Shown piece after piece: positions 1-64,000 of a DNA stretch of 64,000 nt. Origin of the DNA: Acidimicrobiia bacterium. GTDB lineage: Bacteria; Actinomycetota; Acidimicrobiia; Acidimicrobiales; SHLQ01. Numbering within the stretch: position 1 is the stretch's first letter; each line of letters opens with the position of its first letter. The position numbers were made by a program, and so were the translations under genes. The stretch is taken from assembly GCA_033344795.1 (NCBI GenBank), contig JAWPMS010000001.1, positions 1,158,992 to 1,222,991 on the forward strand, given 5' to 3'. The notes under the pieces are model-generated. The model saw nothing but the letters and a program-made list of their open reading frames with translations, ran no database searches and was not told where the DNA came from.

Positions 1-132
1 AGAAGGTTTCGACGCGACAGAGGAAGAACTTGAGAAAAAATCTGAGAAATATCCCTGACGTGATTTTGTTCGGCGCGTCAGCCTGCGACCTGTAGCGAAT
101 TTTTGTAGGCCATTCGGCCTGTTCCACGAAGA

Positions 133-1128
133 TCAGTAGGTCTCGCTGGCACCCATGAATATTTCTGGGCGAAGGCCTCGAAGCTGCAGTTCCCGGAGAA
201 ATGGCAGGGCCTCGAACCACTCGGCAAGACCACGCGCGCCGGACTGACCATCGTCGGCGCCCAGGAGATGACTCACCGCGGTTGCCGCTACTGCCCCAGC
301 AGCCACCGCTGGCCGTTCGGCGCATCCGACGACGACATCGAGCTGGTCACCTTTGGCAACGCCGCGCAACTCGACTCGGACCGCTCCCAGGAGTCCTTCG
401 GGGTGGGGTTTGCGGAGCATCGGCAGATGCATCGTCAATCGGTCGCGACGAGTGGCAGCCATTCGCGCCGTGACTCGTTCGACATTCGGGTGCGCTCGAA
501 CGAGCAACAACGGATCAGCAAGAGCAGCTCGATAACAATCCGCGGCCTCGACGGGAGGCGGAAACCAGGCGAGTTCGCGGCCCGACCCCCCGGCTCTTCG
601 GACCCACCTGCCGTTGCGCCAGTCGAAACAGAGACCCTTGAGGGCGCTGTGGTGCTGACGAGCACAGTCAGGGCCACCGGTACCGAACTTCGAGACATGG
701 ACCTCGCGAACCTCATCGAACCAGGCACGGCCATGGCTCGCCAGGACGTCGGAAAGACCTGGCATGAGTCCGGCGCCAACCACGATCTTCACGCCGTGGG
801 AGCGAGCATGATCGTCGAGATCCAGGAGGCCCCGAACGTCGTTGATCGAGTCGCCCACCGACACGACGTGTTGGCCCGCCGCGGCACAGGTCTGCGCCAA
901 CGCGACGTGACTATTTGCGCGCGTCGCCAGCACGACCACCTCAGCGACCTCGGGAATCTCCGTCGTCGAACGGGCTTCGACCATGTCGCCTAGAGATTTT
1001 GTGCTGGACTGGGCGGCACCTTCCTCGTCGTCGACGAGAATGATGCGAGACACCACGCCCCGCCGTGCGAGCTGTCTCGCCGCACGCGTTCCCGTGGCGC
1101 CAGCACCCACGATGGCCACGGTGGCCAT
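133..1128 (-). CDS. Saccharopine dehydrogenase-like NAD(P)-binding oxidoreductase
   Basis: 331-aa ORF; N-terminal Rossmann fingerprint MATVAIVGAGATGTRAARQLARRG; family call by motif-level resemblance only. Confidence 0.65.
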   Translation of the reverse strand: MATVAIVGAGATGTRAARQLARRGVVSRIILVDDEEGAAQSSTKSLGDMVEARSTTEIPEVAEVVVLATRANSHVALAQTCAAAGQHVVSVGDSINDVRGLLDLDDHARSHGVKIVVGAGLMPGLSDVLASHGRAWFDEVREVHVSKFGTGGPDCARQHHSALKGLCFDWRNGRWVRRAGGSGRELAWFPPPVEAADCYRAALADPLLLVRAHPNVERVTARMAATRRDRLTMHLPMLRKPHPEGLLGAVRVELRGVAKGDQLDVVVGCAERPAVAAGAVAATAVSHLLGADDGQSGARGLAEWFEALPFLRELQLRGLRPEIFMGASETY

Positions 1129-1320
1129 CGCTACTCGAGCTCGTTGCCTGAGAGCTCCCGCCAGCCACCACTTCGAGGTGGAACGCCGCCCGATCCGCGC
1201 AAACGGAGCGCACCAGCGACTCCGGCCGCGATGCCAAGCGCAGCAGCGGCACGACGGACTAACAAGAAGATCTGCACGCGTGAAATTCTACTCTTGTCAG
1301 AAGTCGATGATCGGTGGTTG

Positions 1321-1941
1321 TTATCGAGGCAGCTTCGAAACGCCCGGGCCGTCGAGCTCGGATCGAGCATCGCGTCGATTGATGCTCATGAGAATTGCTT
1401 CGGCCGGACCGCTCACCAGATCGCCTTCTCCCCACGACCAATCCATGTCGGTCGCCTCGAGCCGAAGGCCGGCGATGTCTTTGGGCGGAACGTGGATCTT
1501 GCCCTTCGGATCGATCGTGCAGAAGTCCAAAGCCATGCGCAAGACCGCGGGGTCGAGCTCGCCATCGAGACCAAGACCACGACGCACGTCCTGGGTGTGT
1601 ACCGCGACATCGTTGGCAGTGAGACCCGCAGGAAACGACTTCATCGGTGCGGGCTGGGTGGCATGTGCCCGCAGCTTTCTCGAGATCTCCGCCGGTCCCT
1701 GGGCGGCGTACTTCGTCGCGTTGGCCTTCCACGCCTTGTCGACGTGGAAACCGGCCTTTGCCATGCTCAACATCATCGTTGGCAACGACATCTCGATGAA
1801 GCTCACGAGGTGCGCGCCCACTTCGACCGGGGTCCAACCCGGGCAGAGCGTTTCGGTGGCCAATTGCTCTGCGGACAAGCCATCGAGCATGTCGGCGAAG
1901 TCGATCCGTCCCTTGCCTGCTATTTCCATTGAATCTGCCAT
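1321..1941 (-). CDS. DinB-fold / mycothiol-dependent maleylpyruvate isomerase family protein
   Basis: Track ORF 1321..2061 trimmed to ATG at 1941 (MADSMEIAGK...) preceded by a GAGGAG SD; LSAEQLATETLCPGWTPVEVGAHL N-terminus typical of actinobacterial DinB/MDMPI proteins. Confidence 0.7.
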   Translation of the reverse strand: MADSMEIAGKGRIDFADMLDGLSAEQLATETLCPGWTPVEVGAHLVSFIEMSLPTMMLSMAKAGFHVDKAWKANATKYAAQGPAEISRKLRAHATQPAPMKSFPAGLTANDVAVHTQDVRRGLGLDGELDPAVLRMALDFCTIDPKGKIHVPPKDIAGLRLEATDMDWSWGEGDLVSGPAEAILMSINRRDARSELDGPGVSKLPR

Positions 1942-2188
1942 GTGAAGCTCCTCTTTCCGAGCGGTTCCGTCGCAGGGCAACGCCTTCGCGATCCGAATCC
2001 TGTTTATGTCACGACGAACGGCTTGTCCAAAAACGGACACGTCGCTGCCGTTCGCAAGCACTGCGAAGCACGAACGCTGACTTGCCGAGTTCTCGCCCGC
2101 CTCAAGGCTCCGAACATCGAACCATTGACAGACTGTGGCAGCATGCGTGCTCGTTCGTATCAGGTAACCGGGGAAGGAGATTCACAAA

Positions 2189-3025
2189 TTGGCGGTCCTT
2201 CTTGCCTTGTTGACAACGATGTCGATCAGTGCCGGCGAGTTCTTTGCCGCAGGCGTCACGAGGCGCACGCGAGCACATGAGGTCACGTCCTCGATGTTCG
2301 CCTCCGGCGTTGTCCTGACGTCCGTCGTGGCCCTTCTATGGCCCGGCGAGCCCACACGCACTGATCTACTCGTCGGCGCACTTTCAGGCGTCGCCAACGG
2401 CACGGCGGTCCTTTTGCTCTACCTCGCATACTCCCGTGGGTCGCTGCGATCTGCGGCACCTGCAGCAGCGGTGGTGATGTCAAGCGTGCCCATCGTCTGG
2501 GACGTGGTCGTGACGGGAACCAGCCCGTCCTTCATCACGTGGATCGGAATCATCCTGGGAGTGAGCGCCATTGCACTCACCACGTACGAAGGCGGAGGTG
2601 GTCAAGACGAGCAACCCATCCTGATGATCGCCGTCGCGGCGGGCGTGATCTTCGGTGTGATGCTCATCTTGCTCGGCGAGGTCGGCGAGGATGCGGGCGG
2701 ACGTCCCATCTTCTTTCAACGCGTCGTCGGCTTTTTGGTTGCAGCGATCGCGACGCGAGCGACAGGGCCAAGGATCTTTCCCGGGGACAAAGCCGTTCGG
2801 GCGAGGTCGTTCGTTGTGGGGCTGTTCGCAACGAGTGCGGTGCTGCTGTTCGTGTTGGCACTTCAGGCAGGAGGAAGCCTGGCGGTGGTGAGCGTCATTG
2901 GCTCGCAGTATGCAGCGGTCGCGGTACTTCTCGGTGTGGTCTTCGGGGGTCAGTCCATGAGGTGGTGGCAAGGGCTGGGCCTGCTCGGCACGAGCGTCGC
3001 CGTTGCCCTAATCACCATTGGTTGA
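2189..3025 (+). CDS. Polytopic membrane protein, DMT/EamA-like transporter
   Basis: 278-aa ORF, about 9-10 hydrophobic segments; TTG start with GGAGA 9 nt upstream (alternative ATG at 2219). Confidence 0.55.
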   Translation: MAVLLALLTTMSISAGEFFAAGVTRRTRAHEVTSSMFASGVVLTSVVALLWPGEPTRTDLLVGALSGVANGTAVLLLYLAYSRGSLRSAAPAAAVVMSSVPIVWDVVVTGTSPSFITWIGIILGVSAIALTTYEGGGGQDEQPILMIAVAAGVIFGVMLILLGEVGEDAGGRPIFFQRVVGFLVAAIATRATGPRIFPGDKAVRARSFVVGLFATSAVLLFVLALQAGGSLAVVSVIGSQYAAVAVLLGVVFGGQSMRWWQGLGLLGTSVAVALITIG

Positions 3026-3073
3026 ACGCAGAAGGTGGAAAGTGAGGCGCGACCCCGTCGTTCCTGGAGCGAA

Positions 3074-3115
3074 GCGTAAGGAAAAGGCGGTAAGTGAGGA
3101 GCCGCCTTGGGCGGC
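3074..3115 (-). terminator. Intrinsic terminator downstream of tRNA-Ile
   Basis: Minus-strand RNA: GCCGCC-CAA-GGCGGC, then AAGGCGG-(11 nt)-CCGCCUU followed by UUCCUU; stem arms at 3084..3090 and 3102..3108. Confidence 0.5.
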
Positions 3116-3126
3116 GACGAACGACG

Positions 3127-3200
<74 letters not shown>

Positions 3201-3235
3201 GTACGTACCCCGAAGGGCCATGAAACGGTATCGAC

Positions 3236-3802
3236 TCAGCCCCGTCGGGGCAACGTCGAAATGGGTCGAGCTGTCTCTTCTTCGACCACGGTCACCCGAA
3301 TTCCGCCCGTGAGGTCCGAAATCAGATTGAGAAGGATGGCAATGAGCACCGCAAACCCTGTTGCTGCAACTGCGACAACGAGCCCTCCGAGCGCAACTGC
3401 GTTGAAGATCGACTCACCCTCGAAGGTGAACTCCTCGAGCGCGAAGATCTCCTTGGCGAACTGTTCGACGTCAGAAATCGTGCCGGCGGTCTCCGCGGCG
3501 TTCCACAGCAGCACCCCGGCCACCATCGTGACGACCCACATGCAGAAGTTGAACAGCAACGCGACCTTGAGTACCGACCACGGCTCGATGTGGCGGACGA
3601 GGCGCCGGACCTTGCGGGCCCGAAGGCGGCGTTCTTGAATCCGCTCGACCAACAGCGGCGCTTCGGACTCCGGAACGATCGCCGGCGAGGCAGATTCCGG
3701 CTCGACAAGCGCCTCCGTGAAGAATTCATCGGCGCGCTGAGCTAGGGAGTCCTCGGAGGTACCCGTGAAAACGGTCTCTTCTGAGTCATCGATCGCGGTC
3801 AC
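3236..3802 (-). CDS. DUF3566-type membrane protein (conserved gyrA-downstream protein of actinobacteria)
   Basis: 188 aa; RHIEPWSVLKVALLFNFCMWVV...VAVAATGFAVLIAILLNLISDLTGGIRVTV matches the family; sits after gyrA as in other actinobacteria. Confidence 0.8.
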   Translation of the reverse strand: MTAIDDSEETVFTGTSEDSLAQRADEFFTEALVEPESASPAIVPESEAPLLVERIQERRLRARKVRRLVRHIEPWSVLKVALLFNFCMWVVTMVAGVLLWNAAETAGTISDVEQFAKEIFALEEFTFEGESIFNAVALGGLVVAVAATGFAVLIAILLNLISDLTGGIRVTVVEEETARPISTLPRRG

Positions 3803-3874
3803 GAAGAGAGAGTGTATTGCATCTCAACCCAACACACGGTCCGCCCGGTGGGGAGATCTCCCGAGACCCCTTGT

Positions 3875-4168
3875 TCATCCATCGCGGACAATGAGGCGTT
3901 CTGCGTGCGCGACCGCTCGAGCATCGCCAAGCCTGACCTCAACAGAGGTGACAGACCCACGAAACGACACCCTCACGAGCGTTGCACCGTTGCGCTCCGC
4001 GGCAACCTGCGCGGCCTCTGAACCTCCTGCAGCACCGGCAAGTGCTGCTGCGTCAGCCGCTGTGGCCGCACGTGCATCATCGATTGCGGCGTCGCCAACG
4101 GCAACGATGCCAATCAGGAGTGCCGCGGTCAGAGAGAGGCCCATGAGCCAACCGAGTAAACCCACCAT
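3875..4168 (-). CDS. Small TadE-like / Rv3654c-family membrane protein
   Basis: 97 aa; N-terminal TM segment, then AATAADAAALAGAAGG...NGATLVRVSFRGSVTSVEV, resembling the helicase/secretion-neighbourhood TadE-like family; no other tad genes in the window. Confidence 0.5.
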   Translation of the reverse strand: MVGLLGWLMGLSLTAALLIGIVAVGDAAIDDARAATAADAAALAGAAGGSEAAQVAAERNGATLVRVSFRGSVTSVEVRLGDARAVAHAERLIVRDG

Positions 4169-4227
4169 CGAACAACCTTCAACTCCGCGAACGGAGCGTA
4201 CGCAACGGGGGAAGTTACTTCGCCAGG

Positions 4228-6780
4228 CTATTCCTCTTCTGGCGACGACGTCTCGTTGGGTTCCGACGAGTCGACGGCGACGCCATCATCGTCGGCGGAT
4301 GACTCTTGTGGATCCTCGTCATCGAGATCTTCGTCGTCGCTGGCCAGCACACGAGCGACCGCCGCAACACGGTGACCTTCGCTCACATTCATCACACGGA
4401 CGCCAGACGCATCTCGACCTTGCGTCGAGATCGAGTTGACCGCGGTGCGGATCAACGTTCCGCCGTCCCCGATGAGCATGATCTCTTCGTCGTCGGCAAC
4501 CATGAAGGCCGCCACGACCTGACCCTTCTTCTCATTGACCCGGATGCCGCGAACACCGAGTCCACCACGACCCTTGATCGGGTACTGGTCGAGTTCGGAC
4601 TGTTTGCCGTAACCCTCACTCGTGATGATCAACAACCGAGTGCCCTCTTGTTCACGAGCACAAGCGACGAGCTCATCACCCTCGCGGAACTTCATGCCAC
4701 GAACACCAGCGGCGGTACGCCCCATTGGACGAACCGCGTCCTCGTCGAACCGGATCGTCTGACCGTTCTGAGATACGAGGAAGACATCCTGACCCTCATT
4801 GAGAGGAATGACATCCATCAGCTCATCGTCTTCGTTCAACTTGATGGCGATCAGTCCGGCCTTCAAGTTGCTGTCGTAGGCCGTGAATTGTGTCTTTTTG
4901 ACCCGACCGAGTTTGGTCGCAAAGAACAGGTACCGGTTGGTCTCGTAGTCGCGCGTGTCGATGATCGCTCGGATCTTCTCCTCGGGCTGAAGCTGGAGGA
5001 GGTTCACGATCGCCGTACCGCGTGCGGTACGGCTGGTCATCGGTATCTGGTGCGCCTTCAGGCGATACACCTTGCCGCGGTTGCTGAAGAACAGCAGGTA
5101 CGCGTGCGCGGTGGTGTGAATCATGTTGACGACGTAGTCATCATCTTTGAGATTCGCACCCGCAACCCCACGGCCACCACGGCTCTGCGTGCGGAACTCG
5201 TCGATCGACATGGTCTTGACATAGCCACCGGCCGACATTGTGAAGACGAGGTCTTCATCGTCGATGAGATCCTCGATGTCGATCTCGCCCGGATCATGCA
5301 TGAGTTCGGAACGACGCTCGTCGGCGTGCTCTTCGCGAACCTCGCTCAGCTGCTCCTTCATCACCTGGAACAGCGCAGCCTCGTCGCCGAGGATGCGCTC
5401 GAGCTCCGCGATATCGATGGTGAGTTGTGCCATCTCCTCGTCGAGATCTGCTCGGCCGAGACGGGTGAGCCGGCTCAACGGCATGTCGAGAATGTGGTTC
5501 GCCTGGATCTCGGAGAACTCGAATCCTTCACCCATGAGTCCTGCTCGGGCGGCGGCCTTGTCTTCGGAAGCGCGGATGAGCTTGATGATCTCGTCGATCA
5601 GGTCGAGGGCCTTGATCAGGCCTTCGACGATGTGCGCACGAGCACGCAGTTTGTCGAGCTCGAATTGACTTCGTCGGGTGATGACCTCGACCTGATGTTT
5701 GATGTACGGAACCAGGATCTCTCGGAGGTTGAGCGTGCGCGGCACTCCGTCGACCAGGGCGACGGCGTTCATCGAGAACGAGGTTTGCAATGGGGTCCGC
5801 TTGTACAAGTTGTTGAGAACGACCAACGCCGGAGCATCGCGCTTCAGCTTGATCTCCACGCGAGTTTCGCCCTGCGAGGAGAAGTCGTTGATGTCGGCGA
5901 TGCCGTCGAGTTCCTTCGCAGCGAGAAGTTCCTTGATCTTTGCGAACACCGAGTTTGGGCTGACTTGATACGGCAGTTCGGTGATCACGATCGTGTCGTT
6001 GGTCTTGCCCTCGACGATCTCGGCACGGGCGCGCATCTTGATGCTGCCTCGACCGGTTCGGTAGGCATCGGCGATACCGGCGCGACCCATGATGAGGCCA
6101 CCGGTTGGAAAGTCGGGGCCCTTCACGAACGCCATCAGGTCAGCGGGCTGAGCGTCAGGGTTGTCGATCAGGTGCATCGTGGCATCGATCACTTCACCGA
6201 GGTTGTGCGGCGGGATGCTGGTCGCCATACCCACGGCGATTCCCTGACCACCATTCACCAGCAGGTTCGGGAACCGGGCGGGAAGCACCTCGGGTTCGGA
6301 GAACTCACCCGAGTAGTTGTCGATGAAATCGACCGTGTTCTTGTTGATGTCGGCAAGAAGCTGTAGGGAGATCGGATCGAGACGACACTCCGTGTATCGA
6401 GCCGCAGCCGGCGAATCGTCGGGCGTGTAGCCAAAGTTGCCCTGGGGCTCGATGAGGCGATGACGCATCGAGAAGTCCTGCGCCATTCGGACCAGCGAGT
6501 CATAGATCGCAGAGTCACCGTGTGGGTGGTACTTGCCCATGACCTCGCCCGTGACGCGGGCGGATTTCATCGTTGGGCGATCGGGGTTGGCGTTGAGCTC
6601 GGACATGGCCCACAAGATCCGGCGGTGCACGGGCTTGAGGCCGTCGCGAACGTCTGGCAGCGCTCGCGACACGATGACCGACATCGCGTAGTCGAGGAAC
6701 GAACGCTCCATTTCTTCTTGGATGTCGATGGGTTCGATGGCGAACTGTGCGCCGTCGCCTGAGTCGGTGATATCGCTCAT
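4228..6780 (-). CDS. gyrA: DNA gyrase subunit A
   Basis: 850 aa; [17 protein letters not shown], active-site region HPHGD...AARYTE, C-terminal beta-pinwheel repeats and an acidic tail. Confidence 0.97.
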
Positions 6781-6789
6781 GATCGTCTC

Positions 6790-8748
6790 CTAGATGTCCA
6801 GGAAGCGAACGTCTTTGGCGTTCGTCTGGATGAAGTGTTTGCGGCGAGACACGTCCTCGCCCATCAACGTGCTGAAGACCTCGTCGGCCATTGCTGCGGT
6901 TTCGACCGACACCTGCAGGAGGGTTCGGTCGCCAGGGTTCATCGTGGTTTCGGCGAGTTCCTGCCACTGCATCTCGCCAAGGCCCTTCAGACGCTGAAAG
7001 TCCTTCTTGTGGTTCGGGTGTTCCTCGAGCCAGCTGTCCTTCTCGCGATCATCCTTGAGATAGACCTTGCCTTTGCCAACGTTGGTCGAATAGAGCGGCG
7101 GCTGGGCGATGTAGATGTGGTTGTTCTCGACGAGCTCGCGCATCTGGCGGAAGAAGAAGGTGAGCAGCAACGTACGGATGTGACTGCCATCGACATCGGC
7201 ATCAGCCAACAAGATGATCTTGTGGTAGCGGATCTTGCTGAGATCGAACTCGTCGCCGATACCCGCACCGATCGCTTGGATGAGCGTCTGCACTTCGAGG
7301 TTTTTCAACATCTTGTCGAGGCGAGCGCGCTCGACGTTGAGAATCTTGCCTCTGATGGGCAGGATCGCCATCGTTCGCGGATCGCGCGCCTGGATAGCGG
7401 ACCCACCAGCGGAGTCGCCCTCGACGATGAACAGCTCTCGTTCTCTCGGGTCCTTCGATGAGCAATCCTTGAGCTTCTCGGGCATGCCAGCGCCGTCGAG
7501 CGCTGTCTTGTTGCGAATCGTGTCTCTCGCTGCACGAGCGGCCTCACGTGCTCGCTGTGCGGCTATCGACTTGTGGATGATGAGCTTGCCCTCAGCGGGG
7601 TTCTCCTCGAGCCATTCGGCCAGCTTTTCGTTCGTGGCCTTCTCGACCATCGACCGGACCGACACGTTGCCGAGTTTGTCCTTGGTCTGCCCCTCGAACT
7701 GTGGGTCCTGCAGGCGGACGGAGATGATGGCGGTCAGACCTTCACGAACATCGTCTCCGGAAAGATCCTCGGAGTCCTTCAGCAGGTTCTTGTCTTTTCC
7801 GTACTTGTTGATCGTTCGAGTGAGCGCCGAGCGGAACCCGGTCTCGTGCATACCGCCGCCGCCGGTGGTGATGCCGTTCGCGAAGCTGTGCAAACCATCG
7901 GCGTTGAAGCCGGTGTTCCACTGGAATGCGATTTCGACCTCTTGGGTCTCTTCGGCCACCTCGTAGTAGCCAACCTTGGCGAACAACGCTTCCTTCGACT
8001 GGTTGACGTGGCGCACGAAATCTTTGATGCCGCCCTCGTAGTGGAACTCGATCCAACCGTCTTCGCCCGCATCCGCGTGCACCTCGGTCCGACGCAGATC
8101 CTGGAAACGAATTCGCAAGCCACGATTGAGAAACGCCATCATCTGGAAACGATCGAGGAGGGTCTGGGCCCGGAACTCGGTCTCTTCGAAGATGGTGTCG
8201 TCGGGCCAGAAACGAACGGTCGTGCCCGTGCGGTCGTCGGGAGAGTCGCCGCGCACCTCGAGCTTGGTTTTGACCGCTCCGCCGTCTGCGAAGTCCATGT
8301 AGTGATGCTTGCCTTCGCGATCGATCTGTACTTCGACCTTCTTGCTCAGCGCGTTGACGACGGAGATACCCACGCCGTGCAGGCCGCCGGAGACTTTGTA
8401 TCCGCCGCCACCGAACTTGCCGCCAGCGTGCAGAACGGTCATGACGACCTCGGCTGCCGACATTCCTTCGTACTTGGGATGTTCGCCGGTGGGAATCCCA
8501 CGACCGTCATCTCGGACCTCGACCGAATCGTCGGGGTGCACGATGACTTCAATTGCGCTGCAATACCCCGCCATCGCCTCATCGACGGAGTTGTCGACCA
8601 CTTCGTATACGAGGTGGTGAAGACCGGTCGGCCCGGTCGATCCGATGTACATGCCTGGGCGCTTGCGCACAGCCTCGAGGCCCTCGAGAACCGTGATGTT
8701 TTCTGCACCGTAGGAGTTCGTGTCGTCGCTCAACGCGTGACCTTTCAC
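6790..8748 (-). CDS. gyrB: DNA gyrase subunit B
   Basis: 652 aa; GLEAVRKRPGMYIGS, GGLHGVG, EGDSAGG and PLKGKILNVE-like motifs; GTG start, a TTG a few codons later is an alternative. Confidence 0.97.
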   Translation of the reverse strand: MKGHALSDDTNSYGAENITVLEGLEAVRKRPGMYIGSTGPTGLHHLVYEVVDNSVDEAMAGYCSAIEVIVHPDDSVEVRDDGRGIPTGEHPKYEGMSAAEVVMTVLHAGGKFGGGGYKVSGGLHGVGISVVNALSKKVEVQIDREGKHHYMDFADGGAVKTKLEVRGDSPDDRTGTTVRFWPDDTIFEETEFRAQTLLDRFQMMAFLNRGLRIRFQDLRRTEVHADAGEDGWIEFHYEGGIKDFVRHVNQSKEALFAKVGYYEVAEETQEVEIAFQWNTGFNADGLHSFANGITTGGGGMHETGFRSALTRTINKYGKDKNLLKDSEDLSGDDVREGLTAIISVRLQDPQFEGQTKDKLGNVSVRSMVEKATNEKLAEWLEENPAEGKLIIHKSIAAQRAREAARAARDTIRNKTALDGAGMPEKLKDCSSKDPRERELFIVEGDSAGGSAIQARDPRTMAILPIRGKILNVERARLDKMLKNLEVQTLIQAIGAGIGDEFDLSKIRYHKIILLADADVDGSHIRTLLLTFFFRQMRELVENNHIYIAQPPLYSTNVGKGKVYLKDDREKDSWLEEHPNHKKDFQRLKGLGEMQWQELAETTMNPGDRTLLQVSVETAAMADEVFSTLMGEDVSRRKHFIQTNAKDVRFLDI

Positions 8749-8914
8749 TTCGCCTAATCGTCTGCCGTGCAGCTGTGATCAGCAAGCGTCCGGATGCTCC
8801 GCGACGGCCCTCTGATCAGTCAAAATTACGACAATGTAATTGTACCAGGCAGGGGTGACAGATCGAGGGCACTACGGCAACGGATCCGCCTCGGAGTTTC
8901 GCGTTACTTTTTGT

Positions 8915-8939
8915 TGAAAAATCAAGCGTTTCTCAACGC
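8915..8939 (-). terminator. Weak terminator-like hairpin at the DUF721 stop
   Basis: Minus-strand RNA GCGUU-GAGA-AACGC followed by UUGAUUUUU; only a 5-bp stem, so weak. Confidence 0.3.
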
Positions 8940-9259
8940 GAGAGATGCACCTGAATCTCGGTGATCTCATCGCTCTCGAGCCTGCTCGAAATGCGTCGAA
9001 GAAGCTCCTCGCTCATCCACTTCATTTCGCTCGCCCAGGCGGGATCGTCGACCTCCAAATGCAGGACGCCGTTGCTGATCTTTTGTGGCGTGGTGTGCGC
9101 CCCGATCACCTCTCCTGCGAGCGTCGACCACTCGGAGAAGACGGTTTCGACGACATCGACGGTGGGTGCATCGAGGTGTTTCATCACTCGATCGATCCCC
9201 TTGCCCATCGGCTGCGGTCCATCGCGAAATCGTCGATACGGGTTGTTATGCCACGACAT
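8933..9259 (-). CDS. DUF721 (DciA-like) protein of the recF-gyrB interval
   Basis: Track ORF 8933..9418 trimmed to the ATG at 9259 that overlaps the recF stop; VLHLEVDDPAWASEMKWMSEELLRRI is typical of DUF721. Confidence 0.75.
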   Translation of the reverse strand: MSWHNNPYRRFRDGPQPMGKGIDRVMKHLDAPTVDVVETVFSEWSTLAGEVIGAHTTPQKISNGVLHLEVDDPAWASEMKWMSEELLRRISSRLESDEITEIQVHLSR

Positions 9260-10364
9260 TTGGCACCTCGGCATCGAACGTTGCCTCTCCGAGGCGAATG
9301 GTGGCATCGGCAACCGCACCCGGCGGGAGATCAACCGCCGACGTGAGCAACGTCTGACCGGAAGGAAGCGCCGCCACGAGCGCCGCCGAACGATCGTCGT
9401 CGAGTTCCGAGAAAACATCGTCGAGGACGAGCAACGGTGCGACCCCTGTCGTCACTCGAACCAACTCGTGGCCAGCCAGTCGCAGAGCAAGTGCCAGAGA
9501 CCGTTGCTCACCCTGTGAGGCGTGGGTGCGCGCAGGCATTCCGTTGAGCAATATCTCGAGCTCGTCGCGGTGCGGGCCGACGGTGGTCACGCCGCGCCGA
9601 ACATCGTCCTTACGCGCCTGGGTCAACGCCTCCGCGAGGCCGGCGTCAAACCAGGGAGCCGCATATCGGATCGTCACTTCACTAGATCCTCCTGCCACCG
9701 CCTGCAGGGCGTCGGTGACGAGCGGCGAGAGGCGTTCGAGGGCGGCCGCTCGAAGCGCTCCGAGTTCGTCACCAACACTTGCGAGTTTCGTGTCCCAAAC
9801 ATCGAGCGTGAACGCCGCATCATCGTTGAGGCGCCCATGCACCCCTTTCAACAGCGCATTCCGTTGCTTGAGCACCTTGTCGACCTGTGCCCTGGTCTGT
9901 TCATTTCGCGGGTGAAGTCCCACGACGACGTCGTCGATGTAGGTCCGTCGCTCGCCGGGTGAACCTTTGATCATCTCGAGGTCGTCAGGAGCAAATACGG
10001 TCACCGACATGACCCCGAGCAAGTCACGGTTTCGCTGCACGCGCTGCCGGTTCATCTGAATCCGAGCACGACCCGTTCGCGGAAGCTCAGCCTCAAGCAG
10101 CAACTCTCGCTCGTCGCTTCGCAGCGTCGCTCGGGCGATCGCTCGTTCAGCCCCCACCTTGATCAGCGCTTCTGTCGGAGCGCCCCGAAACGAGCGCATC
10201 GAGGTGAGCCACGCAATGGCCTCCACGATGTTCGTCTTGCCCGAACCGTTGGGACCGATGAGCGCCGTGACGCCTCGCGCAAACGACAAGTCGATCTGTT
10301 CATGGGAACGAAAATCGGTCAACCACAATCGTTCGAGCACAAGAGCGGAGGAGTGATCGGTCAC
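9246..10364 (-). CDS. recF: DNA replication and repair protein RecF
   Basis: LWLTDFRSHE start region, Walker A GPNGSGKTNIVEAI, signature ASQGEQRSLALALRLA, Walker B LLVLDDVFSELD; start uncertain (GTG 10364 or 10340; track start 10451). Confidence 0.9.
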   Translation of the reverse strand: MTDHSSALVLERLWLTDFRSHEQIDLSFARGVTALIGPNGSGKTNIVEAIAWLTSMRSFRGAPTEALIKVGAERAIARATLRSDERELLLEAELPRTGRARIQMNRQRVQRNRDLLGVMSVTVFAPDDLEMIKGSPGERRTYIDDVVVGLHPRNEQTRAQVDKVLKQRNALLKGVHGRLNDDAAFTLDVWDTKLASVGDELGALRAAALERLSPLVTDALQAVAGGSSEVTIRYAAPWFDAGLAEALTQARKDDVRRGVTTVGPHRDELEILLNGMPARTHASQGEQRSLALALRLAGHELVRVTTGVAPLLVLDDVFSELDDDRSAALVAALPSGQTLLTSAVDLPPGAVADATIRLGEATFDAEVPNVVA

Positions 10365-10485
10365 CGCTTCACCGTATCTGCTCGACACTTTTGTATTGTC
10401 GGGACTTCCGCCCGACACCGATCGAAGCAGATCCCCGCAGAACGCCGTCACTCACGTCGGGCGAATACGGGCCGATTGCAAACCC

Positions 10486-11574
10486 ATGGATCGTCATGTG
10501 CGCTGGTTTCGTCGCGAGATCGCGCTGAAGGTCGCTCAACGGCTCGGAATCGAGGCGGGCGTCGTCTGCGCGCTCGTGGTCGGGGCTCTCGTGGTCGCTG
10601 AAATCAATACGCCGATCGTGATACTCACCGGCGCCTCGACGATTCCCACCTTCATCGTCATCCGACTCGCGCTCTCCTGCGCACTCAACCCGACGTCGAG
10701 TTCGTACCTGGTGCGTTGGCCGCGTCCATCGGGCTCGCTGTCACCCGCGGAGCCCACCAACGTTGGCTCCGCGACCGATATCGCCCTGCAGGCAGCAGGA
10801 TTCTTGCCGCGAGGTGCCTTCAGTGAATGGGGTGGAGCCACGACGAACTTGTATGACGACGCCTCATGCACACTGGTACTGACCTGTCACGAAGACGACG
10901 TGGTCGTCCTCACCGGCCTCACCGACGGTCGACTCTGTGTCACCACCACCTACGTCATCCCGCCGCACGAGCGGCTGATCGTGAATCAGGAACGAGCCTC
11001 CGACGTTGGTTCAGTTCTCGCCAGCCACGCAACCTTGCTCGATGCCATCATCGGTCAGCCCACCATTGGCGCGGTCGAGACGAACGCACAGTTCATCGTC
11101 GACCTGCTCGTGCTCGAATGGGACATCTGGGATCAGCTGGGCCCGGTATTCGGTCCATTCGTCGCCGTCGGCAACCGTCCACAGCCAAGCCTTCTGCGGG
11201 TGCGAGTGGCCGCGCAAGATGTTCTGTCACGTGCACTCGCCGCGGCGCCACCGTCGGTCTCGGTGACCTACGAGCTGGAGCGTGCTGCGAGCGACACAGT
11301 CGTCGAGCAGCCATCTGAGGATGGACTGGCCCAGGAGATCATGAGCATCCTCGAACCGCCAACGCCCCTGCCGCCTGTAGCTCCCGCGACCCCTGTCGCG
11401 CCCACGGCACCTGTTGCTCCAGTGCCACCGCGTCGAGGGTTGTCCGTGCTCGCCGAGCAAGCGCGACTCGCCGATGAGCGAACCGAGCGAGCCCTCGCGG
11501 CCGGTGATGCGCAGGCGGCGAACAGGCGCCTCTTCGACGATGTTTCGGAATCTCCCATGGCGAAGGCCAGCTGA
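10486..11574 (+). CDS. Hypothetical membrane protein with Pro/Ala-rich segment
   Basis: Track ORF 10396..11574 trimmed to the ATG at 10486; N-terminal TM segments, PTPLPPVAPATPVAPTAPVAPVPP tract; stop overlaps the next start (TGATG). Confidence 0.5.
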   Translation: MDRHVRWFRREIALKVAQRLGIEAGVVCALVVGALVVAEINTPIVILTGASTIPTFIVIRLALSCALNPTSSSYLVRWPRPSGSLSPAEPTNVGSATDIALQAAGFLPRGAFSEWGGATTNLYDDASCTLVLTCHEDDVVVLTGLTDGRLCVTTTYVIPPHERLIVNQERASDVGSVLASHATLLDAIIGQPTIGAVETNAQFIVDLLVLEWDIWDQLGPVFGPFVAVGNRPQPSLLRVRVAAQDVLSRALAAAPPSVSVTYELERAASDTVVEQPSEDGLAQEIMSILEPPTPLPPVAPATPVAPTAPVAPVPPRRGLSVLAEQARLADERTERALAAGDAQAANRRLFDDVSESPMAKAS

Positions 11575-12461
11575 TGTTCGCCGTCCTTCTCGCCGCCTTG
11601 TCGGGTCTCTCGTACGGAGCATCGGACTTCTCGGGAGCACTCGCCACCAAGAAGAACGACGCCGCGCTCGTCACACTCGTGGTCCAGGTCATCTCGTTCG
11701 CCGCGCTCGCCGTCGTCCTTGTTCTGACCTTCGACGGAACGGTCTTGCCGAGCGATCTCGCCTGGGGCGCCCTCGGTGGCGTCGGCGCAATGGTCGGGCT
11801 CACGACCTTCTATCGAGCCCTCGCGGACGGTCCGATGTCGACGGCTGCATCGGTCACCGCACTCATCGGTGCCCTCTTGCCTGTGACCGCCGGTCTGTTG
11901 CTCGGCGAGATCCCCAATAGACCAACCCTGGTCGGCATTGCACTTGCGATTCCATCTGCGATCATCGTGTCCGTCGGCGGGCTCGAAGCGCACAAGTTGT
12001 CCCGAATGCTCAACCCTCGAGCGCGGGCCGCTGCCCGCGCACAGATTGCGGCCACCCGGCGCCTCAGCGTCGTTGCCGGCCTGGGGTTTGGTGTGTTCTT
12101 CACGGCGCTCGCACAAACATCGGCCGATTCGGGTCTCTTCCCGCTCGTCGGAGCTCGAGGAGCCTCGGTTGCCATCCTCGCCGTTCTGTTGACGATGCGC
12201 CGCTCGTGGAGCCGCATCGAACGATCCGACTACCCATCGATCGGCATCGCTGGCGTACTCGACTGCTCGGCGAACAGCTTCTATTTGCTCGCGCTGGCCG
12301 ACGGAAGCGTCACCTGGGTGGCAGCCGTCGTGTCGCTCTACCCCGTGGCCACGGTGCTCCTCGCAAGACTCCTTCTCAAAGAAGAACTCTCGCGGGTGCA
12401 GATCGCCGGTCTGATCATGGCGAGCTCAGCGCTTGTCTTCGTCGGACTCGGAGCATCCTGA
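11574..12461 (+). CDS. EamA/DMT family transporter
   Basis: 295 aa, 10 hydrophobic segments; LSGLSYGASDFSGALATK start typical of actinobacterial EamA proteins. Confidence 0.75.
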   Translation: MFAVLLAALSGLSYGASDFSGALATKKNDAALVTLVVQVISFAALAVVLVLTFDGTVLPSDLAWGALGGVGAMVGLTTFYRALADGPMSTAASVTALIGALLPVTAGLLLGEIPNRPTLVGIALAIPSAIIVSVGGLEAHKLSRMLNPRARAAARAQIAATRRLSVVAGLGFGVFFTALAQTSADSGLFPLVGARGASVAILAVLLTMRRSWSRIERSDYPSIGIAGVLDCSANSFYLLALADGSVTWVAAVVSLYPVATVLLARLLLKEELSRVQIAGLIMASSALVFVGLGAS

Positions 12462-12527
12462 GCAACTCCGTTTGGGGGTTTTCCCCGACCAAACTGCCGC
12501 CAATACGGCGGCGTAGGGAAGATATCT

Positions 12528-12549
12528 GGGCAATTTGATCTAATTGCCC
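12528..12549. promoter_or_regulatory. Perfect 8-bp inverted repeat GGGCAATT-N6-AATTGCCC upstream of the GGDEF-EAL gene
   Basis: Seen directly; ends 35 nt before the ATG at 12584; a GCCGCC-AATAC-GGCGGC hairpin lies at 12496..12512. Confidence 0.3.
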
Positions 12550-12583
12550 GCGGAACCTTAGGGATCACCAACCCGCCTCCGAT

Positions 12584-15500
12584 ATGTCCTACATGAAGTA
12601 CGCGTGGGAATCAGGCCGTATGGCGATGGCATGGAAAATTTGGTTCGGAGTCGCGATCACGCTGACGACGATCTATTTCGTCGTGGAGAAGTCCGCCACA
12701 TCGAAGCTGGTGTTGTACAACGGCGTGGGACTCATGTCGATCGTGATGCTGCTCATCGGCGTCAAGGTCAACAAGCCCGACATGCTGAAGCCATGGCTGT
12801 GGTTCGCCGGCGGTCTGACCTCGTTCCTGACCGCCGACGTCATCTACTACCTCATCGAGCTTCGCTCGGGTGAGGCGGGACCACCATTCCCCAACTGGGC
12901 CGATGCGTTCTACCTGGGTATGTACCCGCTGATGATCCTTGGCCTGATCAAGCTGGTCCGAGCGGTAGCACCAGGTCGCAGTCGGGCAAGCCTCATCGAC
13001 GGCGCCATCGTGGGCGTCGCAATGTTCGGCCTCATGTGGGTGTTGTTCGTCGACGAAGTCGTCACGTTCGAGCAGACCACCGCAGCTCTTGTCGTGTCGC
13101 TCGCCTACCCAGTGATGGATGTCATCCTTCTCGCTGTGGCAGCTCGCCTCCTGGTGACCGTGCACCTCACACACCCACCCTTCGCATTCATCGCCATCGC
13201 GATCGGCTCGTTGGCAATCGCCGACACGGGCTATCAGATCTACCTGACGAACGGAACCTTCCGGACAGGCCTTTGGGTCGATGCGTTCTGGCTGACGTTC
13301 TATGTGGGCTTCGGTGCCGCTGCTCTCCATCCGGCGCTGGGACGGACAACGCCCCAACAGCAGAATCAGGATCGTCTGACACCAATTCAGCTGGCGATCA
13401 TGTTCATCGCAACGCTGAGCGTGCCGTTGGTCGACCTCTTCTGGGGCAACGCAGAAGACCGCACGGTCACGATCGCTGCGTCGGCGTTCCTCTTCCTACT
13501 GATCTTGATTCGCATCTTCGACCTCATGAAGACGGTCGAGCAGGGTCGAGACCGACTGCGCCACGACGCCGAGCACGATTCTCTCACCGGCCTCGCCAAC
13601 CGGGTTCGGTTCGCTGAACGCACCAAGGCATCGTTGGCCAAGGCCGATCAGAAGCACCCCGTCGCGGTGCTGTTCATCGACCTCGATGACTTCAAGACCG
13701 TCAACGACAGCCTCGGTCATCAAGCTGGCGACGAACTCCTCGCCGTCGTGGCGAAGCGTCTCGAGACCGTCGTTCGAGATGGCGACACGGTTGCCCGCTT
13801 CGGTGGCGACGAATTCGCGGTGCTTCTCGAATCAGCGGTGGATCGACGCGATGCAATGAACGTTGCTCGCCGCGCCCTGGATTCGCTCGGTGAACCGATC
13901 GAGATCGGCGATCGCGCGGTGCGTGCTCTCGCCAGTATCGGCATCGCGATGGACATCGAAGGCAGCAGCGACGTCGACACGATGATGCGCAACGCAGACG
14001 TCGCCATGTATCTGTCGAAGTCTCGTGGCAAGGGTCGCTACGAATTCTTCGAAGAAGCAATGCACGAGGAAGCCGTCGAACGCCTCGACCTGAAGGCCGA
14101 TCTTCAGCGAGCCATCGACGACGAAGAATTCCTGCTCCACTATCAGCCGATCTTCAATCTCGAGAGCGGCAAGGTCGACCTCGTCGAGGCGCTCATCCGC
14201 TGGAAGCACCCGGAACGTGGACTCGTCGACCCCGACCGGTTCATCTCTCTTGCCGAGGAGAACGGACTCATCGTTCCGATCGGCAACTGGGTGATCCGCG
14301 AGGCCTGCCGTCAAGCGGCTGCCTGGCACAAGATCCCCGGCTGCGAAGAGATCGACATCTCGATCAACCTGTCGATGCGCCAGCTGCAGGACGATCAGCT
14401 CATCAACACGCTGACGAACGCCATTGCGGCCACCGGCGTGAACGCAAGCAACCTGGTGCTTGAAATCACCGAGTCGATGCTGGCCATCGACGCCGAACAG
14501 AGTGTGGGCATTCTCGGCCAGCTCAAGACCATCGGCGTGAAACTCGCGATCGATGATTTCGGAACGGGCTACTCGTCGCTCAGCTACCTGAAGGCCTTCC
14601 CGGTTGACGCGATCAAGATCGACCGTTCGTTCATCAACGAGCTTCATCGCTCATCGACGTCATCTGCGCTCGTGGAAGCCGTCGTCAACCTGTCGACCGC
14701 ACTCGGCGCGTACACGGTTGCCGAGGGCATCGAGTACTCCGACCAGGCCGACATCCTTCGACGTCTCGGCTGCGACCGCGGACAAGGCTTCTACTACTGC
14801 CGTCCGCTGCCAGGTCCTGCGCTGACGACTCTCTTCCGTGAACACCTCGACGATGAACTCGAGCCACTCGAGGCTTGGCGTCAGTCGGCAGAGAAGATTC
14901 AAGATCGCAGCTACGACACCGAAGTCCGCTTCGGCATGAACGAGATCCGAACGGTTTCCAAGGACATCGATGACCTGATCTCAGACCTCAAGATGCCCGT
15001 CATGTCGAGCTTCTCATGGCTGCAACACTGGTCGGAAGCGTTCACCAACTGGACCCCGATGATGGTCGAGGTACGCACGCCGCAGACGCAGCAGCTCGCA
15101 GCGTGCGCCATGCTCGCCATCGACAAACGTGCGGAAGGGGCCACCGTTGTTGCGATGGGCCACAGCAGCTCGCTCTATGCCGGTCTGCCAGCACGCGACC
15201 CTGCCTCGGCGAAGGCATTGGCCAAGGCGATCGTCGCTGCTTTGAACGACGTGGCCGAGGTTTGGTCGCTCGATCTCGAACAGCTCCCGGATCACGATCC
15301 AACGCTTGGCTTTTTGAACGAGGAACTCGACAACGGTCAGTTGCTCCCCGAGCTCCGTGTCCCTCGCGTCGTGTTCTCGACCGCCCACAACGCCGACGAG
15401 GTGCTGAGCAAGAGCAAGCGCAAGCAACTCCGCAGGGCACGAGCGAAGATCGAGAACGACGGACTCGAGATGGTCATCGCATTCGACCGTGGTCGTGCCA

Positions 15501-15982
15501 TCAGCGCTGAGCTGCTCGACGAGGTCGAGGCCGTGCACGTCTCTCGAGATCGTCACGCTCGCCGTAACAGTGACCTCGACCGACCTGCCGAGCGCGAGTT
15601 CTGGCGCCGCGTGGTCGAAGGTGGCCACGAGGAATGGGAGATCGAGATCGCGACGCTGCGTCTCGACGGCAACCTCGCCGCCTACGCAGTAGCGATCCTC
15701 GATGAGGACGTCTATCGCATCTACGACGGCCGCATGAGCACCGACTGGCAGCACTACTCGCCAGGTCGACTCGTCGAGGCTGCTGCGCTGCAACGTGCAC
15801 TCGCTGATCAGCGGTTCCAGGTACTCGACTGGATGTCGGGAATCGCCGCCGAGAAGCTGCTCACCACGAACTTCGCCGAGAGCCGTGCTCGTCTCGTCGC
15901 CACATCGGGCAGCCGTTCGATGAAGCCACGCCTGACGAAGACGGCGCTCAGCGAGGACAGCCAAGAAGCTGCAGCTGCCTGA
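12584..15982 (+). CDS. Membrane-bound GGDEF (diguanylate cyclase) - EAL (phosphodiesterase) protein with C-terminal CelD/BioF2-like GNAT domain
   Basis: 1132 aa; about 9 N-terminal TM helices; intact GGDEF (ARFGGDEFAV), EAL motifs (LVEALIRW, DDFGTGYSSL, KIDRSF, EGIE); last ~370 aa resemble Acetyltransf_6/CelD. Confidence 0.85.
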   Translation: MSYMKYAWESGRMAMAWKIWFGVAITLTTIYFVVEKSATSKLVLYNGVGLMSIVMLLIGVKVNKPDMLKPWLWFAGGLTSFLTADVIYYLIELRSGEAGPPFPNWADAFYLGMYPLMILGLIKLVRAVAPGRSRASLIDGAIVGVAMFGLMWVLFVDEVVTFEQTTAALVVSLAYPVMDVILLAVAARLLVTVHLTHPPFAFIAIAIGSLAIADTGYQIYLTNGTFRTGLWVDAFWLTFYVGFGAAALHPALGRTTPQQQNQDRLTPIQLAIMFIATLSVPLVDLFWGNAEDRTVTIAASAFLFLLILIRIFDLMKTVEQGRDRLRHDAEHDSLTGLANRVRFAERTKASLAKADQKHPVAVLFIDLDDFKTVNDSLGHQAGDELLAVVAKRLETVVRDGDTVARFGGDEFAVLLESAVDRRDAMNVARRALDSLGEPIEIGDRAVRALASIGIAMDIEGSSDVDTMMRNADVAMYLSKSRGKGRYEFFEEAMHEEAVERLDLKADLQRAIDDEEFLLHYQPIFNLESGKVDLVEALIRWKHPERGLVDPDRFISLAEENGLIVPIGNWVIREACRQAAAWHKIPGCEEIDISINLSMRQLQDDQLINTLTNAIAATGVNASNLVLEITESMLAIDAEQSVGILGQLKTIGVKLAIDDFGTGYSSLSYLKAFPVDAIKIDRSFINELHRSSTSSALVEAVVNLSTALGAYTVAEGIEYSDQADILRRLGCDRGQGFYYCRPLPGPALTTLFREHLDDELEPLEAWRQSAEKIQDRSYDTEVRFGMNEIRTVSKDIDDLISDLKMPVMSSFSWLQHWSEAFTNWTPMMVEVRTPQTQQLAACAMLAIDKRAEGATVVAMGHSSSLYAGLPARDPASAKALAKAIVAALNDVAEVWSLDLEQLPDHDPTLGFLNEELDNGQLLPELRVPRVVFSTAHNADEVLSKSKRKQLRRARAKIENDGLEMVIAFDRGRAISAELLDEVEAVHVSRDRHARRNSDLDRPAEREFWRRVVEGGHEEWEIEIATLRLDGNLAAYAVAILDEDVYRIYDGRMSTDWQHYSPGRLVEAAALQRALADQRFQVLDWMSGIAAEKLLTTNFAESRARLVATSGSRSMKPRLTKTALSEDSQEAAAA

Positions 15983-16039
15983 CCCGCAGTTGGTCTCCAA
16001 GTACTGGTCCCAAGTGGTTCCGGTGCTGTAGGTGCACAG

Positions 16040-16272
16040 CTTCGCCCTCCCCGTTGCGCATCGCTTCGCTCGCTTCACTAGAAGTCGGGCTGCGCTGCAC
16101 CCCTACATCTCCGACTCTCCTACGTTCCACCATTCGGCTTCCCACCGGGTCGACTGGGCAGCCTTCCGCTGAGTTGGGTTGCAGGTCGGCGGCAAGACTG
16201 GGGCCGTTCCGGGATGGGTGGTGCGGCGTAGTCCGACTTTCAGTGGAGCGAAGCGGAACGGGGAGGACGAAG
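16040..16272. repeat. Long imperfect palindrome (~233 bp hairpin-forming element) between convergent genes
   Basis: Left arm CTTCGCCCTCCCCGTT...GCTTCGCTC...AGAAGTCGGGCTGCGCTGCACC pairs with right arm GGTGCGGCGTAGTCCGACTTT...GAGCGAAGC...AACGGGGAGGACGAAG; shares motifs with 52977..53357. Confidence 0.65.
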
Positions 16273-16334
16273 ACGTGCCGCCCGGTCCGGACAGAGGCCT
16301 TGGTCTTGCCGCCGACCGGCTGAGGCGTCCGCAC

Positions 16335-18461
16335 TCAGCGGGTCTGTAGGACGAAGGGGAGTACCGGGCCCGAGCCGGCTTCTTGAAGCAGGTGCGCGGC
16401 GACCGTGATGGTCCAGCGACTGTCCGCGGTGTCGTCGATGAGCAGCACGGGTGTTGATCGAAGGGACTCATCGGGAAGCTCTGCGACGTCGACGTCGAGC
16501 AGGCCCCAGACGTTGGCGAGCTGAAAGGCGCTGTTCGACTGCTCGGCCTGCCATCCGGCGCTCTGGTTGCGGACCAGCCCGCGGTGAACCGGCAACTTGC
16601 CGAGCTTGCCCACTTCGGCGGCCAGGGTGTCGATGACGACCCCGTTGCGCCGCGATGGCATCGTGCAGATCCAGCCGGGTCGCTGTTCCCACTCCCAGCG
16701 CCGCAGGATGCCGACGATCCCATTCACGAGCTCGGGTGAAATCGTGGTGCTCGAGCCATCGAGCAACGACGCCACCTGGGGCCCCCAACCACCATCACCC
16801 AACCGGCTGAGCGCTCGACCCATGCGCGCTTGGCGAGCCGGCGCGATCTTGCCCTTCGGTTCATCGAGACCCGGCGCCCATTGCCGGCGCGGCTCAACGG
16901 CGATGTCGACTCCTCGAAGGTGATCTCGCGCATCTTGGGCACCAGAGCTGACCTCGGAACTCAAGCGCAGCGGCTTCCCGAGCCGAAGCAGGCATCGATC
17001 GCAGCGGTCACAGTCATCCGCCTCGGCGTCGTCGAGCAAGTCTCGGAGATACCGAAGGCGACAACCTTCGTGCGATGCGTATTGGCGCATCTGCTCGCTC
17101 TCGACCGAACGCAGCTCGCGGAGCCGATCGGCCAACTCGCCGTCGTAGGTCCATGCCTGTGATGAGCGCAACCAACCACCCTTCGCTCGCGTGACCGCGC
17201 CTTGCACATCGAGGATGCTCAGAAGCGTGTTGAGCCGCGTCCGCCCCATGTTGACCACCGCTTCGAGGCGTGGGATCGACATGGCGGACTTCGTGTCGAG
17301 TTCGGACAGGACCCGCGTGCACACCTCTTCGCTCGGCATCGAAACCGACTCGAACCATTTCCAGATGCGTTCGTCTTCGCGGGGTCGAGGCAGGGCGATG
17401 ACCTCGGCGTGTTCGATACCACGCCCCGCTCGGCCGATCTGCTGGTAGTAGGCAACAGGTGTCGGTGGAAGCCCGAGGTGGATACAGAACGCCATGTCAG
17501 ATTTGTCGAAGCCCATACCAAGAGCGCTCGTGGCCACCAGGGCCTTGAGCTCGTTGTTGCGCAGGCGGCACTCGAGACGCTCGCGATCTTCAGGCGTGGT
17601 CGAACCCGAGTAGGCCGCCACATCGTGGCCCCGCTGTCGCAGCCAATCAGCAGCAGTGATCGCCTGGTCGACGGTGAGGGCGTAGATGATGCCCGAACCT
17701 TCGATGTCTCCGAGGTTGTCGGCGACCCACGCAAGGCGCTCGGCGTCGTCGTCGAGTTCGATCACGCTGCAGTGCAGCGACGCACGGTCGAGGCTGGTGC
17801 GCAAGACCACGGTGTCGGAACCGAGTTGGGAGGCGACGTCGTCGGTGACTCGCTGATTCGCTGTCGCCGTCGTGGCAAGGATCGGGGCCCATTCGGGAAG
17901 CTCGGCGATGACCGTGCGCAGTCTCAGATAGTCGGGACGGAAGTCATGACCCCAGTCGGATATGCAATGTGCCTCGTCGCACACAAGTGCGAACGGTCGG
18001 GCCAACATCATCGAGAACACCCGCTTGCGAAAGCCGGGGTTTGCGAGGCGTTCGGGCGCGATGAGCAAAAGGTCGATCTCATCGGCGAGCAAGGCGTCTT
18101 CGATCTCGCCCCAATCATCGGTGTTTGCCGAGTTGATCGTCTCGGCTCGAAGGCCCAGCGTGGCCGCAGCGGCAACCTGGTCGCGCATCAGCGCCAACAG
18201 GGGTGAGATGACGATGCTCGGCCCCCACCCGCGATCGCGAAGCATCTTTGTACTCGAGAAGTAGACGGCCGACTTTCCGAACCCGGTGCGGGCGACGAGC
18301 AGCGTGCGTTTCCGATTGGCGACGACGGCTTGCACGGCTTCGAGTTGTTCTGGTCGCGGCACGGCATCGGGCCCTGCGAGCAAGCGCACGTGTGCGGTGA
18401 GCTCGGCCTCAACCTCCTCGGGGGTCGGGCGGAGGGGCTCGATGAGTGCAGCGGTCGCCAT
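16335..18461 (-). CDS. recQ: RecQ-family ATP-dependent DNA helicase with C-terminal ComF/phosphoribosyltransferase-like domain
   Basis: 708 aa; TGFGKS Walker A, VCDEAHCISDWGHDFRPDY, Cys cluster CDRCDRC; C-terminus VLLIDDTADSRWTITVAAHLLQEAG resembles the PRTase/ComFC loop. Confidence 0.88.
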   Translation of the reverse strand: MATAALIEPLRPTPEEVEAELTAHVRLLAGPDAVPRPEQLEAVQAVVANRKRTLLVARTGFGKSAVYFSSTKMLRDRGWGPSIVISPLLALMRDQVAAAATLGLRAETINSANTDDWGEIEDALLADEIDLLLIAPERLANPGFRKRVFSMMLARPFALVCDEAHCISDWGHDFRPDYLRLRTVIAELPEWAPILATTATANQRVTDDVASQLGSDTVVLRTSLDRASLHCSVIELDDDAERLAWVADNLGDIEGSGIIYALTVDQAITAADWLRQRGHDVAAYSGSTTPEDRERLECRLRNNELKALVATSALGMGFDKSDMAFCIHLGLPPTPVAYYQQIGRAGRGIEHAEVIALPRPREDERIWKWFESVSMPSEEVCTRVLSELDTKSAMSIPRLEAVVNMGRTRLNTLLSILDVQGAVTRAKGGWLRSSQAWTYDGELADRLRELRSVESEQMRQYASHEGCRLRYLRDLLDDAEADDCDRCDRCLLRLGKPLRLSSEVSSGAQDARDHLRGVDIAVEPRRQWAPGLDEPKGKIAPARQARMGRALSRLGDGGWGPQVASLLDGSSTTISPELVNGIVGILRRWEWEQRPGWICTMPSRRNGVVIDTLAAEVGKLGKLPVHRGLVRNQSAGWQAEQSNSAFQLANVWGLLDVDVAELPDESLRSTPVLLIDDTADSRWTITVAAHLLQEAGSGPVLPFVLQTR

Positions 18462-18492
18462 GAGGGTCAGACCCTACGACGTCGCGCTGACA

Positions 18493-18966
18493 TCAGCTGG
18501 GGAGGTCGCTCGGAGAATCGCCCAGCAGATATCGCGGACCATCACCAAGGGACGCGGCGCCGTCGTCGATGTTGTAGATACCGCAGTTCTCGAGCGACAG
18601 ACATCCGCAGCCGATGCAGCCGTCGAGCTTGTTGCGCAGCAGGGTCAGATCGGCGATGCGCTGGTCGATCTCATCGGCAAAACCAACCGCCATTCGATTC
18701 CAGTCGCGTTCGGTTGGCGTGCGTTCGTTCGGCAACGACTCGAGATGCGCCTTGATCTCGTCGAGCGAATAGCCAAGCCGCTGACAGATCCGAACGAACG
18801 ACAGCCGCCGCATCGCAGAGCGACGAAAGCGTCGATGACCCGATGAGGCTCGCTCTGACGAGACCAGCCCAACCGATTCGTAGAAACGAATCGCTGACAC
18901 CGCGAGGCCGGTGTGCTCCGCGACAGCACCGATCGACATGGGAGGGTCTTCGCGTCGCTGGCTCAC
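18493..18966 (-). CDS. soxR: Redox-sensitive MerR-family activator SoxR
   Basis: HTH IGAVAEHTGLAVSAIRFYE plus the [2Fe-2S] cysteine cluster CIGCGCLSLENCGIYN; start 18966 or 18939. Confidence 0.85.
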   Translation of the reverse strand: MSQRREDPPMSIGAVAEHTGLAVSAIRFYESVGLVSSERASSGHRRFRRSAMRRLSFVRICQRLGYSLDEIKAHLESLPNERTPTERDWNRMAVGFADEIDQRIADLTLLRNKLDGCIGCGCLSLENCGIYNIDDGAASLGDGPRYLLGDSPSDLPS

Positions 18967-19012
18967 GTGTCTTGTCGTCGTGGGATTCGAGATCTACACA
19001 TTACTTGAGATG

Positions 19013-19729
19013 TTACTGTGCCGATTCCCAGACGATCACCTCGGAGTCGCCGACGCTCTCGAGCGAGACCTCGCCGGCATCGGTCAGCCGGACGGCATCC
19101 CCCGCGGTCAGGGCGTGGTCAGCAAATCGAGCGTCACCCTTGGCGATGAACAGGTGAACACGATGCGCGTCGGGAAGATCAACGGTCTCGCCGTCGCCAA
19201 GCCGTCCCGCCCACATCACCGCAGCGCTCTGGTGAATCGTGATGGCACCCTCGTGCCCGCGCCCGGATGCGACGGCAACCAGCCCTCCCCCGTCGAGCGC
19301 ATCGTTGAGATCACGCTCCTCGTAACTCGGAGCGATGCCGTCCGTGTCTGGAAGCACCCACATCTGGATGAAGTGCACCGGCTCACTTTCGCTGCCGTTC
19401 ATCTCGGAATGTGTGATCCCGGATCCCGCGGACATTCGTTGTGCGAGACCAGGGTAGAGGCGTCCGTGGTTGCCCTCGGAGTCTCGGTGCTCGAGCTGGC
19501 CCTCCAGCACCCAGGTGACGATTTCCATGTTCTGGTGCGCGTGCGGGGTGAAACCCTTGCCCGGCGCGACCCAGTCATCGTTGTGCACGATCAGCAGGCC
19601 GTGGCCGACGTTGTCGGGGTCATAGTGGGGCCCGAAGCTGAAGCTGTGCTTGGAGTCGAGCCATCCGATGTTTGTCGGGAATCGGTCGGCTGCGGGGCGT
19701 ACGTCGACGGTGGCCGGAGAGGTGGACAT
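19013..19729 (-). CDS. Pirin family protein
   Basis: Track ORF trimmed to the ATG at 19729 (AAAGGAAC SD); SFSFGPHYDP...GFTPHAHQNMEIVTWVLEGQLEHRDS cupin metal-site motif. Confidence 0.85.
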   Translation of the reverse strand: MSTSPATVDVRPAADRFPTNIGWLDSKHSFSFGPHYDPDNVGHGLLIVHNDDWVAPGKGFTPHAHQNMEIVTWVLEGQLEHRDSEGNHGRLYPGLAQRMSAGSGITHSEMNGSESEPVHFIQMWVLPDTDGIAPSYEERDLNDALDGGGLVAVASGRGHEGAITIHQSAAVMWAGRLGDGETVDLPDAHRVHLFIAKGDARFADHALTAGDAVRLTDAGEVSLESVGDSEVIVWESAQ

Positions 19730-19769
19730 GAGGTTCCTTTGGGAAGAAGGTCTGATGCGTTCCTCAGTA

Positions 19770-19787
19770 TAGTTCAAGTTTGAACTA
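19770..19787. promoter_or_regulatory. 18-bp palindrome TAGTTCAA-GT-TTGAACTA upstream of pirin
   Basis: Perfect 8-bp arms seen directly; overlaps the VOC stop codon, 41 nt upstream of the pirin ATG; a TATACT -10-like hexamer follows on the minus strand. Confidence 0.35.
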
Positions 19788-20213
19788 GTTGCTCTCGACG
19801 TCCCCTTCAGGCTCCAGTGAGCCGCCAATGCGAAGGAGGTTTCCGTCGGCATCGAGGAGCGCAAACTCACGCAAGCCGTAGTCCGTGTCGACCGGCGGCA
19901 ACACCCGCCCCGCCTTCCCTGCGACCACCGCGAACCCCGACGACTCAGCGACGACCTCCCACGCCGAGTGCAGGGAATTGACCGGCTCGACCGAACCGAA
20001 CCGGATGTACACCGCATGATCGTTTGCCTTCGATTTCACTTTGCCGGCGCCGTAGAAATGCAACTCGATGCCAACCGGGTGCTCGAGGATCAGATAGTTC
20101 GTGCCGAATCGATTCGATTCGACGAACCCCAGCGTCGCGTAGAACGCCGCGGTTCGCTCGAAATCGCTGCTGGGAAAGACCGGGATCTGCGTGGGTGTTT
20201 GAGGGGTCGCCAT
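19785..20213 (-). CDS. VOC (glyoxalase/bleomycin-resistance) family protein
   Basis: 142 aa; PVFPSSDFERTAAFYATLGF...DYGLREFALLDADGNLLRIG is typical of the VOC fold. Confidence 0.75.
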   Translation of the reverse strand: MATPQTPTQIPVFPSSDFERTAAFYATLGFVESNRFGTNYLILEHPVGIELHFYGAGKVKSKANDHAVYIRFGSVEPVNSLHSAWEVVAESSGFAVVAGKAGRVLPPVDTDYGLREFALLDADGNLLRIGGSLEPEGDVESN

Positions 20214-20227
20214 CCCTCTGGTTTAGC

Positions 20228-20899
20228 TCAGAACGACGATCCCGTGAGGGCTGCCGCCAGCTCGACGAAGTCGTTGACCGACACGTCTGCGGGCGGATAG
20301 CTATCGGCATAGTGCATGTGCGGGCGCCGAACGTAGGCCGTGCGAAGGCCCACGCTTCGAGCACCTTGCAAGTCCCAATCGTGACACGCCACGAGCCACG
20401 TGTGCTCGGGGTCTGCTCCGCCGATCTCGAGTGCGTGCAGATACGGCGCGCGGTGTGGCTTGAATCGTTGCACCAAGTCGACCGACAGGATTTCGTCGAA
20501 GAGATGCCCGAGCCCGTTGCCGTCGACTTGGGCGGTCACGCCAGCGAGCGAGCTGTTCGTCAGCGGCATCGTCTTCCATCCCGCTTCCCGCAGTGACTCG
20601 AGTCCCTCCACCACGTCTGGATATGGAGCGATCGCTGCCAGAGACGCTCCCACGCGAGGCACAGCGTCCGCCGCCAATGTCCGATCGATCGAGGCCGCAG
20701 TGGTTCGCAACGCCGAGGGCGCCAACACCCCGAAGTCCTGATAGCTGTCGGTGATCGCAGACGTCATCGCCAACTGGAGGAGCTTCTGAAACCACATCGT
20801 GAAGCCGTGCTCACTCCCGAGCACGTCATTCACCGTCGCTCGCACGTCCGCGAGATCGAGGGTGGTTTCGTTCATGTCGAACAGCGCAACGTTGGTCAT
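20228..20899 (-). CDS. HAD-superfamily hydrolase, haloacid dehalogenase type II-like
   Basis: 223 aa; ALFDMNETTLDL (DxxxT nucleophile motif), downstream KPHRAPY and ACHDWDLQGA motifs. Confidence 0.78.
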   Translation of the reverse strand: MTNVALFDMNETTLDLADVRATVNDVLGSEHGFTMWFQKLLQLAMTSAITDSYQDFGVLAPSALRTTAASIDRTLAADAVPRVGASLAAIAPYPDVVEGLESLREAGWKTMPLTNSSLAGVTAQVDGNGLGHLFDEILSVDLVQRFKPHRAPYLHALEIGGADPEHTWLVACHDWDLQGARSVGLRTAYVRRPHMHYADSYPPADVSVNDFVELAAALTGSSF

Positions 20900-20930
20900 G
20901 GGTCATGTGTAGTCCCGTCCCCACGATTTC

Positions 20931-20980
20931 CGAAATTTGCAGGCTGCTGGGCCGGATTGGCCCAGCAGCCTGCAAAATTG
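20931..20980. repeat. Palindromic repeat element, copy 1 (18-bp perfect arms TTTGCAGGCTGCTGGGCC / GGCCCAGCAGCCTGCAAA)
   Basis: Arms at 20936..20953 and 20959..20976 with a 5-nt loop; about 80% identical by eye to the element at 22892..22941. Confidence 0.8.
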
Positions 20981-21024
20981 CGATCGGTGTGTCACATCTC
21001 GTGTGGCTGCGGTGTCATAGAGAC

Positions 21025-21600
21025 ATGGAGCGATCGGCGGAGAACGCAGCGATAGGCAGCGGTTCGGTCCGCGAACAATTCGCCACGTTCGAAGAGATGT
21101 ACCCGTCACTTCGCCGATTCGCGGCTGTCGTCGCCGATCTCGACATGGATCCCGACGACCTCGTGCAAGATGCGCTGGCATCGACGCTCCAGCGATATGC
21201 CTTTGACGAACTCGACCAGCCTCTCGCCTACCTGAAGCGTGCGATCGTCCATCGCGCCGCGAACAAACGTCGGCGTGCTGGGCGGCTACGGGCCCTCCTG
21301 CCTCGGCTCAAGAACGACACATCCCAGTCGGATGTGTATCCGTCGGACCTCGCTGTGTTGGACGAGCTCGCACCGCTCGATCGAGCCGTCATCTTCCTCG
21401 CCGATGTCGAGGGCGAACCGCACGAACGAATCGCAGCTGAGCTCGGCCTGACCCCAGCCGCGGTCAGAAAACGCGCAAGCCGCGCCCGGAGACAGCTGCG
21501 GTCGATCCTTCATCCACAGATCTCCGCGGTCAGGCACGACGGGGTTGACGCAGCTGAGAGCCCGGCTGTTCGCGGCGACACCGAATCGAAAGGAACATGA
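21025..21600 (+). CDS. ECF-type sigma-70 family RNA polymerase sigma factor
   Basis: Track ORF trimmed to the ATG at 21025; region 2 DPDDLVQDALASTL and region 4 HTH RIAAELGLTPAAVRKRASRARRQL. Confidence 0.8.
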   Translation: MERSAENAAIGSGSVREQFATFEEMYPSLRRFAAVVADLDMDPDDLVQDALASTLQRYAFDELDQPLAYLKRAIVHRAANKRRRAGRLRALLPRLKNDTSQSDVYPSDLAVLDELAPLDRAVIFLADVEGEPHERIAAELGLTPAAVRKRASRARRQLRSILHPQISAVRHDGVDAAESPAVRGDTESKGT

Positions 21601-22901
21601 TGAACGGAACCGATCTTCTCGAACGACGCGCCGAGCGCGGTTCCGCGCGGGGAGCGGCAAACGTGTGGGCCAACGCGCAGCTATCACCTCACGATGGCCG
21701 AGGGCCAGAGCATCGATCGCGGTTGCTCTTTCGAATTGCACTCGTCGTGTGGATCGTCGGTCTCATCGCCGTCGCTCTCGATCAGGCCAATGACGATTCT
21801 CCAACCGACACCGTCGACCAACCCGACACGACCGAGCCAGTCTCGGCCGATGACGAAGCACTCCTACCAGAGCCCATTCTGATCGATGGCATGAAGCTCG
21901 ACGGCGCGTCGATCCCCTTCAGTTATTCCACCGCGGACTCCGAAGGTGCTGTCGAGGGCGCTGTTGAGGACTTCTTCGATGGACTGTTCGGATCGAACCG
22001 TGATCGGGCGGTCATCAACGATGCCGACGAACGGGGGACGTCGACCGTCATCTTCGCCGACCCTGAACGCCCCTTCGAAGAACCAATTCTCGGATTGTTG
22101 CTCTTCGGTTCCGGTGGGTTTCGGCCTTGGGGCGTCAACGTCGAGCCGGGTCAACTCGAGGAACTCTCCGCGCACGTCGCCCAGCAGGACGGCGACTGGA
22201 GGATCGACGAAGACAGCGGCCTCGTCGAAGTTGCTCGGTTCGATGACGACCCGTGGGACATGGTTCGCTATGGATGGCAGTTCGACTTCGTCGATGGTGA
22301 CGATCAAGCGACGTTGCAAGCGGAACGTCACGATGCGTTCGCCGAGTGGATCTGGCTCTCGCGTCTCGGATCCGGTGAGGTCGACAGCGGACGAAACCTC
22401 TCTGTGACGCCCACGACGGTGCTCGGCAACGACGCCCTGGTTCTGTCGATAGAAGGTACGGACAGGCGAGACCCCGACTTCGCGGACGCTCGTACGGAGC
22501 TGCTTTGGACGTCCGACGACTTCGCGTATCGGCTCGTCTCGTCGTCGGTGCGAGACAACACCGCGTTTGGACGGGCGCCCGATGAAGACGTCGACAACCT
22601 CACGCTCGTCGAGCGTCAGGTGTGGCTCGATTCCATCGACCGAGCGAACCGCACACCGATCATCGAATGGGTTGGCGGTCTGTTGAGCATCACCCTGATG
22701 CTTGCGCTGATCGTGAGCTCCGTGGTGTTGCTCTTTCGCAGGTCGTATCGCTCGTCTGCGATCGCATTCGCGACGGTGCTCGTCTGGATCGTCGTGCTTG
22801 GATCCTTCGGCTTCTCACAACTCCTCATCTTGACCGCCGGCCTGGGGCTCGCCTGGTGGTCATGGCGCACCCGAGCGCGTGGCCCAATTGGCGAAATTTG
22901 A
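21597..22901 (+). CDS. Sigma-coupled membrane protein (putative anti-sigma-like partner)
   Basis: 434 aa; ATGA overlap with the sigma stop; one N-proximal TM, a large acidic domain and 3 C-terminal TM segments; no ZAS motif. Confidence 0.6.
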   Translation: MMNGTDLLERRAERGSARGAANVWANAQLSPHDGRGPEHRSRLLFRIALVVWIVGLIAVALDQANDDSPTDTVDQPDTTEPVSADDEALLPEPILIDGMKLDGASIPFSYSTADSEGAVEGAVEDFFDGLFGSNRDRAVINDADERGTSTVIFADPERPFEEPILGLLLFGSGGFRPWGVNVEPGQLEELSAHVAQQDGDWRIDEDSGLVEVARFDDDPWDMVRYGWQFDFVDGDDQATLQAERHDAFAEWIWLSRLGSGEVDSGRNLSVTPTTVLGNDALVLSIEGTDRRDPDFADARTELLWTSDDFAYRLVSSSVRDNTAFGRAPDEDVDNLTLVERQVWLDSIDRANRTPIIEWVGGLLSITLMLALIVSSVVLLFRRSYRSSAIAFATVLVWIVVLGSFGFSQLLILTAGLGLAWWSWRTRARGPIGEI

Positions 22902-22941
22902 AGCCTGCTGGGCCAATCTGGCCCACCATCCTTCAAATTTG
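22892..22941. repeat. Palindromic repeat element, copy 2 (degenerate)
   Basis: CGAAATTTGAAGCCTGCTGGGCCAATCTGGCCCACCATCCTTCAAATTTG; the stop codons of both convergent genes (22899..22901 plus strand, 22933..22935 minus strand) lie in the AAATTTGA arms. Confidence 0.75.
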
Positions 22942-24687
22942 GAATTGGCCGGCGGTGGGAGCTCGGTAGACCTCGGTGTAGTCCGGAGCGAGCGTCTCGT
23001 TTCCGAGGATGATGTCCGCGGCCCGTTCGGCGATCATCATCGTCGGGGCATAGATGTTGCCGTTGCTGACCGCTGGCATCACGGACGCGTCGACGACATA
23101 AAGCCCCTCGGTGCCGTGGACCTGCATGGTGGACGGGTCCACCACGGCCATGGGGTCGGACGCCGGCCCCATCTTCGCGGTACAAGAAGGGTGCAACGCG
23201 GTCTCGGCATCCTGGCGAATCCAGTCGAGGATCTGCTCGTCGGTCTCCACGTCGGGCCCAGGAGACACCTCTCCCCCGTCGTACGGGGCGAAGGCTGGTT
23301 GGCGCATGATGTGTCGAGCAGTACGAATTGCTTCGACCCATTCCTTGCGATCGTTCTCGGTCGAGAGGTAGTTGAACTGCACCGCTGGGTGTTCGCGTGG
23401 GTTCGTCGATTTGATCTTCACCGTGCCGCGCACGTCGCTGTACATCGGTCCAACGTGAACCTGGTAGCCGTGACCTCCCTCTGGAGACGATCCGTCGTAG
23501 CGAATCGCGATCGGCAGGAAGTGGAACATCAGGTTGGGATACTCGACGTCGTCGTTGCTGCGAACGAACGCTCCTGCCTCGAAATGATTGGTCGCCGCCG
23601 GACCCTTGCGAAACAGCCACTGCAGCCCGATGAAGGGCATGCGCCACTTGGCGTTGTAGGGCTGCATCGAAACCGGTTGGGTGCACGAATGTTGGATGTA
23701 GACCTCGAGATGATCCTGCAGGTTCTCGCCGACACCAGGGAGATCGGACACGACGTCGATGCCCAGCGCCGAAAGGTGCTTCCAGTCGCCGACACCACTG
23801 AGCTGCAAGAGCTGAGGCGAATTGAACGCCCCGCCACAACTGATGACGTTCTTGGCCTTCGCCACATGTGTCTTGCGACCACGCTTGTACTCGACGCCGA
23901 CCGCCTTGTTTCCTTCGAACTGGATCTTGTTCACCTGTGCCAAGGTCTTGAGCGTCAGGTTCGGGCGATCGAGCACGGGGTGGAGATAAGCGCGAGCTGC
24001 ACTCATGCGCCGCCCTCGGGTCATGTTCTTGTCGAAGATCGCGAAGCCCTCTTGACGAAAACCGTTCACATCGGTGGTTGCGGCGAACCCAGCTTCGGGT
24101 CCCGCCTTCAGCCAGGCCTTGAAGAGCGGCGTACTGGCGGGTCCGGTTTCCATCTGCAAGGGACCTTCATCGCCGCGCCAGTCGTCGCCGCCGACGAGTC
24201 GATTCTCCATGCGCTTGAAGTAGGGCAAACAATGGGCATAGTCCCAAGCCTCGAGGCCGTCGGTTGCCCCCCACTTGTCGTAGTCCATGGGGTTGCCGCG
24301 CTGGAAGATCATGCCGTTGATGCTCGACGATCCCCCGAGCACCTTGCCGCGAGCGTGGTAGATCTTGCGACCATTCATGTGTGGCTCGGGTTCGCTCTCG
24401 TACTTCCAGTCGTAGAACCGGGATCCGATCGGATAGGTCAGGGCCGCGGGCATGTGGATGAATACGTCCCACTTCCAGTCCTTGCGACCTGCCTCGAGCA
24501 CGAGAACCTTGTTGTTCGGATCGGCGCTCAGACGGTTGGCCATCGCGCAACCCGCGCTGCCGCCGCCAATGACCACGTAGTCGAACTGTGTTTCTCGTGA
24601 TACTTCCGATCGACGCTTCGAGCGAGTTTCAGTTGCAGCGATGGCCTTCGCCCTCGCGCCATTCATCTTCTCGAACAATGTGCTCAT
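22933..24687 (-). CDS. GMC-family FAD oxidoreductase (choline dehydrogenase-like)
   Basis: Track ORF trimmed to the ATG at 24687; [34 protein letters not shown] and C-terminal [12 protein letters not shown] signatures. Confidence 0.9.
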
Positions 24688-24816
24688 GGTTCCCCAATTC
24701 GACAAAAACCGTCTGAGCAGTACAGTAACTGACATGATCGAGATTCTCAAGCGGAGCGGAGCTCGCGAAGCGAACAACACATCGGACTCGGATGTCGGGC
24801 GGAAGTCTCGACAACA

Positions 24817-25377
24817 ATGAAGCAGCACGCAAAGACAGAGGCGACGAAAGCCAAGCTGCTCGACGCGGCGGCGGAAGTCGTGCGAGCCGATGGCGTCTCG
24901 AACCTCACGCTCGATCGCGTCGCGGAGAGCGCCGGTGTCAGCAAAGGCGGGCTGCTGTACCACTACCCGACGAAGCAGGCGCTCATTGCGGCGATGTTGG
25001 AGCGCACCCTCGCCCGCGCGGATGACAGGCTCAACGAGCTGGCGGTCACGAACGGTCGAACCACCGGTGCGTTCGCCCAGGCGTACCTCGACTACGTACG
25101 CTCCGATCAGCCCGCCGAGCTCGATTCAGCAACGGGAATTTTCGCCTCTGCAGCGCTCGACGATGGAGACCTCACCCCGGCCCAAGAACAATTCGCGTCG
25201 TGGCAGGAACGGCTGCTCGACGACGATGGCCTCGACCCGACGACCGCCCTCCTCGCTCGGGTCGTAGGCGACGGACTCTGGTTGATCGATCTCTTCGGTC
25301 TCGCGCCACCAACTCACGAGCAACGCAACGAATTGATCGCCATGGTCGAAGCATTGGTCCAGAGATCGTCAAGCTGA
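24817..25377 (+). CDS. TetR/AcrR family transcriptional regulator
   Basis: 186 aa; [31 protein letters not shown]; divergent from the GMC oxidoreductase. Confidence 0.85.
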
Positions 25378-25395
25378 GATGCCCGGCCAGACGTC

Positions 25396-26460
25396 TTAGT
25401 TGATGGTGGCGTCCTCGGGATGTTGCATCAACCCGTCGAACAAGTCGTCGAGGTCGAGGTTCTCCAGATCGAGGTTCTCGAGATCCAGGGGGAAGTCCTT
25501 GAACGGACCCTCGTCGAGAAAGCTGTCGAAGTTGGGCAGGTCACAGTCGGGAATTTCGATCTTGGTCGTCGTCCCCGATCGATCGACGGTGACGTTCATG
25601 CACTCGGCAAAGTCCTTCATCTCGTTCTCAAATTCGCGGAAGGTCCCATCCTCGAAGAAGGGAAAGAACGGGCTCTCTCCCTCTTCGGACGGGAAATCCT
25701 CGAAGGAGAAGTCCTCGCCGGGGAAACCGTCACTGTCGAAGAGACCTTCCGGCAGCCCGAATCGTTCGGCGAACTCGCTCGGATCGAAGAACATCACCGG
25801 ACCATCGGCGTGCTCGGACACGAGGTCGAGGATCCGTTCGATCTGCTCCTTCGGGCCACGGACCTCCACGAATGTCTCGTCGTCGAATAACGCCGAGGCG
25901 GTCACCTCGTCTCCGTCGTTCTTGATCCAGACCGTTTGGTCGTCGATCTGGCGGGTCTCATCGGCAGCGGCTTCGGCATCGGCAGCACGGGAAGCAGCGT
26001 CGTCTCCGCTGATGACGGCGATGGCGAACGACTCATCGCCCAGGTTGAGCTGCAGGTCGAAGTTCTCGTCGTTCAACCCGGCGAAGGGGCCACGCCCCTC
26101 AGGCGGATCGAGCGGCGCATCCGTGACCGTGGTCTCGGTCGACGAACTCGGCGCGGCGGTCGTCGACGTGGTGGACGGCTCCACCTGCGAAGCGAGACCG
26201 GCGGGTTCCTCCGACGAGATCTCCTCGCCATCATCGGTTGCCAAGGTGATGGCATCCGGCTGGTCGTCGCTTACCAGCGCAACACCGATCGGCAAGGCGA
26301 TGACGGCCACGAGCGCGGCCATCGCACCGCCAATGACCTTGCGGCGTTTGTTTCGACGGCGTCCGACTTCTGCGGTGAGCTCGTCGATTGTGGGTGGGGT
26401 CGGGACCGGTCCGAGAGCGGCGCGTCGACCGGCGGCTTCGAGATAATCATTTGAAGGCAT
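25396..26460 (-). CDS. Single-pass membrane protein with highly acidic Phe/Asp/Glu-rich ectodomain (anti-sigma-like partner)
   Basis: Track ORF trimmed to the ATG at 26460, which overlaps the sigma stop by 14 nt; RRRNKRRK then TM VIGGAMAALVAVIALPIGVALV. Confidence 0.6.
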   Translation of the reverse strand: MPSNDYLEAAGRRAALGPVPTPPTIDELTAEVGRRRNKRRKVIGGAMAALVAVIALPIGVALVSDDQPDAITLATDDGEEISSEEPAGLASQVEPSTTSTTAAPSSSTETTVTDAPLDPPEGRGPFAGLNDENFDLQLNLGDESFAIAVISGDDAASRAADAEAAADETRQIDDQTVWIKNDGDEVTASALFDDETFVEVRGPKEQIERILDLVSEHADGPVMFFDPSEFAERFGLPEGLFDSDGFPGEDFSFEDFPSEEGESPFFPFFEDGTFREFENEMKDFAECMNVTVDRSGTTTKIEIPDCDLPNFDSFLDEGPFKDFPLDLENLDLENLDLDDLFDGLMQHPEDATIN

Positions 26461-26950
26461 GAAACAAACGTCTTTCTGAGGAGTGGTTCGAACCGAGATC
26501 TTGTGCGAGTGCGTCGTGCGCCCGGCGAAGCATTGTGGCGACCGTGCCACGCTGCACTCCAAGCGCTTCCGCGATGCCGGCTTCGGTCAGGTCGCCGACG
26601 TACCGCAGGATGACGGCTGACCGGGTGCGATCCGGCAACCGAGAAACCGCATTCCACAATTCGTGGTCTGGTTCGATGGGCGCTGCTGTCGTTGGGGTCC
26701 AGCCGAGGTCGGCGGCAACCGACCGATCGCGAGCGGATCGACGCAAACGCCGTCGCGCGTCGTTGAGCGCAACTTTGTAGAGCCAACCGCCTGGACGATC
26801 CATCTTCGAGACGCGATCCCACTTCGCGAGCGCTCTCACGAACGCCTCCGACGCTGCGTCGGCCGAAACCTGACCATCTCCGGTGAGCAACGTGAGAGCG
26901 TTGACCACACGGGGATACTCACTTTGGTACCACGTAGCGAAATCGATCAT
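26447..26950 (-). CDS. ECF-type sigma-70 family sigma factor
   Basis: ATG at 26950 (track start 26977); GWLYKVALNDARRRLR (region 2), AEALGVQRGTVATMLRRAHDAL (region 4). Confidence 0.85.
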   Translation of the reverse strand: MIDFATWYQSEYPRVVNALTLLTGDGQVSADAASEAFVRALAKWDRVSKMDRPGGWLYKVALNDARRRLRRSARDRSVAADLGWTPTTAAPIEPDHELWNAVSRLPDRTRSAVILRYVGDLTEAGIAEALGVQRGTVATMLRRAHDALAQDLGSNHSSERRLFHAFK

Positions 26951-27014
26951 CGAGACAACAAGCCTCCTCAGGCCCAAAAGGTAGACAAACTCGACAGAAA
27001 AAGATCCGCGGTGT

Positions 27015-27043
27015 GTAAACGTTCCCGTGTGACGAATCGTCTT
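27015..27043 (+). promoter_or_regulatory. ECF-promoter-like element GTAAAC-N17-CGTCTT upstream of the 27079 sigma gene
   Basis: Seen directly; the complement of the same AACGTT core reads GGGAAC toward the divergent sigma gene; inference only. Confidence 0.3.
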
Positions 27044-27078
27044 AGTGATGTGGGCACACGTCGATCTGCGGGCAAAAC

Positions 27079-27558
27079 ATGGTGAGCGTTGGCCAACTCG
27101 AGGCCCTGTACTCGCAACAGCTTGATCACTTTGTTGGACTCGCGGACTGGATCATCGGCGATCGATCGATCGCTGAAGAGGTCGTACAAGACACCTTCAT
27201 TCGTCTGGTCGCCAGCCCGCCTCATCTCCGAGACCACGCCGCCCTCGAGGCGTATGTGCGGTCGGCGGTGCTGAACCGCTGCCGAACGAGAGGCCGGCGT
27301 CTCACGTTGGAACGCCGACACGCGCGCTCGCTTTCGGAGCCCATGATCGAGGATGAATATCTCGACGGGCACGTCAGACAAGCGGTGTTGTCGTTGCCCA
27401 TGAGGCAACGACAGTGTGTCGTGCTCCGCTTCTACGACGACCTGACCGTCGCACAAATCGCGAAAACCCTGCGGCTCCGACCGGGCACGGTCAAGAGCCA
27501 CCTTCACCGGGGTCTACAGACCCTCGGCAAGCAACTCAACGAGGAGGTCCGATCATGA
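27079..27558 (+). CDS. ECF-type sigma-70 family sigma factor
   Basis: 159 aa; EEVVQDTFIRL (region 2), QRQCVVLRFYDDLTVAQIAKTLRLRPGTVKSHLHRG (region 4). Confidence 0.85.
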   Translation: MVSVGQLEALYSQQLDHFVGLADWIIGDRSIAEEVVQDTFIRLVASPPHLRDHAALEAYVRSAVLNRCRTRGRRLTLERRHARSLSEPMIEDEYLDGHVRQAVLSLPMRQRQCVVLRFYDDLTVAQIAKTLRLRPGTVKSHLHRGLQTLGKQLNEEVRS

Positions 27559-28643
27559 ACACCGAACTCGAAGAGCGACTTCGGACATCGATCCAAACCC
27601 CAGCAACATCGGTACGTCGCGACTGGGAGTCGATCACTGCGTCTGCAGACCGGAGGACACGTCGAAGCAGCCGCACATTTCGACTGGCGCTCGTTTCATT
27701 CGTCGCGATTCTCGGTTTCACGCTGGTCGTCAACGGCAGCACCGGTGAGGTCACGAACGTCGATCCTGCGACATCACCCGGGAGTCTCGAGGAAGCCGCA
27801 CCGCTCACCACGCCCGCGCTCGTCCTCGCCGTCGTGCTCACGATCGGGCTGACCCTGATGGCGGTCTCCGCACTCGTTCGACGACCCATCCATCAAGAAG
27901 ACGCACTCGTGGGCTGGCGACGATGGTGGCCTCTTTTGCTGCTCCCGCCAACGGTCACGGCCGCGGTTGCTTCAGCTTGGGTGTTCTCCGACTTCGAGTC
28001 GTATGTCCTGCTCGTTTCCGCAGCCTTGCTCTCGGTGCCCTGCGTACCGGTCGTGATCTGGTTGCTTGCCGAGCGCGTGGCCGAGCAGCCGAAGCGGTGG
28101 CGAATCGCCTCCGGCGTGTGGATATCACTCGGGGTCGCTTGCGTCTTGTGGACTCGGTGGTTCATCGTCGACATCATCGGATTGACCCAAGGAAGCCGTT
28201 TGTGGCCGACCGAGGCCGACCCCGACGTTCTTCTCAGCCTCGACCACCCGCCGGATGGCTCGTGGACACCCGATCGAATCATGACCACGGAACTCGTCTT
28301 CGTCGTCATCATCGCGATCATGACCGGCTCCGTTCTGCGCGCGGTGCGAACGGCGCCCCGATACGCGGTCGCCATGGTTCCCGTGCTGGTTTGGACGATG
28401 CTTGGCATTTACCAGCTCGTCGCGCCGCTGTCCTTCGTGCTCGACTACGACACCTTCTTCGGCGACCTCGTGCTGGGTGGCACCTACGCCAACTTGACGT
28501 TCGTTCTTCCCTTCGACGTGGTCGGCAGCGGAGCAATCGCCCTCGCGTGCCTCTCGATGGGGCTGATGCTCCATGGTTGGGGTGGGCCGGTGAGACCCGC
28601 TGCGGATGACTCGGAAGACGCCCCAGTCGACGAGACCGAGTAG
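27555..28643 (+). CDS. Sigma-coupled polytopic membrane protein
   Basis: Track ORF trimmed to the ATG at 27555 (GAGGAGG SD, ATGA overlap with the sigma stop); about 9 TM segments. Confidence 0.6.
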   Translation: MNTELEERLRTSIQTPATSVRRDWESITASADRRTRRSSRTFRLALVSFVAILGFTLVVNGSTGEVTNVDPATSPGSLEEAAPLTTPALVLAVVLTIGLTLMAVSALVRRPIHQEDALVGWRRWWPLLLLPPTVTAAVASAWVFSDFESYVLLVSAALLSVPCVPVVIWLLAERVAEQPKRWRIASGVWISLGVACVLWTRWFIVDIIGLTQGSRLWPTEADPDVLLSLDHPPDGSWTPDRIMTTELVFVVIIAIMTGSVLRAVRTAPRYAVAMVPVLVWTMLGIYQLVAPLSFVLDYDTFFGDLVLGGTYANLTFVLPFDVVGSGAIALACLSMGLMLHGWGGPVRPAADDSEDAPVDETE

Positions 28644-28706
28644 CGCGCCGCGACGTCATACAGCTCCATCAGGAAACATCGCCATGCTTTCGGGCAGAGT
28701 GTCAAG

Positions 28707-29375
28707 GTGTCTGACGTCGACGACCGCCCGCGAGCACTCCAAATGGCAGCACGTGTCGAGAAGCTCGAGCCTCCGCATCTCGAGGATGTGTTCGCCGCGG
28801 CCGCGCTCGGCGTGGTCGCGCTGCTCGACGACTACCGCAGCCTTCCGGGCGGCGAGTGGCACGACGAGGTAGCCGCATGGAACGGTGCTCGCATCCGCAA
28901 GATCATGCGCCGAGCACGGGCTTCGGCGTGGGTACGCTCCCACACGGTCCCCGGATTGACGATCCGGCACCGAACGGCCCAAGTGCGGATCTTCGTGCCG
29001 GGCGTGGTCGCTGACGCTCCCGCCGAATTGAGCAAACTTCAGATCCAGTCGACGCCACTCGACGAACCGGATCGCGCACGATCGCTCGAGACGGTCGACC
29101 GACCGACGCTCACGGTGTTGTTGAACCCCGCAGTCGAAATGAGCTGGGGAAAGCGTGGAGCGCAGGTGGCCCATGCAGCGCAACGATGTTGGCAACAACT
29201 CGAGCGCCGAGATCGTCTCGACTGGAACGCGGCCGGACAACCGGTCCGCGTGCTCACGCCGACCGATGCTCTCTGGGCCGACCAAATCGACCGTCTGCCC
29301 ACCACGATTCGCGATGGTGGGTTCACCGAGATTGCGCCCGGTACCCTCACGGCCGCGGCGGGGCTGAGCCGCTAG
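28707..29375 (+). CDS. PTH2-family peptidyl-tRNA hydrolase-like protein with N-terminal extension
   Basis: 222 aa, GTG start; C-terminal half MSWGKRGAQVAHAAQ...IRDGGFTEIAPGTLTAAA matches the PTH2 pattern. Confidence 0.55.
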   Translation: MSDVDDRPRALQMAARVEKLEPPHLEDVFAAAALGVVALLDDYRSLPGGEWHDEVAAWNGARIRKIMRRARASAWVRSHTVPGLTIRHRTAQVRIFVPGVVADAPAELSKLQIQSTPLDEPDRARSLETVDRPTLTVLLNPAVEMSWGKRGAQVAHAAQRCWQQLERRDRLDWNAAGQPVRVLTPTDALWADQIDRLPTTIRDGGFTEIAPGTLTAAAGLSR

Positions 29376-29378
29376 GGC

Positions 29379-30179
29379 TCAGTACGAAATCGAAGAGCGG
29401 CGCTCGGCGAGCAGCAACGCACAGCCGAGGACGAGAAGGCCTGCGCCGGCCAAGACCAGAGCCCACGTCTTCGTCGATGGTCCGGTGATTGCGAGCAGCG
29501 GAGCTGGCGCAGCGACGACGACCGAGGGGTCCGCTACTTCAGAAACGGACGAGGAGTCCATCACTTCAACCGCGCGTTTGACCTCAACGGGCACCTCCGG
29601 GTCGTTCGGCACCTCCGAGACGACGGGTACCTCGGGCAGATTCGGTATGTCGGTCGCAGGCAGAACAGGTTCGTCCCCACCCGGGACTTGGCTGGGCTCG
29701 GCAGGTGTGCTCACGGTCGTGAAACCGACGCACATCGGTGCCACCGAGTTGATGCCGCCCTCGCCGAGATGATGCACGGTGATCGCACTCGCATCCGCTT
29801 TGATCACTCCGGTGAACGAGTCGACGGCGGTGTTCGACTCGTCTGGGATGTCGGAGGACACTGGCGACACGTAGCCGGAATCGAGGGTGAAGTACCACTG
29901 CTCCTGGGTTTGTTCGGTTTGGCCAGGATGATCGGCGTGATCGTCGAACGAGTGCAGCGTGATCTCATAGGTGCCCGCCGGCATGGTGATCGCAAACGGA
30001 CCAGCGCTGTCGCTGATGCCATCGTTGAGCAACCGAGTGCCCTCGAAGCCGAACGAGTACTCGCCACAGCCAGCGGCGGCGCCAGCGGCCGAGGCGGTCG
30101 CAGTGCTGAGAAATGCAGCGCCGGCCAGGACAAACGCAGCCGCGGCAAATCGAAGGGAACGCCTTGGTCGAACGGTCAT
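29379..30179 (-). CDS. Secreted cell-surface protein with LAxTG (class E sortase-type) sorting signal
   Basis: ATG at 30179 (GGAGGAAG SD); signal peptide; C-terminus LAITG + hydrophobic stretch + ERRSS tail. Confidence 0.7.
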   Translation of the reverse strand: MTVRPRRSLRFAAAAFVLAGAAFLSTATASAAGAAAGCGEYSFGFEGTRLLNDGISDSAGPFAITMPAGTYEITLHSFDDHADHPGQTEQTQEQWYFTLDSGYVSPVSSDIPDESNTAVDSFTGVIKADASAITVHHLGEGGINSVAPMCVGFTTVSTPAEPSQVPGGDEPVLPATDIPNLPEVPVVSEVPNDPEVPVEVKRAVEVMDSSSVSEVADPSVVVAAPAPLLAITGPSTKTWALVLAGAGLLVLGCALLLAERRSSISY

Positions 30180-30431
30180 GACAACAACTTCCTCCGTCAC
30201 AGGTTTGTAGCCATCTCTCTCCACAGTCTCACTATCGGGATGAAACGATGCACTTCGATGACACCTATGTGTCAATTGGTCGACAATTCGACTGTCTCGT
30301 GACACAAACCACATCCCGCACGGAGTCTCGCGAGGCGAAGAAGCAGCTCAAGCAGAGCCATAGATTGACTCTATGAGCTGCGCGATCATGGCGGTCTAGC
30401 GCTCACAGGTCAAACCTATGACCATGACGTC

Positions 30432-31481
30432 ATGGCAATCACCACGTCGGCCCCCGCAACGTCTTCGCCGGCACTCCCGACCGACACCCCAGCAAGCTTG
30501 CGTCGCGAGCGTGCTGTTGAGCTTGCACCTGGCGTCATCACTGCAGTCGCCCTGGCGCTGGTTGCCCGACAAATCGCTGGCTACGCACCGATCTCCGCAC
30601 TCACGTTCGCCGTTGTCGCGGGCATGGTTCTCGGCAACGTCAAGATCAACATCGAACGACTCCGCCCCGGGTTGATGTTCTCCGGCCGAACCATCCTGCG
30701 AATGGGAGTCGTCGTGCTCGGCATGCGCCTCTCGATCGGACAGATCGGCGACCTCGGTCTTCCCGTCATTCTCGTCATCGTCGCCACGGTTGCCGTCACG
30801 TTCTTCGGTACACAGGCACTCGGTCGACGGCTCGGCGTGTCCAGGCCACTCTCGTTGCTCATCGCCACCGGCTATTCGATCTGCGGGGCCTCCGCGATCG
30901 CAGCGATGGAGAGCACTTCCGACGCCGACGAAGAAGAGGTTGCCCTCGCCATCGGGCTCGTCACCCTGGCCGGCAGCATCGCCATGTTCTCGATCCCCGT
31001 GCTCGGCGACCTGTTCTCTCTTAGCGATAGGCAGTACGCGGTGTGGGCAGGAGCAAGCATTCACGATGTCGCTCAGGTCGTCGCTGCTGGCTCAATTCGC
31101 GGATCGGCTGTTCTCGCTGGTGCCGTGGTGGTCAAGCTGACCCGGGTCATGCTGCTCGCCCCACTGGTGACCGGTGTCAGCCTCGCCAGGAGCCATCGAG
31201 CAACCGAGTCGGCGAGCACTCGCCCGGCGCCGATCCCTGCATTCGTCGCGGGCTTCCTGGTCTTTGTCGCCATCCGAAGCTCGGGATTCGTTCCGAGTGC
31301 TGTGGTCGATGGCACCGCCACGGTCGAAAAACTCCTCTTCGCCGTTGCGCTCGTGGGACTCGGTGCCGGCGTGCGACTCGATCGCATTCGCAACCTCGGC
31401 GGAGCCCCACTGCTGCTCGGAGCGCTCGCATCAGGGATCGTTGCAACCGTCAGCCTCGGCGCGGTCCTCTTCACCGTGTGA
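30432..31481 (+). CDS. YeiH/UPF0324 family membrane protein
   Basis: 349 aa; GRTILRMGVVVLGMRL...LLIATGYSICGASAIAA is typical of PF03601. Confidence 0.78.
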   Translation: MAITTSAPATSSPALPTDTPASLRRERAVELAPGVITAVALALVARQIAGYAPISALTFAVVAGMVLGNVKINIERLRPGLMFSGRTILRMGVVVLGMRLSIGQIGDLGLPVILVIVATVAVTFFGTQALGRRLGVSRPLSLLIATGYSICGASAIAAMESTSDADEEEVALAIGLVTLAGSIAMFSIPVLGDLFSLSDRQYAVWAGASIHDVAQVVAAGSIRGSAVLAGAVVVKLTRVMLLAPLVTGVSLARSHRATESASTRPAPIPAFVAGFLVFVAIRSSGFVPSAVVDGTATVEKLLFAVALVGLGAGVRLDRIRNLGGAPLLLGALASGIVATVSLGAVLFTV

Positions 31482-31497
31482 GCTGCAAAGCTGCGGC

Positions 31498-31908
31498 ATG
31501 GTGCACAACGACCTGATTCTACCGATCTCCGTCAAGGGCATCCTCGGCCCACCGGGAAAGATCGTCCTGCTCCGAAATGAACGAGGCGAATGGGAGTTTC
31601 CCGGCGGCCGACTCGATGTCAAAGACACGTCACCTCCGATGTGTCTCCAGCGAGAGATCACCGAAGAACTCGACCTCGTCGTCGATGTCCAAGATCCCGT
31701 GCACTCCTGGCGCTATGAACCTCTCCCAGGGCACCACGTATTGCTCATTGCGTACAGATGCGAACTCATCGGCGACTGGCCCGAGCGCCTCTGGCACAGC
31801 GATGAACACCTCGGCGTTCGTCTCTTCGATCTCACCGAGCTCGCCGCCATCAACCTCCCAGCGGGTTACCGAGATGCACTGCGTCTCGCCGGGTTGGACG
31901 TCGGTTAA
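31498..31908 (+). CDS. NUDIX hydrolase
   Basis: ATG at 31498; Nudix box GEWEFPGGRLDVKDTSPPMCLQREITEELDL. Confidence 0.75.
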   Translation: MVHNDLILPISVKGILGPPGKIVLLRNERGEWEFPGGRLDVKDTSPPMCLQREITEELDLVVDVQDPVHSWRYEPLPGHHVLLIAYRCELIGDWPERLWHSDEHLGVRLFDLTELAAINLPAGYRDALRLAGLDVG

Positions 31909-33404
31909 AGAGCGGAGTGAGCAGCGGGAAACTCGATCTGGAAACGGGCTCCTCCAAGCGGCGAGTCGAGCACCGCGATCGTGCCGTCCATCTGCTCGAC
32001 CGCCGAGTGAACCACGGCCAGACCGAGACCGGCGCCACCCCGGTCGCGCGTGCGAGCGTCGTCGAGTCGAATGAAGCGCTCAAAGATTCGCTGACGTTCG
32101 TCCTCGGAGATACCTGGGCCGTCATCGTCGACCCATATCCTCACGACCTCACCAACGGTCTGCACACCGACCGCTACACGCCTCTCAGCGTGTCGTGCCG
32201 CATTGTCGAGTAGGTGCGCGATGACGCGGGTCATCACATCTGCATGCCCGACAACGCGACCGGCAGAAACCGCACTCTTGTCGACGGGAATGGCCCGGGA
32301 TCGCAGTGCCTCGGCCAAGACCACCTCGTCGACGTCGACCGTGGAAGTACTTGCGAGGGTTCTCGACTCATCACCGCGAGCGAGGGCCAGTAGATCTTCA
32401 ACCAACCGTTCGAGACGCCCGGACTCATTGAGCACAACTGCGGCGAAGTCATCGATGGTCGTCGAATCGGGCGCTCGACGAGCGACCTCGGCCTCACTGC
32501 GCAACACGGCCACCGGGGTACGAAGCTCATGCGAGGCATCGGAAACGAACTGGCGACGTTTGAGGTCCGACGTCTCCAAACGACCGAGCATCGTGTTCAT
32601 CGTTCGTGCCAGCACCCCGATCTCGTCAGCACTGCCCGGTTCGGGCACCCGATCGCTCAATGTTCCAGACGTGATCGCTCGCACCTGATCGGTGATGGCT
32701 CCGACAGGGCGCAAGGCTCGGCCGGCGATGAACCAGGTAGCGATGCCTGCAAGCACGGTCAAGATCGCGACAGCGATGGCCATCGTGTTGCGAACTTCGT
32801 CCAGCGCGTCCAGGCCTTCGGATACTTCGGCAAAGAATCCGATCCGGGTCGTACCAAATGTCCGTTCACCGAACGCGAGCTCGAGGCGTTCCGATGGGCT
32901 CGGTGAGCCGAATCGATCGAACCCGAGGGTGTCCAGATCGAAGAGATCCGTGACGGGCACAGCCGGTGTGGGCGGATCGTCGACAATGGCCGCGCGCCCC
33001 GCCGAATCGATCGAGATGATCTCGTCAGGCCCAAGCCAAATCAGGAGACGGTTGTCGTCTGTCCCGAACGCGCCGACGAGTTGACCAAACACTTCGGGTT
33101 CGTCGATCAAGTTCTGTATGACGAACAACTCGAATGTGCTGTCGAGAGGTTCCACACTGATGACCTCTCCGCCGATCAGCTCGTCGAATATCTCCGTCGC
33201 AACGCCCGCCTCGATGGCGCCGTCTTCGAATACGACTCCGTCGAACCCAAGGTCCTCGAAGAGCTCGATCCGCTCGTCGATCGCGGCGTCCTTCACCTGT
33301 GTTTCGAGCACGCCCATTCCGAACCAGAGGCCGAGCGCGAGCACCACCAATGTCATCACGACAATCGCCAGCGTGAGGCGGCTACGAATGTTCCAGCCAC
33401 TCAT
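31905..33404 (-). CDS. Sensor histidine kinase (HAMP-HisKA-HATPase)
   Basis: ATG at 33404 (ATGA overlap with the regulator stop); H-box FVSDASHELRTP, N/G boxes LLDNAARHA and DDGPGI...GGAGLGLAVV. Confidence 0.87.
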   Translation of the reverse strand: MSGWNIRSRLTLAIVVMTLVVLALGLWFGMGVLETQVKDAAIDERIELFEDLGFDGVVFEDGAIEAGVATEIFDELIGGEVISVEPLDSTFELFVIQNLIDEPEVFGQLVGAFGTDDNRLLIWLGPDEIISIDSAGRAAIVDDPPTPAVPVTDLFDLDTLGFDRFGSPSPSERLELAFGERTFGTTRIGFFAEVSEGLDALDEVRNTMAIAVAILTVLAGIATWFIAGRALRPVGAITDQVRAITSGTLSDRVPEPGSADEIGVLARTMNTMLGRLETSDLKRRQFVSDASHELRTPVAVLRSEAEVARRAPDSTTIDDFAAVVLNESGRLERLVEDLLALARGDESRTLASTSTVDVDEVVLAEALRSRAIPVDKSAVSAGRVVGHADVMTRVIAHLLDNAARHAERRVAVGVQTVGEVVRIWVDDDGPGISEDERQRIFERFIRLDDARTRDRGGAGLGLAVVHSAVEQMDGTIAVLDSPLGGARFQIEFPAAHSAL

Positions 33405-34075
33405 TTGGCGCCCACCGCTTGATAGCCGATGCCTCGCACCGTCTTGACGGTCTCGGTACCGAACGGGCGATCGATCTTCCGGCGCACGTACCCGACGTAC
33501 ACCTCGATGATGTTGGGGTCTCCATCGAAGTCCATGCCCCACACCGCGTCGATCAACTCACGCTTTGAGACCACCTGCGGGGCTCTCCGAAGCAACGTCT
33601 CGAGGACCGAGAACTCGCGCGGCGTGAGGTCGATCGGCGTGTCTCCCCGGCGGCAGTGCATTGCCCCAGGGTCGAGGGCGAGGTCACCAACGATCAATTC
33701 CATCGGACGTGCGGTGGCGCCCCGCCGGACGAGCGACCGCAACCGCGCAACGAGGACGACGTGGGAGAACGGCTTGCGCAAATAGTCGTCTGCTCCGAGG
33801 TCGAACGCGTCGGCCTCGTCGTATTCACCGTCCTTGGCCGTCAGCATGATGATCGGTGTCCAGACCTCATCCTCGCGGAGCTTGCGGCACACCTCATAGC
33901 CATTCATGCCGGGAAGCATGATGTCGAGCACGATGACGTCGTATTCACCTTCACGCGCTCTCCAGAGACCGTCGAGACCATCAGCGACGTGATCGATGCT
34001 CATGCCTTCGGCTTCGAGGCCGCGACGAAGAGAGTCGGCAAGGGTCAACTCGTCTTCCACCAGCAGCACTCGCAT
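33401..34075 (-). CDS. OmpR/PhoB-family response regulator
   Basis: MRVLLVEDE..., phospho-acceptor VIVLDIMLPGMNG, winged-helix LTPREFSVLETLL...VRGIGY. Confidence 0.9.
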   Translation of the reverse strand: MRVLLVEDELTLADSLRRGLEAEGMSIDHVADGLDGLWRAREGEYDVIVLDIMLPGMNGYEVCRKLREDEVWTPIIMLTAKDGEYDEADAFDLGADDYLRKPFSHVVLVARLRSLVRRGATARPMELIVGDLALDPGAMHCRRGDTPIDLTPREFSVLETLLRRAPQVVSKRELIDAVWGMDFDGDPNIIEVYVGYVRRKIDRPFGTETVKTVRGIGYQAVGAK

Positions 34076-34210
34076 CACACCAGTGTGCACACACTTCCTG
34101 AAGCAATCCTGAGAACGTCCTCAGCTGCTCTCAGGCTGCATTCAGCCACGATCGGCACTCTTTGGTCATCACCCAGAACGGGTGCCCACAACCAAGGAGA
34201 ATCCCCCACC

Positions 34211-34930
34211 ATGGAAGAAACCCCCACTCCCGACCTCCCCCGGTCGAACCGCAAAGCTGGTCTCATCGGCGGCGTGGTCGGATCGATTGGACTGGCCGCC
34301 TCGATCTTTGCTCTCACCGCCACTGCCGGCGCAGCTGGCCCCGTCCTCCAGGCCCAGGACGGCGCGTCCGAGTCCGAGCCGGCTCCCGTCCTCGACGAAG
34401 ACTTCCCAGATGAGGAAGCGTGGGCCGAGTACGACGCGTGCATTGATGCGGTATTCGAAGCGCACGGGTTCGATATCGACGAGGCGTTCGCCGATGTCGA
34501 GATGCTCGACATGGAGGACTTCGAGGGCGACTTCGACGAATTCGACTTCGGACCAGCCGTATCGATCATGGACGGCGAAGACATGAGCTTCGCCGAGTTC
34601 GGCGACGGTAACGGATCGATCACGATCACCAAGACCGGTGATGACATCTCGGTGACCACCGATGGTGACGTCGTGGTCGAAGAGATCAACTGGGACGACC
34701 TCGAGGCGGAAGGCATCGCAGTGCTCGAGGGTGAAGCGTTCGCAGGCGACATCGAGATGCTCGACGACTTCGACCACGAGGCCTTCGAAGAGATCGACGA
34801 AGCACTGTCGACGTGTGATGACCAACTCCCTGAGGGAGTCGATCTGGACGTCGAGTTCGGTGAGTTCGAAGACTTCGACTTCGACGAGGCAGAAGACGTC
34901 GACGAAGCAGAACTGACCGAGGCGAGCTGA
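34211..34930 (+). CDS. Membrane-anchored/exported, extremely acidic Asp/Glu/Phe-rich protein
   Basis: Track ORF trimmed to the ATG at 34211 (AAGGAGA SD); TM/signal AGLIGGVVGSIGLAASIFALTATAGA. Confidence 0.6.
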   Translation: MEETPTPDLPRSNRKAGLIGGVVGSIGLAASIFALTATAGAAGPVLQAQDGASESEPAPVLDEDFPDEEAWAEYDACIDAVFEAHGFDIDEAFADVEMLDMEDFEGDFDEFDFGPAVSIMDGEDMSFAEFGDGNGSITITKTGDDISVTTDGDVVVEEINWDDLEAEGIAVLEGEAFAGDIEMLDDFDHEAFEEIDEALSTCDDQLPEGVDLDVEFGEFEDFDFDEAEDVDEAELTEAS

Positions 34931-34964
34931 TTGGCTTTGTCCGTTTGAGAATTCCCTCCACCTG

Positions 34965-35001
34965 AGCGGTGCTGGTCGGCCCTTGGCTGATCAGCACCGC
35001 T
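34965..35001 (+). terminator. 10-bp perfect stem hairpin between the acidic-protein gene and the ABC genes
   Basis: AGCGGTGCTG-(17 nt)-CAGCACCGCT followed by TCGGTGGTT; no clean U-tract. Confidence 0.45.
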
Positions 35002-35052
35002 TCGGTGGTTGAGGCACTGCGAGTGTCACAGAGCGCCGCTAGTTTCGTTCGA

Positions 35053-35994
35053 ATGGAACACGTGATCGAGACCAACGGTCTTCAACGAAGCTTCGGCGAT
35101 GTTCATGCGGTCCGGGGGGTTGATCTCGCGGTGGCCAAGGGCGAGATCTACGGCTTTCTCGGGCCCAACGGCGCCGGGAAGTCCACTGTGGTCAAGATGC
35201 TCACCACACTCCTGGCCCCGACGGGTGGAACCGCCCAGGTGCTTGGACACGACGTCGTGTCGGGCGCCGATCAGATTCGTCTCCGAATCGGCGCCGCACT
35301 GCAGGAGGCGTCGCTCGACGACAAACAGAGCGGCCGCGAAATCCTCCAACTCCAGGGGGCGTTGTATGGCCTCACCAAGCCAGAAGTCAACCAACGCATC
35401 GACGAACTCTCCTCGCTGATCGAATTCGACGCCATCGATCGATGGATCCGCGAGTACTCCGGTGGTATGAAACGGCGCCTCGACTTGGCTGCTTCGCTCA
35501 TGCACAACCCAGACCTGTTGTTTCTGGACGAACCGACGACCGGTCTCGATCCGACCAGCCGTGTGCGTGTCTGGGAAGAGGTCCGAGCCCTCAACAGCGA
35601 GCTCGGCACCACGATCTTTCTCACCACGCAATACCTGGAAGAGGCCGACGAACTCGCCGACCGCGTCGGGATCATCAACGATGGCCTGATCGCTGCCGAG
35701 GGCACGCCAGACGAACTCAAGAGATCCGTTGGCGCCGATGTCGTTTCGGTTCGGCTCACGTCCGACGATGCACCAGCGATCGAGGCTCTGCGAAAGCTCC
35801 CCGATGTCGACAAGGTCGAGCAAGGACCTCGGGCATTGCTCGTATCGGTCAGCAACGGCGCAGCCGCGGTCTCGCCCATTGCCGTCGAGCTCGACAACAT
35901 AGGCGCACAGGTCGCAGAGCTGACACTGCGGACGCCCACGCTCGACGATGTGTTTCTCGAACTCACCGGTGATCGAATCGAGGTATCAACATGA
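35053..35994 (+). CDS. ABC transporter ATP-binding protein (DrrA/ABC-2 type)
   Basis: ATG at 35053; Walker A GPNGAGKST, signature YSGGMKRRL, Walker B LLFLDEPTTGLD. Confidence 0.9.
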   Translation: MEHVIETNGLQRSFGDVHAVRGVDLAVAKGEIYGFLGPNGAGKSTVVKMLTTLLAPTGGTAQVLGHDVVSGADQIRLRIGAALQEASLDDKQSGREILQLQGALYGLTKPEVNQRIDELSSLIEFDAIDRWIREYSGGMKRRLDLAASLMHNPDLLFLDEPTTGLDPTSRVRVWEEVRALNSELGTTIFLTTQYLEEADELADRVGIINDGLIAAEGTPDELKRSVGADVVSVRLTSDDAPAIEALRKLPDVDKVEQGPRALLVSVSNGAAAVSPIAVELDNIGAQVAELTLRTPTLDDVFLELTGDRIEVST

Positions 35995-36812
35995 CCACGA
36001 CAACCACCGGAACCATCCCCCGGTCGAACGTCCAGGCGAAGCCGTCTGGTTTCTTTCGCGATCTGTTCACGGTCGCCGGACGCGCTCTTCGGAGCATTCC
36101 ACGAGAACCGGAAACCTTCATCCCCGGCCTGTTCATTCCGGCGTTCTTCTTCATTGTGAACGTCGGCGCGCTCCAGGACCTCACCGAGAGTGTGCCGGGC
36201 GCTGCTGGCTTCAACTACCGCGAGTTTCAGCTGCCGACGGCGATCATCTTCGCGGTCACGGGCATCAGTCGCGCCCCCGGTCTCGTGACCGACATTCAGT
36301 CTGGCTACTTCGATCGGCTGTTGTTGAGCCCAGCGCGACGACTACCACTGCTGTTGGGACTCATGGTCGCCGACTTCGCTCTCGTCGTGCTCTTGTGCGT
36401 CCCGGTGATCATCCTCGGATTGTTCCTGGGCGTGTCCTTTGGAACGGGATTTCTCGGATTGCTCGTGTTCATTGCGATCGGCGCATTCTGGGGATTGGCC
36501 TTCACCGGGTTTCCCTACGCAATCGCACTGAAGACAGCGAACCCTGGCGCGGTCGCTTCGAGCTTCATCTTGTTCTTCCCATTCGCATTCTTGACGTCGT
36601 CGACCGTGCCATTGGAAAACCTCACCGGTTGGATGCGAACGATCGCTCGATACAACCCGATCACCTATGTGCTCGAAGGCATGCGGTCGCTGTTCGAGGA
36701 CGAATGGGACTTTGCCGACATCGGCAAGGCGTTTCTGGCCATCTTGATCTTGGGTGCGATCAGTCAGACCCTTGCACTGACAGCGCTTCGGGGGCGGCTC
36801 GACCGAGGCTGA
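35991..36812 (+). CDS. ABC-2 type transporter permease
   Basis: 273 aa, 6 TM segments; ATGA overlap with the ATPase gene. Confidence 0.8.
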   Translation: MTTTTTGTIPRSNVQAKPSGFFRDLFTVAGRALRSIPREPETFIPGLFIPAFFFIVNVGALQDLTESVPGAAGFNYREFQLPTAIIFAVTGISRAPGLVTDIQSGYFDRLLLSPARRLPLLLGLMVADFALVVLLCVPVIILGLFLGVSFGTGFLGLLVFIAIGAFWGLAFTGFPYAIALKTANPGAVASSFILFFPFAFLTSSTVPLENLTGWMRTIARYNPITYVLEGMRSLFEDEWDFADIGKAFLAILILGAISQTLALTALRGRLDRG

Positions 36813-36867
36813 TCTGCGTGTCTGAAAACCGCTAGTACTTCGGTGGTGTGCCCGGCACACTGAGCAC

Positions 36868-37689
36868 ATGCACAGTTCGGACGCCCTTCGACTCGACGAA
36901 GACCGCTGCTACGACGCGCTCGTCAGCCGCGATCGGCGATTCGATGGGCAATTCATTGCGGCGATCACCTCAACCGGAATCTACTGCCGACCAAGCTGCC
37001 CGGCTCCTGTGCGCCCGAAACGCAAGAACGTGCGGGTGTACGCGACGGCCGCGGCCGCGCAACAGGGTGGATTCCGGTCGTGTAAACGTTGCAGGCCCGA
37101 CGCGGCGCCAGGATCACCGGAGTGGGATCGCCGCGGCGACCTCGTTGGTCGAGCGATGCGGCTCATCGAACGCGGTGAAATCGATCGCATCGGCGTGAAG
37201 GGTTTGGCTGCTCGCCTTCATGTGAGCGAACGGCATCTCAACCGCATGTTGAACGAAGCCGTCGGCGCCGGTCCCATTGCGCTTGCCAGAGCGCAACGCG
37301 CCAACCTCGCTCGAGTACTTCTCGAGACCACCCAAGTACCCGTCACCGACACGGCGTTCGCCGCCGGCTTCGCCAGCATCCGACAGTTCAACGACACGAT
37401 TCGAGCCGTCTACGATCGCACCCCGAGCGAACTTCGACAGAACGCCAGCAACCAAACCGCCGACAGCGCTGAAACGTCGAGTCCATTGGAGATCCGGCTG
37501 TGGTTGCCCGCGCGTGCGCCCGTCGATCATGACTGGATGTTCGGATTTCTGTCTGGCCACGCGACACCAGGGATCGCCACCGGAGACCGATCCTCGTTCT
37601 CTCGATCGCTCTCGTTGCCCGGCGGTCCTGCTCGAGTACACGCACGCCATGACCCACAAAACGCGGCAGGTCTATGGGCAACGTTCTAA
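36868..37689 (+). CDS. Ada N-terminal (methylphosphotriester methyltransferase Zn domain) - AraC HTH - partial AlkA N-domain protein, ends at in-frame TAA
   Basis: YCRPSCPAPVRPKRKNV...GFRSCKRCRPD matches the E. coli Ada Cys4 site; AraC HTH; the next ORF continues in the same frame. Confidence 0.8.
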   Translation: MHSSDALRLDEDRCYDALVSRDRRFDGQFIAAITSTGIYCRPSCPAPVRPKRKNVRVYATAAAAQQGGFRSCKRCRPDAAPGSPEWDRRGDLVGRAMRLIERGEIDRIGVKGLAARLHVSERHLNRMLNEAVGAGPIALARAQRANLARVLLETTQVPVTDTAFAAGFASIRQFNDTIRAVYDRTPSELRQNASNQTADSAETSSPLEIRLWLPARAPVDHDWMFGFLSGHATPGIATGDRSSFSRSLSLPGGPARVHARHDPQNAAGLWATF

Positions 37690-37737
37690 CTGCAGGGCCT
37701 CAGCGATCTTGCCGACGCAATCTCTCGGACGCGTCGA

Positions 37738-38355
37738 ATGTTCGACCTCGATGCGGACCCCGAACACATCGATGAGACCTTGGGGTCAGACCCCGTGATT
37801 GGACCATTGCGCCGGCAGCGACCAGGCGTACGGGTCCCGGGTGCGGTCGACGGATACGAAGCCGCCCTTGGCGCGATCATCGGTCAACAGATTTCCGTAG
37901 CGGGAGCGAACACGATGATGGGTCGACTGGTCGACGCCGCACCTACCCCGATCGACTCGCTTCACCGTACGTTTCCCGACGCGACGACGGTCGCGAACAT
38001 GGATCTGAGTTCGATCGGCCTCACCACCCGTCGCCAGGCAACCATCAGGGCCTTGACGGACAGCGTGCTCGACGGCGCGATCGATCTCGACCCGGGCGCC
38101 GATCGAGAATCGACTCGAGCTTCATTGCTGGAGCTTCCAGGAATCGGTCCGTGGACCGCCGATGTGATCGCGATGAGAGCACTCGGAGATCCCGACGTCT
38201 TGCTCGCCTCGGATCTCGTCATCGGAAGACGGCTCGCCGAAACCAACAGTGGCGACTTGGCCCATCTCTCCCCGTGGCGTTCGTATGTCACCTGCACCTT
38301 GTGGGCCACGCGAGATGACCAGACCACACTCCCCAAGAAGGAATCACGCTCATGA
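37738..38355 (+). CDS. alkA: DNA-3-methyladenine glycosylase II (HhH-GPD domain), 3' part of the split ada-alkA
   Basis: MFDLDADPEHI aligns with E. coli AlkA SRLFDLQCNPQIV; HhH LPGIGPWTADVIAMRALGDPDVLLASDL with the catalytic Asp context. Confidence 0.8.
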   Translation: MFDLDADPEHIDETLGSDPVIGPLRRQRPGVRVPGAVDGYEAALGAIIGQQISVAGANTMMGRLVDAAPTPIDSLHRTFPDATTVANMDLSSIGLTTRRQATIRALTDSVLDGAIDLDPGADRESTRASLLELPGIGPWTADVIAMRALGDPDVLLASDLVIGRRLAETNSGDLAHLSPWRSYVTCTLWATRDDQTTLPKKESRS

Positions 38356-38843
38356 AGACACTCACTCGTTCGACCGTCGATTCTCCCGTTGGGCTGCTCC
38401 GCCTGATCGGGTCCGACTCTGGGCTCCGAGCCATCCTCTGGCCCGAAGAACGCGAGGGTCGGGTGACCTTCGATGAAACGATCATCGATGGAGAACACCC
38501 AGTTCTCACCGAGACCGCGACGCAACTCGCGAGTTATCTCGCCGGAGATCGGCACGACTTCGACCTTCCACTCGATCCCGTCGGTACGGACTTCCAACGC
38601 GAGGTATGGGCCGGGCTGCAAGAGATTCCCTACGGCGAGACCCAGACCTACGGCGAGTTGGCAGATTCACTCGAAAAACCAGGCGCCGCGCGTGCTGTCG
38701 GAGCGGCAACCGGCCGCAATCCGATTTCGATCGTGATTCCTTGTCATCGCTTGGTCGGATCGACCGGAGCACTCACCGGTTTTGCCGGTGGGATCGAATC
38801 GAAACGCTGGCTGCTCAACCACGAATCGAACAGCCTCTTCTGA
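38352..38843 (+). CDS. ogt: Methylated-DNA--protein-cysteine methyltransferase
   Basis: 163 aa; active site IVIPCHRLVGSTG; ATGA overlap with alkA. Confidence 0.9.
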   Translation: MKTLTRSTVDSPVGLLRLIGSDSGLRAILWPEEREGRVTFDETIIDGEHPVLTETATQLASYLAGDRHDFDLPLDPVGTDFQREVWAGLQEIPYGETQTYGELADSLEKPGAARAVGAATGRNPISIVIPCHRLVGSTGALTGFAGGIESKRWLLNHESNSLF

Positions 38844-38852
38844 CGAACGGCG

Positions 38853-40301
38853 TTATTCGCGCCAGCTGCGCTCGAACGGCAGACGCCACGCTTGCGGAGC
38901 GATGAGTTGGTGGATTTGGTTGGGTCCCCACGTCCCGCGGGCGTACGGGCGCACGGGTGGCATGTCGCTGAGAAGTGGTTCGGACACTTCCCACAGCCGT
39001 TCGACTCCTTCCGCAGAGGTGAACAGCGTGCGGTCGCCACGAACCGCGTCGAGAATGAGCCGCTCGTATGCCTCCAACACTTCATCAAAGCCGCTGGATG
39101 TGTCGGCAGAGAACTGCATCGACAGCTTGTCGAGCCGAAATCCGGGGCCAGGTCGTTTTCCATAGAAGGACAACGACAGTCGCGACTCATCAGCGAGATC
39201 GAACGTCAGATGGTCTGGCCCGAGCTGGCCGACGCCCGAGCCGGCTGGGAACATCGACTTTGGTGGTTCTTTGAAGGCGATCGAAATGATGCGTTTGCCC
39301 TCGGCCATGTTCTTGCCCGTCCGGAGATAGAACGGCACACCCGCCCAACGCCAGTTGTCGATGTAACAGCGCAGCGCAATGAAGGTTTCAGTTGTCGACT
39401 CGGGGTCAACACCCTCTTCGTCGCGATATCCGGCGTATTGACCTCGAACGACATCGCGCGGTCGAAGTGGAAGCATCGATCGAAAGACCTTGTTCTTCTC
39501 TTCGGTGATGGCGCGCGGTTCGAGTGATGTTGGAGCCTCCATCGCGGTGAAGGCCATGACCTGGAACAGGTGCGTCACAACCATGTCTCGATAGGCGCCG
39601 GTTGCTTCGTAGAAGTCGGCGCGCTGCTCGAGGCCGAGCTCTTCGGGCACGTCAATTTGCACGTGGTCGATCATGTTTCGGTGCCAAATCGGCTCGAACA
39701 AACCGTTTCCGAAGCGAAACGCCAAGATGTTCAGGGCCGCTTCCTTCCCCAGGAAATGGTCGATGCGAAAGACCTGCGACTCATCGAAGACCGCGTGCAC
39801 CGCAGCGTTGAGGACTCGTGCGCTCGCGAGATCGGTTCCGAAGGGTTTCTCCATCACGACGCGGCTGTTCTCGACCAGGTCCGCTTGCCGCAGCGTGTCG
39901 ATGACGGCGAGTGCCGCTCGAGGGGGCACGGAAAGATAGTGCAGCAATCGTTGCGGCGTATCGAGCTCGGACTCGACCTCAGCGATCGCGTTGCGGAGCG
40001 ACTCCGGTGTTCCTCCCGGAGCCCAAACGAGTCGTCGGGAGAAGTCTTCCCAGTTCTCGTCGCTGATCGTTCCTTCGAACTTGCCGAGCGATTCGCGGGC
40101 GAAGGCGACGAACGACTCCTGGGTGTGTTCGTCGAGCGAAGTGCCCACGATCCGGACGTGAGGGAGCAGGCCGTTCGTGAGCAGCCGAAAGAGGCCAGGC
40201 AAGAGTTTTCGACGAGACAGGTCGCCGGTTGCACCGAAGAGTACGACCGTTGTCGGAGGTGCTGGGTCGTGAGAAGCGTGAGACTTCGCCGTGTTCGTCA
40301 T
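38853..40301 (-). CDS. zwf: Glucose-6-phosphate 1-dehydrogenase
   Basis: 482 aa; LFGATGDLSRRKLLP, RIDHFLGKE active-site motif. Confidence 0.93.
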   Translation of the reverse strand: MTNTAKSHASHDPAPPTTVVLFGATGDLSRRKLLPGLFRLLTNGLLPHVRIVGTSLDEHTQESFVAFARESLGKFEGTISDENWEDFSRRLVWAPGGTPESLRNAIAEVESELDTPQRLLHYLSVPPRAALAVIDTLRQADLVENSRVVMEKPFGTDLASARVLNAAVHAVFDESQVFRIDHFLGKEAALNILAFRFGNGLFEPIWHRNMIDHVQIDVPEELGLEQRADFYEATGAYRDMVVTHLFQVMAFTAMEAPTSLEPRAITEEKNKVFRSMLPLRPRDVVRGQYAGYRDEEGVDPESTTETFIALRCYIDNWRWAGVPFYLRTGKNMAEGKRIISIAFKEPPKSMFPAGSGVGQLGPDHLTFDLADESRLSLSFYGKRPGPGFRLDKLSMQFSADTSSGFDEVLEAYERLILDAVRGDRTLFTSAEGVERLWEVSEPLLSDMPPVRPYARGTWGPNQIHQLIAPQAWRLPFERSWRE

Positions 40302-40358
40302 GCCGCCAAGCTTTCCACAAGCGCTTCACCGCAGCCCCTTCTCGCCGAGGTCGGTTCG

Positions 40359-41462
40359 TCAGCTTGTTACTTCAGGTCCGACGTAGCGAGCGCTTGGTCG
40401 GATGATCTTGCCGTCGGCTGCTTGTTCGAGAACATGAGCGGACCAGCCGATGACTCGACTCACCGCGAAGCTCGGCGTGAACAGCTCCGGCGGGAGGCCA
40501 GCAAGGCCCAGGGCGACAGCCGCCCAATACTCCACGTTGGTCACGATCGTTTGCTCAGGACGCCATTCAGCGAGGGTGCCCAGAATGACCTGCTCGATCT
40601 CGAGGGCTCGCTTTGCGAGGTCTCCTCCGATGTCTTCGGCCGCCTCACGCAGCACCACCCCTCTCGGGTCCTCCGCCCGATACACCGCATGCCCAAACCC
40701 CATGACCTTGTTGCCAGCATCGAGAGTCTCGTGCACCCACGCCGCGGCGTTTTCGGCCGTGCCGATCTCATCGATCATCATCAGTGCTCGCCCCGGTGCA
40801 CCTCCGTGCAGCGGTCCGCTCAGCGCTCCGAGTCCCGCAACGAGTGCGCTCGCCACCGATGCTCCTGTACTTGCAACGACTCGGGTCGTGAACGTCGATG
40901 CATTGAATCCGTGGTCAATCGTCGAGACGAGGTATTTCTCGACAGCGGTGGCGCAGCTCGTTTCAGGAACCGACCCGGTCGACATCCGCAGATAATCGGC
41001 GGCGTGCGACAGCGTCGCGTCCGGTTCGATCGGCTCGCAACCCAGCCGACGTCGATGGTGACGTGCAACGATGGTGGGAACGATCGCGACCAATCGGAGC
41101 GCATCTTCGCGACGTTGGGCCGTATCGATGTCGAGCACCGGCCGATGTCCTTCAACCTCGGCGGTGGCCAACAACGCAGCCCTGATGATCGACAGCGAAT
41201 CGGCCGAATAGGGCGACATCAGGTCGACGAGTTCGGCGACGGCCGTCGGGAGGACCCGTCTCTGACCGAGCTCGATGGCCGGCGATTCGGGCGGAAGGGC
41301 ACCGTCGATGACCAACGTCAGGACGTCATCGAGAGATCGGTTCCGGGCAAGCTCCGCGGCGTCGTACTGTCGATAGTGGTAGAAACCTTCGCTTCCTCTG
41401 ACAGAGCCGATCGTCGTGTCGGCGACGACGACACCTTTGAGTCCTGCGGGGGCGATATTCAT
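40359..41462 (-). CDS. Citrate synthase family protein (CitA-like paralog)
   Basis: ATG at 41462 (GAGGAG SD); [34 protein letters not shown]; NVEYW where NVDF is usual. Confidence 0.85.
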
Positions 41463-41506
41463 GTGAACTCCTCGTGCTGGAACCTCCAGAGTCGGGGCCG
41501 GGTAGT

Positions 41507-41549
41507 ACATTGACAACGTTGATCCAATCAACGTTGATTCAATCAATGT
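41507..41549. promoter_or_regulatory. Operator-like array of ATCAA/TTGAT half-sites, including the 12-bp perfect palindrome ATCAACGTTGAT
   Basis: CAACGTTGAT at 41514..41523 and 41529..41538; ATCAACGTTGAT at 41527..41538; outer arms ACATTGA/TCAATGT; lies between the divergent citrate-synthase genes. Confidence 0.45.
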
Positions 41550-41565
41550 AAAGAAGGAACCGCTC

Positions 41566-42804
41566 ATGTCCCGATTGAGCACGGAGGAGACGGCCGCTCG
41601 GCTCGGGGTCAAGCGCGAGACCGTCTATGCGTACGTGAGTCGCGGAATCTTGACCCGACAAAAGGCGGTGGATGGCAAAGCATCCACGTTCGACGAATTC
41701 GAGGTCGACCGTCTTCGCCGCCAGCGAGTCGGCGATCATCCAGGTCGCCTCGAGGCGGCGGTGACCACCTCCATCACGGAGGTGAGCGATGGTGTTGTCC
41801 GATATCGCGGAACCGCCGTCGACGAGCTGATCGAGGCGGGCATCTCCTATGAGGAAGCCGCCGCGTTGTTGTGGGAGGTTCCGTCGTCTTCGGAGCCATG
41901 GACCGCTCCATCGAACATCATCGAGGCTGTCGAGCTCGCGATGAGGCAGCTCCCCTCGTCGGCCACGTTGATCGATCGTCTCCTCGCAGCAACCGTGATG
42001 GCCGGCGCGCACGATCCATTCCGTGACGACCGCACACGCGCAGGCGCGTCCAGCTCAATGCGTCATCTCGTTGCCGCCACGATCGAGGCGCTGCCCATGC
42101 AAAAGGCCGTCACGTTCAAGAGCTCAGCGACGATCGCTCAACGCCTTTGGCCCCGGCTCACCACAGCTCCACGAACCAACGCGTGGATTCTCGATCGAGC
42201 CCTCGTATTACTCGCAGACCATGGCATGGCATCATCGACCCTTGCGGCGCGTATCGCCGCGAGCACCCGTGCCGGCCCCCACGCATCGGTCATTGCTGGC
42301 CTCGGTGCGCTGAACGGGCCACTTCATGGCGCCGCGAGCGGTTCGGTACACGCCCTTCTACAGCGCGCCGAAGCCGCAGGTCCCGACGTCGCCATTGCAG
42401 AAGCGCTCCGAAACAACGGCCGATTGCCCGGCATCGGGCACTTCATCCACCGTACGTCTGATCCACGATTCACGATCATGATGTCTTCACTTGCCGAATC
42501 GACCCTTAGTCGACGTCGTGTGGCAATCGTGAACGAGGTTGTCGACAGGACCTCGGACCGGATCCGCGCACCGCACAATATCGACTTCTCTCTCGGCAGT
42601 CTGACCTACGCCGCTGGAATGGAGCCAGACGCTGGAGAACTGATCTTCGCTCTCTCGAGAGTTGTGGGCTGGGTTGCGCACACGCTCGAAGAATATGAAG
42701 AAGCGCCACTTCGATTTCGGCCGGTCGGCCGCTACGACGCCAACCGGCCGAGACCTGCACCCGTTTCGACCGAGGACCTCGCAAGACAAGGCCGAGCTTG
42801 GTGA
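41566..42804 (+). CDS. Citrate synthase family protein with N-terminal excisionase/MerR-type HTH domain
   Basis: 412 aa; [26 protein letters not shown] (HTH_17-like), then [43 protein letters not shown]. Confidence 0.8.
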
Positions 42805-43280
42805 CGGCGTTCGTTCTTCCGCGTGGCGCGACCGGTTTCAACATCGACGACCCACCCCGCGAGCGAAATGATCGTCGAGGAAATTTCGTCGCGTGGGCCC
42901 GCACCGTTGCCACTTCACTCGACAGCACAACAACGATCGTCGAGTCCGTCGGCAACTTCGATGTCGTCGAACTCGAAACGCTCGGGTTCTGGTTGCTCCA
43001 GAACCGCTTTTTGCCGTTGGTTGGCGTCATCGCTCAGCCACCCACCGCAGGATTCGCCTATGCGGTTGATGCCGAGTTCGTCGATTTGCCGCCACTGCCT
43101 GGTCATCTCGGTGGATGGGGTCCTCGGCTCCTGGCCGCCGAGATCGTCAACCGTGCGCTGTCGCCCAACGATTGGAAGGAGTTCAGCGACCCAGCGCTGG
43201 CCCATGCCGACCGTTTCAAGCCAACGCAGATCGGCCACGTGTTGTTCAACTACTGGGATCAGTCTACGAAAAGGTGCTGA
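42798..43280 (+). CDS. Hypothetical protein
   Basis: 160-aa ORF (TTG start overlapping the upstream stop) with protein-like composition; no recognised motif. Confidence 0.4.
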   Translation: MVTAFVLPRGATGFNIDDPPRERNDRRGNFVAWARTVATSLDSTTTIVESVGNFDVVELETLGFWLLQNRFLPLVGVIAQPPTAGFAYAVDAEFVDLPPLPGHLGGWGPRLLAAEIVNRALSPNDWKEFSDPALAHADRFKPTQIGHVLFNYWDQSTKRC

Positions 43281-43314
43281 TCCAAGGCTGGAGAACGTCT
43301 CTACACTTGCGCGG

Positions 43315-44004
43315 GTGAAGACCGAGCTCCCTGACGCCCCAGGAACTGCCGAACTTCGCGCCCACGGTCACGACAAGCCGCGGTTTCGCGGTTTCATCCA
43401 CCTGCTCGCGTTCTCCAGCGCTCTCACCCTGGCTCCGATTCTCATCGTCGTCACGCCTGGAGTCGCCGACCGTTTCATCATGGCGATCTACGGAATCGCC
43501 ATCGCCGGCCTGTTCGGCGTGAGCGCTCTCTATCACCGCAACGACTGGAGCGATCGAGCAATCGCGATCGTTCGGCGAATCGATCACTCGATGATTTTCG
43601 TCGCGACCGCTGCCACGCACACGCCGATCGCCCTGATTGCGCTCCCGTCGCGCCCTGGCTGGACGCTCTTCTTCATTGTTTGGACCGGCGCGATCGCGGG
43701 CATCGTCGGCCGAGTGTTCTTTCCGAACGCTCCCTACGCGGTGGTCGCCGTGCCATACGTTCTCGTCGGCTGGTCATCGTTGTTCGTCATCAACCACGTG
43801 TGGTCATCGCTCGGTGTCGCCGGCTTCACGTTGCTGGTCGTCGGTGGCGTCCTCTACACCGCGGGCGCTGTGATCTACGCACTGCATCGACCGAACCCGT
43901 GGCCGCGAAGTTTTGGCTATCACGAGATCTTTCACGCGCTGACGGTCGCAGGAGCGGCCTGTCACTACGTCGTGATCGCAATATTCGTCCGCAACCTCAT
44001 TTAG
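43315..44004 (+). CDS. Hemolysin III / PAQR family membrane protein
   Basis: Track ORF 42823..44004 trimmed to the GTG at 43315; KPRFRGFIHLLAF..., ALYHR, RIDHSMIF, HEIFHALTVAGAACHY. Confidence 0.8.
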   Translation: MKTELPDAPGTAELRAHGHDKPRFRGFIHLLAFSSALTLAPILIVVTPGVADRFIMAIYGIAIAGLFGVSALYHRNDWSDRAIAIVRRIDHSMIFVATAATHTPIALIALPSRPGWTLFFIVWTGAIAGIVGRVFFPNAPYAVVAVPYVLVGWSSLFVINHVWSSLGVAGFTLLVVGGVLYTAGAVIYALHRPNPWPRSFGYHEIFHALTVAGAACHYVVIAIFVRNLI

Positions 44005-44028
44005 CGGACCCTGATAGTGGAGTAGGCC

Positions 44029-44562
44029 TCAGGCTGCGGCCAACGCCTCGACGCGTTGTGTCAGACCTTCAAGACCCAACGCCGAGATCAAGGTCTCGGT
44101 TGTGCCATCGTCATTGATGAAGACGAACGCAGGCTGACTCGTCACGCCAAACGTGGCCCAGATCTCGCTGTCCTCATCGGCAACATGATCGAATGCGCCA
44201 ACACCTCGTTCGGACACGAACTCTTCCATGTCTCGAAGATCATCACGACCGGCAACACCAATGATGTTGACCTGATCTCCAAATTTCTGCTGCACTTCTG
44301 CGACCGCAGGAGCTTCCCGGACACAGGTTGGTCACCAGGGCGCCCAGAACCACAACACCGTGTCCTGTCCAGCGAGTGCGCCGAGGTCGAGCTGCCCACC
44401 TGCGACCGTCGGAAACGTTCCCTCGATCGCCGGACCAGCAGGTGCTGATTCAGCGGCTTCGGTTGCCGGTGCAGCGGACTCCGTCGTCGACGCTTCGCTT
44501 CCACACGCTGCGAGCGTGAGGATGAGGGCCGCGGTGGCTGCAGCGGAACGAAAACGTGTCAT
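44029..44562 (-). CDS. TlpA/ResA-like thiol-disulfide oxidoreductase lipoprotein with in-frame UGA (candidate selenocysteine) in a U-P-T-C redox motif
   Basis: Two same-frame ORFs (44332..44640, 44029..44295) joined across the TGA at 44332..44334: LWFWAPW-[TGA]-PTCVREAPAVAEVQQKFGDQVNIIGV; lipobox LTLAAC after the ATG at 44562. Confidence 0.65.
44294..44313 (-). promoter_or_regulatory. Candidate bacterial SECIS hairpin
   Basis: RNA GCUCCUGC-GGUC-GCAGAAGU (one C/A mismatch); the loop starts 27 nt after the UGA. Confidence 0.45.
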
Positions 44563-44666
44563 ATCAATGAGGGTATCGGTCGTCCAAGACCCCTCTTGAT
44601 CGCGTTCGCAAAAGTTCACATCCTCCCATGCCATCAACACGCTGCGTGTTCGCGTAAGTTCGACTT

Positions 44667-46211
44667 ATGCGCAGCCTCCTCACTCGATTCGTAGTACTCG
44701 CCCTCCTCGCGTCCACGCTGTCTTTGGCCGCCCAGACCACGCAGAGCGAGGCGTCTGCTCAGGCGACGTTCAGTACCGAGCAGGCCAAACGCGAGGCGAT
44801 TCACGAGATCTATCAAGATCTCCTCGGGAGACAAGCCCGCCAAGACGAACTCGACCGCTTCACCCCACGACTCGGTGTCGGACAGACCGAAAATGATGTG
44901 CGTGCCCGAGTCCTTGCGTCGCGAGCCTTCTTTCGTGAGGTTGCGGGCAAGACGCGAGCCGGATTTGTCCGCGCGCTCTATCAAGAAGTCGAAGGACGGG
45001 CGCCCACGACCGGCGAGTTGACGCGAGGCAAGCGGCTGCTGTTCCGGAGCACCAAGTCGCTCGTGGGTCGCCGACTCGTTCTGGCCGACCAGGTGTTGAC
45101 CCGCGCCGCCTACAACCCAGACGGATTCGGGGTGACCGAGCTGGTATTGCACAAGAACGCAGCAGGGCTGATCACCCGTTTCGCGTTCGAAGTAGATGCT
45201 CCGATCCGGCCTGACGAGGTCACGCTGACCGTGAGCATCAAAGGACAGATGCAATCGGGCGCTGTCAGAGTGCGAGCGTTCGAAAACATCGTCTCGCTCG
45301 TTCCCGACCAACCCGTTCCCGTCGACGGGAAGATCGTGGGGCTCGTATTCGTGCGGAGCGGTGACACCCTTCGAATCGCTGATCTGTCTACGCCTGCCCG
45401 CCGACTTCCTCCCCGAGTCATACCCGACAACTCCAAGTGGCCCGAACGCGTCTTTGCCGATCAACGGATCGTGGCGTACTACGGCAATCACCTTTCCCCG
45501 TTGCTTGGCGTGCTCGGCGAGACTGGGCCAGAAGGTGCGGTTCCCCGGGTGAAGGCCGCTGCGGCACGATTCGACGAACCCCAGAAGAAGGCAACCGGCG
45601 CCTTTGAGATGATCGTCACCGTCGCGCAAGCGTCGGCTGGTGGGGATGGCAATTACAGCCACCCGTCCAAGCTCGAGGATGTGTCCCGTTGGATCGACGT
45701 CGCCGAACGGGAAGGGTTGTACGTCATCTTGGACATCCAGCCGGGGCGGAGCGACTTTCTCACCGAGACGGTGAGATACCGAGAGCTCCTCCTACGACCG
45801 AACGTGGGTCTGGCCCTTGACCCCGAATGGAGGATGGGACCCACACAACGACCAGGACAGACCGTTGGTTCGGTCACTGCAGCCGAGGTCAACCAGGTCT
45901 CGAAGTGGTTGTCCGACCTCGTGATCGAAAACGATCTTCCGGAAAAGATGTTCATCCTTCATCAGTTCCAGTCACGCATGATCAAGAACCGCGAACAGGT
46001 GGTGGATCGGCCCGGTCTCGCAACGGTCATCCACGCCGACGGCTTCGGGGGACGAGCGATCAAACTGCAGACCTACTCGATCATCAAGGTGGGTCCACCG
46101 CTCTACAACGGGTTCAAACTGTTCATCGACGAGGACACCAGAATCTTCCAACCGCGCGAGGTTCTCGCGTTCGACTCGGTACCCGTACCGGACCTGATCA
46201 CCTACCAGTAG
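44667..46211 (+). CDS. Secreted protein with DUF4214-like N-terminal repeats and uncharacterised C-terminal domain
   Basis: 514 aa; signal peptide; IYQDLLGRQARQDELDRF and LYQEVEGRAPTTGEL repeats; C-terminal domain function not recognised. Confidence 0.6.
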   Translation: MRSLLTRFVVLALLASTLSLAAQTTQSEASAQATFSTEQAKREAIHEIYQDLLGRQARQDELDRFTPRLGVGQTENDVRARVLASRAFFREVAGKTRAGFVRALYQEVEGRAPTTGELTRGKRLLFRSTKSLVGRRLVLADQVLTRAAYNPDGFGVTELVLHKNAAGLITRFAFEVDAPIRPDEVTLTVSIKGQMQSGAVRVRAFENIVSLVPDQPVPVDGKIVGLVFVRSGDTLRIADLSTPARRLPPRVIPDNSKWPERVFADQRIVAYYGNHLSPLLGVLGETGPEGAVPRVKAAAARFDEPQKKATGAFEMIVTVAQASAGGDGNYSHPSKLEDVSRWIDVAEREGLYVILDIQPGRSDFLTETVRYRELLLRPNVGLALDPEWRMGPTQRPGQTVGSVTAAEVNQVSKWLSDLVIENDLPEKMFILHQFQSRMIKNREQVVDRPGLATVIHADGFGGRAIKLQTYSIIKVGPPLYNGFKLFIDEDTRIFQPREVLAFDSVPVPDLITYQ

Positions 46212-46350
46212 GCAGCGTTTACCGCGGCCTGTTAGGGCTTCGCTCGGGGAATTTCGCAATTCATCTGCTAAAACACGTGTGTCCACTTCGGTAGACGATC
46301 AAAAATATCGGGCTGCGGCGAGGGTGGCCTGCTTCTCAGGAGGAGCAAAA

Positions 46351-46926
46351 ATGGGAGTATTCGATTTCGTTCGCAACGCAGGTGCGAAGATTGGCATCGG
46401 CAAAAGCACCGATGAAATTGCCGAAGAAGCGCAGGCAGAACGTGATGCCGCAGCAGCTGAGGCAGCCGCACGACGCAACAAGGCCAAAGAGCGAATGCGC
46501 GCTCGCGCAGACGCCAAGCGCACGGCCGAAAACGCCGAGAAGCGCAAGGAAGCTCGCAAATCGGTCGAGCTCGAGAAGTACGTTCGCGACATGGGCCTCG
46601 AGGTCTCCGGTCTCGACATTCGTTTCGATGACGGCACCGCATACATCGACGGCGAGACCGCCGATGCAGCAACCAAGGAGCGGGTCATCCTTGCAGTTGG
46701 CAACGCGCAGGGTGTCTCGCAGGTCGACGAGAGCCTGACCGTCGCACAAGACGATGGCAGCGAGTCCGAGATGTACGTCGTCGAAAAGGGTGACACGTTG
46801 TGGGCAATCGCAACTGCGACCTACGGCGATGGAAGCCGCTACCCAGAGATCTTTGAAGCAAACAAGCCAATGCTCACGGATCCCGACCTGATCTTCCCTG
46901 GTCAGGTTCTGCGCATTCCTCAGTAA
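46351..46926 (+). CDS. kbp: BON-LysM potassium-binding protein Kbp (YgaU) homologue
   Basis: ATG at 46351 (AGGAGC SD); MGVFDFVRNAGAKIG and YVVEKGDTLWAIA...IFEANKPMLTDPDLIFPGQVLRIP closely parallel E. coli Kbp. Confidence 0.85.
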   Translation: MGVFDFVRNAGAKIGIGKSTDEIAEEAQAERDAAAAEAAARRNKAKERMRARADAKRTAENAEKRKEARKSVELEKYVRDMGLEVSGLDIRFDDGTAYIDGETADAATKERVILAVGNAQGVSQVDESLTVAQDDGSESEMYVVEKGDTLWAIATATYGDGSRYPEIFEANKPMLTDPDLIFPGQVLRIPQ

Positions 46927-46944
46927 CACTTTTGTTTGAACGAG

Positions 46945-46985
46945 CTGTGGGCCCCGCCGATAGGTGGGGCCCACAGTCGTTTTCG
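46945..46985 (+). terminator. Rho-independent terminator after kbp
   Basis: CTGTGGGCCCC-(10 nt)-GGGGCCCACAG (11-bp perfect stem) followed by TCGTTTTCG. Confidence 0.7.
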
Positions 46986-46998
46986 TGAGCTGCCCATC

Positions 46999-48213
46999 AT
47001 GCGTGATCTTGATCTCATCATTCAGCAGACAACACACGCTCTTCTTCGTCTACGCGGAGAAACCGCCGAGCTCTCGCTGGCCTCCCAATTCGTCAAACGA
47101 TTCGCCGCACTCGACTCGGAAGGTGTCGATACCTTCTTCACCTTTCTGCTCGAGGAGCTCGGGCCCGACGAAGAGGCGGTCAGCCGCGCGATCGAGGCGT
47201 ATCAGACAACCGGTGAACAGACGGCACTCGCCGATCTGGCTGACGCAGCGGAGTCGAATCGACTCCACCTGTTCAGACGAATCAACGTCGCCCCCGGTGG
47301 AATCTCCAGCTTGTTGTCGATGCGCACTGCACTGCTCAACCGGCGGCACCACCGGCCAGAGCTAGGCCCCATCGAACGCGACCTTTCCCACCTGCTTCGC
47401 TCGTGGTTCAATCGCGGCTTCCTCGAACTGCGAAAACTCGACTGGGAGACGCCTGCGCACATCCTGGAAAAGTTGATCGAATATGAAGCCGTTCATGAAA
47501 TTCAGGGGTGGTCCGATCTCCAACGGCGACTTGCACCTGACCGACGTGCGTTCGGCTTCTTTCATCCGTCGTTGCCAAACGAACCGATCATCTTCGTCGA
47601 GGTTGCACTCACGACAGGTATGGCGAGCTCGATTCAGTCTCTGCTCGATTCCGAGCCAGAACCGGTCAGCGAACAGACCGACTGCGCGATGTTCTATTCG
47701 ATCACGAACTGTCAGTCCGGTTTGCGCGGAATCTCGTTTGGGAGTTTTCTCATCAAGCAGGTAACGGCCGAGCTGCAAGCCGAACTGCCACAAATTCACA
47801 CATTTTCCACACTCTCTCCGATCCCTGGATTCGCTGCTTGGCTCGAAAATGAGGTCAGCGAAGGAAGCCCGATCGATATCGACGACCGTGCCGAGGTCGA
47901 AGCGGCATGCGCTCGATACCTCGTGGGCACACGGCACAAGAACTTGCCTGTGGACGCTGTGGCTCGATTCCATCTACGCAACGGAGCTCGAGTCGAACGG
48001 TTGAACTGGCAAGGTGACGTCTCGGACAAGGGTCGCCGCGAGTCGCACACGATGCTGGTGAACTACCTGTACTCAGGCCAAGATCTCGAAGCGAATCACG
48101 ATGCATTGGTTCTCGATGGCGTCATCGTGGCCTCATCGTCGGTGATTTCGCTCGCCGACGGTGCAATCGACGAAGGTTCGGTAGTCGAGTCTCCATCCGA
48201 CGTCATCTTCTGA
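46999..48213 (+). CDS. Malonyl-CoA decarboxylase
   Basis: ATG at 46999, downstream of the terminator; FFHPSLPNEPIIFVEVAL...FYSITNCQSGLRGISFGSFLIKQV...FSTLSPIPGF. Confidence 0.85.
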   Translation: MRDLDLIIQQTTHALLRLRGETAELSLASQFVKRFAALDSEGVDTFFTFLLEELGPDEEAVSRAIEAYQTTGEQTALADLADAAESNRLHLFRRINVAPGGISSLLSMRTALLNRRHHRPELGPIERDLSHLLRSWFNRGFLELRKLDWETPAHILEKLIEYEAVHEIQGWSDLQRRLAPDRRAFGFFHPSLPNEPIIFVEVALTTGMASSIQSLLDSEPEPVSEQTDCAMFYSITNCQSGLRGISFGSFLIKQVTAELQAELPQIHTFSTLSPIPGFAAWLENEVSEGSPIDIDDRAEVEAACARYLVGTRHKNLPVDAVARFHLRNGARVERLNWQGDVSDKGRRESHTMLVNYLYSGQDLEANHDALVLDGVIVASSSVISLADGAIDEGSVVESPSDVIF

Positions 48214-48219
48214 CGAGTT

Positions 48220-48861
48220 GTGGCTCGTCGAAGCGGCGGGCACGCTGATGGCATCGCAACTGATCGCACCATCGTCGAGTGCCTCGCACAGGCAACTATT
48301 CCGACAGTCCACGGAGACTTCACTGCACACGCATATCGCTCCGTGGCAGACGGTCGCGAACACCTCGCCTACACGATGGGCAACGTCGCCGATGCTGTCT
48401 CTCCCCTGGTTCGACTGCACTCCGAGTGCCTGACGGGGGATGTGCTCGGTTCGCAGCGGTGTGATTGCGGTCAGCAACTCGACCACGCGCTCGCAGAGAT
48501 TGCGCTCGATACGTGCGGCGCACTGGTCTACCTACGCGGGCACGAGGGCAGAGGGATAGGACTTGCCAACAAGATTCGGGCGTATGCCCTGCAGGATCTC
48601 GACGGGCTCGACACCATCGATGCCAATACGGTGCAAGGACTCCCGATCGACAGCCGCGACTATCAGATCGGGGCCGCGATTCTGCACGACCTCGGTGTCT
48701 CGAGCTTGCGTCTCCTCACGAACAACCCACAAAAGACGATTGCCCTGCGACAACACGGTATTGAAGTCACCGAACAACTGCCCGTGATCACGGCAGCAAA
48801 TGAGCACAATTCACGCTACTTGTCCACCAAGCGTGACCGCCTGGGCCACACGCTCACTTGA
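48220..48861 (+). CDS. ribA: GTP cyclohydrolase II
   Basis: 213 aa, GTG start; VRLHSECLTGDVLGSQRCDCGQQL zinc site, HEGRGIGLANKIRAY. Confidence 0.9.
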   Translation: MARRSGGHADGIATDRTIVECLAQATIPTVHGDFTAHAYRSVADGREHLAYTMGNVADAVSPLVRLHSECLTGDVLGSQRCDCGQQLDHALAEIALDTCGALVYLRGHEGRGIGLANKIRAYALQDLDGLDTIDANTVQGLPIDSRDYQIGAAILHDLGVSSLRLLTNNPQKTIALRQHGIEVTEQLPVITAANEHNSRYLSTKRDRLGHTLT

Positions 48862-49005
48862 GACGAGAGCCAGTCGAACACAAACGCCAAAGTTGCTCTG
48901 GGTGAAAATTTGCCCAACTATCATTTTTGGTTGGTGAACAATCGAAAAGTCGCTCTTAGGGTGAGCACGCCCGGTTGGAGAACCGCCGTCTCCGGCTCGG
49001 GAAGT

Positions 49006-49047
49006 CCCCGGTCGCGTTCCGCCATGCGGCCGGGGGCGTTAATTTTT
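49006..49047 (+). terminator. Hairpin between convergent ribA and ior
   Basis: CCCCGGTCGC-(10 nt)-GCGGCCGGGG (one G-U pair) followed by GCGTTAATTTTTGC; the T-run overlaps the ior stop codon. Confidence 0.45.
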
Positions 49048-52000
49048 GCTGTCACCCAAAAGTGCGTCGACCCGAGACAAGAATTGCGTCTGGTACTCCT
49101 TCGCACGACTCCATTTCAGCGCTTCGAAGCCGCGCACGTGATCCGGTAGTTCAGCCAAGCCAATCACCGCGTCAACCTCGACCGGTCGGCTCGACGCAAG
49201 CGCGTCGCACATGGCCTCGATGCCACCCTCGTACTCGTCGATCAGGACTCGCTCCAACCTCCGCAAGGGAGCGCGGCCGAATGGATCGAACCTCGTACCA
49301 CGAAGACCCTTGGATCTTGCAAGGGCAACGAACATCGGCCGCGACGTTGACCCGAATCGCAGCTTGCGATCGAGTCCGAGTGCCGAGAGTGCAGGCGGAT
49401 GAAGATGCCACTTCACCGTCGATTCGTTTGCACCCGTTATGCGTTTTGCCGCTTGCATTCCGTCGGGGCGCAGCATCAACCGAGCCACCTCGTACTCATC
49501 CTTGTAGGTCAGCAACTTGTGAAACCCGCGCGCCACCGCCATCGCCAATCCAATGCCGCCCACCGTGAAGGCGCGCTCGACGAGACGGACGAGACGCTCT
49601 CCCTGCGCGACGTCTTGATGCGCAACCGCATCACCGGTGAGCATCTCCAACTCGAGTCGCTCGCTGGACGGAAGCTCGAGATGCGCAATCGCCGTCCTCA
49701 GGTTCTCCGGAATCGGATCCCGGTCGACCGAGGGCATCTCGCTCACCTCCAGAAGCGCGTAGACATCGTCGCGTGCGTGCCACAATCGACGACCCCACTC
49801 GAGTGCCAATTCGTTGGCCTCGACAGCCACTCCGTTCAGCTCGATCGCTTGCCGTACAGCATCCAGTTCGAGCGGGATTGCGCCCGACTGGAGCGCAGCT
49901 CCGAGAAGCAACATGTTGGCCGTCGCCGGCGTTCCCGTCAGTCCGTCAGCGAGAGCGGTCGCACCGATCGTGAATGGCGGCTGGCCCGTCTCCGCAGTGA
50001 AGCGATCCGAGAGCACGTTGTCCGCTGGGGTCTCGATCGTTGGATTGGTGACCTGGCGTCCCGTGGGGGTTCCGGTGCTCGAGGCGAAGACCTGCGTTCC
50101 AGCTCGCATACCCGCTAGGGCACTGCCGCTGACGCCCACGAGTCGATCGAATGCCAAGGCGACGTCGATCTGACGTTCGCCAGGCGCGTTCGTTCGATTT
50201 TTCCTTGCTGCCTCGGTCGACTGTGTGACGATCGTGAGATCGCTGATGACGGGACCGGCCTTCTGGGAAAGGCCGGTCTGGTCGAGGCCAAGAGCGGTGA
50301 AGCCCGAGATCGTGGCCGCAGTGCCTATCACCTGGGCCACCGTCACGACCCCGGTGCCGCCGATACCCGCGAGTCGCAACACCGTCGTCTCGATGGTCGG
50401 ATCGGGCTCCGGTACAGAAATGATCGTCGGGTCGGGCAACGCGCTGCCGGCGATCGAACCGACCGCATCGTCCTCCACATCGACGGTCATGAAGGCTGGG
50501 CAATCACCCTGCAGGCATGAGAGGTCGAGATTGCAACTGGCCTGATCAATCGTGGTCTTTCGGCCAAGTGGTGTTTCGACCGGCTGCACCGACAAACAAC
50601 TGCTCACATCGCCACAATCACCGCAGCCCTCACATATCCGGTGGTTGATCACCACCCGAGTCTTGGGCGTATCGAGCGTCTTGCGCTTTCTTGCGCGACG
50701 AACCTCCGCCGCACAGTCCTGGTCATGTATGAGCACGGTGACGCCCGGAATGATCGCCAATTCTCGTTGCACTTCGAGAATCTTGGTCCGGTCGTGGACG
50801 GTCACTCCGCCTGGCAGCGAGACTCGACGATACGAATCCACGTCGTCGGTGGTGATCGAGACCTTCTTGACGCCGTGCTCGAGCAGAATCGACGCCAATG
50901 ACGCTGGTTGGACCCGGTGAGAGGTTTCCTGCCCACCGGTCATCGCCACGGTGTGGTTGTACAAGATCTTGAATGTGACGTTCGCACCAGCCCCAATGGC
51001 GGCTTGGACAGCGAGTTGCCCGGAGTGAAAGTACGTGCCGTCGCCGAAGTTCTGAAAGACGTGTGTGGTGTCGACGAAACGTTCCATGCCCAGCCACTGC
51101 GCACCTTCATTGCCCATGGCGGTGATGCCGATGCTGTCGCCGACTCGCTCCTCATCCATCAAGAGCGTCATTCCGTGGCATCCAGTTCCCATACCGACCA
51201 CGCTCCCTTCTGGCACCTTCGTCCCCCAGTTGTGGGGGCAGCCCGAACAAAAGAACGGCGCTCGTTGCACCGCCAGTGGGATACGGGTTGGCTTCTTCGG
51301 TGGTTCGGGGGCGAGGCGATCGCCGAGCCTTTTCTCGAGCCGAGAGCGCAGCGCTTGAATGATGTGATCAGCGTCGAGACGACCGTATGACTGCAGCAAC
51401 TGCACGCCCTCGTTGTCGGTCTTGCCAACGACCCGTGGTCGCATCGACGTCGGGTACAGGGCATCTCGAACCAAACGTTCGAGCGTTGGATTCTTCTCTT
51501 CAATGACGAAGATCTCTTCGAGACCATTGGCGAAGTGCACGATCGACTGGGTATCGAACGGAATCGGCATGCGCAGATTGAGCAACCGAATCCCAGCTCG
51601 AGAGATGTCATCCAGGGACGAAAGCCCCAAACGACGCAGCGCTTCGCGCACTTCACCAAACGTGAAGCCCGTCGCCACTATCCCAATCCATGCATCCGAG
51701 GGGTTCGACGGGGTCTGGTTGAGTTTGTTCTCAACCCCGTACCGAAGGGCGAGTGCACTACGAATCTCATGGAACTCTCGTTCAACTTCGACCATCCTTG
51801 GCCCAAGAAATTGCGCCGACGGCTTCGAACGCCAGACCTGGCCTTCGACGATCTGTTGCGGGATCACCGGCTCTGCGTGAAGTACGGGAAGGTGGACGGT
51901 TGCGGTCCCATCAGCCACGGCTGTGACGACCTTCAGCGCAGACCACAGACCGGTGGCACGTGACATTGCAATGCCGTGGAGTCCTAGCTCCAAACACTCC

Positions 52001-52554
52001 GCCGGGTCTCTCGGATACAGAATCGGCATGTGTAGATCCACCAGGGCGGCGTCCGACGACGATGGCATGGTCGATGACTTCGCAGACGGATCGTCGCCAA
52101 CCAGCGCCAGCGCTCCTCCAAGGGCGCTCGATCCGGCAAACACACCATGTCGCAACGCGTCAGTCGCGCGATCGAGACCCGGCGCCTTGCCGTACCAAAT
52201 GCCGACGATTCCGTCGTACTGCACGTCCGGCCGCTCCGCGGCCAGCTGTGAACCCATCACCGCACTCGCGCCCAGCTCCTCGTTCACGGCGGGAAGATGC
52301 TCGATAGCGAACTCGCCCCCCATCGTCTTCAACATTCTCGCCATCTCGAGATCGAATCCCCCGAGTGGAGAACCGGGATATCCCGAGACGAAGGCCGCCG
52401 TGTTGAGCCCGACGGCGCGGTCCCGTCGCAACTGTTCGCTGGGGATTCTCGCCAGCGCCTGAACACCTGACAGGAACACCGAGCCTTCGGCCGCCAAGTA
52501 CCGATCACTCAGTGAGTACTCACGTGATACATCTGACGTACGATTTATACCCAT
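49039..52554 (-). CDS. Indolepyruvate ferredoxin oxidoreductase family protein (fused alpha/beta)
   Basis: 1171 aa; YSLSDRYLAAEGSVFLSGVQALAR N-terminus, TPP-binding region, CxxCxxCxxxC ferredoxin-type clusters. Confidence 0.92.
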   Translation of the reverse strand: MGINRTSDVSREYSLSDRYLAAEGSVFLSGVQALARIPSEQLRRDRAVGLNTAAFVSGYPGSPLGGFDLEMARMLKTMGGEFAIEHLPAVNEELGASAVMGSQLAAERPDVQYDGIVGIWYGKAPGLDRATDALRHGVFAGSSALGGALALVGDDPSAKSSTMPSSSDAALVDLHMPILYPRDPAECLELGLHGIAMSRATGLWSALKVVTAVADGTATVHLPVLHAEPVIPQQIVEGQVWRSKPSAQFLGPRMVEVEREFHEIRSALALRYGVENKLNQTPSNPSDAWIGIVATGFTFGEVREALRRLGLSSLDDISRAGIRLLNLRMPIPFDTQSIVHFANGLEEIFVIEEKNPTLERLVRDALYPTSMRPRVVGKTDNEGVQLLQSYGRLDADHIIQALRSRLEKRLGDRLAPEPPKKPTRIPLAVQRAPFFCSGCPHNWGTKVPEGSVVGMGTGCHGMTLLMDEERVGDSIGITAMGNEGAQWLGMERFVDTTHVFQNFGDGTYFHSGQLAVQAAIGAGANVTFKILYNHTVAMTGGQETSHRVQPASLASILLEHGVKKVSITTDDVDSYRRVSLPGGVTVHDRTKILEVQRELAIIPGVTVLIHDQDCAAEVRRARKRKTLDTPKTRVVINHRICEGCGDCGDVSSCLSVQPVETPLGRKTTIDQASCNLDLSCLQGDCPAFMTVDVEDDAVGSIAGSALPDPTIISVPEPDPTIETTVLRLAGIGGTGVVTVAQVIGTAATISGFTALGLDQTGLSQKAGPVISDLTIVTQSTEAARKNRTNAPGERQIDVALAFDRLVGVSGSALAGMRAGTQVFASSTGTPTGRQVTNPTIETPADNVLSDRFTAETGQPPFTIGATALADGLTGTPATANMLLLGAALQSGAIPLELDAVRQAIELNGVAVEANELALEWGRRLWHARDDVYALLEVSEMPSVDRDPIPENLRTAIAHLELPSSERLELEMLTGDAVAHQDVAQGERLVRLVERAFTVGGIGLAMAVARGFHKLLTYKDEYEVARLMLRPDGMQAAKRITGANESTVKWHLHPPALSALGLDRKLRFGSTSRPMFVALARSKGLRGTRFDPFGRAPLRRLERVLIDEYEGGIEAMCDALASSRPVEVDAVIGLAELPDHVRGFEALKWSRAKEYQTQFLSRVDALLGDSKN

Positions 52555-52610
52555 TCACGTATCATAATGACGTCCCGCCAGGGCGTGAAGAGCAACTCTG
52601 TCGCTCGTCG

Positions 52611-52835
52611 TCAACCAGACAGGAGCGTCGCAAGCGCCCATACGGTCATGATCAAGCCGATGCCGATGAACACCAACGTGCGAACGAGCGGTGGGCGCTC
52701 GAGGTCATTCTCGTCGAGATCGGGTGGCGGCTTCACAAGCGCAAAGCCGGGCCCGAGAACGAGTGCAGCGCCAAAGGCCAATGCCAGAAGAGGCAGGAAG
52801 TTGTCTCCAAGGAGCTCGACTTGGGCAAGCAGCAC
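52611..52835 (-). CDS. Small two-TM membrane protein
   Basis: 74 aa; GTG start with GAGAGGGA SD 4-5 nt upstream; two hydrophobic helices. Confidence 0.5.
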   Translation of the reverse strand: MLLAQVELLGDNFLPLLALAFGAALVLGPGFALVKPPPDLDENDLERPPLVRTLVFIGIGLIMTVWALATLLSG

Positions 52836-53111
52836 AATTCCCTCTCAAGATGTTCGAGATCGGTCCCGATGCTACTTGTGTCTGGTGATTCGCCCTCGCT
52901 GGACACGCAGTGGGATTCAGGGTGGGAGTCACGACTCCCTCCACGCATCACGCCAGAACTTCGGTCCTGGTCCGTGGCTTCCGCCCTCCCACGTTCCGAT
53001 CACACCTCGACACTTCCGGTCGAGATCCGGCGAAGCCGAGTTGGTCGCTCCGCGAGCTCCCGTGCGCGCTGGCAGCTCCTCGTGCGCATAGACACACATG
53101 TGACGACCGAC

Positions 53112-53157
53112 ACAAGGGGTCTGACCCCTTTTTAGAAAAAGGGGTCAGACCCCTTGT
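53112..53157. terminator. Perfect 22+22 bp palindrome forming two convergent terminator-like units (GGGGTCTGACCCC + T5 on each strand)
   Basis: ACAAGGGGTCTGACCCCTTTTT-AG-AAAAAGGGGTCAGACCCCTTGT seen directly; 350 nt downstream of the dnaB stop. Confidence 0.6.
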
Positions 53158-53377
53158 TAGCTCGTGGGCTAGTGCCTACGCGGCAGCGGAGCTGGACTCA
53201 GCTGAACGCGTGAGCCTGTATGCGCACAGTCACCCGCCAGCACCGGACTGAGGAGGGACGACGAACGGCTGGCGGCCTCAAGGAATCCGCAGGATTCCCG
53301 CAGTCCGCAGAGCACACCGAGCCGAAGGCGAATGTGCGATTGCCGGGAGCGAAGCGGGAAACAGGGACCAGCGACCA

Positions 53378-53457
53378 GGCACGGCCTCCGGCAGGGCTCT
53401 TGTAACGAGCTAGTTCGAAGCTGCGGAGCCGGTTCGAGCGGGCACGGCCTCCGGCAG
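53378..53457. repeat. 17-bp direct repeat GGCACGGCCTCCGGCAG x2 (63-bp period)
   Basis: Copies at 53378..53394 and 53441..53457, verified against the ORF-track frames. Confidence 0.85.
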
Positions 53458-53503
53458 TCCACCGAGCATCGAGGAGCCGACAGGCGACGGATTGCGACCG
53501 CGG

Positions 53504-54925
53504 CTACAACCCAGGGTTTCTCGCCATGTTCGCGAAGCGGGTGTATTGGGGCAGGAAGGCCAGCCGGATGGTGTCGGTTGGGCCGTTTCGATGTTTTGCG
53601 ATGATGACTTCGGCGATGCCCGCGTCCGGGCTCTCCGCGTTGTACACCTCGTCGCGATACAGGAACATCACCACGTCGGCATCCTGCTCGATGGCCCCAG
53701 ACTCTCGCAGGTCGGACAACATTGGTCGTTTGTCCTGGCGAGACTCGAGCGTTCGTGACAGCTGCGACAAACCAACGACGGGCACTTCGAGCTCACGGGC
53801 CAGGATCTTGAGATTTCGAGAGATCTCCGAAATCTCGACCTGGCGACTCTCCGCTCCCGACCGACCGGTCATCAGCTGGATGTAGTCGACGACGATGAGC
53901 CCCAAGTCGCCCACCTGAGATTTCAGACGCCGCGCACGGCCACGAATGTCCATCACCGTCAGGCCCGGATTGTCATCGATCCAGATGGGGGCCTCCGAGA
54001 GGCGTCCGACACCGGAACTGATCTTGGTCCAGTCGCTTTCGTCGAGCTTGCCGTCGCGCATCTTCATGGCGTCGACACGCGATTCTGAACACAACATGCG
54101 CTGTGACAGTTCGAGCTGGCCCATCTCGAGCGAGAAGACGAGCGTGGGCTTGTTCGCCTCGATCGCCGCGTGCGCTGCGAGGTTCAACGCAAAACTCGTC
54201 TTGCCCATGGCAGGTCGCGCACCGACGACGATCAACGCGTTTGGTTGCAGGCCGGACAAAAGTTCATCGAGATCGACGAAGCCCGTTGGTGTACCGGTGA
54301 TTCCCTCGCCGCGCTCATAGAGCATCTCGAGTCGATCGAGGCTCTGCTCGATCAACGAACGCATGTCGGCCATCGTGTCGGACGCACGACCCTGGGCCAC
54401 TTCGAACACCAGGTGTTCAGCTTGATCGACAGCCTTGACGACATCTTCGGGTCGGTCGTAGGCAATCTCGGCAATCTCGTTGCCTACGCTGATCAGACGA
54501 CGAAGAAGAGCGTTCTCGCGAACGATCTCGGCGTACTTCTTCGCTCCCGTGATCGCCGGTGCCTGTGCCTGCAGATCCATGAGGGTCGAAGATCCGCCCA
54601 TGCCTTCGAGCAAACCGCTGCGGTCGAGCAGATCTGACACGGTGACGACGTCGGCCTCATCGCCGGCGCCATACAACGTGGTGATGGCCTCGAAGATGTG
54701 TTGATGTGCCGGTCGGTAGAAATGTGCGGGCTCGACAACCTCGAGGGCGCTCGCGATTGCATCGCGCGACAAGAGCAGGACACCGATGAGCGATTGCTCC
54801 ACCTGGATGTTGTGCGGCGGCGTGCGACCGGTCTTTGCTTCGATGACCCGAGCAGGTCCATCGTCGAAGTCTTCATACGGAGGCGCGTCTGCGTAGGCGT
54901 CAGCCATCAGTTGACGGCCAATCAA
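53504..54925 (-). CDS. dnaB: Replicative DNA helicase DnaB
   Basis: 473 aa; PPHNIQVEQSLIGVLL, Walker A GARPAMGKTSFAL, IVVDYIQLM; no intein; TTG start 54925 or ATG 54907. Confidence 0.95.
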   Translation of the reverse strand: MIGRQLMADAYADAPPYEDFDDGPARVIEAKTGRTPPHNIQVEQSLIGVLLLSRDAIASALEVVEPAHFYRPAHQHIFEAITTLYGAGDEADVVTVSDLLDRSGLLEGMGGSSTLMDLQAQAPAITGAKKYAEIVRENALLRRLISVGNEIAEIAYDRPEDVVKAVDQAEHLVFEVAQGRASDTMADMRSLIEQSLDRLEMLYERGEGITGTPTGFVDLDELLSGLQPNALIVVGARPAMGKTSFALNLAAHAAIEANKPTLVFSLEMGQLELSQRMLCSESRVDAMKMRDGKLDESDWTKISSGVGRLSEAPIWIDDNPGLTVMDIRGRARRLKSQVGDLGLIVVDYIQLMTGRSGAESRQVEISEISRNLKILARELEVPVVGLSQLSRTLESRQDKRPMLSDLRESGAIEQDADVVMFLYRDEVYNAESPDAGIAEVIIAKHRNGPTDTIRLAFLPQYTRFANMARNPGL

Positions 54926-54943
54926 TCGAATCCCGACCGAACA

Positions 54944-55858
54944 TCAGTGAGGAGAACTGCACGTCCTCATCGTGACGATGGGGTGTGACAGTGGCACGGC
55001 AGGTCTCGATCGAGACGCTGGCGACCGGTTCTTCGGGAGTCGTTGGCACACCGTCAAGGGTGCCAGGGAATGGTTGTGAGGAACCAGTGGGTAACTGGGG
55101 GAAATCGCGCGGTTTCGCGAGGTTTGTGCTGTGGATGAGCTGTGGACAAGTGCCATGTTGTCCCCAGCTTTCGCACGGGACTGGTGATAAGCGGATGCGC
55201 CGGCTAGCGCAACGACGGCAAAGAGTGAGCCGACGATCGCATCGAGCAAGAAATGATGACCGGTGATGACCACGACGACGACCGTCAGGGCTGGATGCAC
55301 GATGCCGACGAGCCTCACAACAGGCGTGTTCGCCGAACGCCAGAGAGCCCACCCAGCCACCAGAGCCCATGCGACGTGCATCGAGGGCATGGCGGCGAAC
55401 TGATTCGCGGCACCACTACCGGGAATGGCATATGGATTCGGCCCATACATCGTGGAGGCATCAATGATGTCGTCGAGCATGCGGGGTGGTGCGAGGGGAA
55501 ACACCAGGTGCACGACCAGTCCGAGAAAGGTCATCACGACCAAACCGTCGCGTACGACAGGAAAGATCGTCGCTCGATGACGGACGAACATGGCGATCAA
55601 CAAGATGACGGTGACGGGAAAGTGCAACAGGTAGTACGAGTTGGCCAACGTGCCCACCGCCTCACCGAGCAGAGCCTCTTGCATACTTGCTTCGATGCCG
55701 ATCCCGAGCGCACCTTGGAGTGAATCCACCATCTCCGCATTGGCACGGGCAACGTCGACCGACCCGGTCGTGAGCAGGCGAACGACCGAGTATCCCGCCC
55801 ACGCAGTGGACAGAATTGCGACGCTCTTGGCGACCTCTCGAAACAGCTCCTTGTTCAC
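54944..55858 (-). CDS. PAP2-superfamily membrane protein
   Basis: 304 aa; AAMPSMHVAWAL and ITGHHFLLDAIVG motifs; the last ~90 aa are low-complexity and may not be genuine. Confidence 0.65.
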   Translation of the reverse strand: MNKELFREVAKSVAILSTAWAGYSVVRLLTTGSVDVARANAEMVDSLQGALGIGIEASMQEALLGEAVGTLANSYYLLHFPVTVILLIAMFVRHRATIFPVVRDGLVVMTFLGLVVHLVFPLAPPRMLDDIIDASTMYGPNPYAIPGSGAANQFAAMPSMHVAWALVAGWALWRSANTPVVRLVGIVHPALTVVVVVITGHHFLLDAIVGSLFAVVALAGASAYHQSRAKAGDNMALVHSSSTAQTSRNRAISPSYPLVPHNHSLAPLTVCQRLPKNRSPASRSRPAVPLSHPIVTMRTCSSPH

Positions 55859-55964
55859 CTACTCAGCGTCGCAATCACCGAGGTCGGATACATCACCCAC
55901 AAGTGGGATTCACCCTCGTTCGAGAGGATGATCTACATCGGCGACAGCATCAGCCGAATGGACG

Positions 55965-56008
55965 GGTTGAAAACGGCAAAGGGCCGCACCGCGATGCGGT
56001 GCGGCCCT
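55965..56008 (-). terminator. Rho-independent terminator after rplI
   Basis: AGGGCCGCACCGC-GAT-GCGGTGCGGCCCT (13-bp perfect stem, 55980..56008), then UUGCCGUUUUC on the minus-strand RNA. Confidence 0.65.
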
Positions 56009-56022
56009 CAAAAATCGATTGC

Positions 56023-56478
56023 CTAGCTCTCGTCAGCGATGATTTCCACCGTGACGGGGAACTGCACCTGTGAGTGGATGCTGGTCATCACCATGTGCTG
56101 GCCAAGCTCCTTCAGTGCGTTGTCGAGCTTGAACGCCTTGCGGTCGATCACATGTCCGGTCTGCTCTTCGACAGCAGCCGAGATGTCCGCGGCGCCGACG
56201 GACCCAAAGAGGGTTCCACCTTCGGCGGTCTTGGCTGCGATGGTCACGACCTGAGGGACGAGTGCTGCCGCTACCTTGTCGGCCTCGGCCCTGCTGGCCT
56301 CGTTCTTTGCCGCACTGGACTTGCGCATTGCCTGGGCCTCGGCCTCGGCGCCCTTCGTGGCCTTGTATCCAAGTCCACGTGGAAGCAAATAGTTGCGGAA
56401 GTAGCCGTCGGCCACCGTAACCACGTCGCCGCGCGTTCCCAGTCCGCTCACGTCAGCTTTGAGAATGATGTCCATCAT
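56023..56478 (-). CDS. rplI: 50S ribosomal protein L9
   Basis: 151 aa; [34 protein letters not shown]. Confidence 0.93.
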
Positions 56479-56903
56479 GCCTCCTCGATCCCTGCGACCT
56501 CAGCAACCTCTGCGTCGATCGCATCGCCGACATCAAGGTCAAGATCGATGTCGAGATCTTCGGATTCGCTCGGTGCGTCTCCGCGGGGAGCATCGTCACG
56601 AGGACCGCGATCACGTCCGCGGTCGCGGTTGTTGCGCTGCGTCGTGACTCGAGTCGTGTACGGCAACAGCGCCATTTCACGGGCGTTCTTGATCGCACGT
56701 GCGACCTCAGCTTGTTGCTGGGTGTCGTTCCCAGTGACCCGACGTGCACGAACTTTCGAGCGGTCAGACACGAATCGCTTGAGCAGATTCACGTCCTTGT
56801 AGTCGATGTAGTCGATCTTGTCGGTCGTGAGTACGGACACCTTCTTCTTGGTGCGGCGTCCGTTGTCGCTCTTCTTCGAGCGTGGTGGTGGCTTCTTGGC
56901 CAT
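56475..56903 (-). CDS. rpsR: 30S ribosomal protein S18 with long acidic C-terminal extension
   Basis: ATG at 56903; [26 protein letters not shown]...REMALLPY core, plus about 55 extra residues. Confidence 0.9.
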
Positions 56904-56935
56904 GAGTAATCGTTCGTCCTTGTTTGAGATGGGCC

Positions 56936-57412
56936 CTAGAAGGGCTCTTCGTTCATGTCGTACTGCGGCGCGGGCGCTGCGGCTGGTTGAGCTGGAGAGT
57001 TCTGGGCTGGTTGGTATTGACCACCGCCGCCTCCCTGGCCTTGTCCGCCGCCGTCGCCCTTGTATTCGTTGCGGGTGAGTTCCACCGTGGCCCACTTGAG
57101 GCTCGGAGCGACATCGTCGGCGACGATCTCAACTTTGCTTCGACGCTCGCCATCCTGGTTCTCCCAGGACCGCTGATCGAGACGACCATGTACGACGACA
57201 CGGGAGCCCTTGGTCAGCGAGTCGCTCACGTTTTCTGCAAGCTGACGCCAGCACGTGACATCGAAGTACGAGACCTTGTCCTCGGCTCCGTCGCGGCCCT
57301 TCAAGTTCCAGGCCACGCCGAAGTTCGCGACAGCCGCTCCACCAGGGGTGAAACGAAGTTCGGGATCTCGGGTGAGGTTTCCAACGATTGTGATGGTGTT
57401 GTCAAATGCCAT
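56936..57412 (-). CDS. ssb: Single-stranded DNA-binding protein
   Basis: 158 aa; OB-fold [19 protein letters not shown], Gly/Gln-rich linker, acidic tip MNEEPF. Confidence 0.93.
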
Positions 57413-57433
57413 GGTGGTTCGCCTTTCCGGCTC

Positions 57434-57772
57434 TTATGCCGAAGCTGGGGCGCCCAGAAGGCCACGTCGGGTGGCTTCTCCTTCGGGCAACCGGATGATC
57501 TTGTGGCGAACGACATCGTCCGCGAGACGGAGAGCACGATCTTGGGTAGACAGATCCTTGCGCTCTGGAAGCAAGATCTCGAGCACCAGATAGGTGCCTT
57601 CGTTCTTGTGGTTGATCGGATAGGCGAAGCGACGCTTGCCCCAGTGATCGACCTTGGCGACCGAGCCACCGTCGGCTTCGACGGTCTCGGAGATCAGTGT
57701 CTTCAAATGACCCTGAACCGTTGCATCCGCAACGTCAGCATCAAAGATGACCATCAATTCATAGGCTCGCAT
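57434..57772 (-). CDS. rpsF: 30S ribosomal protein S6
   Basis: ATG at 57772 (GGGAGG SD); MRAYELMVIFDAD...WGKRRFAYPI. Confidence 0.9.
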   Translation of the reverse strand: MRAYELMVIFDADVADATVQGHLKTLISETVEADGGSVAKVDHWGKRRFAYPINHKNEGTYLVLEILLPERKDLSTQDRALRLADDVVRHKIIRLPEGEATRRGLLGAPASA

Positions 57773-57863
57773 ATGTGCAAGTACCTCCCTGTGGACTCGG
57801 CTTTCACCGAGGCCCCGGATTTCGGAGCAGGGCATCTGTTGTCAAACAAATCTGGCCTCGGTG
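57773..57863 (-). promoter_or_regulatory. Structured rpsF 5' leader candidate (10-bp perfect stem with competing downstream hairpin)
   Basis: Minus RNA CACCGAGGCC-(39 nt)-GGCCUCGGUG; CUCGG of the 3' arm can instead pair with CCGAG 6 nt downstream, just before the SD. Confidence 0.35.
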
Positions 57864-58091
57864 CGCACAAAGACGAACCGGACCAGCAGACAAGCCTACA
57901 AACGCCTAGACGCGAATCCGAATCGAAATTTGGATTCGCGAAAACAACCTTAGAGATGTGCTGTGACACCATCAGCTGAACGTCGCCCGTCTCACCACCG
58001 CACGTCAATCATCACGAGCAAAAGGTCCCGATCGGTAGGTTCTGATAGCTTCATGAGTTCATGCGGTCGCGGTGTGTGAGAAGCAGCGAAA

Positions 58092-59117
58092 ATGACACCT
58101 GATTGGCAGCCGATAACTCCCGAAGAATTCGAGCTCTTGTTCGAACGACCGCTCGAGGATGAGTCGACTCACAGACCACTCAGGCTCGGGTTCGCCCAGG
58201 AGCCTGACGTTCTGTTGCGGTCATCATCCGAATCCGCACCGTCGACACCTCACAAGAGACGTCTCGTTCCCGTTGTCTGTTTCTCAACGGTGTTGTTCGT
58301 TGTGCTGCTGGTCGCGTTGGGAACGAACAGGAGTCAGTCCACCCCACGGGTGGGCGAACCCAGCCAACAGCTGACCGCTCGCCTCATAAAGTCTGGCTCC
58401 GACCCGGCCACCTCACTTCAAGAGTCCACGACGAATGACCCGTCGAACGCGACGCTCATTGCGCCTGCAACTTCTCCGCCCCGTCAGCCTTCGACCGAGT
58501 CCAAGAGTGCCGCTCTTCCCCTGTCGCTAGGCGATACAACCACGGCCAGCAACCACACTTCACCGACCGTTCGACCAGAAGCAGAACCGGATCGTTCATC
58601 CACGACGGTCGCGCGAGAACCGGCGGGCGACCATCGGGTGGCCAAAACGGCCCCGACCCAAGGACAGCCAGCCGCGGTGGTCACGACGACCACGGCCTCA
58701 AACGATGTCGCGGCGGTCAACATCGGAACCGAACCCCCTGAATCGACGAGTGAACCGGGCCGTGGCCGCACCGCCACGCCCCCGTCGACGACAAGCCGAC
58801 CAACAACGACAACAGAAGCGACCACGACGACCACAACCCCATCGACGACAAGCCGACCAACAACGACAACAGAAGCGACCACGACGACCACAACCCCATC
58901 GACGACTGAGGTGAGCACGACGATCGATCCGCCGTGTCATCCTGCTTACACAGGTGTGTGCGTCCCATTCGCTTCTGATGTCGACTGCAACAAGCGTGGA
59001 GGAGGCAGAGGCGGCAACGGTCCCGAGTTTGTCTCGGGTCCACTCATGGTGGTCGACCCTGAGATCGATCCCTACAAACTCGATCCAGACGGAGACGGCA
59101 TCGCCTGCGACAAGTGA
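58092..59117 (+). CDS. Membrane-anchored Ser/Thr/Pro-rich protein with C-terminal Excalibur calcium-binding domain
   Basis: 341 aa; TM LVPVVCFSTVLFVVLLVALG; repeats PSTTSRPTTTTEATTTTTT x2; C-terminus DPDGDGIACDK. Confidence 0.7.
   Translation: MTPDWQPITPEEFELLFERPLEDESTHRPLRLGFAQEPDVLLRSSSESAPSTPHKRRLVPVVCFSTVLFVVLLVALGTNRSQSTPRVGEPSQQLTARLIKSGSDPATSLQESTTNDPSNATLIAPATSPPRQPSTESKSAALPLSLGDTTTASNHTSPTVRPEAEPDRSSTTVAREPAGDHRVAKTAPTQGQPAAVVTTTTASNDVAAVNIGTEPPESTSEPGRGRTATPPSTTSRPTTTTEATTTTTTPSTTSRPTTTTEATTTTTTPSTTEVSTTIDPPCHPAYTGVCVPFASDVDCNKRGGGRGGNGPEFVSGPLMVVDPEIDPYKLDPDGDGIACDK
58785..58898 (+). repeat. Perfect 57-bp tandem repeat x2 (plus 8-bp partial third unit) inside the CDS
   Basis: TCGACGACAAGCCGACCAACAACGACAACAGAAGCGACCACGACGACCACAACCCCA at 58785 and 58842. 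Confidence 0.92.
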
Positions 59118-59131
59118 CCGTTCGAGCTGCT

Positions 59132-60547
59132 TCAGCTATCGAATCCGATTCCAAAACGTTCGAGCAACGAGAGCCACAGTCCCGGCTTTCCCTCATTCGC
59201 ATCAGCCTTCGCGATCTGGCTTCGGGTGAACTGAATCACCACGTTTCGAAGCGGCTCGGGAGGAAACGGCAAAGGCTTGCGCCGGACCATCGTGAGCTGG
59301 GTGCGTTCAGACATCCGGCCATCGACCAGGTCGAGTCCGACTCGCGCGCCCCAACGAGAGGCCCCAACGCCCAGACCGGTGTATCCCGCCACCCAGGACA
59401 GACGCCCGTCGTACTTCGTCCCGAACGCTGCGGTGAACTTCGACGTCGTACCGATGGGGCCCGCCCACCGGTGCGAAAACCCGAGCCCTTCCAATTGTGG
59501 AAAAGTCTCGAAGAAGTGACTGGCGATTGTGATGTGCGAGTCGATCCGGTGCTCGAACTCGGGGCCCATTCCATTGCCCTTGTAGTAGTTGGCGTCGTAC
59601 CCACCCCACAGAATGCGATTGTCTTCGGTGAGCCGGTAATAGTGGAACTGGTTGGCGAAGTCCGAGAGGCCACGCCGCGCTCCCCATCCAATTGCCGCCA
59701 TCTGGCTGGAGCTGAGCGGTTCGGTCATCAACACGTGGTCATAGATCGGGATCACGTAGTTGCGGATCTGCTTTTCGGGTTCTGCCCATGCATTGGTGGC
59801 AACCAACACCCGCTCGGCGGCGATTGCGCCGGCCGCCGTTCGAACGGTGAGCGAAGACTCGTTCGGGTCGATCGAGGTGACACGGCTGTTCTCGTGAACG
59901 ACGACGCCGAGTCTCTCCACGGTGGCCCGCAGGCCCCACACCAATTTGGCGGGGTCGATGATCGCTGTGCCGCTTGGCTCGATGACACCGGCGAGATACG
60001 TCGGCGAATCGACCTCGGCACGCGTCGCAGCCGCGTCGAGCAGCTCCGCATCTTCGCCATGCGCACGCAGCGTTTCGGCGTACTCGCCCATGTCGTCCAC
60101 TTGCCACGGCTGCGTTGCGACATTCATCGTGCCGGTGACCTCGACCGCGGCATCGATTTCAAGGCGATCGATGTCGGCCAAGAGTCCGGCAAGGTTCTCG
60201 TTGCCCATGCGACTGAGCGCCGCGATCTCGTTGGGCCAATGCGACAGCCCGTTCAACAACCCGTGCGTGAGTGACGCCTCGCAGAAGCCGCCATTTCGGC
60301 TCGAGGCACCATGGCCAATCCGTTCGGCTTCGACCACGTGAACCGACCGACCCGGCGATTCTTCGATGGCCTGCAGCGCGGCCCACAGGCCCGTGAAGCC
60401 ACCGCCCACGATGACGAGGTCGGCTTGGTGGGCACCCGTGAGCGACTCGCCGAGGTCCGGCGCAAAACTGCGATCGCTCCAATACACGGCGGGTTTCGCG
60501 TCGCGCACGGCCGCGTCGACTGCGGCCTGATCGACGCTCGCGCTCAT
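59132..60547 (-). CDS. FAD-dependent oxidoreductase (DadA/PuuB-like amine oxidase)
   Basis: ATG at 60547 overlapping the cupin stop; dinucleotide motif DLVIVGGGFTGLWAAL. Confidence 0.82.
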   Translation of the reverse strand: MSASVDQAAVDAAVRDAKPAVYWSDRSFAPDLGESLTGAHQADLVIVGGGFTGLWAALQAIEESPGRSVHVVEAERIGHGASSRNGGFCEASLTHGLLNGLSHWPNEIAALSRMGNENLAGLLADIDRLEIDAAVEVTGTMNVATQPWQVDDMGEYAETLRAHGEDAELLDAAATRAEVDSPTYLAGVIEPSGTAIIDPAKLVWGLRATVERLGVVVHENSRVTSIDPNESSLTVRTAAGAIAAERVLVATNAWAEPEKQIRNYVIPIYDHVLMTEPLSSSQMAAIGWGARRGLSDFANQFHYYRLTEDNRILWGGYDANYYKGNGMGPEFEHRIDSHITIASHFFETFPQLEGLGFSHRWAGPIGTTSKFTAAFGTKYDGRLSWVAGYTGLGVGASRWGARVGLDLVDGRMSERTQLTMVRRKPLPFPPEPLRNVVIQFTRSQIAKADANEGKPGLWLSLLERFGIGFDS

Positions 60548-60912
60548 GGAACGATCACATAGATCTTTGCCATGGGTTCGATCACTTCCCACCGACCAGC
60601 CCAACCCTTTGGCAGAGCAAAAATGTCACCTTCGGTCAGGTCGTGCACCGTGCCATCCGCGTTGGTGATGCGCAGGTGGCCCTTGGTGACCACCATGACC
60701 TCATCGACGGGATAGTCAGCCTCGTCCCAGACACCGACTTCCGATGTCCAGATTCCGGACTCGACGTTGCCTTCGGTCAGCGCGGCATACATCCACGCGG
60801 GATCACCCGACACGAACTGATCAGGACGGTCAGGGTCAGCCTCGAGCCGACCGGCCATAGCTTCCAAATTGTCGAACGCACGATCCATCACATCACCGTT
60901 TCTCTTGAACAT
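60544..60912 (-). CDS. Cupin (DUF861/EutQ-like) domain protein
   Basis: 122 aa; GIWTSEVGVWDEADYPVDEVMVVTKGHLRITNADG...FALPKGWAGRWEV. Confidence 0.72.
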   Translation of the reverse strand: MFKRNGDVMDRAFDNLEAMAGRLEADPDRPDQFVSGDPAWMYAALTEGNVESGIWTSEVGVWDEADYPVDEVMVVTKGHLRITNADGTVHDLTEGDIFALPKGWAGRWEVIEPMAKIYVIVP

Positions 60913-60923
60913 GTTTCCCCCGC

Positions 60924-61052
60924 CCCCGGCGTAAAGCCTGCGTGGCGAATGAACGCCCGCCGGAGGCGGAGAAAGAGCTTGCCTATCTACCCGTTCTGAC
61001 CGTCCCCGGCGTAAAGCCTGCGTGGCGAATGAACGCCCGCCGGAGGCGGAGA
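60924..61052. repeat. Perfect 49-bp direct repeat pair (80-bp period) in the intergenic region of the polyamine operon
   Basis: CCCCGGCGTAAAGCCTGCGTGGCGAATGAACGCCCGCCGGAGGCGGAGA at 60924..60972 and 61004..61052. Confidence 0.92.
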
Positions 61053-61113
61053 GCAGAACGGCAAACCCGTAGATGGCAGAATCGCGGCGGAGCCGCTGCC
61101 ATCGAAGGGTCCG

Positions 61114-62223
61114 TTACCCCTTTGCAGCGATGAAGGAGTCGCTGAAGTTGGTCTCGAAGTCACCCGTGTCCTCGATCTCTTCGAGCTTCGAGGTGTCGGT
61201 CGGGTACACGATTGGGTCGTCGAGAACTTCCTGATCGATGAACTCGACGGCTGCCTCGTTCGGGCTGGCGTACAGATTCCAGTTCGTCAACTGAGCTCCG
61301 CGCTCGGCGTCGAGCAGGAAGTCGATGAACGTGTGTGCAGTGCAGGGATGCGGCGCGTCCTTCGGGATCGCCATGTTGTCGATCCAACGCGTGCCACCCT
61401 CTTCTGGGACGAAGTAGGTGTACTGATCTGGATTCTCGGCATCGAGGAACTGGAACAAGAAGTTGCCGCTGTAGCCATGGGCGACCGCAGAGTCTCCGGT
61501 CACCAGCAATTCGTCGTACTGGTCGGAATCGAAGGCGGCGACGCGATCCAACGCACCGGTCACGAGCTCTTGTGCTTCGGTGAGTTCAGCCTCGCTGGTC
61601 GTGTTGAGCGAGTACCCGAGGTACTTGAGCGCCGCACCGAGGGTCTCTCGTGGGTCGTTCAACAAGGTCGCGACCTGTCCGTCGAGGCCGTACTGGGCTG
61701 CGAGGTCGGCGTCGAAGATCAGGCCCCAGGTTCGAGGAACGTCTTCACCGGTCACGGAGAGGTCGACACCAAGACCGGTCGTACCCCATTGGTACGGCGC
61801 GGTGTAGGTGCCCTCGGGGTCATATGGCAGCCCCGACGCAAAGTCTGCGGAGAGGTTTGAGATGTTCGGGATTGCGTCCTTGTTGAGCGGCTGGATGTCG
61901 CCGGCGTCGATCATGATCGACACCATGTAGTCAGACGGCACGATGAAGTCGTAGCCCGAACCACCTGCATTGATGATCGGCTGCATCGCTTCGTTCGAGT
62001 CGTAGTTGTCCTCGGTGACCTCGACACCGAACTCGGCCGCAAACGCGTCCTTGAGCTCGGGGTCCATGTACTCGGTCCAGTTGTAGATGGCGAGCGGACC
62101 ATCGGTCTGCCCCGCTTCGCACTCGGCCGCCGAAGCAGCGTCGTCATCGCCTCCACATGCCGCGGCGACCAACGCCACCGCTGTCATTGCGGCGACAAAC
62201 CGCATCTTTCGCTTCAATTTCAC
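61114..62223 (-). CDS. Spermidine/putrescine-type ABC transporter substrate-binding lipoprotein (PotD/PotF-like)
   Basis: GTG at 62223 with GGAGGG SD (ATG alternative at 62205); lipobox LVAAACGG; PotD-like core. Confidence 0.85.
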   Translation of the reverse strand: MKLKRKMRFVAAMTAVALVAAACGGDDDAASAAECEAGQTDGPLAIYNWTEYMDPELKDAFAAEFGVEVTEDNYDSNEAMQPIINAGGSGYDFIVPSDYMVSIMIDAGDIQPLNKDAIPNISNLSADFASGLPYDPEGTYTAPYQWGTTGLGVDLSVTGEDVPRTWGLIFDADLAAQYGLDGQVATLLNDPRETLGAALKYLGYSLNTTSEAELTEAQELVTGALDRVAAFDSDQYDELLVTGDSAVAHGYSGNFLFQFLDAENPDQYTYFVPEEGGTRWIDNMAIPKDAPHPCTAHTFIDFLLDAERGAQLTNWNLYASPNEAAVEFIDQEVLDDPIVYPTDTSKLEEIEDTGDFETNFSDSFIAAKG

Positions 62224-62254
62224 AATACCCTCCAGGGTTCTTTTGTTTCGAGAT

Positions 62255-63079
62255 TCAGGTTGTCGTCCCGCCACGAGCCCGCTGGGCAAACAGTGACAGT
62301 ACGACGAGAAAGACCGATGCGGCGAGCATGACCACCGAGACCGCATTGATGAGTGGCGACACGCCACGGCGAATGAGACCGAACACGTAGACCGGGAGTG
62401 TGGTCGAACCAGGCCCGGCGACGAACTGGGTGATCACGACATCGTCGAGCGACAAGGTGAGCGCCAGCAACGCTCCGCCGATGACCCCAGGCAGGATCAG
62501 CGGCAACGTGACAAATCGGAACGCCTGCCAACGCGAGGCATAGAGATCTTGTGCAGCTTCCTCGAGGGTTTCGGTCATGCCCGCGAGACGAGCCCGAACC
62601 ACGATCGACACGAAGCTGATGCTGAACGCGATGTGGCTGAGCGTGATCGTCGAGAACCCCTTGGTGACCTGCAAGCCAATGAGGTCGTCGAGGCTCGTGA
62701 AGAAGATCAACATCATCACCGCCATCGTGACGTCGGGAATGATGACGGGCAGATAGAGAAGTGCATCGAAGATGCGGTTGCCCTTGAAGCGATATCGCTC
62801 GAGCGCCAGAGCGGACAGTGTTCCGAGCACCACCGAGATGAGTGTCGACAGAATCGCCACCCGCACCGACACGCCGAGCGCCGATTGCACTTCGTCGTTC
62901 TCGGCGAAGTCGCCATACCACCGCAGGGTGAAACCACCCCAGCGGCCGACCAGGTTGTCGTCGCTGAACGAGAACAGCACCAACAAGGCAATCGGTGCGT
63001 AGAAGAAGACGTATACGAGCAGAGCGTTGATGCTCAGCGCCCAGCGGGTGCCGCCACGGAGTTCTTTTGGTGTGGCCAC
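62255..63079 (-). CDS. ABC transporter permease (PotC-like)
   Basis: 274 aa, 6 TM segments; EAAQDLYASRWQAFRFVTLP EAA loop. Confidence 0.85.
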   Translation of the reverse strand: MATPKELRGGTRWALSINALLVYVFFYAPIALLVLFSFSDDNLVGRWGGFTLRWYGDFAENDEVQSALGVSVRVAILSTLISVVLGTLSALALERYRFKGNRIFDALLYLPVIIPDVTMAVMMLIFFTSLDDLIGLQVTKGFSTITLSHIAFSISFVSIVVRARLAGMTETLEEAAQDLYASRWQAFRFVTLPLILPGVIGGALLALTLSLDDVVITQFVAGPGSTTLPVYVFGLIRRGVSPLINAVSVVMLAASVFLVVLSLFAQRARGGTTT

Positions 63080-63978
63080 TAGAGCGTCCTCCCGCCCTTG
63101 CGGAAGTACACCAGTGTCGCGGCGAGCATGATCGCCATGAGCACCGTCGACGAGGCCGCCCCGACCGGCCAGTTCCTAGCCGTGAGGAACTGCGTGACGA
63201 TGTAACTGCCCAGCAGAACCTGCTTGCCGCCACCGAGGATCTCAGGCGTGACATACGCGCCCAGACTGGGAATGAACACCAGGATCGAACCCGCGATCAC
63301 ACCCGGCATCGACAGCGGAAGTGTGACGCTGCGAAAGGTCTGGAACCCGGTCGCACCAAGATCACGACTGGCCTCCAGAAGACTCCAATCCATCCGCTCG
63401 ATGGCGGCGTAGAGCGGCAAGATCATGAACGGCAAGAAGCCGTACACCAGGCCCAACACGACCGCGGTCGGCGTGAACAGGATACGAGTCTCGCCCAACC
63501 CGATTGCCTCGGTGAGCTGTGAGACCGGCCCGTCGTTGCCGAGCAGCACGCGCCATGCGTAGTTGCGAACGAGAAAGTTCGACCAGAACGGGATCATCAC
63601 GAAGACCAACATCAGGTTTCTGACCGCGGGTCGACGTGTCGCCAAGAAGTACGCAAACGGATACGCAACCAGCAAACAGATGACGGTGGTCATGATCGCA
63701 AGACCGAGCGATCGAAACAGGATGTCTCGGACGATCGGGTCACCGAGTTTCCCGTAGGACTCGAGATTCCAACCCGACAAGTCGGTGCCGCCGAATCGAT
63801 TCCGCGTGGCGAACGAATAGACGACGACGATGATCAGCGGGAAGGCAAAGAAGATGATCAGGTACAGATAGGCGGGCAGAGCCATGAGAAAACCCTGACG
63901 CTGCCGCTTCCGTTCGTTCGCGACATCGAGATCGACGTGGTCGCCGAGCTCGGAAGGAGATTCCTGGACGGCGGTCAT
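63079..63978 (-). CDS. ABC transporter permease (PotB-like)
   Basis: 299 aa; EASRDLGATGFQTFRSVTLP EAA loop. Confidence 0.85.
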   Translation of the reverse strand: MTAVQESPSELGDHVDLDVANERKRQRQGFLMALPAYLYLIIFFAFPLIIVVVYSFATRNRFGGTDLSGWNLESYGKLGDPIVRDILFRSLGLAIMTTVICLLVAYPFAYFLATRRPAVRNLMLVFVMIPFWSNFLVRNYAWRVLLGNDGPVSQLTEAIGLGETRILFTPTAVVLGLVYGFLPFMILPLYAAIERMDWSLLEASRDLGATGFQTFRSVTLPLSMPGVIAGSILVFIPSLGAYVTPEILGGGKQVLLGSYIVTQFLTARNWPVGAASSTVLMAIMLAATLVYFRKGGRTL

Positions 63979-64000
63979 CAGTCGGCGACCACCCAGTCAG
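63978..64000 (-). CDS. 3' end of upstream gene, probably the ABC ATPase (PotA-like); truncated by the window edge
   Basis: TGA at 63978..63980 overlaps the PotB-like ATG; product inferred only from usual operon order. Confidence 0.3.

Follow-up and report, generated by a model that had tools for sequence, protein, structure and literature searches.

The long imperfect palindrome between a GGDEF-EAL gene and a recQ-like gene in this stretch of DNA (64 kb, analysed over its whole length and hereafter called the window) is ordinary in kind: it is a new, apparently rare small interspersed palindromic repeat, doubled across a convergent gap. The palindrome consists of two inverted copies of a hairpin-forming repeat of about 70 nt, designated A (left arm) and B (right arm). 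Since the two genes converge and both copies are oriented in sense, the copies are inverted relative to each other and thus make up a long imperfect palindrome. A probability of about one half is given to the reading in which A and B form a doublet, the hairpin repeat being interspersed and of low copy number, with one copy in each of the two convergent 3' UTRs, where it would probably act as a 3'-end module.

The gap spans 352 nt (15983-16334), and two genes of the ORF list converge on it (Table 1). The product of the left gene was matched by the Pfam families GGDEF (2e-45), EAL (1e-74) and Acetyltransf_6 (2e-16). That of the right gene is 100% identical to NCBI MDW3176839.1 (MAG Acidimicrobiia bacterium), named 'helicase-related protein' at NCBI; DEAD and Helicase_C are its only Pfam domains, and its C-terminal ~350 residues gave no family match in Pfam, neither RQC nor HRDC being detected. 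The window has a GC content of 61%, the neighbouring genes are ordinary chromosomal ones (gyrA, gyrB, recF, EamA, MerR, pirin, HAD, ECF sigma factor), and a Pfam scan of 46 window ORFs detected no transposase, including those of the Y1 type. The distance from the palindrome to recF-gyrB-gyrA is about 6 kb. Relatives differ in the genes that they carry between recQ and recF-dciA-gyrB (window 9246-18461 compared with loci L008, L012 and L013): three + strand genes (a 392-aa ORF, EamA and GGDEF-EAL-GNAT) are located there in the window, in opposite orientation, while recF directly follows recQ in L008 and L012, and two other genes follow recQ in L013.

Table 1. Coordinates (window numbering) of the convergent genes and of the features recognised in the gap between them.
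Feature	Position	Strand	Remarks
GGDEF-EAL-GNAT gene	12584..15982	+	left convergent gene, 1132 aa; ORF list and Pfam
Native untranslated stretch 3' of the GGDEF-EAL gene	15983..16026	+	shared ...GGAGACCA...GGTTCCGGTGC segment
Repeat unit A, left arm	16027..16107 (core 16034-16101)	+	inverted repeat, profile match, unit alignment, fold
Spacer between units	16102..16180	.	not palindromic beyond chance (z 0.9 for 16102-16219)
Extended hairpin of ~140 nt, immediately 3' of recQ	16181..16320	-	outer stem 16181-16205/16296-16320 encloses unit B
Repeat unit B core, right arm	16220..16278	-	inverted repeat, profile match
RecQ-like helicase gene	16335..18461	-	right convergent gene, 708 aa; ORF list and Pfam

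The arms of the palindrome are the longest inverted repeats of the 64-kb window, and the individual pairings quoted in the first-pass annotation are all present there. Complementarity reaches 81% over 37 nt (16034-16070 with 16242-16278) and, after an offset due to an indel, 81% over 32 nt (16070-16101 with 16220-16251), and a perfect 10-nt inverted pair is included (CGCTTCGCTC / GAGCGAAGCG). When 16034-16101 was aligned with gaps to the reverse complement of 16220-16278, 51 of the 68 columns matched (z = 9.3), which was equalled by none of 1000 shuffles. The first-pass annotation had described a single palindrome of ~233 bp with symmetry continuing toward a centre near 16156; the two complementary arms of ~60-68 nt hold, but the 118-nt spacer between them is non-palindromic. 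Self-complementarity of this interior (16102-16219, with 16102-16156 aligned to the reverse complement of 16157-16219) has a z-score of only 0.9, and 218 of 1000 shuffles did as well. A second inverted repeat that had been missed, 16181-16205/16296-16320 (25 nt, 84%), flanks the right arm on both sides. In the comparison with shuffled controls that the first-pass annotation had proposed, 16030-16285 folds better on both strands, with -147.7 kcal/mol (z -7.55) on the + strand and -130.2 kcal/mol (z -5.72) on the - strand, and none of 200 shuffles folded as well. When the whole gap is folded, the structure of minimum free energy contains the long A:B pairing, with -186.2 for the + strand and -164.9 for the - strand, as against about -160 and about -141, respectively, if two separate hairpins were formed instead.

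Orthologous loci were obtained via RecQ homologues, and they show that the arms come and go independently of each other. Both arms are found in L003 (RecQ 99%), with 12 differences in 352 columns; L001 (91%) retains only the recQ-proximal arm and L002 (85%) only the GGDEF-proximal arm. Neither arm is present in the 154-nt gap of L004 (90%) or in the 57-nt gap of L009 (84%), where a small hairpin is nevertheless still found, as in relatives with a short gap; in L010 (82%) the recQ and GGDEF-EAL genes overlap and no arm is present, and in L008, L011, L012 and L013 (83-91%) a different gene follows recQ, without any unit. The 3' untranslated stretch next to the GGDEF-EAL gene is conserved in L001, L002 and L004, whether a repeat unit is present or not. 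The units found so far are restricted to a shallow clade of uncultured Acidimicrobiia, in which arms are gained or lost within short evolutionary times, as in REP/REPIN- or MITE-like elements; a conserved RNA gene does not turn over so fast within a shallow clade. Between the window and L003, 7 of the 12 differences fall within the outer-stem halves (16183-16186 and 16315-16319), including one compensatory pair (16315 T>C with 16186 A>G), and an eighth (16267) falls in arm B; arm A and the spacer (16013-16182) are identical.

Five copies of the unit were recognised in total. Unit A is C-rich on the + strand and forms an imperfect hairpin by itself (nhmmer match 16025-16126, E 2e-24), and in unit B the C-rich strand is the - strand, which has the sense of recQ (match 16287-16195 on the - strand, E 1e-18). 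Each has its own orthologue: copy D in L002 has flanks and position in common with A, and copy C in L001 has flanks and position in common with B, with a core 93% identical, so that the arms are separate entities. The fifth copy, E, was detected when metagenome contigs were scanned with a pattern, and is located on contig RCNE010000066.1 (locus L007), between a VWA-domain gene, whose stop it follows by 32 nt, and a co-directional alpha/beta-hydrolase gene downstream; its assembly, GCA_003704835.1, also carries the recQ locus L001/L006, on a different contig. A profile built from A-D alone, with E left out, recognises copy E at E 2e-15, and the unit therefore exists singly at an unrelated locus. 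Identity between the recQ-locus copies and the L007 copy is about 75% over about 69 nt. All five copies align across a core of ~70 nt with 64-93% identity (consensus roughly GCAC.GCTTCGYCCTCCCCGTTGCGCATCGCTTCGCTCGCTYCACTGAAAGTCGGRCT.CG..GCACC), and only orthologous copies have related heads and tails.

Position and composition are also shared. Unit A starts ~48 nt past the stop of the GGDEF-EAL gene and unit B ~52 nt past that of the recQ-like gene, and the five copies are all in sense with the nearest upstream gene, starting 32-65 nt past its stop, an orientation bias that covers three independent sites and is not significant. On the sense strand, C makes up about 42% of the unit and G 22%. 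Taken per 80 nt, the sense strands have 40-46% C and 19-21% G, and their C-minus-G excess (0.26-0.275) belongs to the top 0.1% of the window. In terms of composition only, these C-rich, G-poor and weakly structured strands are rut-like.

Every unit contains an imperfect stem of its own, pairing roughly GCAC.GC..GCCC with GGGC..GC.GCACC, and within this stem a pair covaries, being GTCC/GGAC in B and C and GCCC/GGGC in A, D and E. The units are in turn nested inside longer outer stems whose sequence differs by locus (window, L001, L007): the outer stem of L001 is found at the equivalent place with a different sequence, and L007 has another one again. The recQ-side hairpin of ~140 nt folds with -93.5 kcal/mol on the + strand and -67.6 kcal/mol on the - strand. 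In an alignment of three sequences only (window, L003, L001), 94.7% of its cells are paired and 7 pairs are changed on both sides, a pairing reached by none of 500 shuffles, with 0-2 in slid controls; this compensatory signal could equally be obtained from palindrome correction at the DNA level as from selection on structure. The A/D hairpin has 3 compensated pairs. At 4 of the 5 copies the better fold is that of the G-rich strand, which is antisense to the adjacent gene, and at D in L002 the two strands fold about equally, a pattern at odds with a simple model of a hairpin in the sense RNA; G-U pairs are also commoner on the G-rich strand at most copies (e.g. 10 vs 1 in the recQ-side hairpin), and the C-rich sense strand of single units folds no better than shuffles (z -2.7 to +1.8). 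In the outer stem of L007 (2825-2840, 2973-2985), a CTCCCTC stretch pairs with GAGGGAGG just upstream of the hydrolase gene, and the hairpin could mask the ribosome-binding site of this gene.

The MITE/REP-like option of the first-pass annotation had relied for dispersal on motifs recurring at 52977, 53346 and 3066, which turned out to be at chance level both by counts against shuffles and by the unit profile. The 12-mer GGAGCGAAGCGG occurs 3 times in the window with at most 1 mismatch (1.1 expected), a number reached by 9 of 100 shuffles; the 16-mer CTTCGYCCTCCCCGTT matches its own two arms and one site with 3 mismatches inside recQ, and nothing else in the window; and the GCGAAGC mini-hairpin motif is not enriched (28 vs 20.3 +/- 4.5). 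The unit profile had no match in the dnaB gap or in the tRNA-downstream region, even when the search space was set to 1 kb and matches at E <= 100 were accepted. Of the three options in the first-pass annotation, this one nevertheless comes closest to the evidence and stands in part: an arm of ~70 nt is repeated at an unrelated locus and the arms vary independently, but the repeated entity is not the 233-bp palindrome.

Wider searches added little. No additional copy was obtained when the gap was compared with the window by BLAST, and nhmmer (--max) with the unit profile against the window and 13 loci (180 kb) gave only the known ones. The window (64 kb) thus has two unit copies, both in one gap, and the MAG GCA_003704835.1 has the unit at two loci. 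A pattern scan of 185,579 representative genomes gave a single chance match, inside an Amycolatopsis ORF, and that of metagenomes gave two contigs of one MAG and nothing further; no unit copy was found in viral contigs, plasmids or phages. The concatenated six-frame translation of the units, meant to catch spurious ORFs lying over other copies, matched nothing at E <= 10 among 5.8 billion proteins. The scanned collections do not hold the source genome, since its own copies gave no match. Because these wider scans are nearly empty, copy number looks low, unlike that of classical REPs or MITEs, and the three independent loci, one of them a doublet, suggest a low copy number and a narrow distribution. 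By inspection, no direct repeat that could represent a target-site duplication flanks A, B, C, D or E, the outer flanks of the units being inverted and not direct, and no conserved terminal repeat was found beyond the unit's own stem.

By analogy, the element would work most like REP/BIME/REPIN sequences and terminator-like MITEs (SPRITE, ERIC, Correia), and judged from sequence the units are most likely to be placed as low-copy REP/REPIN- or MITE-like repeats. With the MITE-like families (SPRITE, Correia, ERIC) they have in common that they are small, non-coding, hairpin-forming, interspersed and intergenic, that their presence and absence is polymorphic and that a copy is located at an unrelated locus. 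They differ in that neither target-site duplications nor terminal inverted repeats of transposase type were identified, although the stem within the unit could take the role of terminal repeats, in that apparent copy number is much lower, and in that an outer stem specific to the locus surrounds each copy, an arrangement of which we know of no described case for SPRITE, Correia or ERIC. MITE-like repeats have been proposed or shown to be terminators, RNase III substrates and mRNA-stability elements (review PMC10969869). REP and REPIN sequences of Enterobacteria and Pseudomonas are likewise extragenic and imperfectly palindromic, occur as singlets alongside doublets at locations that vary among close strains, lie in 3' UTRs and between convergent genes, and form long hairpins from two inverted units and a spacer, as A and B do at a distance of 118 nt. 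The units described here differ from them by their length (about 70 nt instead of about 20-35 nt), their 3 known loci instead of tens to hundreds of copies per genome, and their host, an uncultured member of the Acidimicrobiia and not a proteobacterium. To our knowledge no RAYT is known for this lineage. According to a 2026 preprint, an E. coli REP is a partly Rho-dependent terminator as well as a stabiliser of the upstream mRNA, convergent gene pairs with REPs between them tend to have both genes more highly expressed, and REP positions differ among strains (bioRxiv 10.64898/2026.03.23.713779).

This likeness leads to a possible though doubtful history in which A, spacer and B were inserted together once in the ancestor of the clade, having been moved as single-stranded DNA by a RAYT or by an IS200/IS605-type tyrosine (HUH) transposase, and in which the single arms of L001, L002 and L007 are decaying remnants. 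Since A/D and B/C share flanks and position, the simplest history is indeed a two-armed ancestor followed by losses, and the architecture fits the published definition of a REPIN, namely two inverted imperfect palindromes with a spacer forming a hairpin, singlets being remnants (PMC3337134); the sole arm-core change between the 99% strains (16267) moreover brings B closer to A, as conversion would. Against it, doublets are known from a single locus, L007 has a lone unit beside which no remnant of a second arm is visible, no hairpin is formed by the spacer whereas REPIN spacers are reported to keep the hairpin (PMC3337134), low-copy units of ~70 nt contrast with units of about 20-25 nt in hundreds of copies, no conserved GTAG head exists in the units (one is found next to copy A only), and no Y1 transposase was found among the window ORFs. 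An unlikely alternative denies mobility altogether and takes the region as a purely local terminator or 3'-end hairpin grown by inverted duplication and palindrome correction, the likeness of L007 reflecting a shared functional motif, e.g. a protein-binding or termination signal. The location exactly between convergent genes, the small hairpin that persists in short-gap relatives, the locus-specific outer stems that change by compensation and the very low apparent copy number would all suit such an origin; yet the similarity to L007 extends far beyond what a short motif needs, and the two arms have separate orthologues in different relatives. A more far-reaching version of mobility is regarded as very unlikely: the unit would be a portable 3'-end or terminator module homing into the loops of pre-existing terminator hairpins, with RAYT/IS200-like mobility of single-stranded DNA hairpins, a REPIN-type system in Actinomycetota. 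Homing of this kind would account for the different locus-specific outer stem at every copy, and, if true, would involve a unit three times the usual size.

The element is not a 6S/Ms1-like RNA, an option that had also been raised in the first-pass annotation and that did not withstand the searches. With gathering scores, Rfam detected only tRNA in the whole window, and at E <= 10 only noise matches (mir-622, sR10) were obtained for 15950-16400 on both strands; no sigma-70-like promoter was found on either strand of the gap, and the element is absent or halved in relatives with 82-91% RecQ identity, which does not fit a conserved housekeeping RNA gene. Its likeness to 6S/Ms1 RNA is limited to a general long, largely double-stranded fold; it differs by having no covariance-model match, conservation in close relatives or promoter match, and the central bubble that mimics an open promoter was not identified. 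More generally, an independently transcribed double-stranded regulatory RNA (6S/Ms1-like or another sRNA), or an antisense RNA from the G-rich strand, is considered highly improbable. The very stable fold with strongly negative z-scores speaks for it, as does the better folding of the G-rich strands, which hold most G-U pairs, and, read from the sequence alone, Shine-Dalgarno sequences are possible pairing partners of the C-rich CCCUCCCC motif; on the other side, apart from the Rfam, promoter and conservation results, A and B would need transcription in opposite senses, and single-unit C-rich sense strands fold like shuffles. Least probable of all is an element acting at the DNA level, such as a cruciform, a hotspot of recombination, or a site bound by a protein, for instance gyrase or a nucleoid protein, as has been proposed for REP/BIME: the element is palindromic in DNA, the recQ-recF region is structurally variable among relatives, and palindrome correction in DNA could equally yield the compensatory changes, but a short recurring binding motif is not enriched in the window.

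Nor is the element a canonical intrinsic terminator. No hairpin followed by a T-run was found on either strand of 15700-16600, GC-rich hairpins being present; like bidirectional intrinsic terminators, the element is GC-rich, hairpin-forming, centred in a convergent gap and usable from both strands, but its length is 5-10 times the usual one, U/A tracts are missing from its flanks, and it is built from a repeat that is also present elsewhere. Bidirectional termination, the third option of the first-pass annotation, is nonetheless plausible as a function in view of the position between convergent genes. Other readings of the gap were discarded. A 128-aa ORF (15948-16334, - strand) has no Pfam match and contains a 1-nt indel at 16319 in L003; attC, retron and oriC were judged from sequence and context only, and were rejected on the basis of missing R''/R' core sites, no nearby reverse transcriptase or integrase, and flanks made of conserved chromosomal genes.

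Under the preferred reading of a low-copy repeat doublet acting at 3' ends, a transcript leaving either gene would first carry ~80 nt that are C-rich, G-poor and weakly structured, with the composition of a Rho-loading site, and would then form a large hairpin, which for the recQ transcript would be the extended hairpin of ~140 nt. Read-through RNA of either gene would fold into the A:B hairpin of ~245 nt. Such hairpins may halt or insulate convergent transcription and shield 3' ends from exonucleases, and the units would stand in for the short hairpin of relatives with the 57-nt gap. The repeat nature of the units, their presence/absence pattern, nesting, compensatory changes and composition are observed, and mobility as well as a termination or stabilisation activity are inferred. 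If this reading is right, a short hairpin repeat remodels the 3' ends of neighbouring genes and leaves coding sequence untouched, in an uncultured and poorly studied actinobacterial lineage without catalogued repeats of such kind. The case also calls for caution in the prediction of sRNAs and riboregulators, as a striking palindrome between convergent genes can be a mere pair of sense-oriented repeats. Its low apparent copy number restricts the reach of the repeat, and no long-standing question is opened by it.

Hairpins of other kinds were observed elsewhere in the window. The dnaB-downstream gap (52555-53503, 950 nt) contains a perfect 22-nt inverted repeat at 53112-53157 (ACAAGGGGTCTGACCCCTTTTT / AAAAAGGGGTCAGACCCCTTGT), which forms two facing canonical U-tract intrinsic terminators. 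The whole gap is unusually stable when folded (z about -6 to -7); it was considered as a relative of the repeat and rejected, having a branched structure around the canonical terminator pair and no profile match. Downstream of a tRNA (3127-3200, - strand), a terminator-like hairpin GGCGG...CCGCC followed by TTTTCC is located at 3066-3110 on the - strand, near which GGAGCGAAGCGT is a chance match to the repeat. Two similar GC-rich hairpins with A/T flanks, at 20933-20979 and 22894-22940 (AAATTTGCAGGCTGCTGGGCC... and AAATTTGAAGCCTGCTGGGCCA..., respectively), bracket the ECF sigma factor gene and the next ORF of 434 aa, and may represent a second family of small hairpin or terminator repeats.

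Follow-up and report, generated by a model that had tools for sequence, protein, structure and literature searches.

Within a window of 64 kb (64,000 nucleotides) from the genome of an Acidimicrobiia bacterium, a gene for a CitA-type citrate synthase (citA) lies divergent from a gene for a citrate-synthase (CS) paralog that carries an N-terminal winged HTH (hereafter HTH-CS), and the short gap between them holds a palindromic array; together they most likely form an uncharacterised enzyme-derived switch for the gene pair. We consider it probable that HTH-CS is an enzyme-derived one-component regulator of citA and of itself, presumably a repressor, in which the CS fold acts as ligand sensor. 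This reading builds on the domain architecture, the invariant residues, the synteny, the conserved array and the co-occurrence of array and HTH-CS.

Carbon enters the TCA cycle under the control of citrate synthase. The M. tuberculosis CitA orthologue has been studied structurally; little is known, to our knowledge, of how actinobacteria regulate their auxiliary CitA-type synthases. At this locus, the role of regulator appears to have passed to a CS paralog and, if this is true, the CS fold is a new type of effector domain for bacterial one-component regulators; we know of no description of it as the effector domain of a transcription factor, and no description of the HTH-CS fusion was found in the literature searched. 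The features considered are as follows.

40359..41462, minus strand: citA, CitA-type citrate synthase gene, 367 aa (Pfam, NCBIfam, PDB, homologue alignment)
41468..41473, minus strand: Shine-Dalgarno GAGGAG of citA, 5 nt upstream of the ATG at 41462 (read from the sequence)
41506..41550, no strand: putative operator array, 45 bp, TACATTGA / ACAACGTTGAT / CCA / ATCAACGTTGAT / TCA / ATCAATGTA
41553..41558, plus strand: Shine-Dalgarno GAAGGA of the HTH-CS gene, 7 nt upstream of the ATG at 41566 (read from the sequence)
41566..42804, plus strand: HTH-CS fusion gene, 412 aa (Pfam HTH_17 and Citrate_synt; AF2)
41572..41733, plus strand: N-terminal winged HTH, aa 3-56, with the recognition helix at about aa 17-25, RETVYAYVS (HTH_17, AF2, Foldseek)
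41755..42708, plus strand: CS fold of HTH-CS, aa 64-381 (Pfam, Foldseek, alignment)
42220-42222, 42325-42327 and 42439-42441, plus strand: codons of H219, H254 and H292 of HTH-CS (alignment)
42466-42468, 42583-42585, 42658-42660 and 42718-42720, plus strand: codons of R301, D340, R365 and R385 of HTH-CS (alignment)

The two citrate synthase paralogs

The minus-strand protein matches Pfam Citrate_synt (PF00285) over profile positions 1-357 of 357 (328.7 bits, gathering 27, E 5.5e-98) and belongs to the CitA subfamily according to NCBIfam NF009005 (PRK12350, 'citrate synthase 2'; 349.9 bits, above the cutoff of 332); the closest PDB sequences are CitA of B. subtilis (2C6X, E 1e-73) and of M. tuberculosis (6WGY/8GI7, E ~1e-68). 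Its active site is of the His/His/Glu type, in the motifs GPLHGG, GFGHAVY and NVEYW, with Glu311 encoded at 40530-40532. The first-pass annotation had singled out NVEYW as a departure from the catalytic Asp motif; it is present as described but is not degenerate, as NVE[YF] occurs in 120 of 120 CitA-type homologues and NVEF in both solved CitA sequences (2C6X and 6WGY/8GI7). We therefore rejected NVEYW as the mark of a dead enzyme, since Glu is universal in the subfamily and the two enzymes with solved structures, from B. subtilis and M. tuberculosis, have it too; in line with the names of the PDB entries, Glu-type CitA enzymes are taken to be active. The start giving 367 aa was preferred over TTG 41612 or ATG 41510 because GAGGAG precedes ATG 41462, and the same start is used by a 99%-identical database protein, also of 367 aa.

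The plus-strand protein had been read as an excisionase/MerR-like HTH joined to a CS fold, and the profiles bear this out. Residues 4-50 match Pfam HTH_17 (PF12728; 29.9 bits, gathering 27), and the scores against TIGR01764 'excise' (20.0 bits, cutoff 28.8) and Pfam MerR_1 (17.2, gathering 21.6) are below threshold. Compared by itself with PDB sequences, the HTH had no more than a weak MerR-like match (2DG6, E 0.35), so that a fold search was needed. AF2 models analysed with DSSP have the topology beta-alpha-alpha-beta-beta(wing)-alpha (mean pLDDT of the whole HTH-CS model, 86.4), and Foldseek matched the HTH to Xis 4J2N, BldC 6AMA and RacA 5I44 (probability 1.0, TMt 0.61-0.82, E about 0.01) and also to SoxR/MerR; Pukovnik Xis 4J2N superposes with an rmsd of 1.3 A and a TMt of 0.75. 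The winged-HTH topology is thus shared with the MerR family (SoxR, CueR, MtaN), as is the weak sequence similarity seen with MerR_1 and 2DG6, but the long antiparallel coiled-coil dimerisation helix of that family is absent and the CS fold begins at about residue 64 in the AF2 model, right after the helix at 44-56.

In an alignment of 31 HTH-CS members (46-83% identity), residues G14, V15, K16, T19 and Y21-G27 of the HTH are invariant. This HTH subtype is essentially confined to CS fusions, a CS domain being found in 58 of the 59 matches of 350-480 aa that carry it. Moreover, the HTH is conserved above the CS domain in all 78 orthologues compared (61% vs 42%), which fits a near-invariant operator.

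The C-terminal part of HTH-CS matches Citrate_synt over profile positions 6-352 of 357 (194.7 bits, gathering 27, E 3.1e-57), which places it in the superfamily. H219, H254, H292, R301, D340, R365 and R385 are invariant in the same alignment, so that the His/His/Asp positions noticed at first sight in GPLHG (H254), GIGHFIH (H292) and NIDF (D340) are indeed kept, and N[VI]D is found in 115 of 120 homologues. R385 sits just outside the Pfam envelope. An invariant Ala222 replaces the Asn of the DHE-x-N-AST motif of CS enzymes. All 21 citrate-synthase and citryl-CoA-lyase NCBIfam models that HTH-CS matched were matched below their cutoffs, the best being TIGR01800 (151.5 bits against 421.3), and NF009005 gave 141.3 bits against 332; by these scores, HTH-CS is a clade separate from the curated CS families. 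A complete CS fold is predicted with high confidence; Foldseek aligned it best with structures of CS and PrpC, the top ten matches having a TMt of 0.62-0.74.

The intergenic array and its distribution

The gap between citA and HTH-CS measures 103 bp (41463-41565). As had been described, it contains CAACGTTGAT twice with a 15-bp period (41514 and 41529), a perfect 12-bp palindrome ATCAACGTTGAT (41527-41538) and outer arms, TACATTGA (41506-13) and TCAATGTA (41543-50). The array comprises six TCAAYR/YRTTGA half-sites, among which two abutting 17-mers of the form YRTTGA-N5-TCAAYR can be delimited (41517-41533 and 41532-41548). CAACGTTGAT is absent from the rest of the 64 kb (three matches on both strands, against 0.12 expected; none of 100 shuffles reached three) and the gap also holds the only two places in the window that match the 17-mer with at most one mismatch; no further copies of the motif that could suggest a regulon were found in this 64-kb window. 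The array begins 44 bp from the start codon of citA and ends 2 nt before the Shine-Dalgarno of HTH-CS, and the HTH-CS transcript must therefore start inside or upstream of it. The overlap with both promoters that had been claimed was not borne out by a consensus scan of 41300-41750, which detected neither a sigma-70-like promoter nor one with a 19-20-bp spacer; on geometry, the array may still overlap them.

We confirmed relatives of HTH-CS at 592 places in species-representative genomes, mainly of Actinomycetota, and an identical protein in a public collection; the 2613 homologues at E<=1e-5 were counted irrespective of HTH fusion. Among the best 80 of the 592 loci, a divergent CitA-type gene lies no more than 600 bp away in 75. 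These loci belong to Acidimicrobiales, Ca. Microthrix, Jiangellaceae, Streptomyces, Micromonospora, Actinoplanes, Kribbella and Actinoalloteichus, and also to Myxococcota and Vicinamibacterales MAGs; no Mycobacterium locus is among the 80. The consensus GTCAAYRTTGAT-N3-RTCAAYRT is found in 71 of 76 orthologous gaps (at least 11 of 12 specified positions matching), across classes; this conservation of the dyads, whose lack would have spoken against the first-pass proposal, is striking and, judged from these sequences, a motif between the genes is conserved from Acidimicrobiia to Streptomyces. In a footprint alignment of Acidimicrobiales, the array stands out as an invariant block between variable flanks, and three half-sites (GTCAAY / RTTGAT / N3 / RTCAAY) describe what is conserved better than the 12-bp palindrome does. 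The Streptomyces gap is longer and its putative operator lies ~55-140 bp from the estimated HTH-CS start.

The array co-occurs with HTH-CS. Exact 17-mer matches in 683 kb fall in the gaps in 65 of 68 cases (the gaps being 1.8% of bases), and the other three are directly upstream of HTH-CS or citA, at two loci split by insertions. The motif accompanies HTH-CS where citA is absent or replaced (loci L036, L105 and L120), and it accompanies citA where HTH-CS has moved to a convergent position (L184). By contrast, all seven control CitA-type genes without an adjacent HTH-CS (64-68% identical) lack the motif in the 6-7 kb inspected at each, although HTH-CS could be encoded elsewhere in those seven genomes, and the one CitA gene of the control set that does adjoin HTH-CS (L209) has two 17-mers and the palindrome. 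The first-pass proposal of an enzyme-derived HTH-CS acting at a palindromic array thus retains its HTH fold and its conserved dyads, which track HTH-CS and not citA alone, and loses the NVEYW defect, the promoter overlap being argued from geometry.

In an unbiased scan of metagenomes with a 23-nt motif, 63 of 120 matches adjoin HTH-CS or citA, as do 63 of 74 (85%) on contigs with a GC content of at least 0.6. Of the 57 matches away from CS genes, 46 are on contigs with a GC content below 0.6, where they are expected by chance because the motif is AT-rich, and 11 are on the GC-richer ones. A look-alike palindrome was found at three loci with an MBL-fold gene and, at L141, it is probably the operator of an XRE-cupin regulator, since the divergent gene of that regulator adjoins it. 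GTCAAC arrays were also seen near FtsK-like, MarR and WYL genes, and a wider regulon is not claimed.

Proposed mechanism and alternative explanations

In the mechanism that we propose, a flexible linker of ~10 residues would tether the excisionase/MerR-like winged HTH to the complete CS fold. CS folds are obligate dimers and an HTH-CS dimer would therefore present two HTHs, which could recognise the inverted repeat of 17 bp, YRTTGA-N5-TCAAYR; the centres of its half-sites lie ~11 bp apart, and it occurs twice in the window genome, abutting and with extra flanking half-sites. As the array fills the middle of the gap near both starts, its occupancy should occlude or roadblock both transcripts, and would amount to repression of citA and autorepression of HTH-CS. 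The oxaloacetate/citrate-binding and catalytic residues are kept, and a bound ligand (oxaloacetate, citrate or an acyl-CoA) could bring about the rotation of domains by which CS typically passes from open to closed; this rotation would re-position the HTHs and alter their affinity for DNA. Expression of CitA, the auxiliary citrate synthase, would in this way be coupled to the supply of TCA-cycle substrates. Repression, as opposed to activation, is argued from geometry because the gap has no recognisable sigma-70-type promoter. The position of the Streptomyces operator would suit activation too. The binding stoichiometry is uncertain, because the array can be read as direct repeats of 15 bp too, and Xis and BldC, which are structurally nearest to the HTH, occupy direct repeats in head-to-tail fashion and not dyads.

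It is possible that HTH-CS could be a working citrate or 2-methylcitrate synthase, a trigger enzyme whose HTH serves simple autoregulation or nucleoid tethering and that has no dedicated role as sensor, but we think this unlikely. The invariance of His/His/Asp and of three Arg, the full CS fold predicted with high confidence and the presence of 2-methylcitrate synthases among the best NCBIfam and Foldseek neighbours would all suit a synthase, but HTH-CS comes nowhere near any of the curated cutoffs for CS, PrpC or citryl-CoA lyase (151 vs 421 bits), an invariant Ala stands in place of a conserved Asn of an active-site motif, and the CS domain has diverged faster than the HTH in 78 of 78 orthologues. 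This explanation overlaps with the favoured one and differs from it only in whether catalysis is retained.

The array could also belong to a regulator whose gene lies elsewhere, such as a global one of carbon use or growth phase, the HTH of HTH-CS then doing something else. MtrA has been reported to bind the gap between SCO5831 and SCO5832 of S. coelicolor, both of which rise in the delta-mtrA strain (PMC12323332). These genes appear to be an HTH-CS/citA pair with SCO5831 as HTH-CS, an equation based on the 'citrate synthase-like' annotation and on geometry (-92 and -16 relative to the two start codons), the published MtrA site having no verbatim match in any locus retrieved. The look-alike palindromes found elsewhere, such as that between the XRE-cupin regulator and MBL-fold genes, point in the same direction. 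However, the MtrA site (TTGACTTAACTGTCCA) differs in sequence from the array and sits beside it. Furthermore, the array is unique in the 64-kb window, it follows the presence of an adjacent HTH-CS (missing at 7/7 citA loci without one, present at loci with one), the share of exact matches in high-GC metagenome contigs that lie at an HTH-CS/citA pair (85%) is not the pattern of a global regulon, and HTH and array are both unusually conserved, all of which makes a foreign regulator improbable. Less credible still, by a wide margin, is that the palindromes act as RNA, one of the transcripts carrying them as a hairpin in its 5'-UTR (attenuator or stability element): positions 41500-41570 as RNA do fold at -19.3 kcal/mol (z = -3.07 vs shuffles), but Rfam gave no match at E <= 1, the TCAA/TTGA tetramers are conserved as sequence, and the element, placed between divergent genes, appears to serve in either orientation with respect to them (L184 and L058). 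The central YR dinucleotides vary and show complementarity between adjacent units at only 13 of 61 loci, so that pairing is not maintained, and the hairpin was rejected for lack of covariation.

On a more tentative level, and with less confidence than for the gene pair itself, these proteins may represent a widespread, unrecognised family of transcription factors, in which the CS fold is the sensor and a rotation driven by oxaloacetate or acyl-CoA is read as DNA affinity at a TCAAYRTTGA-type operator. Such a protein would sense directly the flux at the entry of the TCA cycle and control an auxiliary citrate synthase accordingly. A bolder extension would have HTH-CS heterodimerise with its CitA paralog, the enzyme titrating its own repressor. 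If HTH-CS is indeed the regulator, a function would be available for a gene that hundreds of genomes list as 'citrate synthase' or 'citrate synthase-like', SCO5831 of S. coelicolor, a species open to genetics, probably being one of them, together with a ready-made and highly conserved candidate operator, and an oxaloacetate/acyl-CoA-responsive pair of transcription factor and operator would serve as a biosensor of central carbon flux in antibiotic-producing Streptomyces.

Comparison with known regulators

PutA, BirA, NadR and the MocR/GabR-type HTH-aminotransferase-fold proteins are trigger enzymes or enzyme-fused one-component regulators. HTH-CS resembles them in uniting a DNA-binding domain and a metabolic-enzyme fold with its ligand site kept in one polypeptide, and in the array associated with its own gene, a presumed operator that fronts both this gene and that of the pathway, with a local and dedicated logic. 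It differs from them in its sensor/enzyme module, which is a CS fold, and in its head, which is an excisionase/BldC-like HTH_17 and not an RHH (PutA), a BirA-type wHTH or a GntR-type wHTH. BldC (6AMA) and Xis (4J2N) are the best structural matches of this head (rmsd 1.3-1.5 A over ~49 columns, 28-29% identity, TMt 0.75) and bind AT-richer repeats in arrays, as are present in the HTH-CS array; they are, however, stand-alone proteins of ~55-70 aa and form head-to-tail polymers along direct repeats, whereas the head of HTH-CS is tethered to a dimeric enzyme fold and its putative site combines dyad symmetry with a 15-bp direct period.

With respect to gene organisation, the nearest counterpart is in B. 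subtilis, where citR reportedly encodes a LysR-type repressor and is divergent from the minor citrate synthase gene citA (Jin and Sonenshein, 1994). The regulated gene is of the same subfamily and the layout, a dedicated regulator divergent from citA, is shared, but the putative regulator in the window belongs to the CS paralogs and has an HTH_17 head instead of being a LysR protein, and the sequence of its presumed operator is unrelated. CitA of M. tuberculosis (Rv0889c; 6WGY, 8GI7 and 8GLB, among others) is of orthologous type to the minus-strand enzyme (E ~1e-68) and conserves the Glu in NVEFW; its gene is presumably flanked by a LuxR-type gene and not by HTH-CS. Finally, the citrate synthase CitA of Caulobacter exerts a control over the cell cycle that does not depend on its catalysis and is thus a CS paralog with a regulatory role, as is proposed for HTH-CS, but it has neither DNA-binding domain nor operator and acts by a different, (p)ppGpp/CtrA-linked route (PMC7083601).

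The HTH-citrate synthase fusion and its CitA-type neighbour

The window carries two divergent citrate synthase (CS) genes separated by a 103-bp gap that holds a candidate operator:

41566-42804, plus strand: HTH-CS fusion gene, 412 aa, with GAAGGA 7 nt upstream of the start
40359-41462, minus strand: CitA-type citrate synthase gene (citA), ATG 41462 as best start, 367 aa
41506-41550, in the gap: operator array, 45 bp, TACATTGA-ACAACGTTGAT-CCA-ATCAACGTTGAT-TCA-ATCAATGTA

The first-pass annotation had described the plus-strand protein as an excisionase/MerR-like HTH joined to a full CS fold, and this is borne out by Pfam, which assigns residues 4-50 to HTH_17 (29.9 bits, gathering cutoff 27) and residues 64-381 to Citrate_synt (E 3e-57), in agreement with AlphaFold2 and Foldseek. 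In NCBIfam, the protein scores too low for any curated model of CS, 2-methylcitrate synthase or citryl-CoA lyase (best 151.5 bits versus a cutoff of 421.3). In the AlphaFold2 model, built from a 31-sequence alignment (mean pLDDT 86.4), residues 3-56 form a beta-alpha-alpha-beta-beta-alpha head, joined through a lower-confidence linker to a CS fold; Foldseek aligns the latter with structures of CS and PrpC, the ten best at TMt 0.62-0.74. The head, which reaches a pLDDT of 80 when modelled alone, matches mycobacteriophage Pukovnik Xis (4J2N, rmsd 1.3 Å) and also Streptomyces BldC (6AMA), RacA and SoxR/MerR proteins, all with Foldseek probability 1.0 and E of about 0.01.

Seven residues are invariant in an alignment of 31 HTH-CS family members (46-83% identity to the window protein): H219, H254 (GPLHG), H292 (GxGH), R301 (DPR), D340 (N[IV]D), R365 and R385, which by motif we take to be pig CS H238, H274, H320, R329, D375, R401 and R421', respectively. 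The His/His/Asp positions (H254, H292, D340) are thus retained as had been read from the sequence, and N[VI]D is found in 115 of 120 homologues; the family differs from CS enzymes in that the Asn of the DHE-x-N-AST motif is replaced by an invariant Ala222. Identity to the window protein is higher in the HTH than in the CS domain in 78/78 orthologues (mean 61% versus 42%). G14, V15, K16, T19 and the stretch Y21-G27, which covers the end of the recognition helix and the residues directly after it, are invariant among the 31 members, a conservation that matches the near-invariant TCAA/TTGA tetramers of the putative operator. An exhaustive HMMER search with the 65-aa head returned 700 representatives at E <= 1e-3. 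In the top 149, 58 of the 59 proteins of 350-480 aa have a CS domain and most shorter ones resemble fragments, their C-terminal sequences being judged by eye, so this HTH subtype is essentially confined to CS fusions.

The start of citA at ATG 41462 is preferred because GAGGAG, a Shine-Dalgarno sequence, lies 5 nt before it, the same start is used by a 367-aa database protein of 99% identity and homologues align beginning at residue 1-5. Its product is a full-length CS (Pfam, E 5.5e-98) that exceeds the curated NCBIfam NF009005/PRK12350 cutoff (349.9 versus 332 bits), the nearest solved relatives by sequence being Bacillus subtilis CitA (2C6X, E 1e-73) and, also close, the Mycobacterium tuberculosis CitA structures (6WGY, 8GI7 and others, E about 1e-68). 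NVEYW, which had been noted here in place of the expected catalytic Asp motif, is no degeneration: NVE[YF] is present in 120/120 closest homologues and in the CitA proteins of B. subtilis and M. tuberculosis that have crystal structures. Its Glu is the acidic catalytic residue of the CitA subfamily.

Downstream of HTH-CS lies an ORF for a HlyIII-family membrane protein (42823-44004, plus strand; Pfam match aa 185-382), listed as 393 aa with a probably overextended N-terminus, and downstream of citA a glucose-6-phosphate dehydrogenase gene (38853-40301, minus strand). Further along, an Ada (Zn-binding and AraC HTH)/AlkA fusion gene (36868-38355, plus strand) has a single in-frame TAA at 37687-37689 that splits the AlkA_N domain over two ORFs (profile positions 2-56 and 81-118), the frame being unchanged past it (..LWATF*LQGLSDLADAISRTRRMFDLD..). 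The stop may stem from a sequencing error, or the gene may be split or a pseudogene.

The intergenic array and its conservation

All the elements first described in the gap, a direct repeat of 15-bp period, a perfect 12-bp palindrome and outer arms, are present, base 41513 being common to the left arm and the first unit. Within the 64 kb, CAACGTTGAT occurs only in this array (0.12 expected), as does the 17-mer YRTTGA-N5-TCAAYR, of which there are two abutting copies (41517-41533 and 41532-41548) plus flanking half-sites. GC falls to 0.49 along the array versus about 0.6-0.69 in the flanks, and the array begins 44 bp from the citA start codon and ends 2 nt from the HTH-CS Shine-Dalgarno sequence.

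Scanning one genome per GTDB species, we found HTH-CS relatives at 592 places at least and kept the best 80 loci, of which the closest are Acidimicrobiales MAGs (68-71% identity) and the others include Ca. Microthrix, Jiangellaceae, many Streptomyces, Micromonospora, Actinoplanes, Kribbella and Actinoalloteichus, with a few Myxococcota and Vicinamibacterales MAGs. In 75 of the 80, no more than 600 bp upstream of HTH-CS, there is a divergent CitA-type gene that shares 38-79% identity with that of the window; the remaining five comprise two matches cut at a contig end, two with insertions between the genes and one without citA. In a Myxococcales MAG where HTH-CS has no citA neighbour, a degenerate motif copy is still found upstream of HTH-CS.

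Aligning the gap of the window and its 75 orthologues on the best YRTTGA-N5-TCAAYR match in each showed the dyad to be conserved, with 12/12 specified positions matched in 63 of the 76 gaps and 11/12 in 8 more, giving the consensus tGTCAAYRTTGATyNrRTCAAYRT with unconserved flanks. In the Acidimicrobiales clade the entire array, ACATTGACAAC.TTGA...TCAAC.TTGA...TCAA, is invariant and adjacent bases vary freely; Streptomyces and Micromonospora operators have one 17-mer, an extra left half-site and a degenerate right half-site. The fetched genome loci total 683 kb (mean GC 0.70) and contain the exact 17-mer 68 times, 65 times inside gaps that make up 1.8% of this sequence. The other three copies belong to pairs split by insertions, which are natural experiments: in Streptomyces sp. 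NBC_01537 (L057) an IS110-type transposase separates the genes (2660-3880) and the motif remains before HTH-CS, and in an Actinoplanes (L058) an insertion of about 800 bp (3166-3950) has one motif copy before each gene, the operator being duplicated on both sides.

Association of the operator with HTH-CS and proposed regulation

A 23-nt operator consensus was scanned over metagenome contigs blind to genes, and HTH-CS and/or citA stood beside the motif in 63 of 120 loci. Most of the 57 remaining loci (46) come from contigs with GC < 0.6, where such an AT-rich motif is expected by chance; at GC >= 0.6 the pair accounts for 63 of 74 matches. Variant arrangements include HTH-CS divergent from a cupin gene (L105) and HTH-CS convergent and downstream of citA, with the operator only before citA (L184). 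As a negative control, we took eight CitA-type proteins, 64-68% identical to that of the window, on megabase contigs. Seven have no adjacent HTH-CS (Bac_luciferase-citA-P450 at four loci, MeaB-citA-P450, FAD-oxidase-citA, and one with AAA_21 upstream and an IS110 transposase downstream), and the 10-bp palindrome and the 17-mer are absent from the 6-7 kb around all seven; the eighth has a divergent HTH-CS, two 17-mers and the palindrome. The operator therefore tracks HTH-CS rather than citA as such.

A chance origin of the array is excluded by the conservation over 76 gaps, the enrichment of the 17-mer in gaps, the metagenome scan and its uniqueness in the window. Binding by a different regulator is unlikely because the array strictly co-occurs with HTH-CS and a dispersed regulon is lacking; the MtrA site reported in the Streptomyces coelicolor gap is a distinct neighbouring sequence (PMC12323332). 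An RNA hairpin is also unlikely: the fold is stable (-19.3 kcal/mol, z -3.07), but it has no Rfam match, and complementarity between the variable YR centres of adjacent units is seen in just 13 of 61 loci.

CS-fold proteins form obligate dimers whose active sites are shared, and an HTH-CS dimer would present two HTHs to DNA. We favour a predicted binding of one dimer per 17-mer, since half-site centres are about 11 bp apart in this divergent repeat and two heads would sit only 5 bp apart on the palindrome TCAAYRTTGA. The window array is also readable as 15-bp direct repeats, and Xis and BldC, the nearest structural relatives, bind direct repeats head to tail, so another stoichiometry may apply. 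Both transcripts would have to initiate within the array or read through it, and its position in the gap favours repression of citA and autorepression by HTH-CS, a step resting on geometry because the promoter scan detected no consensus promoter in the gap region. CS is known to rotate from an open to a closed form, and the intact oxaloacetate/citrate site suggests that ligand binding there, with this rotation, may be the signal.

Acidimicrobiia-like genomes often have a cytochrome P450 gene after citA and, before it, genes for a luciferase-like monooxygenase (Bac_luciferase-citA-P450 at L201, L206, L207 and L210) or methylmalonyl-CoA mutase/MeaB (MM_CoA_mutase/MeaB ... citA-P450 at L204 and L209); L204 resembles L209 minus the HTH-CS gene between MeaB and citA. 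This connection with propionyl/methylmalonyl-CoA metabolism may be a clue to the ligand or to the physiological role.

Look-alike sequences were also encountered. A perfect palindrome, AATGTTGATGACATCAACATT, precedes the gene for an MBL-fold hydrolase at L141:2130-2165, L123 (~1596) and L157 (~1109); at L141, the one of the three checked, a gene for an XRE-HTH+cupin regulator is divergent on its other side, and the palindrome is probably the operator of that regulator and not an HTH-CS regulon site. Dense GTCAAC/GTTGAC-type arrays on high-GC metagenome contigs (L180:1520-1620, L127 ~8320-8400, L100 ~3810-3890, L090/L112) resemble the half-site, have no CS gene nearby and adjoin FtsK/SpoIIIE-like, diacylglycerol-kinase-like, MarR, WYL-regulator or AlkZ genes; these arrays may be plasmid- or ICE-borne.

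Known systems and the Streptomyces pair

HTH-CS is conceptually similar to trigger enzymes and enzyme-fold one-component regulators (PutA, BirA, NadR, MocR/GabR), and B. subtilis CitR-citA is a functional parallel to the pair; it differs from all of these in its effector module, a CS fold, and its excisionase/BldC-like head. Full-text literature searches found no description of an HTH-citrate-synthase fusion or of this operator. HTH-CS proteins make up a large and conserved family that extends to model Streptomyces and lends itself to immediate testing. In S. coelicolor, SCO5831 ('citrate synthase-like', citA3) and SCO5832 (citA4) form a divergent pair described simply as putative citrate synthases (PMC9739823, PMC12323332), with a reported MtrA site 16 bp from the start codon of SCO5832 and 92 bp from that of SCO5831 (PMC12323332). 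As the equivalent sequence is on the citA side of the gap in all fetched Streptomyces loci, SCO5831 is probably the HTH-CS.

Beyond the operator, Streptomyces gaps (e.g. L042:1098-1270, L022, L077) have additional conserved stretches in common: TTGATTCGACTGTCCATGMTTGACT, which lies towards citA and corresponds to the published MtrA site, and GGATACGGTG, about 10 nt before the HTH-CS ATG, which may be a -10 region or a short leader.

Follow-up and report, generated by a model that had tools for sequence, protein, structure and literature searches.

The bacterial selenoprotein family catalogued as 'thiol-disulfide isomerase-like protein' has a UxxC redox motif and a TlpA-like domain (cd02966 TlpA-like/pfam13905), and was first described from the Sargasso Sea metagenome by Zhang, Fomenko and Gladyshev in 2005 (PMC1088965). 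The family also appears in reviews from 2022 and 2026 (PMC9312934, PMC13188914), and a count published in 2016 credits it with five genes in three organisms (PMC5029168 Table S3). In the portions of these four accounts that deal with the family, no lipoprotein signal, affinity to DsbE/DsbF or SECIS anatomy was found. Among proteins of known structure, the closest counterparts of the gene described here are two Cys-containing proteins of Mycobacterium tuberculosis, DsbF (Rv1677, PDB 3IOS) and DsbE/MPT53 (Rv2878c, PDB 1LU4). Both DsbE and DsbF are reported to be oxidants, with hirudin having been folded in vitro, and either DsbD (Rv2874) or Rv2877c has been proposed as their redox partner (PMC3853704).

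Our analysis of the window, which is the whole 64-kb stretch of DNA under study, indicates that 44562..44029 on the minus strand is highly likely to be one gene for a 177-residue exported selenoprotein, in which the catalytic Cys would be replaced by a UGA-encoded selenocysteine (Sec). The predicted coding sequence (44029..44562, minus strand, 177 codons) begins with an ATG at 44562..44560, has the UGA as codon 77, and ends with a TGA at 44031..44029. An ORF comparison places the ORFs 44332..44640(-) and 44029..44295(-) in a common frame, and translating 44640..44029(-) confirmed the earlier observation that this frame is interrupted by a lone TGA at 44334..44332 (plus-strand tca), in the minus-strand context GQDTVLWFWAPW-stop-PTCVREAPAVAEVQQKFGDQVNIIGVAGRD...SQPAFVFINDDG. 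As had been anticipated for standard gene callers, the locus is reported in pieces, with a 76- or 100-aa product followed by one of 88 aa, and the PGAP product MDW3176867.1 starts at the same ATG (44562), has 76 aa and is named 'hypothetical protein'. A selenoprotein gene at this locus is very probably real but unannotated, and every sequence-level test proposed for the candidate in the initial annotation came out in its favor. A reassignment of the codon does not account for the in-frame TGA, because TGA is an ordinary stop in the window (the main stop codon, closing 25 of 42 long ORFs), in the orthologues (80 of 118 Sec-form genes among the matches listed) and at the end of the gene itself, where the genuine terminator (44029..44031, minus strand) has no SECIS after it.

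The N-terminus carries a signal peptide and lipobox (MTRFRSAAATAALILTLAAC; 44503..44562, minus strand) that can be read directly from the sequence. The lipobox is L-A-A-C, with the predicted lipidated Cys encoded at 44505..44503(-), and the putative signal peptide ending in MTRFRSAAATAALILT-LAAC fits the lipoprotein pattern [LVI][ASTVI][GAS]C, so the protein is predicted to be exported and lipid-anchored. At least 84 of 118 orthologues have the same arrangement of signal peptide and lipobox, which in others lies further upstream, ahead of long linkers. In the window gene, 44335..44502(-) encodes an Ala/Glu/Thr/Pro-rich linker and then the beta-strands with which the thioredoxin fold opens, as far as WFWAPW, as judged from the sequence and from the alignment with 3IOS, which begins at residue 47; the corresponding linkers of orthologues vary widely in length and composition. 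The UGA codon (44332..44334, minus strand), read as a putative Sec from the alignment of the Cys column, takes the nucleophilic position of the translated redox motif U-P-T-C (UxxC; 44323..44334, minus strand). Further downstream, Pro144 in SQPAF (44131..44133, minus strand) aligns with QQPAY of DsbF and WQPAF of DsbE, and we take this position to be the conserved cis-proline that lies opposite the active site in the thioredoxin fold. In Pfam, the protein matches AhpC-TSA (1.3e-14), Redoxin (1.6e-13) and Thioredoxin_8 (1e-11), in each case above the gathering score.

The best matches among solved structures, 3IOS (E = 1.4e-30) and 1LU4 (E = 4.8e-24), both cover residues 46-175. The active site of DsbF reads WFWAPW-C-PTC and has a context identical to that of the window gene except for the Cys, and both mycobacterial proteins share with the window gene the QPA cis-Pro loop and an extracytoplasmic location. 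They differ from it in having Cys at the active site, where the window gene is predicted to have Sec. Across the alignment, the UGA column corresponds to the first Cys of WCxxC in DsbF, DsbE and all full-length homologues (about 50% identity), which without exception read WFWAPWCxxC. This agrees with the original proposal that the UGA stands in place of the nucleophilic Cys.

The initial annotation had also called the protein 'TlpA/ResA-like'. NCBIfam scores against their cut-offs are 52.7/170 for ResA, 38.9/230 for TlpA, 39.3/123 for DsbE and 35.7/300 for WAxxUGC (NF041054), and these cut-offs rule out an assignment to ResA, TlpA, StoA or WAxxUGC. With scores this far below the ResA and TlpA cut-offs, the earlier label is valid only at the superfamily level, and at the family level the nearest type is the mycobacterial DsbE/DsbF one. 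The window gene shares with ResA, TlpA, CcmG and the UGC-containing TlpA proteins (NF041054) the thioredoxin-like superfamily, membrane anchoring or export, and the existence of some Sec forms, but the last of these groups has the motif U-G-C where the window gene has WAPW-U-PTC (U-x-x-C). No cytochrome c biogenesis genes (ccdA, resBC, ccm) were found as neighbors at the locus or in the orthologue neighborhoods examined. By its published descriptors (representatives MAK15852.1 and MGB1650493.1), the window gene is very probably a member of the catalogued UxxC 'thiol-disulfide isomerase-like' family. As far as that family has been described, the two have in common a TlpA-like thioredoxin fold, UxxC, widespread Cys homologues and a marine or environmental origin, and the domains listed for the family match the Thioredoxin_8 and Redoxin domains of the window gene.

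The in-frame TGA is not restricted to the window. Five other assemblies that recovered this gene independently have an identical TGA and an open frame after it (Logan runs SRR23272288, SRR23272297 and SRR25654120, and GCA_041156745.1 and GCA_041156825.1), which answers the concern that 44332..44334 might contain a sequencing error. Two syntenic relatives (L001 and L002, 82-86% identity) also have the TGA, with the motif U-S-T-C. To collect more distant orthologues, species-representative genomes were scanned with the pattern W-F-W-A-P-W-TGA-x-x-Cys, which returned at least 119 blocks and at least about 120 loci from at least about 109 genomes, compared with the three organisms counted for the catalogued family in 2016. 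Because UxxC is required by the pattern, only the two intervening residues are informative, and the commonest pairs in Sec forms among the matches listed are PT (29), PA (12) and ST (12). Nearly all carriers among the matches listed are Acidimicrobiia or other Actinomycetota, including Ilumatobacter and Microthrix MAGs and complete Poriferisodalis and Aldehydirespiratoraceae chromosomes, and two paralogues occur together in at least 10 genomes. Complete chromosomes among the carriers include NZ_OZ253573.1, NZ_OZ242344.1, NZ_OZ242363.1, OZ244898.1 and OZ246894.1. In every one of the 118 complete genes among the matches listed, no stop interrupts the frame for another 89-106 codons past the TGA. 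Over the 100 codons after the UGA, dN/dS is 0.057 against L002, 0.112 against L001 and 0.116 against a further orthologue, L025, with dS of 0.66-1.2 in the same three comparisons, and the region downstream of the UGA is under purifying selection. In the neighborhoods of the loci, lpd/E2 genes adjoin about 21, which looks like clade-level synteny; no universal partner gene, CcdA, DsbD or VKOR was found in the neighborhoods of orthologous loci, and no DsbD- or CcdA-like gene adjoins the window gene.

Immediately downstream of the UGA, the RNA contains the SECIS hairpin GCUCCUGC-GGUC-GCAGAAGU (44294..44313, minus strand), which is supported by comparative evidence. Folding gives a 4-bp upper stem (CUGC/GCAG), then a C.A mismatch, and then a 3-bp lower stem, with the apical loop GGUC (44302..44305, minus strand) at +29..+32 from the U of the UGA and a UGA-to-loop spacing of 26 nt. 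The SECIS of E. coli fdhF is likewise a small hairpin placed just 3' of the UGA within the coding region, and its upper stem of 4 bp is capped by a GGUC loop; the initial annotation had named this loop correctly, as the fdhF sequence shows (TGA...GGTTGCA-GGTC-TGCACC). The two elements differ in their stem sequences and in the position of the loop (+21 in fdhF, +29 in the window gene), and below the upper stem fdhF has a bulged U where the window gene has the C.A mismatch. The window hairpin also falls within the bSECIS criteria of bSECISearch for loop, stem and spacing as they are quoted in PMC13188914, with a loop of 4 nt (range 3-9 nt), an upper stem of 4 bp (range 4-16 bp), GG in the loop (G in position 1 or 2, usually then G or U) and a UGA-to-apical-loop spacing of 26 nt (range 16-37 nt).

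The hairpin that had been pointed out in the window is kept in many UGA orthologues. GGTC occurs at +29..+32 in 95 of 120 unique Sec-form sequences among the matches listed, compared with 20 of 118 Cys forms, and the Sec forms without GGTC at that offset have a shifted hairpin with a loop containing GGU, GUU or GGC. In L033, L060 and L117, for example, the module CUGC-GGUC-GCAG is displaced by 9 nt, and a part of the orthologues uses this second SECIS register, about 9 nt further downstream. The four upper-stem pairs are formed in 83 of 120 Sec forms and in 0 of 118 Cys forms, all of the latter having a WFWAPWCxxC-type motif. A generic hairpin (stem of at least 5 bp, early G in the loop) gives no such separation, being present in 63 of 120 Sec and 49 of 118 Cys forms; Sec and Cys forms are told apart only by the specific hairpin position and loop.

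A covariance check on the hairpin alignment revealed compensatory changes. Paired cells make up 86.5% of the hairpin alignment, compared with 27-58% in slid controls, and there are 51 double-sided changes compared with 11.6 +/- 3.1. The covariation score is 0.316 vs 0.152, and none of 500 shuffles scored as high. Compensatory variants of the upper stem include CUGC/GCAG, GGUGC/GCAUC, CCUC/GAGG, GCGGC/GCCGC and CCAC/GUGG. The constraint also extends to synonymous codon choice. Across 53 unique sequences, the P-A-V-A codons are CCT in 52, GCG in 53, GTC in 53 and GCA in 52, codons that in the long ORFs of the window account for 11%, 34%, 46% and 15% of their own amino acid, respectively. The rare codons CCU and GCA are thus fixed in the hairpin region (52 of 53 each), while the adjoining Ala codon, which the upper stem does not include, is free to vary. 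The hairpin is real, in that it is conserved, covarying and specific to the UGA forms.

Thermodynamic calculations present a plainer picture of the same element. Taken alone, the window hairpin has a folding energy of -6.9 kcal/mol (z = -0.8), which is not unusual relative to shuffles, and the same folding procedure gives -4.2 kcal/mol for the fdhF minimal element. Within a 50-nt context, the minimum-energy fold from RNAfold differs from the hairpin (z = 0.13), and RNAalifold recovers three central pairs only, and its consensus energy is weak (-0.9 kcal/mol). Given that the window hairpin is energetically ordinary and its conservation among orthologues is strong, the support for it is comparative and not energetic. 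No Rfam model matched the hairpin in the window, and the permissive mode over 44000..44600 likewise gave none; matches to snoZ247 and isrG in that mode were spurious.

The genes for selenocysteine insertion do not lie near the locus. ARAGORN and Rfam found tRNA-Ile as the only tRNA in the 64-kb window, and tRNA-Sec was absent both there and from about 1 Mb of locus flanks. Searches by tblastn with E. coli SelA, SelB and SelD gave no real match in the window and about 1 Mb of flanks, where three weak selB matches proved to be BipA/TypA GTPases. A search of the same window and flanks (about 1 Mb) for a second selenoprotein gene, defined by an in-frame TGA and a GGU-loop hairpin, yielded 8 candidates, none of them convincing. 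Evidence for the machinery is found at the level of the lineage (PMC5029168 Tables S1, S2; bioRxiv 10.64898/2026.04.03.716425). In the tables concerned, Ilumatobacter coccineus, I. nonamiensis and Ca. Microthrix parvicella are SelD+/SelA+/SelB+, with 15, 10 and 7 selenoproteins, respectively (PMC5029168 Tables S1, S2), and Actinomarina, of the same class, has selA, selB, selC and selD.

These observations bear on three other ways of reading the locus. A Cys codon (TGC or TGT) could have been mutated or miscalled to TGA, with the downstream half of the gene decaying, and the division of the locus by gene callers and the 'hypothetical protein' label of its first piece in PGAP are what such a pseudogene or assembly error would leave. 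However, the TGA recurs in five more independent assemblies and at least about 120 loci from at least about 109 genomes, the downstream frame is open for 89-106 codons in all 118 complete genes among the matches listed, dN/dS is 0.06-0.12 at dS of up to 1.2, and compensatory changes preserve a hairpin peculiar to the UGA forms. We consider this reading effectively refuted, with a negligible probability. Only slightly more credible, and still very improbable, is the production of two polypeptides, an exported N-terminal piece of 76 residues and a separately initiated C-terminal piece of 88 residues, perhaps as a split thioredoxin fold. The GTG at 44295, 12 codons past the TGA, is indeed used by gene callers, but the protein sequence of the 12 intervening codons is conserved, with the resolving Cys and an E-A-P motif among the residues kept, and orthologues differ in where the first start codon downstream lies. 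In addition, the C-terminal piece has no signal peptide and could not meet the exported N-terminal half, and the active site would be without its nucleophile.

The remaining alternative, which we regard as unlikely, accepts the full-length product but not the selenium. Here, a near-cognate or suppressor tRNA would insert Trp, Cys, Arg or Gly without SelB, and the hairpin would only slow the ribosome or hinder release factor 2, giving a full-length protein that is not a selenoprotein. The failure to find Sec genes in the window and about 1 Mb of flanks is compatible with this, as is the fact that the comparative data show read-through and a functional RNA element and not the identity of the inserted residue. 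Against it, the UGA falls exactly at the catalytic Cys column of CxxC, which is the signature of Sec/Cys pairs, and the enzyme would be active only with Sec or Cys at that place. Moreover, GGUC is the SelB-binding loop of E. coli fdhF and a roadblock hairpin needs no fixed loop, the element fits the bSECIS consensus, and the carrier genera are documented users of Sec with unusually large selenoproteomes.

For the preferred reading as a selenoprotein, we infer that the UGA is decoded by SelB with Sec-tRNA(Sec) and that selenium is incorporated there. With the UGA in the ribosomal A site, SelB would bring selenocysteine to it in place of release factor 2, and the TGA that closes the gene, which has no such hairpin, would lead to termination. 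The predicted product has, in order, the signal peptide with its lipobox, a flexible linker, and a DsbE/DsbF-type (TlpA-like) thioredoxin fold bearing U-P-T-C, and the N-terminal signal would direct export and place a lipid anchor on the outer face of the cytoplasmic membrane. The presumed substrates of the mature enzyme are secreted or envelope proteins, with which it may undergo thiol-disulfide (selenenylsulfide) exchange; Sec would be the nucleophile that attacks and Cys80 the residue that resolves. The enzyme may act as a reductant or as an oxidant, the latter being the activity reported for DsbE and DsbF of M. tuberculosis.

It is tempting to speculate, though we hold this broader proposal to be doubtful, that possession of a Sec-containing DsbE/DsbF-type oxidoreductase, often encoded twice in a genome, is a hallmark of the Acidimicrobiia and Nitriliruptoria lineages. 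Such a protein would be a lipid-anchored, extracytoplasmic selenoenzyme of a monoderm that uses a selenenylsulfide for oxidative folding or for redox defense of the envelope, and its SECIS would be fixed enough to dictate the residues A-V-A (GCG-GUC-GCA), in two registers. If true, this would offer a natural system for the co-evolution of SelB spacing tolerance and protein sequence. The knowledge of selenocysteine decoding itself is unchanged by our analysis, and its consequences concern annotation and the extent of a family. The gene is split or shortened in every assembly examined, PGAP's included, and at least about 109 species-level genomes of Acidimicrobiia and other Actinomycetota are mis-annotated in this way, several complete chromosomes among them. 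A selenoprotein family that, in the 2016 count, comprised three organisms is extended to a broad clade and linked to the structurally characterised mycobacterial DsbE and DsbF. Because no Rfam model detects the hairpin, the actinobacterial SECIS alignment, with about 120 sequences in two registers, could serve as the seed of a covariance model.

On the minus strand, 44640..44029 can be read as a single frame whose sole internal stop is the TGA at 44334..44332 (...GQDTVLWFWAPW*PTCVREAPAVAEVQQKFGDQVNIIGVAGRD...SQPAFVFINDDG...EALAAA*). This bears out the initial annotation, in which two ORFs lay in one frame with a single TGA between them, and every part of that annotation was found where it had been placed. 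The most plausible start of the gene is the ATG at 44562, from which the N-terminus reads MTRFRSAAATAALILTLAAC, a signal peptide with a lipobox (L-A-A-C) at its end, in keeping with the lipoprotein signal predicted earlier. The same ATG was chosen by the NCBI pipeline, whose public annotation holds only a 76-residue N-terminal fragment at 44332..44562 (minus strand; MDW3176867.1, 'hypothetical protein R8J94_05735'), and other gene callers split the locus into 100 aa and 88 aa, fragments of the kind that had been expected. None of the assemblies examined annotates the selenoprotein.

An in-frame TGA could also reflect a sequencing or assembly error or a pseudogene. Among the closest database matches, three are truncated proteins that end in WFWAPW; their contigs (loci L001 and L002) show synteny with the window and read TGA-TCG-ACC-TGC at the corresponding position. 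The exact C-terminal fragment of the gene recurs in five further independent assemblies, each of which keeps the TGA and splits the gene likewise. When one genome per prokaryotic species was searched, W-F-W-A-P-W-TGA-x-x-Cys turned up in at least 119 blocks, which represent about 109 species-level genomes and set a lower bound on the distribution of this Sec form. At least 10 genomes hold two Sec-form paralogues with the same UGA, a further argument against an isolated lesion. Past the TGA, the frame remains open for 89-106 codons (median 99) in 118/118 complete loci, with conserved encoded sequence, and dN/dS over the 100 codons after the UGA is 0.057, 0.112 and 0.116 against the closest relatives (dS 0.66-1.2). 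Because the TGA recurs, the frames stay open and dN/dS is low, these comparisons indicate that the half of the gene 3' of the TGA is translated and under purifying selection, and we regard an error or pseudogene as exceedingly improbable. Nor is UGA reassigned, since TGA terminates 25 of the 42 long high-GC3 ORFs in the window, 80 of 118 Sec-form orthologues and the gene itself (44031..44029, minus strand, the same codon as the internal UGA); recoding must therefore depend on local context.

The hairpin with a GGUC loop that had been noted downstream of the UGA, GCUCCUGC-GGUC-GCAGAAGU, is present at 44313..44294 (minus strand), and its loop spans +29..+32, counted from the U of UGA. Homologues with both UGA and hairpin were sought and found: in an ungapped codon-register comparison, 95 of 120 unique Sec-form sequences have GGTC at +29..+32, and within these 95 the pairs 28-33, 27-34, 26-35 and 25-36 are 88-95% paired, with compensatory stem variants CUGC/GCAG, GGUGC/GCAUC, CCUC/GAGG, GCGGC/GCCGC and CCAC/GUGG. 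In an 88-sequence alignment this structure has 86.5% of cells paired, a share that falls to 27-58% if the 3' partners are displaced by 1-3 columns; double-sided changes number 51 versus 11.6 +/- 3.1 in shuffles, and the covariation score is 0.316 versus 0.152, with 0/500 shuffles as high. Across 53 unique sequences the P-A-V-A codons are nearly invariant (CCT 52, GCG 53, GTC 53, GCA 52), codons that make up 11%, 34%, 46% and 15% of their own amino acids in long ORFs of the window, while the codon of the adjoining Ala, which lies beyond the upper stem, is free to vary (GCC 25, GCG 18, GCT 8). About 25 sequences, roughly a fifth of Sec forms and mostly of VAQVAR type, use a second register, with the hairpin ~9 nt further downstream (GCGC-AGGUG-GCGC, GCUCA-GGC-UGAGC and GCAC-AGGUU-GUGC, for example; loci include L019, L026, L037, L043, L074, L082, L085 and L087), where loops AGGUG, GGGUC and AGGUU sit on covarying stems GCGC/GCGC, GCUC/GAGC and GCAC/GUGC. 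At L033, L060 and L117 an identical CUGC-GGUC-GCAG module has moved by exactly three codons, and such a move of the intact module points to selection acting on the RNA, not the peptide. As a control, we used 118 unique metagenomic homologues with the same motif and TGY for TGA (Cys forms). The four upper-stem pairs occur at this position in 83/120 Sec forms and 0/118 Cys forms, which indicates that the hairpin is specific to UGA-containing genes; GGTC at +29 is found in 20/118 Cys forms against those 95, and the A-V-A tripeptide in 2/118 against 75/120, and the hairpin appears to dictate the local peptide sequence. At the level of sequence comparison, both read-through and the RNA element are thus demonstrated.

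The element lies within the limits for bacterial SECIS quoted in a 2026 review (PMC13188914), namely an apical loop of 3-9 nt, an upper stem of 4-16 bp, 16-37 nt from UGA to loop, and G in the first two loop positions, mostly then G or U; here a 4-nt GGUC loop tops a 4-bp upper stem at a spacing of 26 nt. E. coli fdhF (NC_000913.3; TGA...GGTTGCA-GGTC-TGCACC) has the same GGUC loop, as the initial annotation had correctly said, but its loop starts at +21 rather than +29. The window hairpin alone folds at -6.9 kcal/mol (z = -0.8), RNAfold favours another fold in a 50-nt context, RNAalifold recovers only the three central pairs, and Rfam holds no model matching it; support for the SECIS element is comparative, not energetic. 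A permissive Rfam match to the eukaryotic snoRNA snoZ247 on the opposite strand (44254..44333, plus strand; 21.6 bits, E = 0.089) falls below the gathering score of 38 and is almost certainly due to chance.

With the stop read as Cys, the protein matches AhpC-TSA, Redoxin and Thioredoxin_8, each above the Pfam gathering score. A large protein search gave 226 homologues; those of full length are ~40-55% identical and all read WFWAPWCxxC, in agreement with the proposal that UGA replaces the active-site Cys. The nearest solved structure is M. tuberculosis DsbF (3IOS, E = 1.4e-30), which has Cys where our protein has UGA and shares the flanking WFWAPW and PTC (WFWAPWCPTC), followed by DsbE/MPT53 (1LU4, E = 4.8e-24), with ResA-type proteins at only ~1e-9. 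Scores far below curated cut-offs rule out the NCBIfam ResA, StoA, DsbE, TlpA and WAxxUGC ResA-like selenoprotein families. Given these matches and scores, the domain falls within the TlpA-like superfamily and is closest to the mycobacterial DsbE/DsbF type; the 'TlpA/ResA-like' label holds at superfamily level and fails for the ResA and TlpA families. DsbF and DsbE reportedly act outside the cytoplasm as oxidants and fold hirudin in vitro; DsbD or Rv2877c has been proposed as redox partner (PMC3853704).

The only tRNA in the window is tRNA-Ile, with no tRNA-Sec there, and tblastn with E. coli queries found no SelA, SelB or SelD in the window or ~1 Mb of fetched flanks, where three weak selB matches were BipA GTPases. 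Lineage-level evidence for the machinery is favourable. Sec-form carriers include Ilumatobacter and Microthrix MAGs, and Ilumatobacter coccineus, I. nonamiensis and Ca. Microthrix parvicella are listed as SelD+/SelA+/SelB+ (Peng et al. 2016, PMC5029168 Table S1), with 15, 10 and 7 selenoproteins (Table S2). Within the same class, selA, selB, selC and selD occur in 84/84 complete Actinomarina genomes (bioRxiv 10.64898/2026.04.03.716425), and sponge-symbiont bins show an enrichment of SelA and SelB (PMC5649159). We infer that the inserted residue is Sec: SelB with Sec-tRNA(Sec) would bind the GGUC hairpin and place Sec at codon 77, the preprotein would be exported and lipidated at Cys20, and the U-P-T-C site would carry out thiol-selenenylsulfide exchange on envelope or secreted substrates, its redox direction likewise being conjectural.

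By published descriptors, the gene fits the UxxC 'thiol-disulfide isomerase-like protein', introduced as a new selenoprotein family with 4 sequences in the Sargasso Sea study (PMC1088965), given as cd02966/pfam13905 in later reviews and counted in 2016 as 5 genes in 3 organisms (PMC5029168). Relative to those descriptions, our additions are modest but concrete: the wider distribution, the lipoprotein signal, the DsbE/DsbF affinity, a well-supported SECIS in two registers and the systematic mis-annotation of the gene.

The window gene is flanked by a convergent HlyIII-family gene and a divergent 514-residue secreted protein (44667..46211, plus strand; N-terminal signal peptide MRSLLTRFVVLALLASTLSLAAQ..., no Pfam match on record) that is kept beside the Sec-form gene in close relatives L001, L245, L246 and L248; its other near neighbours are two citrate synthases, G6PD, MGMT, Ada/AlkA and an ABC transporter. 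Across ~120 loci there is no universal neighbour, and no CcdA, DsbD or VKOR adjoins the Sec-form gene. A dihydrolipoamide dehydrogenase gene (lpd) lies divergently upstream in ~21 loci (L095 and L047, for example), often with an E2 acyltransferase alongside and in 7 with a lipoate synthesis gene. A mycobacterial Lpd/DlaT/AhpD antioxidant link is reportedly the subject of work in the reference list of the Sargasso Sea paper, and the lpd/E2 arrangement recalls it but may reflect no more than clade synteny.

Among the matches listed, nearly all labels are Acidimicrobiia, Acidimicrobiales, Ilumatobacter, Microthrix, Poriferisodalis, Aldehydirespiratoraceae, Nitriliruptorales, Euzebya or Actinomycetota. 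The few carrier contigs labelled otherwise (L025 Chthoniobacterales, L053 Gammaproteobacteria, L073 Acidobacteria, L109 Myxococcota) seem to be mis-binned Acidimicrobiia contigs and not cases of horizontal transfer; past the UGA, L025 shares 81% identity with the window protein, and L025 and L053 both come from '.orig' bins of one study. L003 (1213-1818; GCA_041156885.1, JBFPEK010008558.1), compared with window 44029..44640, is 100% identical upstream of the TGA and has only 51% protein identity over the 100 codons downstream, with a Penicillinase_R/BlaI-like repressor gene in the place of HlyIII; either the assembly fused two sequences into a chimera at the conserved WFWAPW-TGA-SECIS block, or paralogues recombined there. 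In sponge-associated Acidimicrobiia (Candidatus Poriferisodalis and related MAGs; loci include L013, L022, L031, L036, L041, L072 and L113), the linker from membrane anchor to thioredoxin domain is expanded into long and strongly acidic repeats of low complexity (DDDGREDDDD and EEVEEIEEIEE, for example), and these genomes often carry two Sec-form paralogues (L041 and L088, L022 and L115, L068 and L072).
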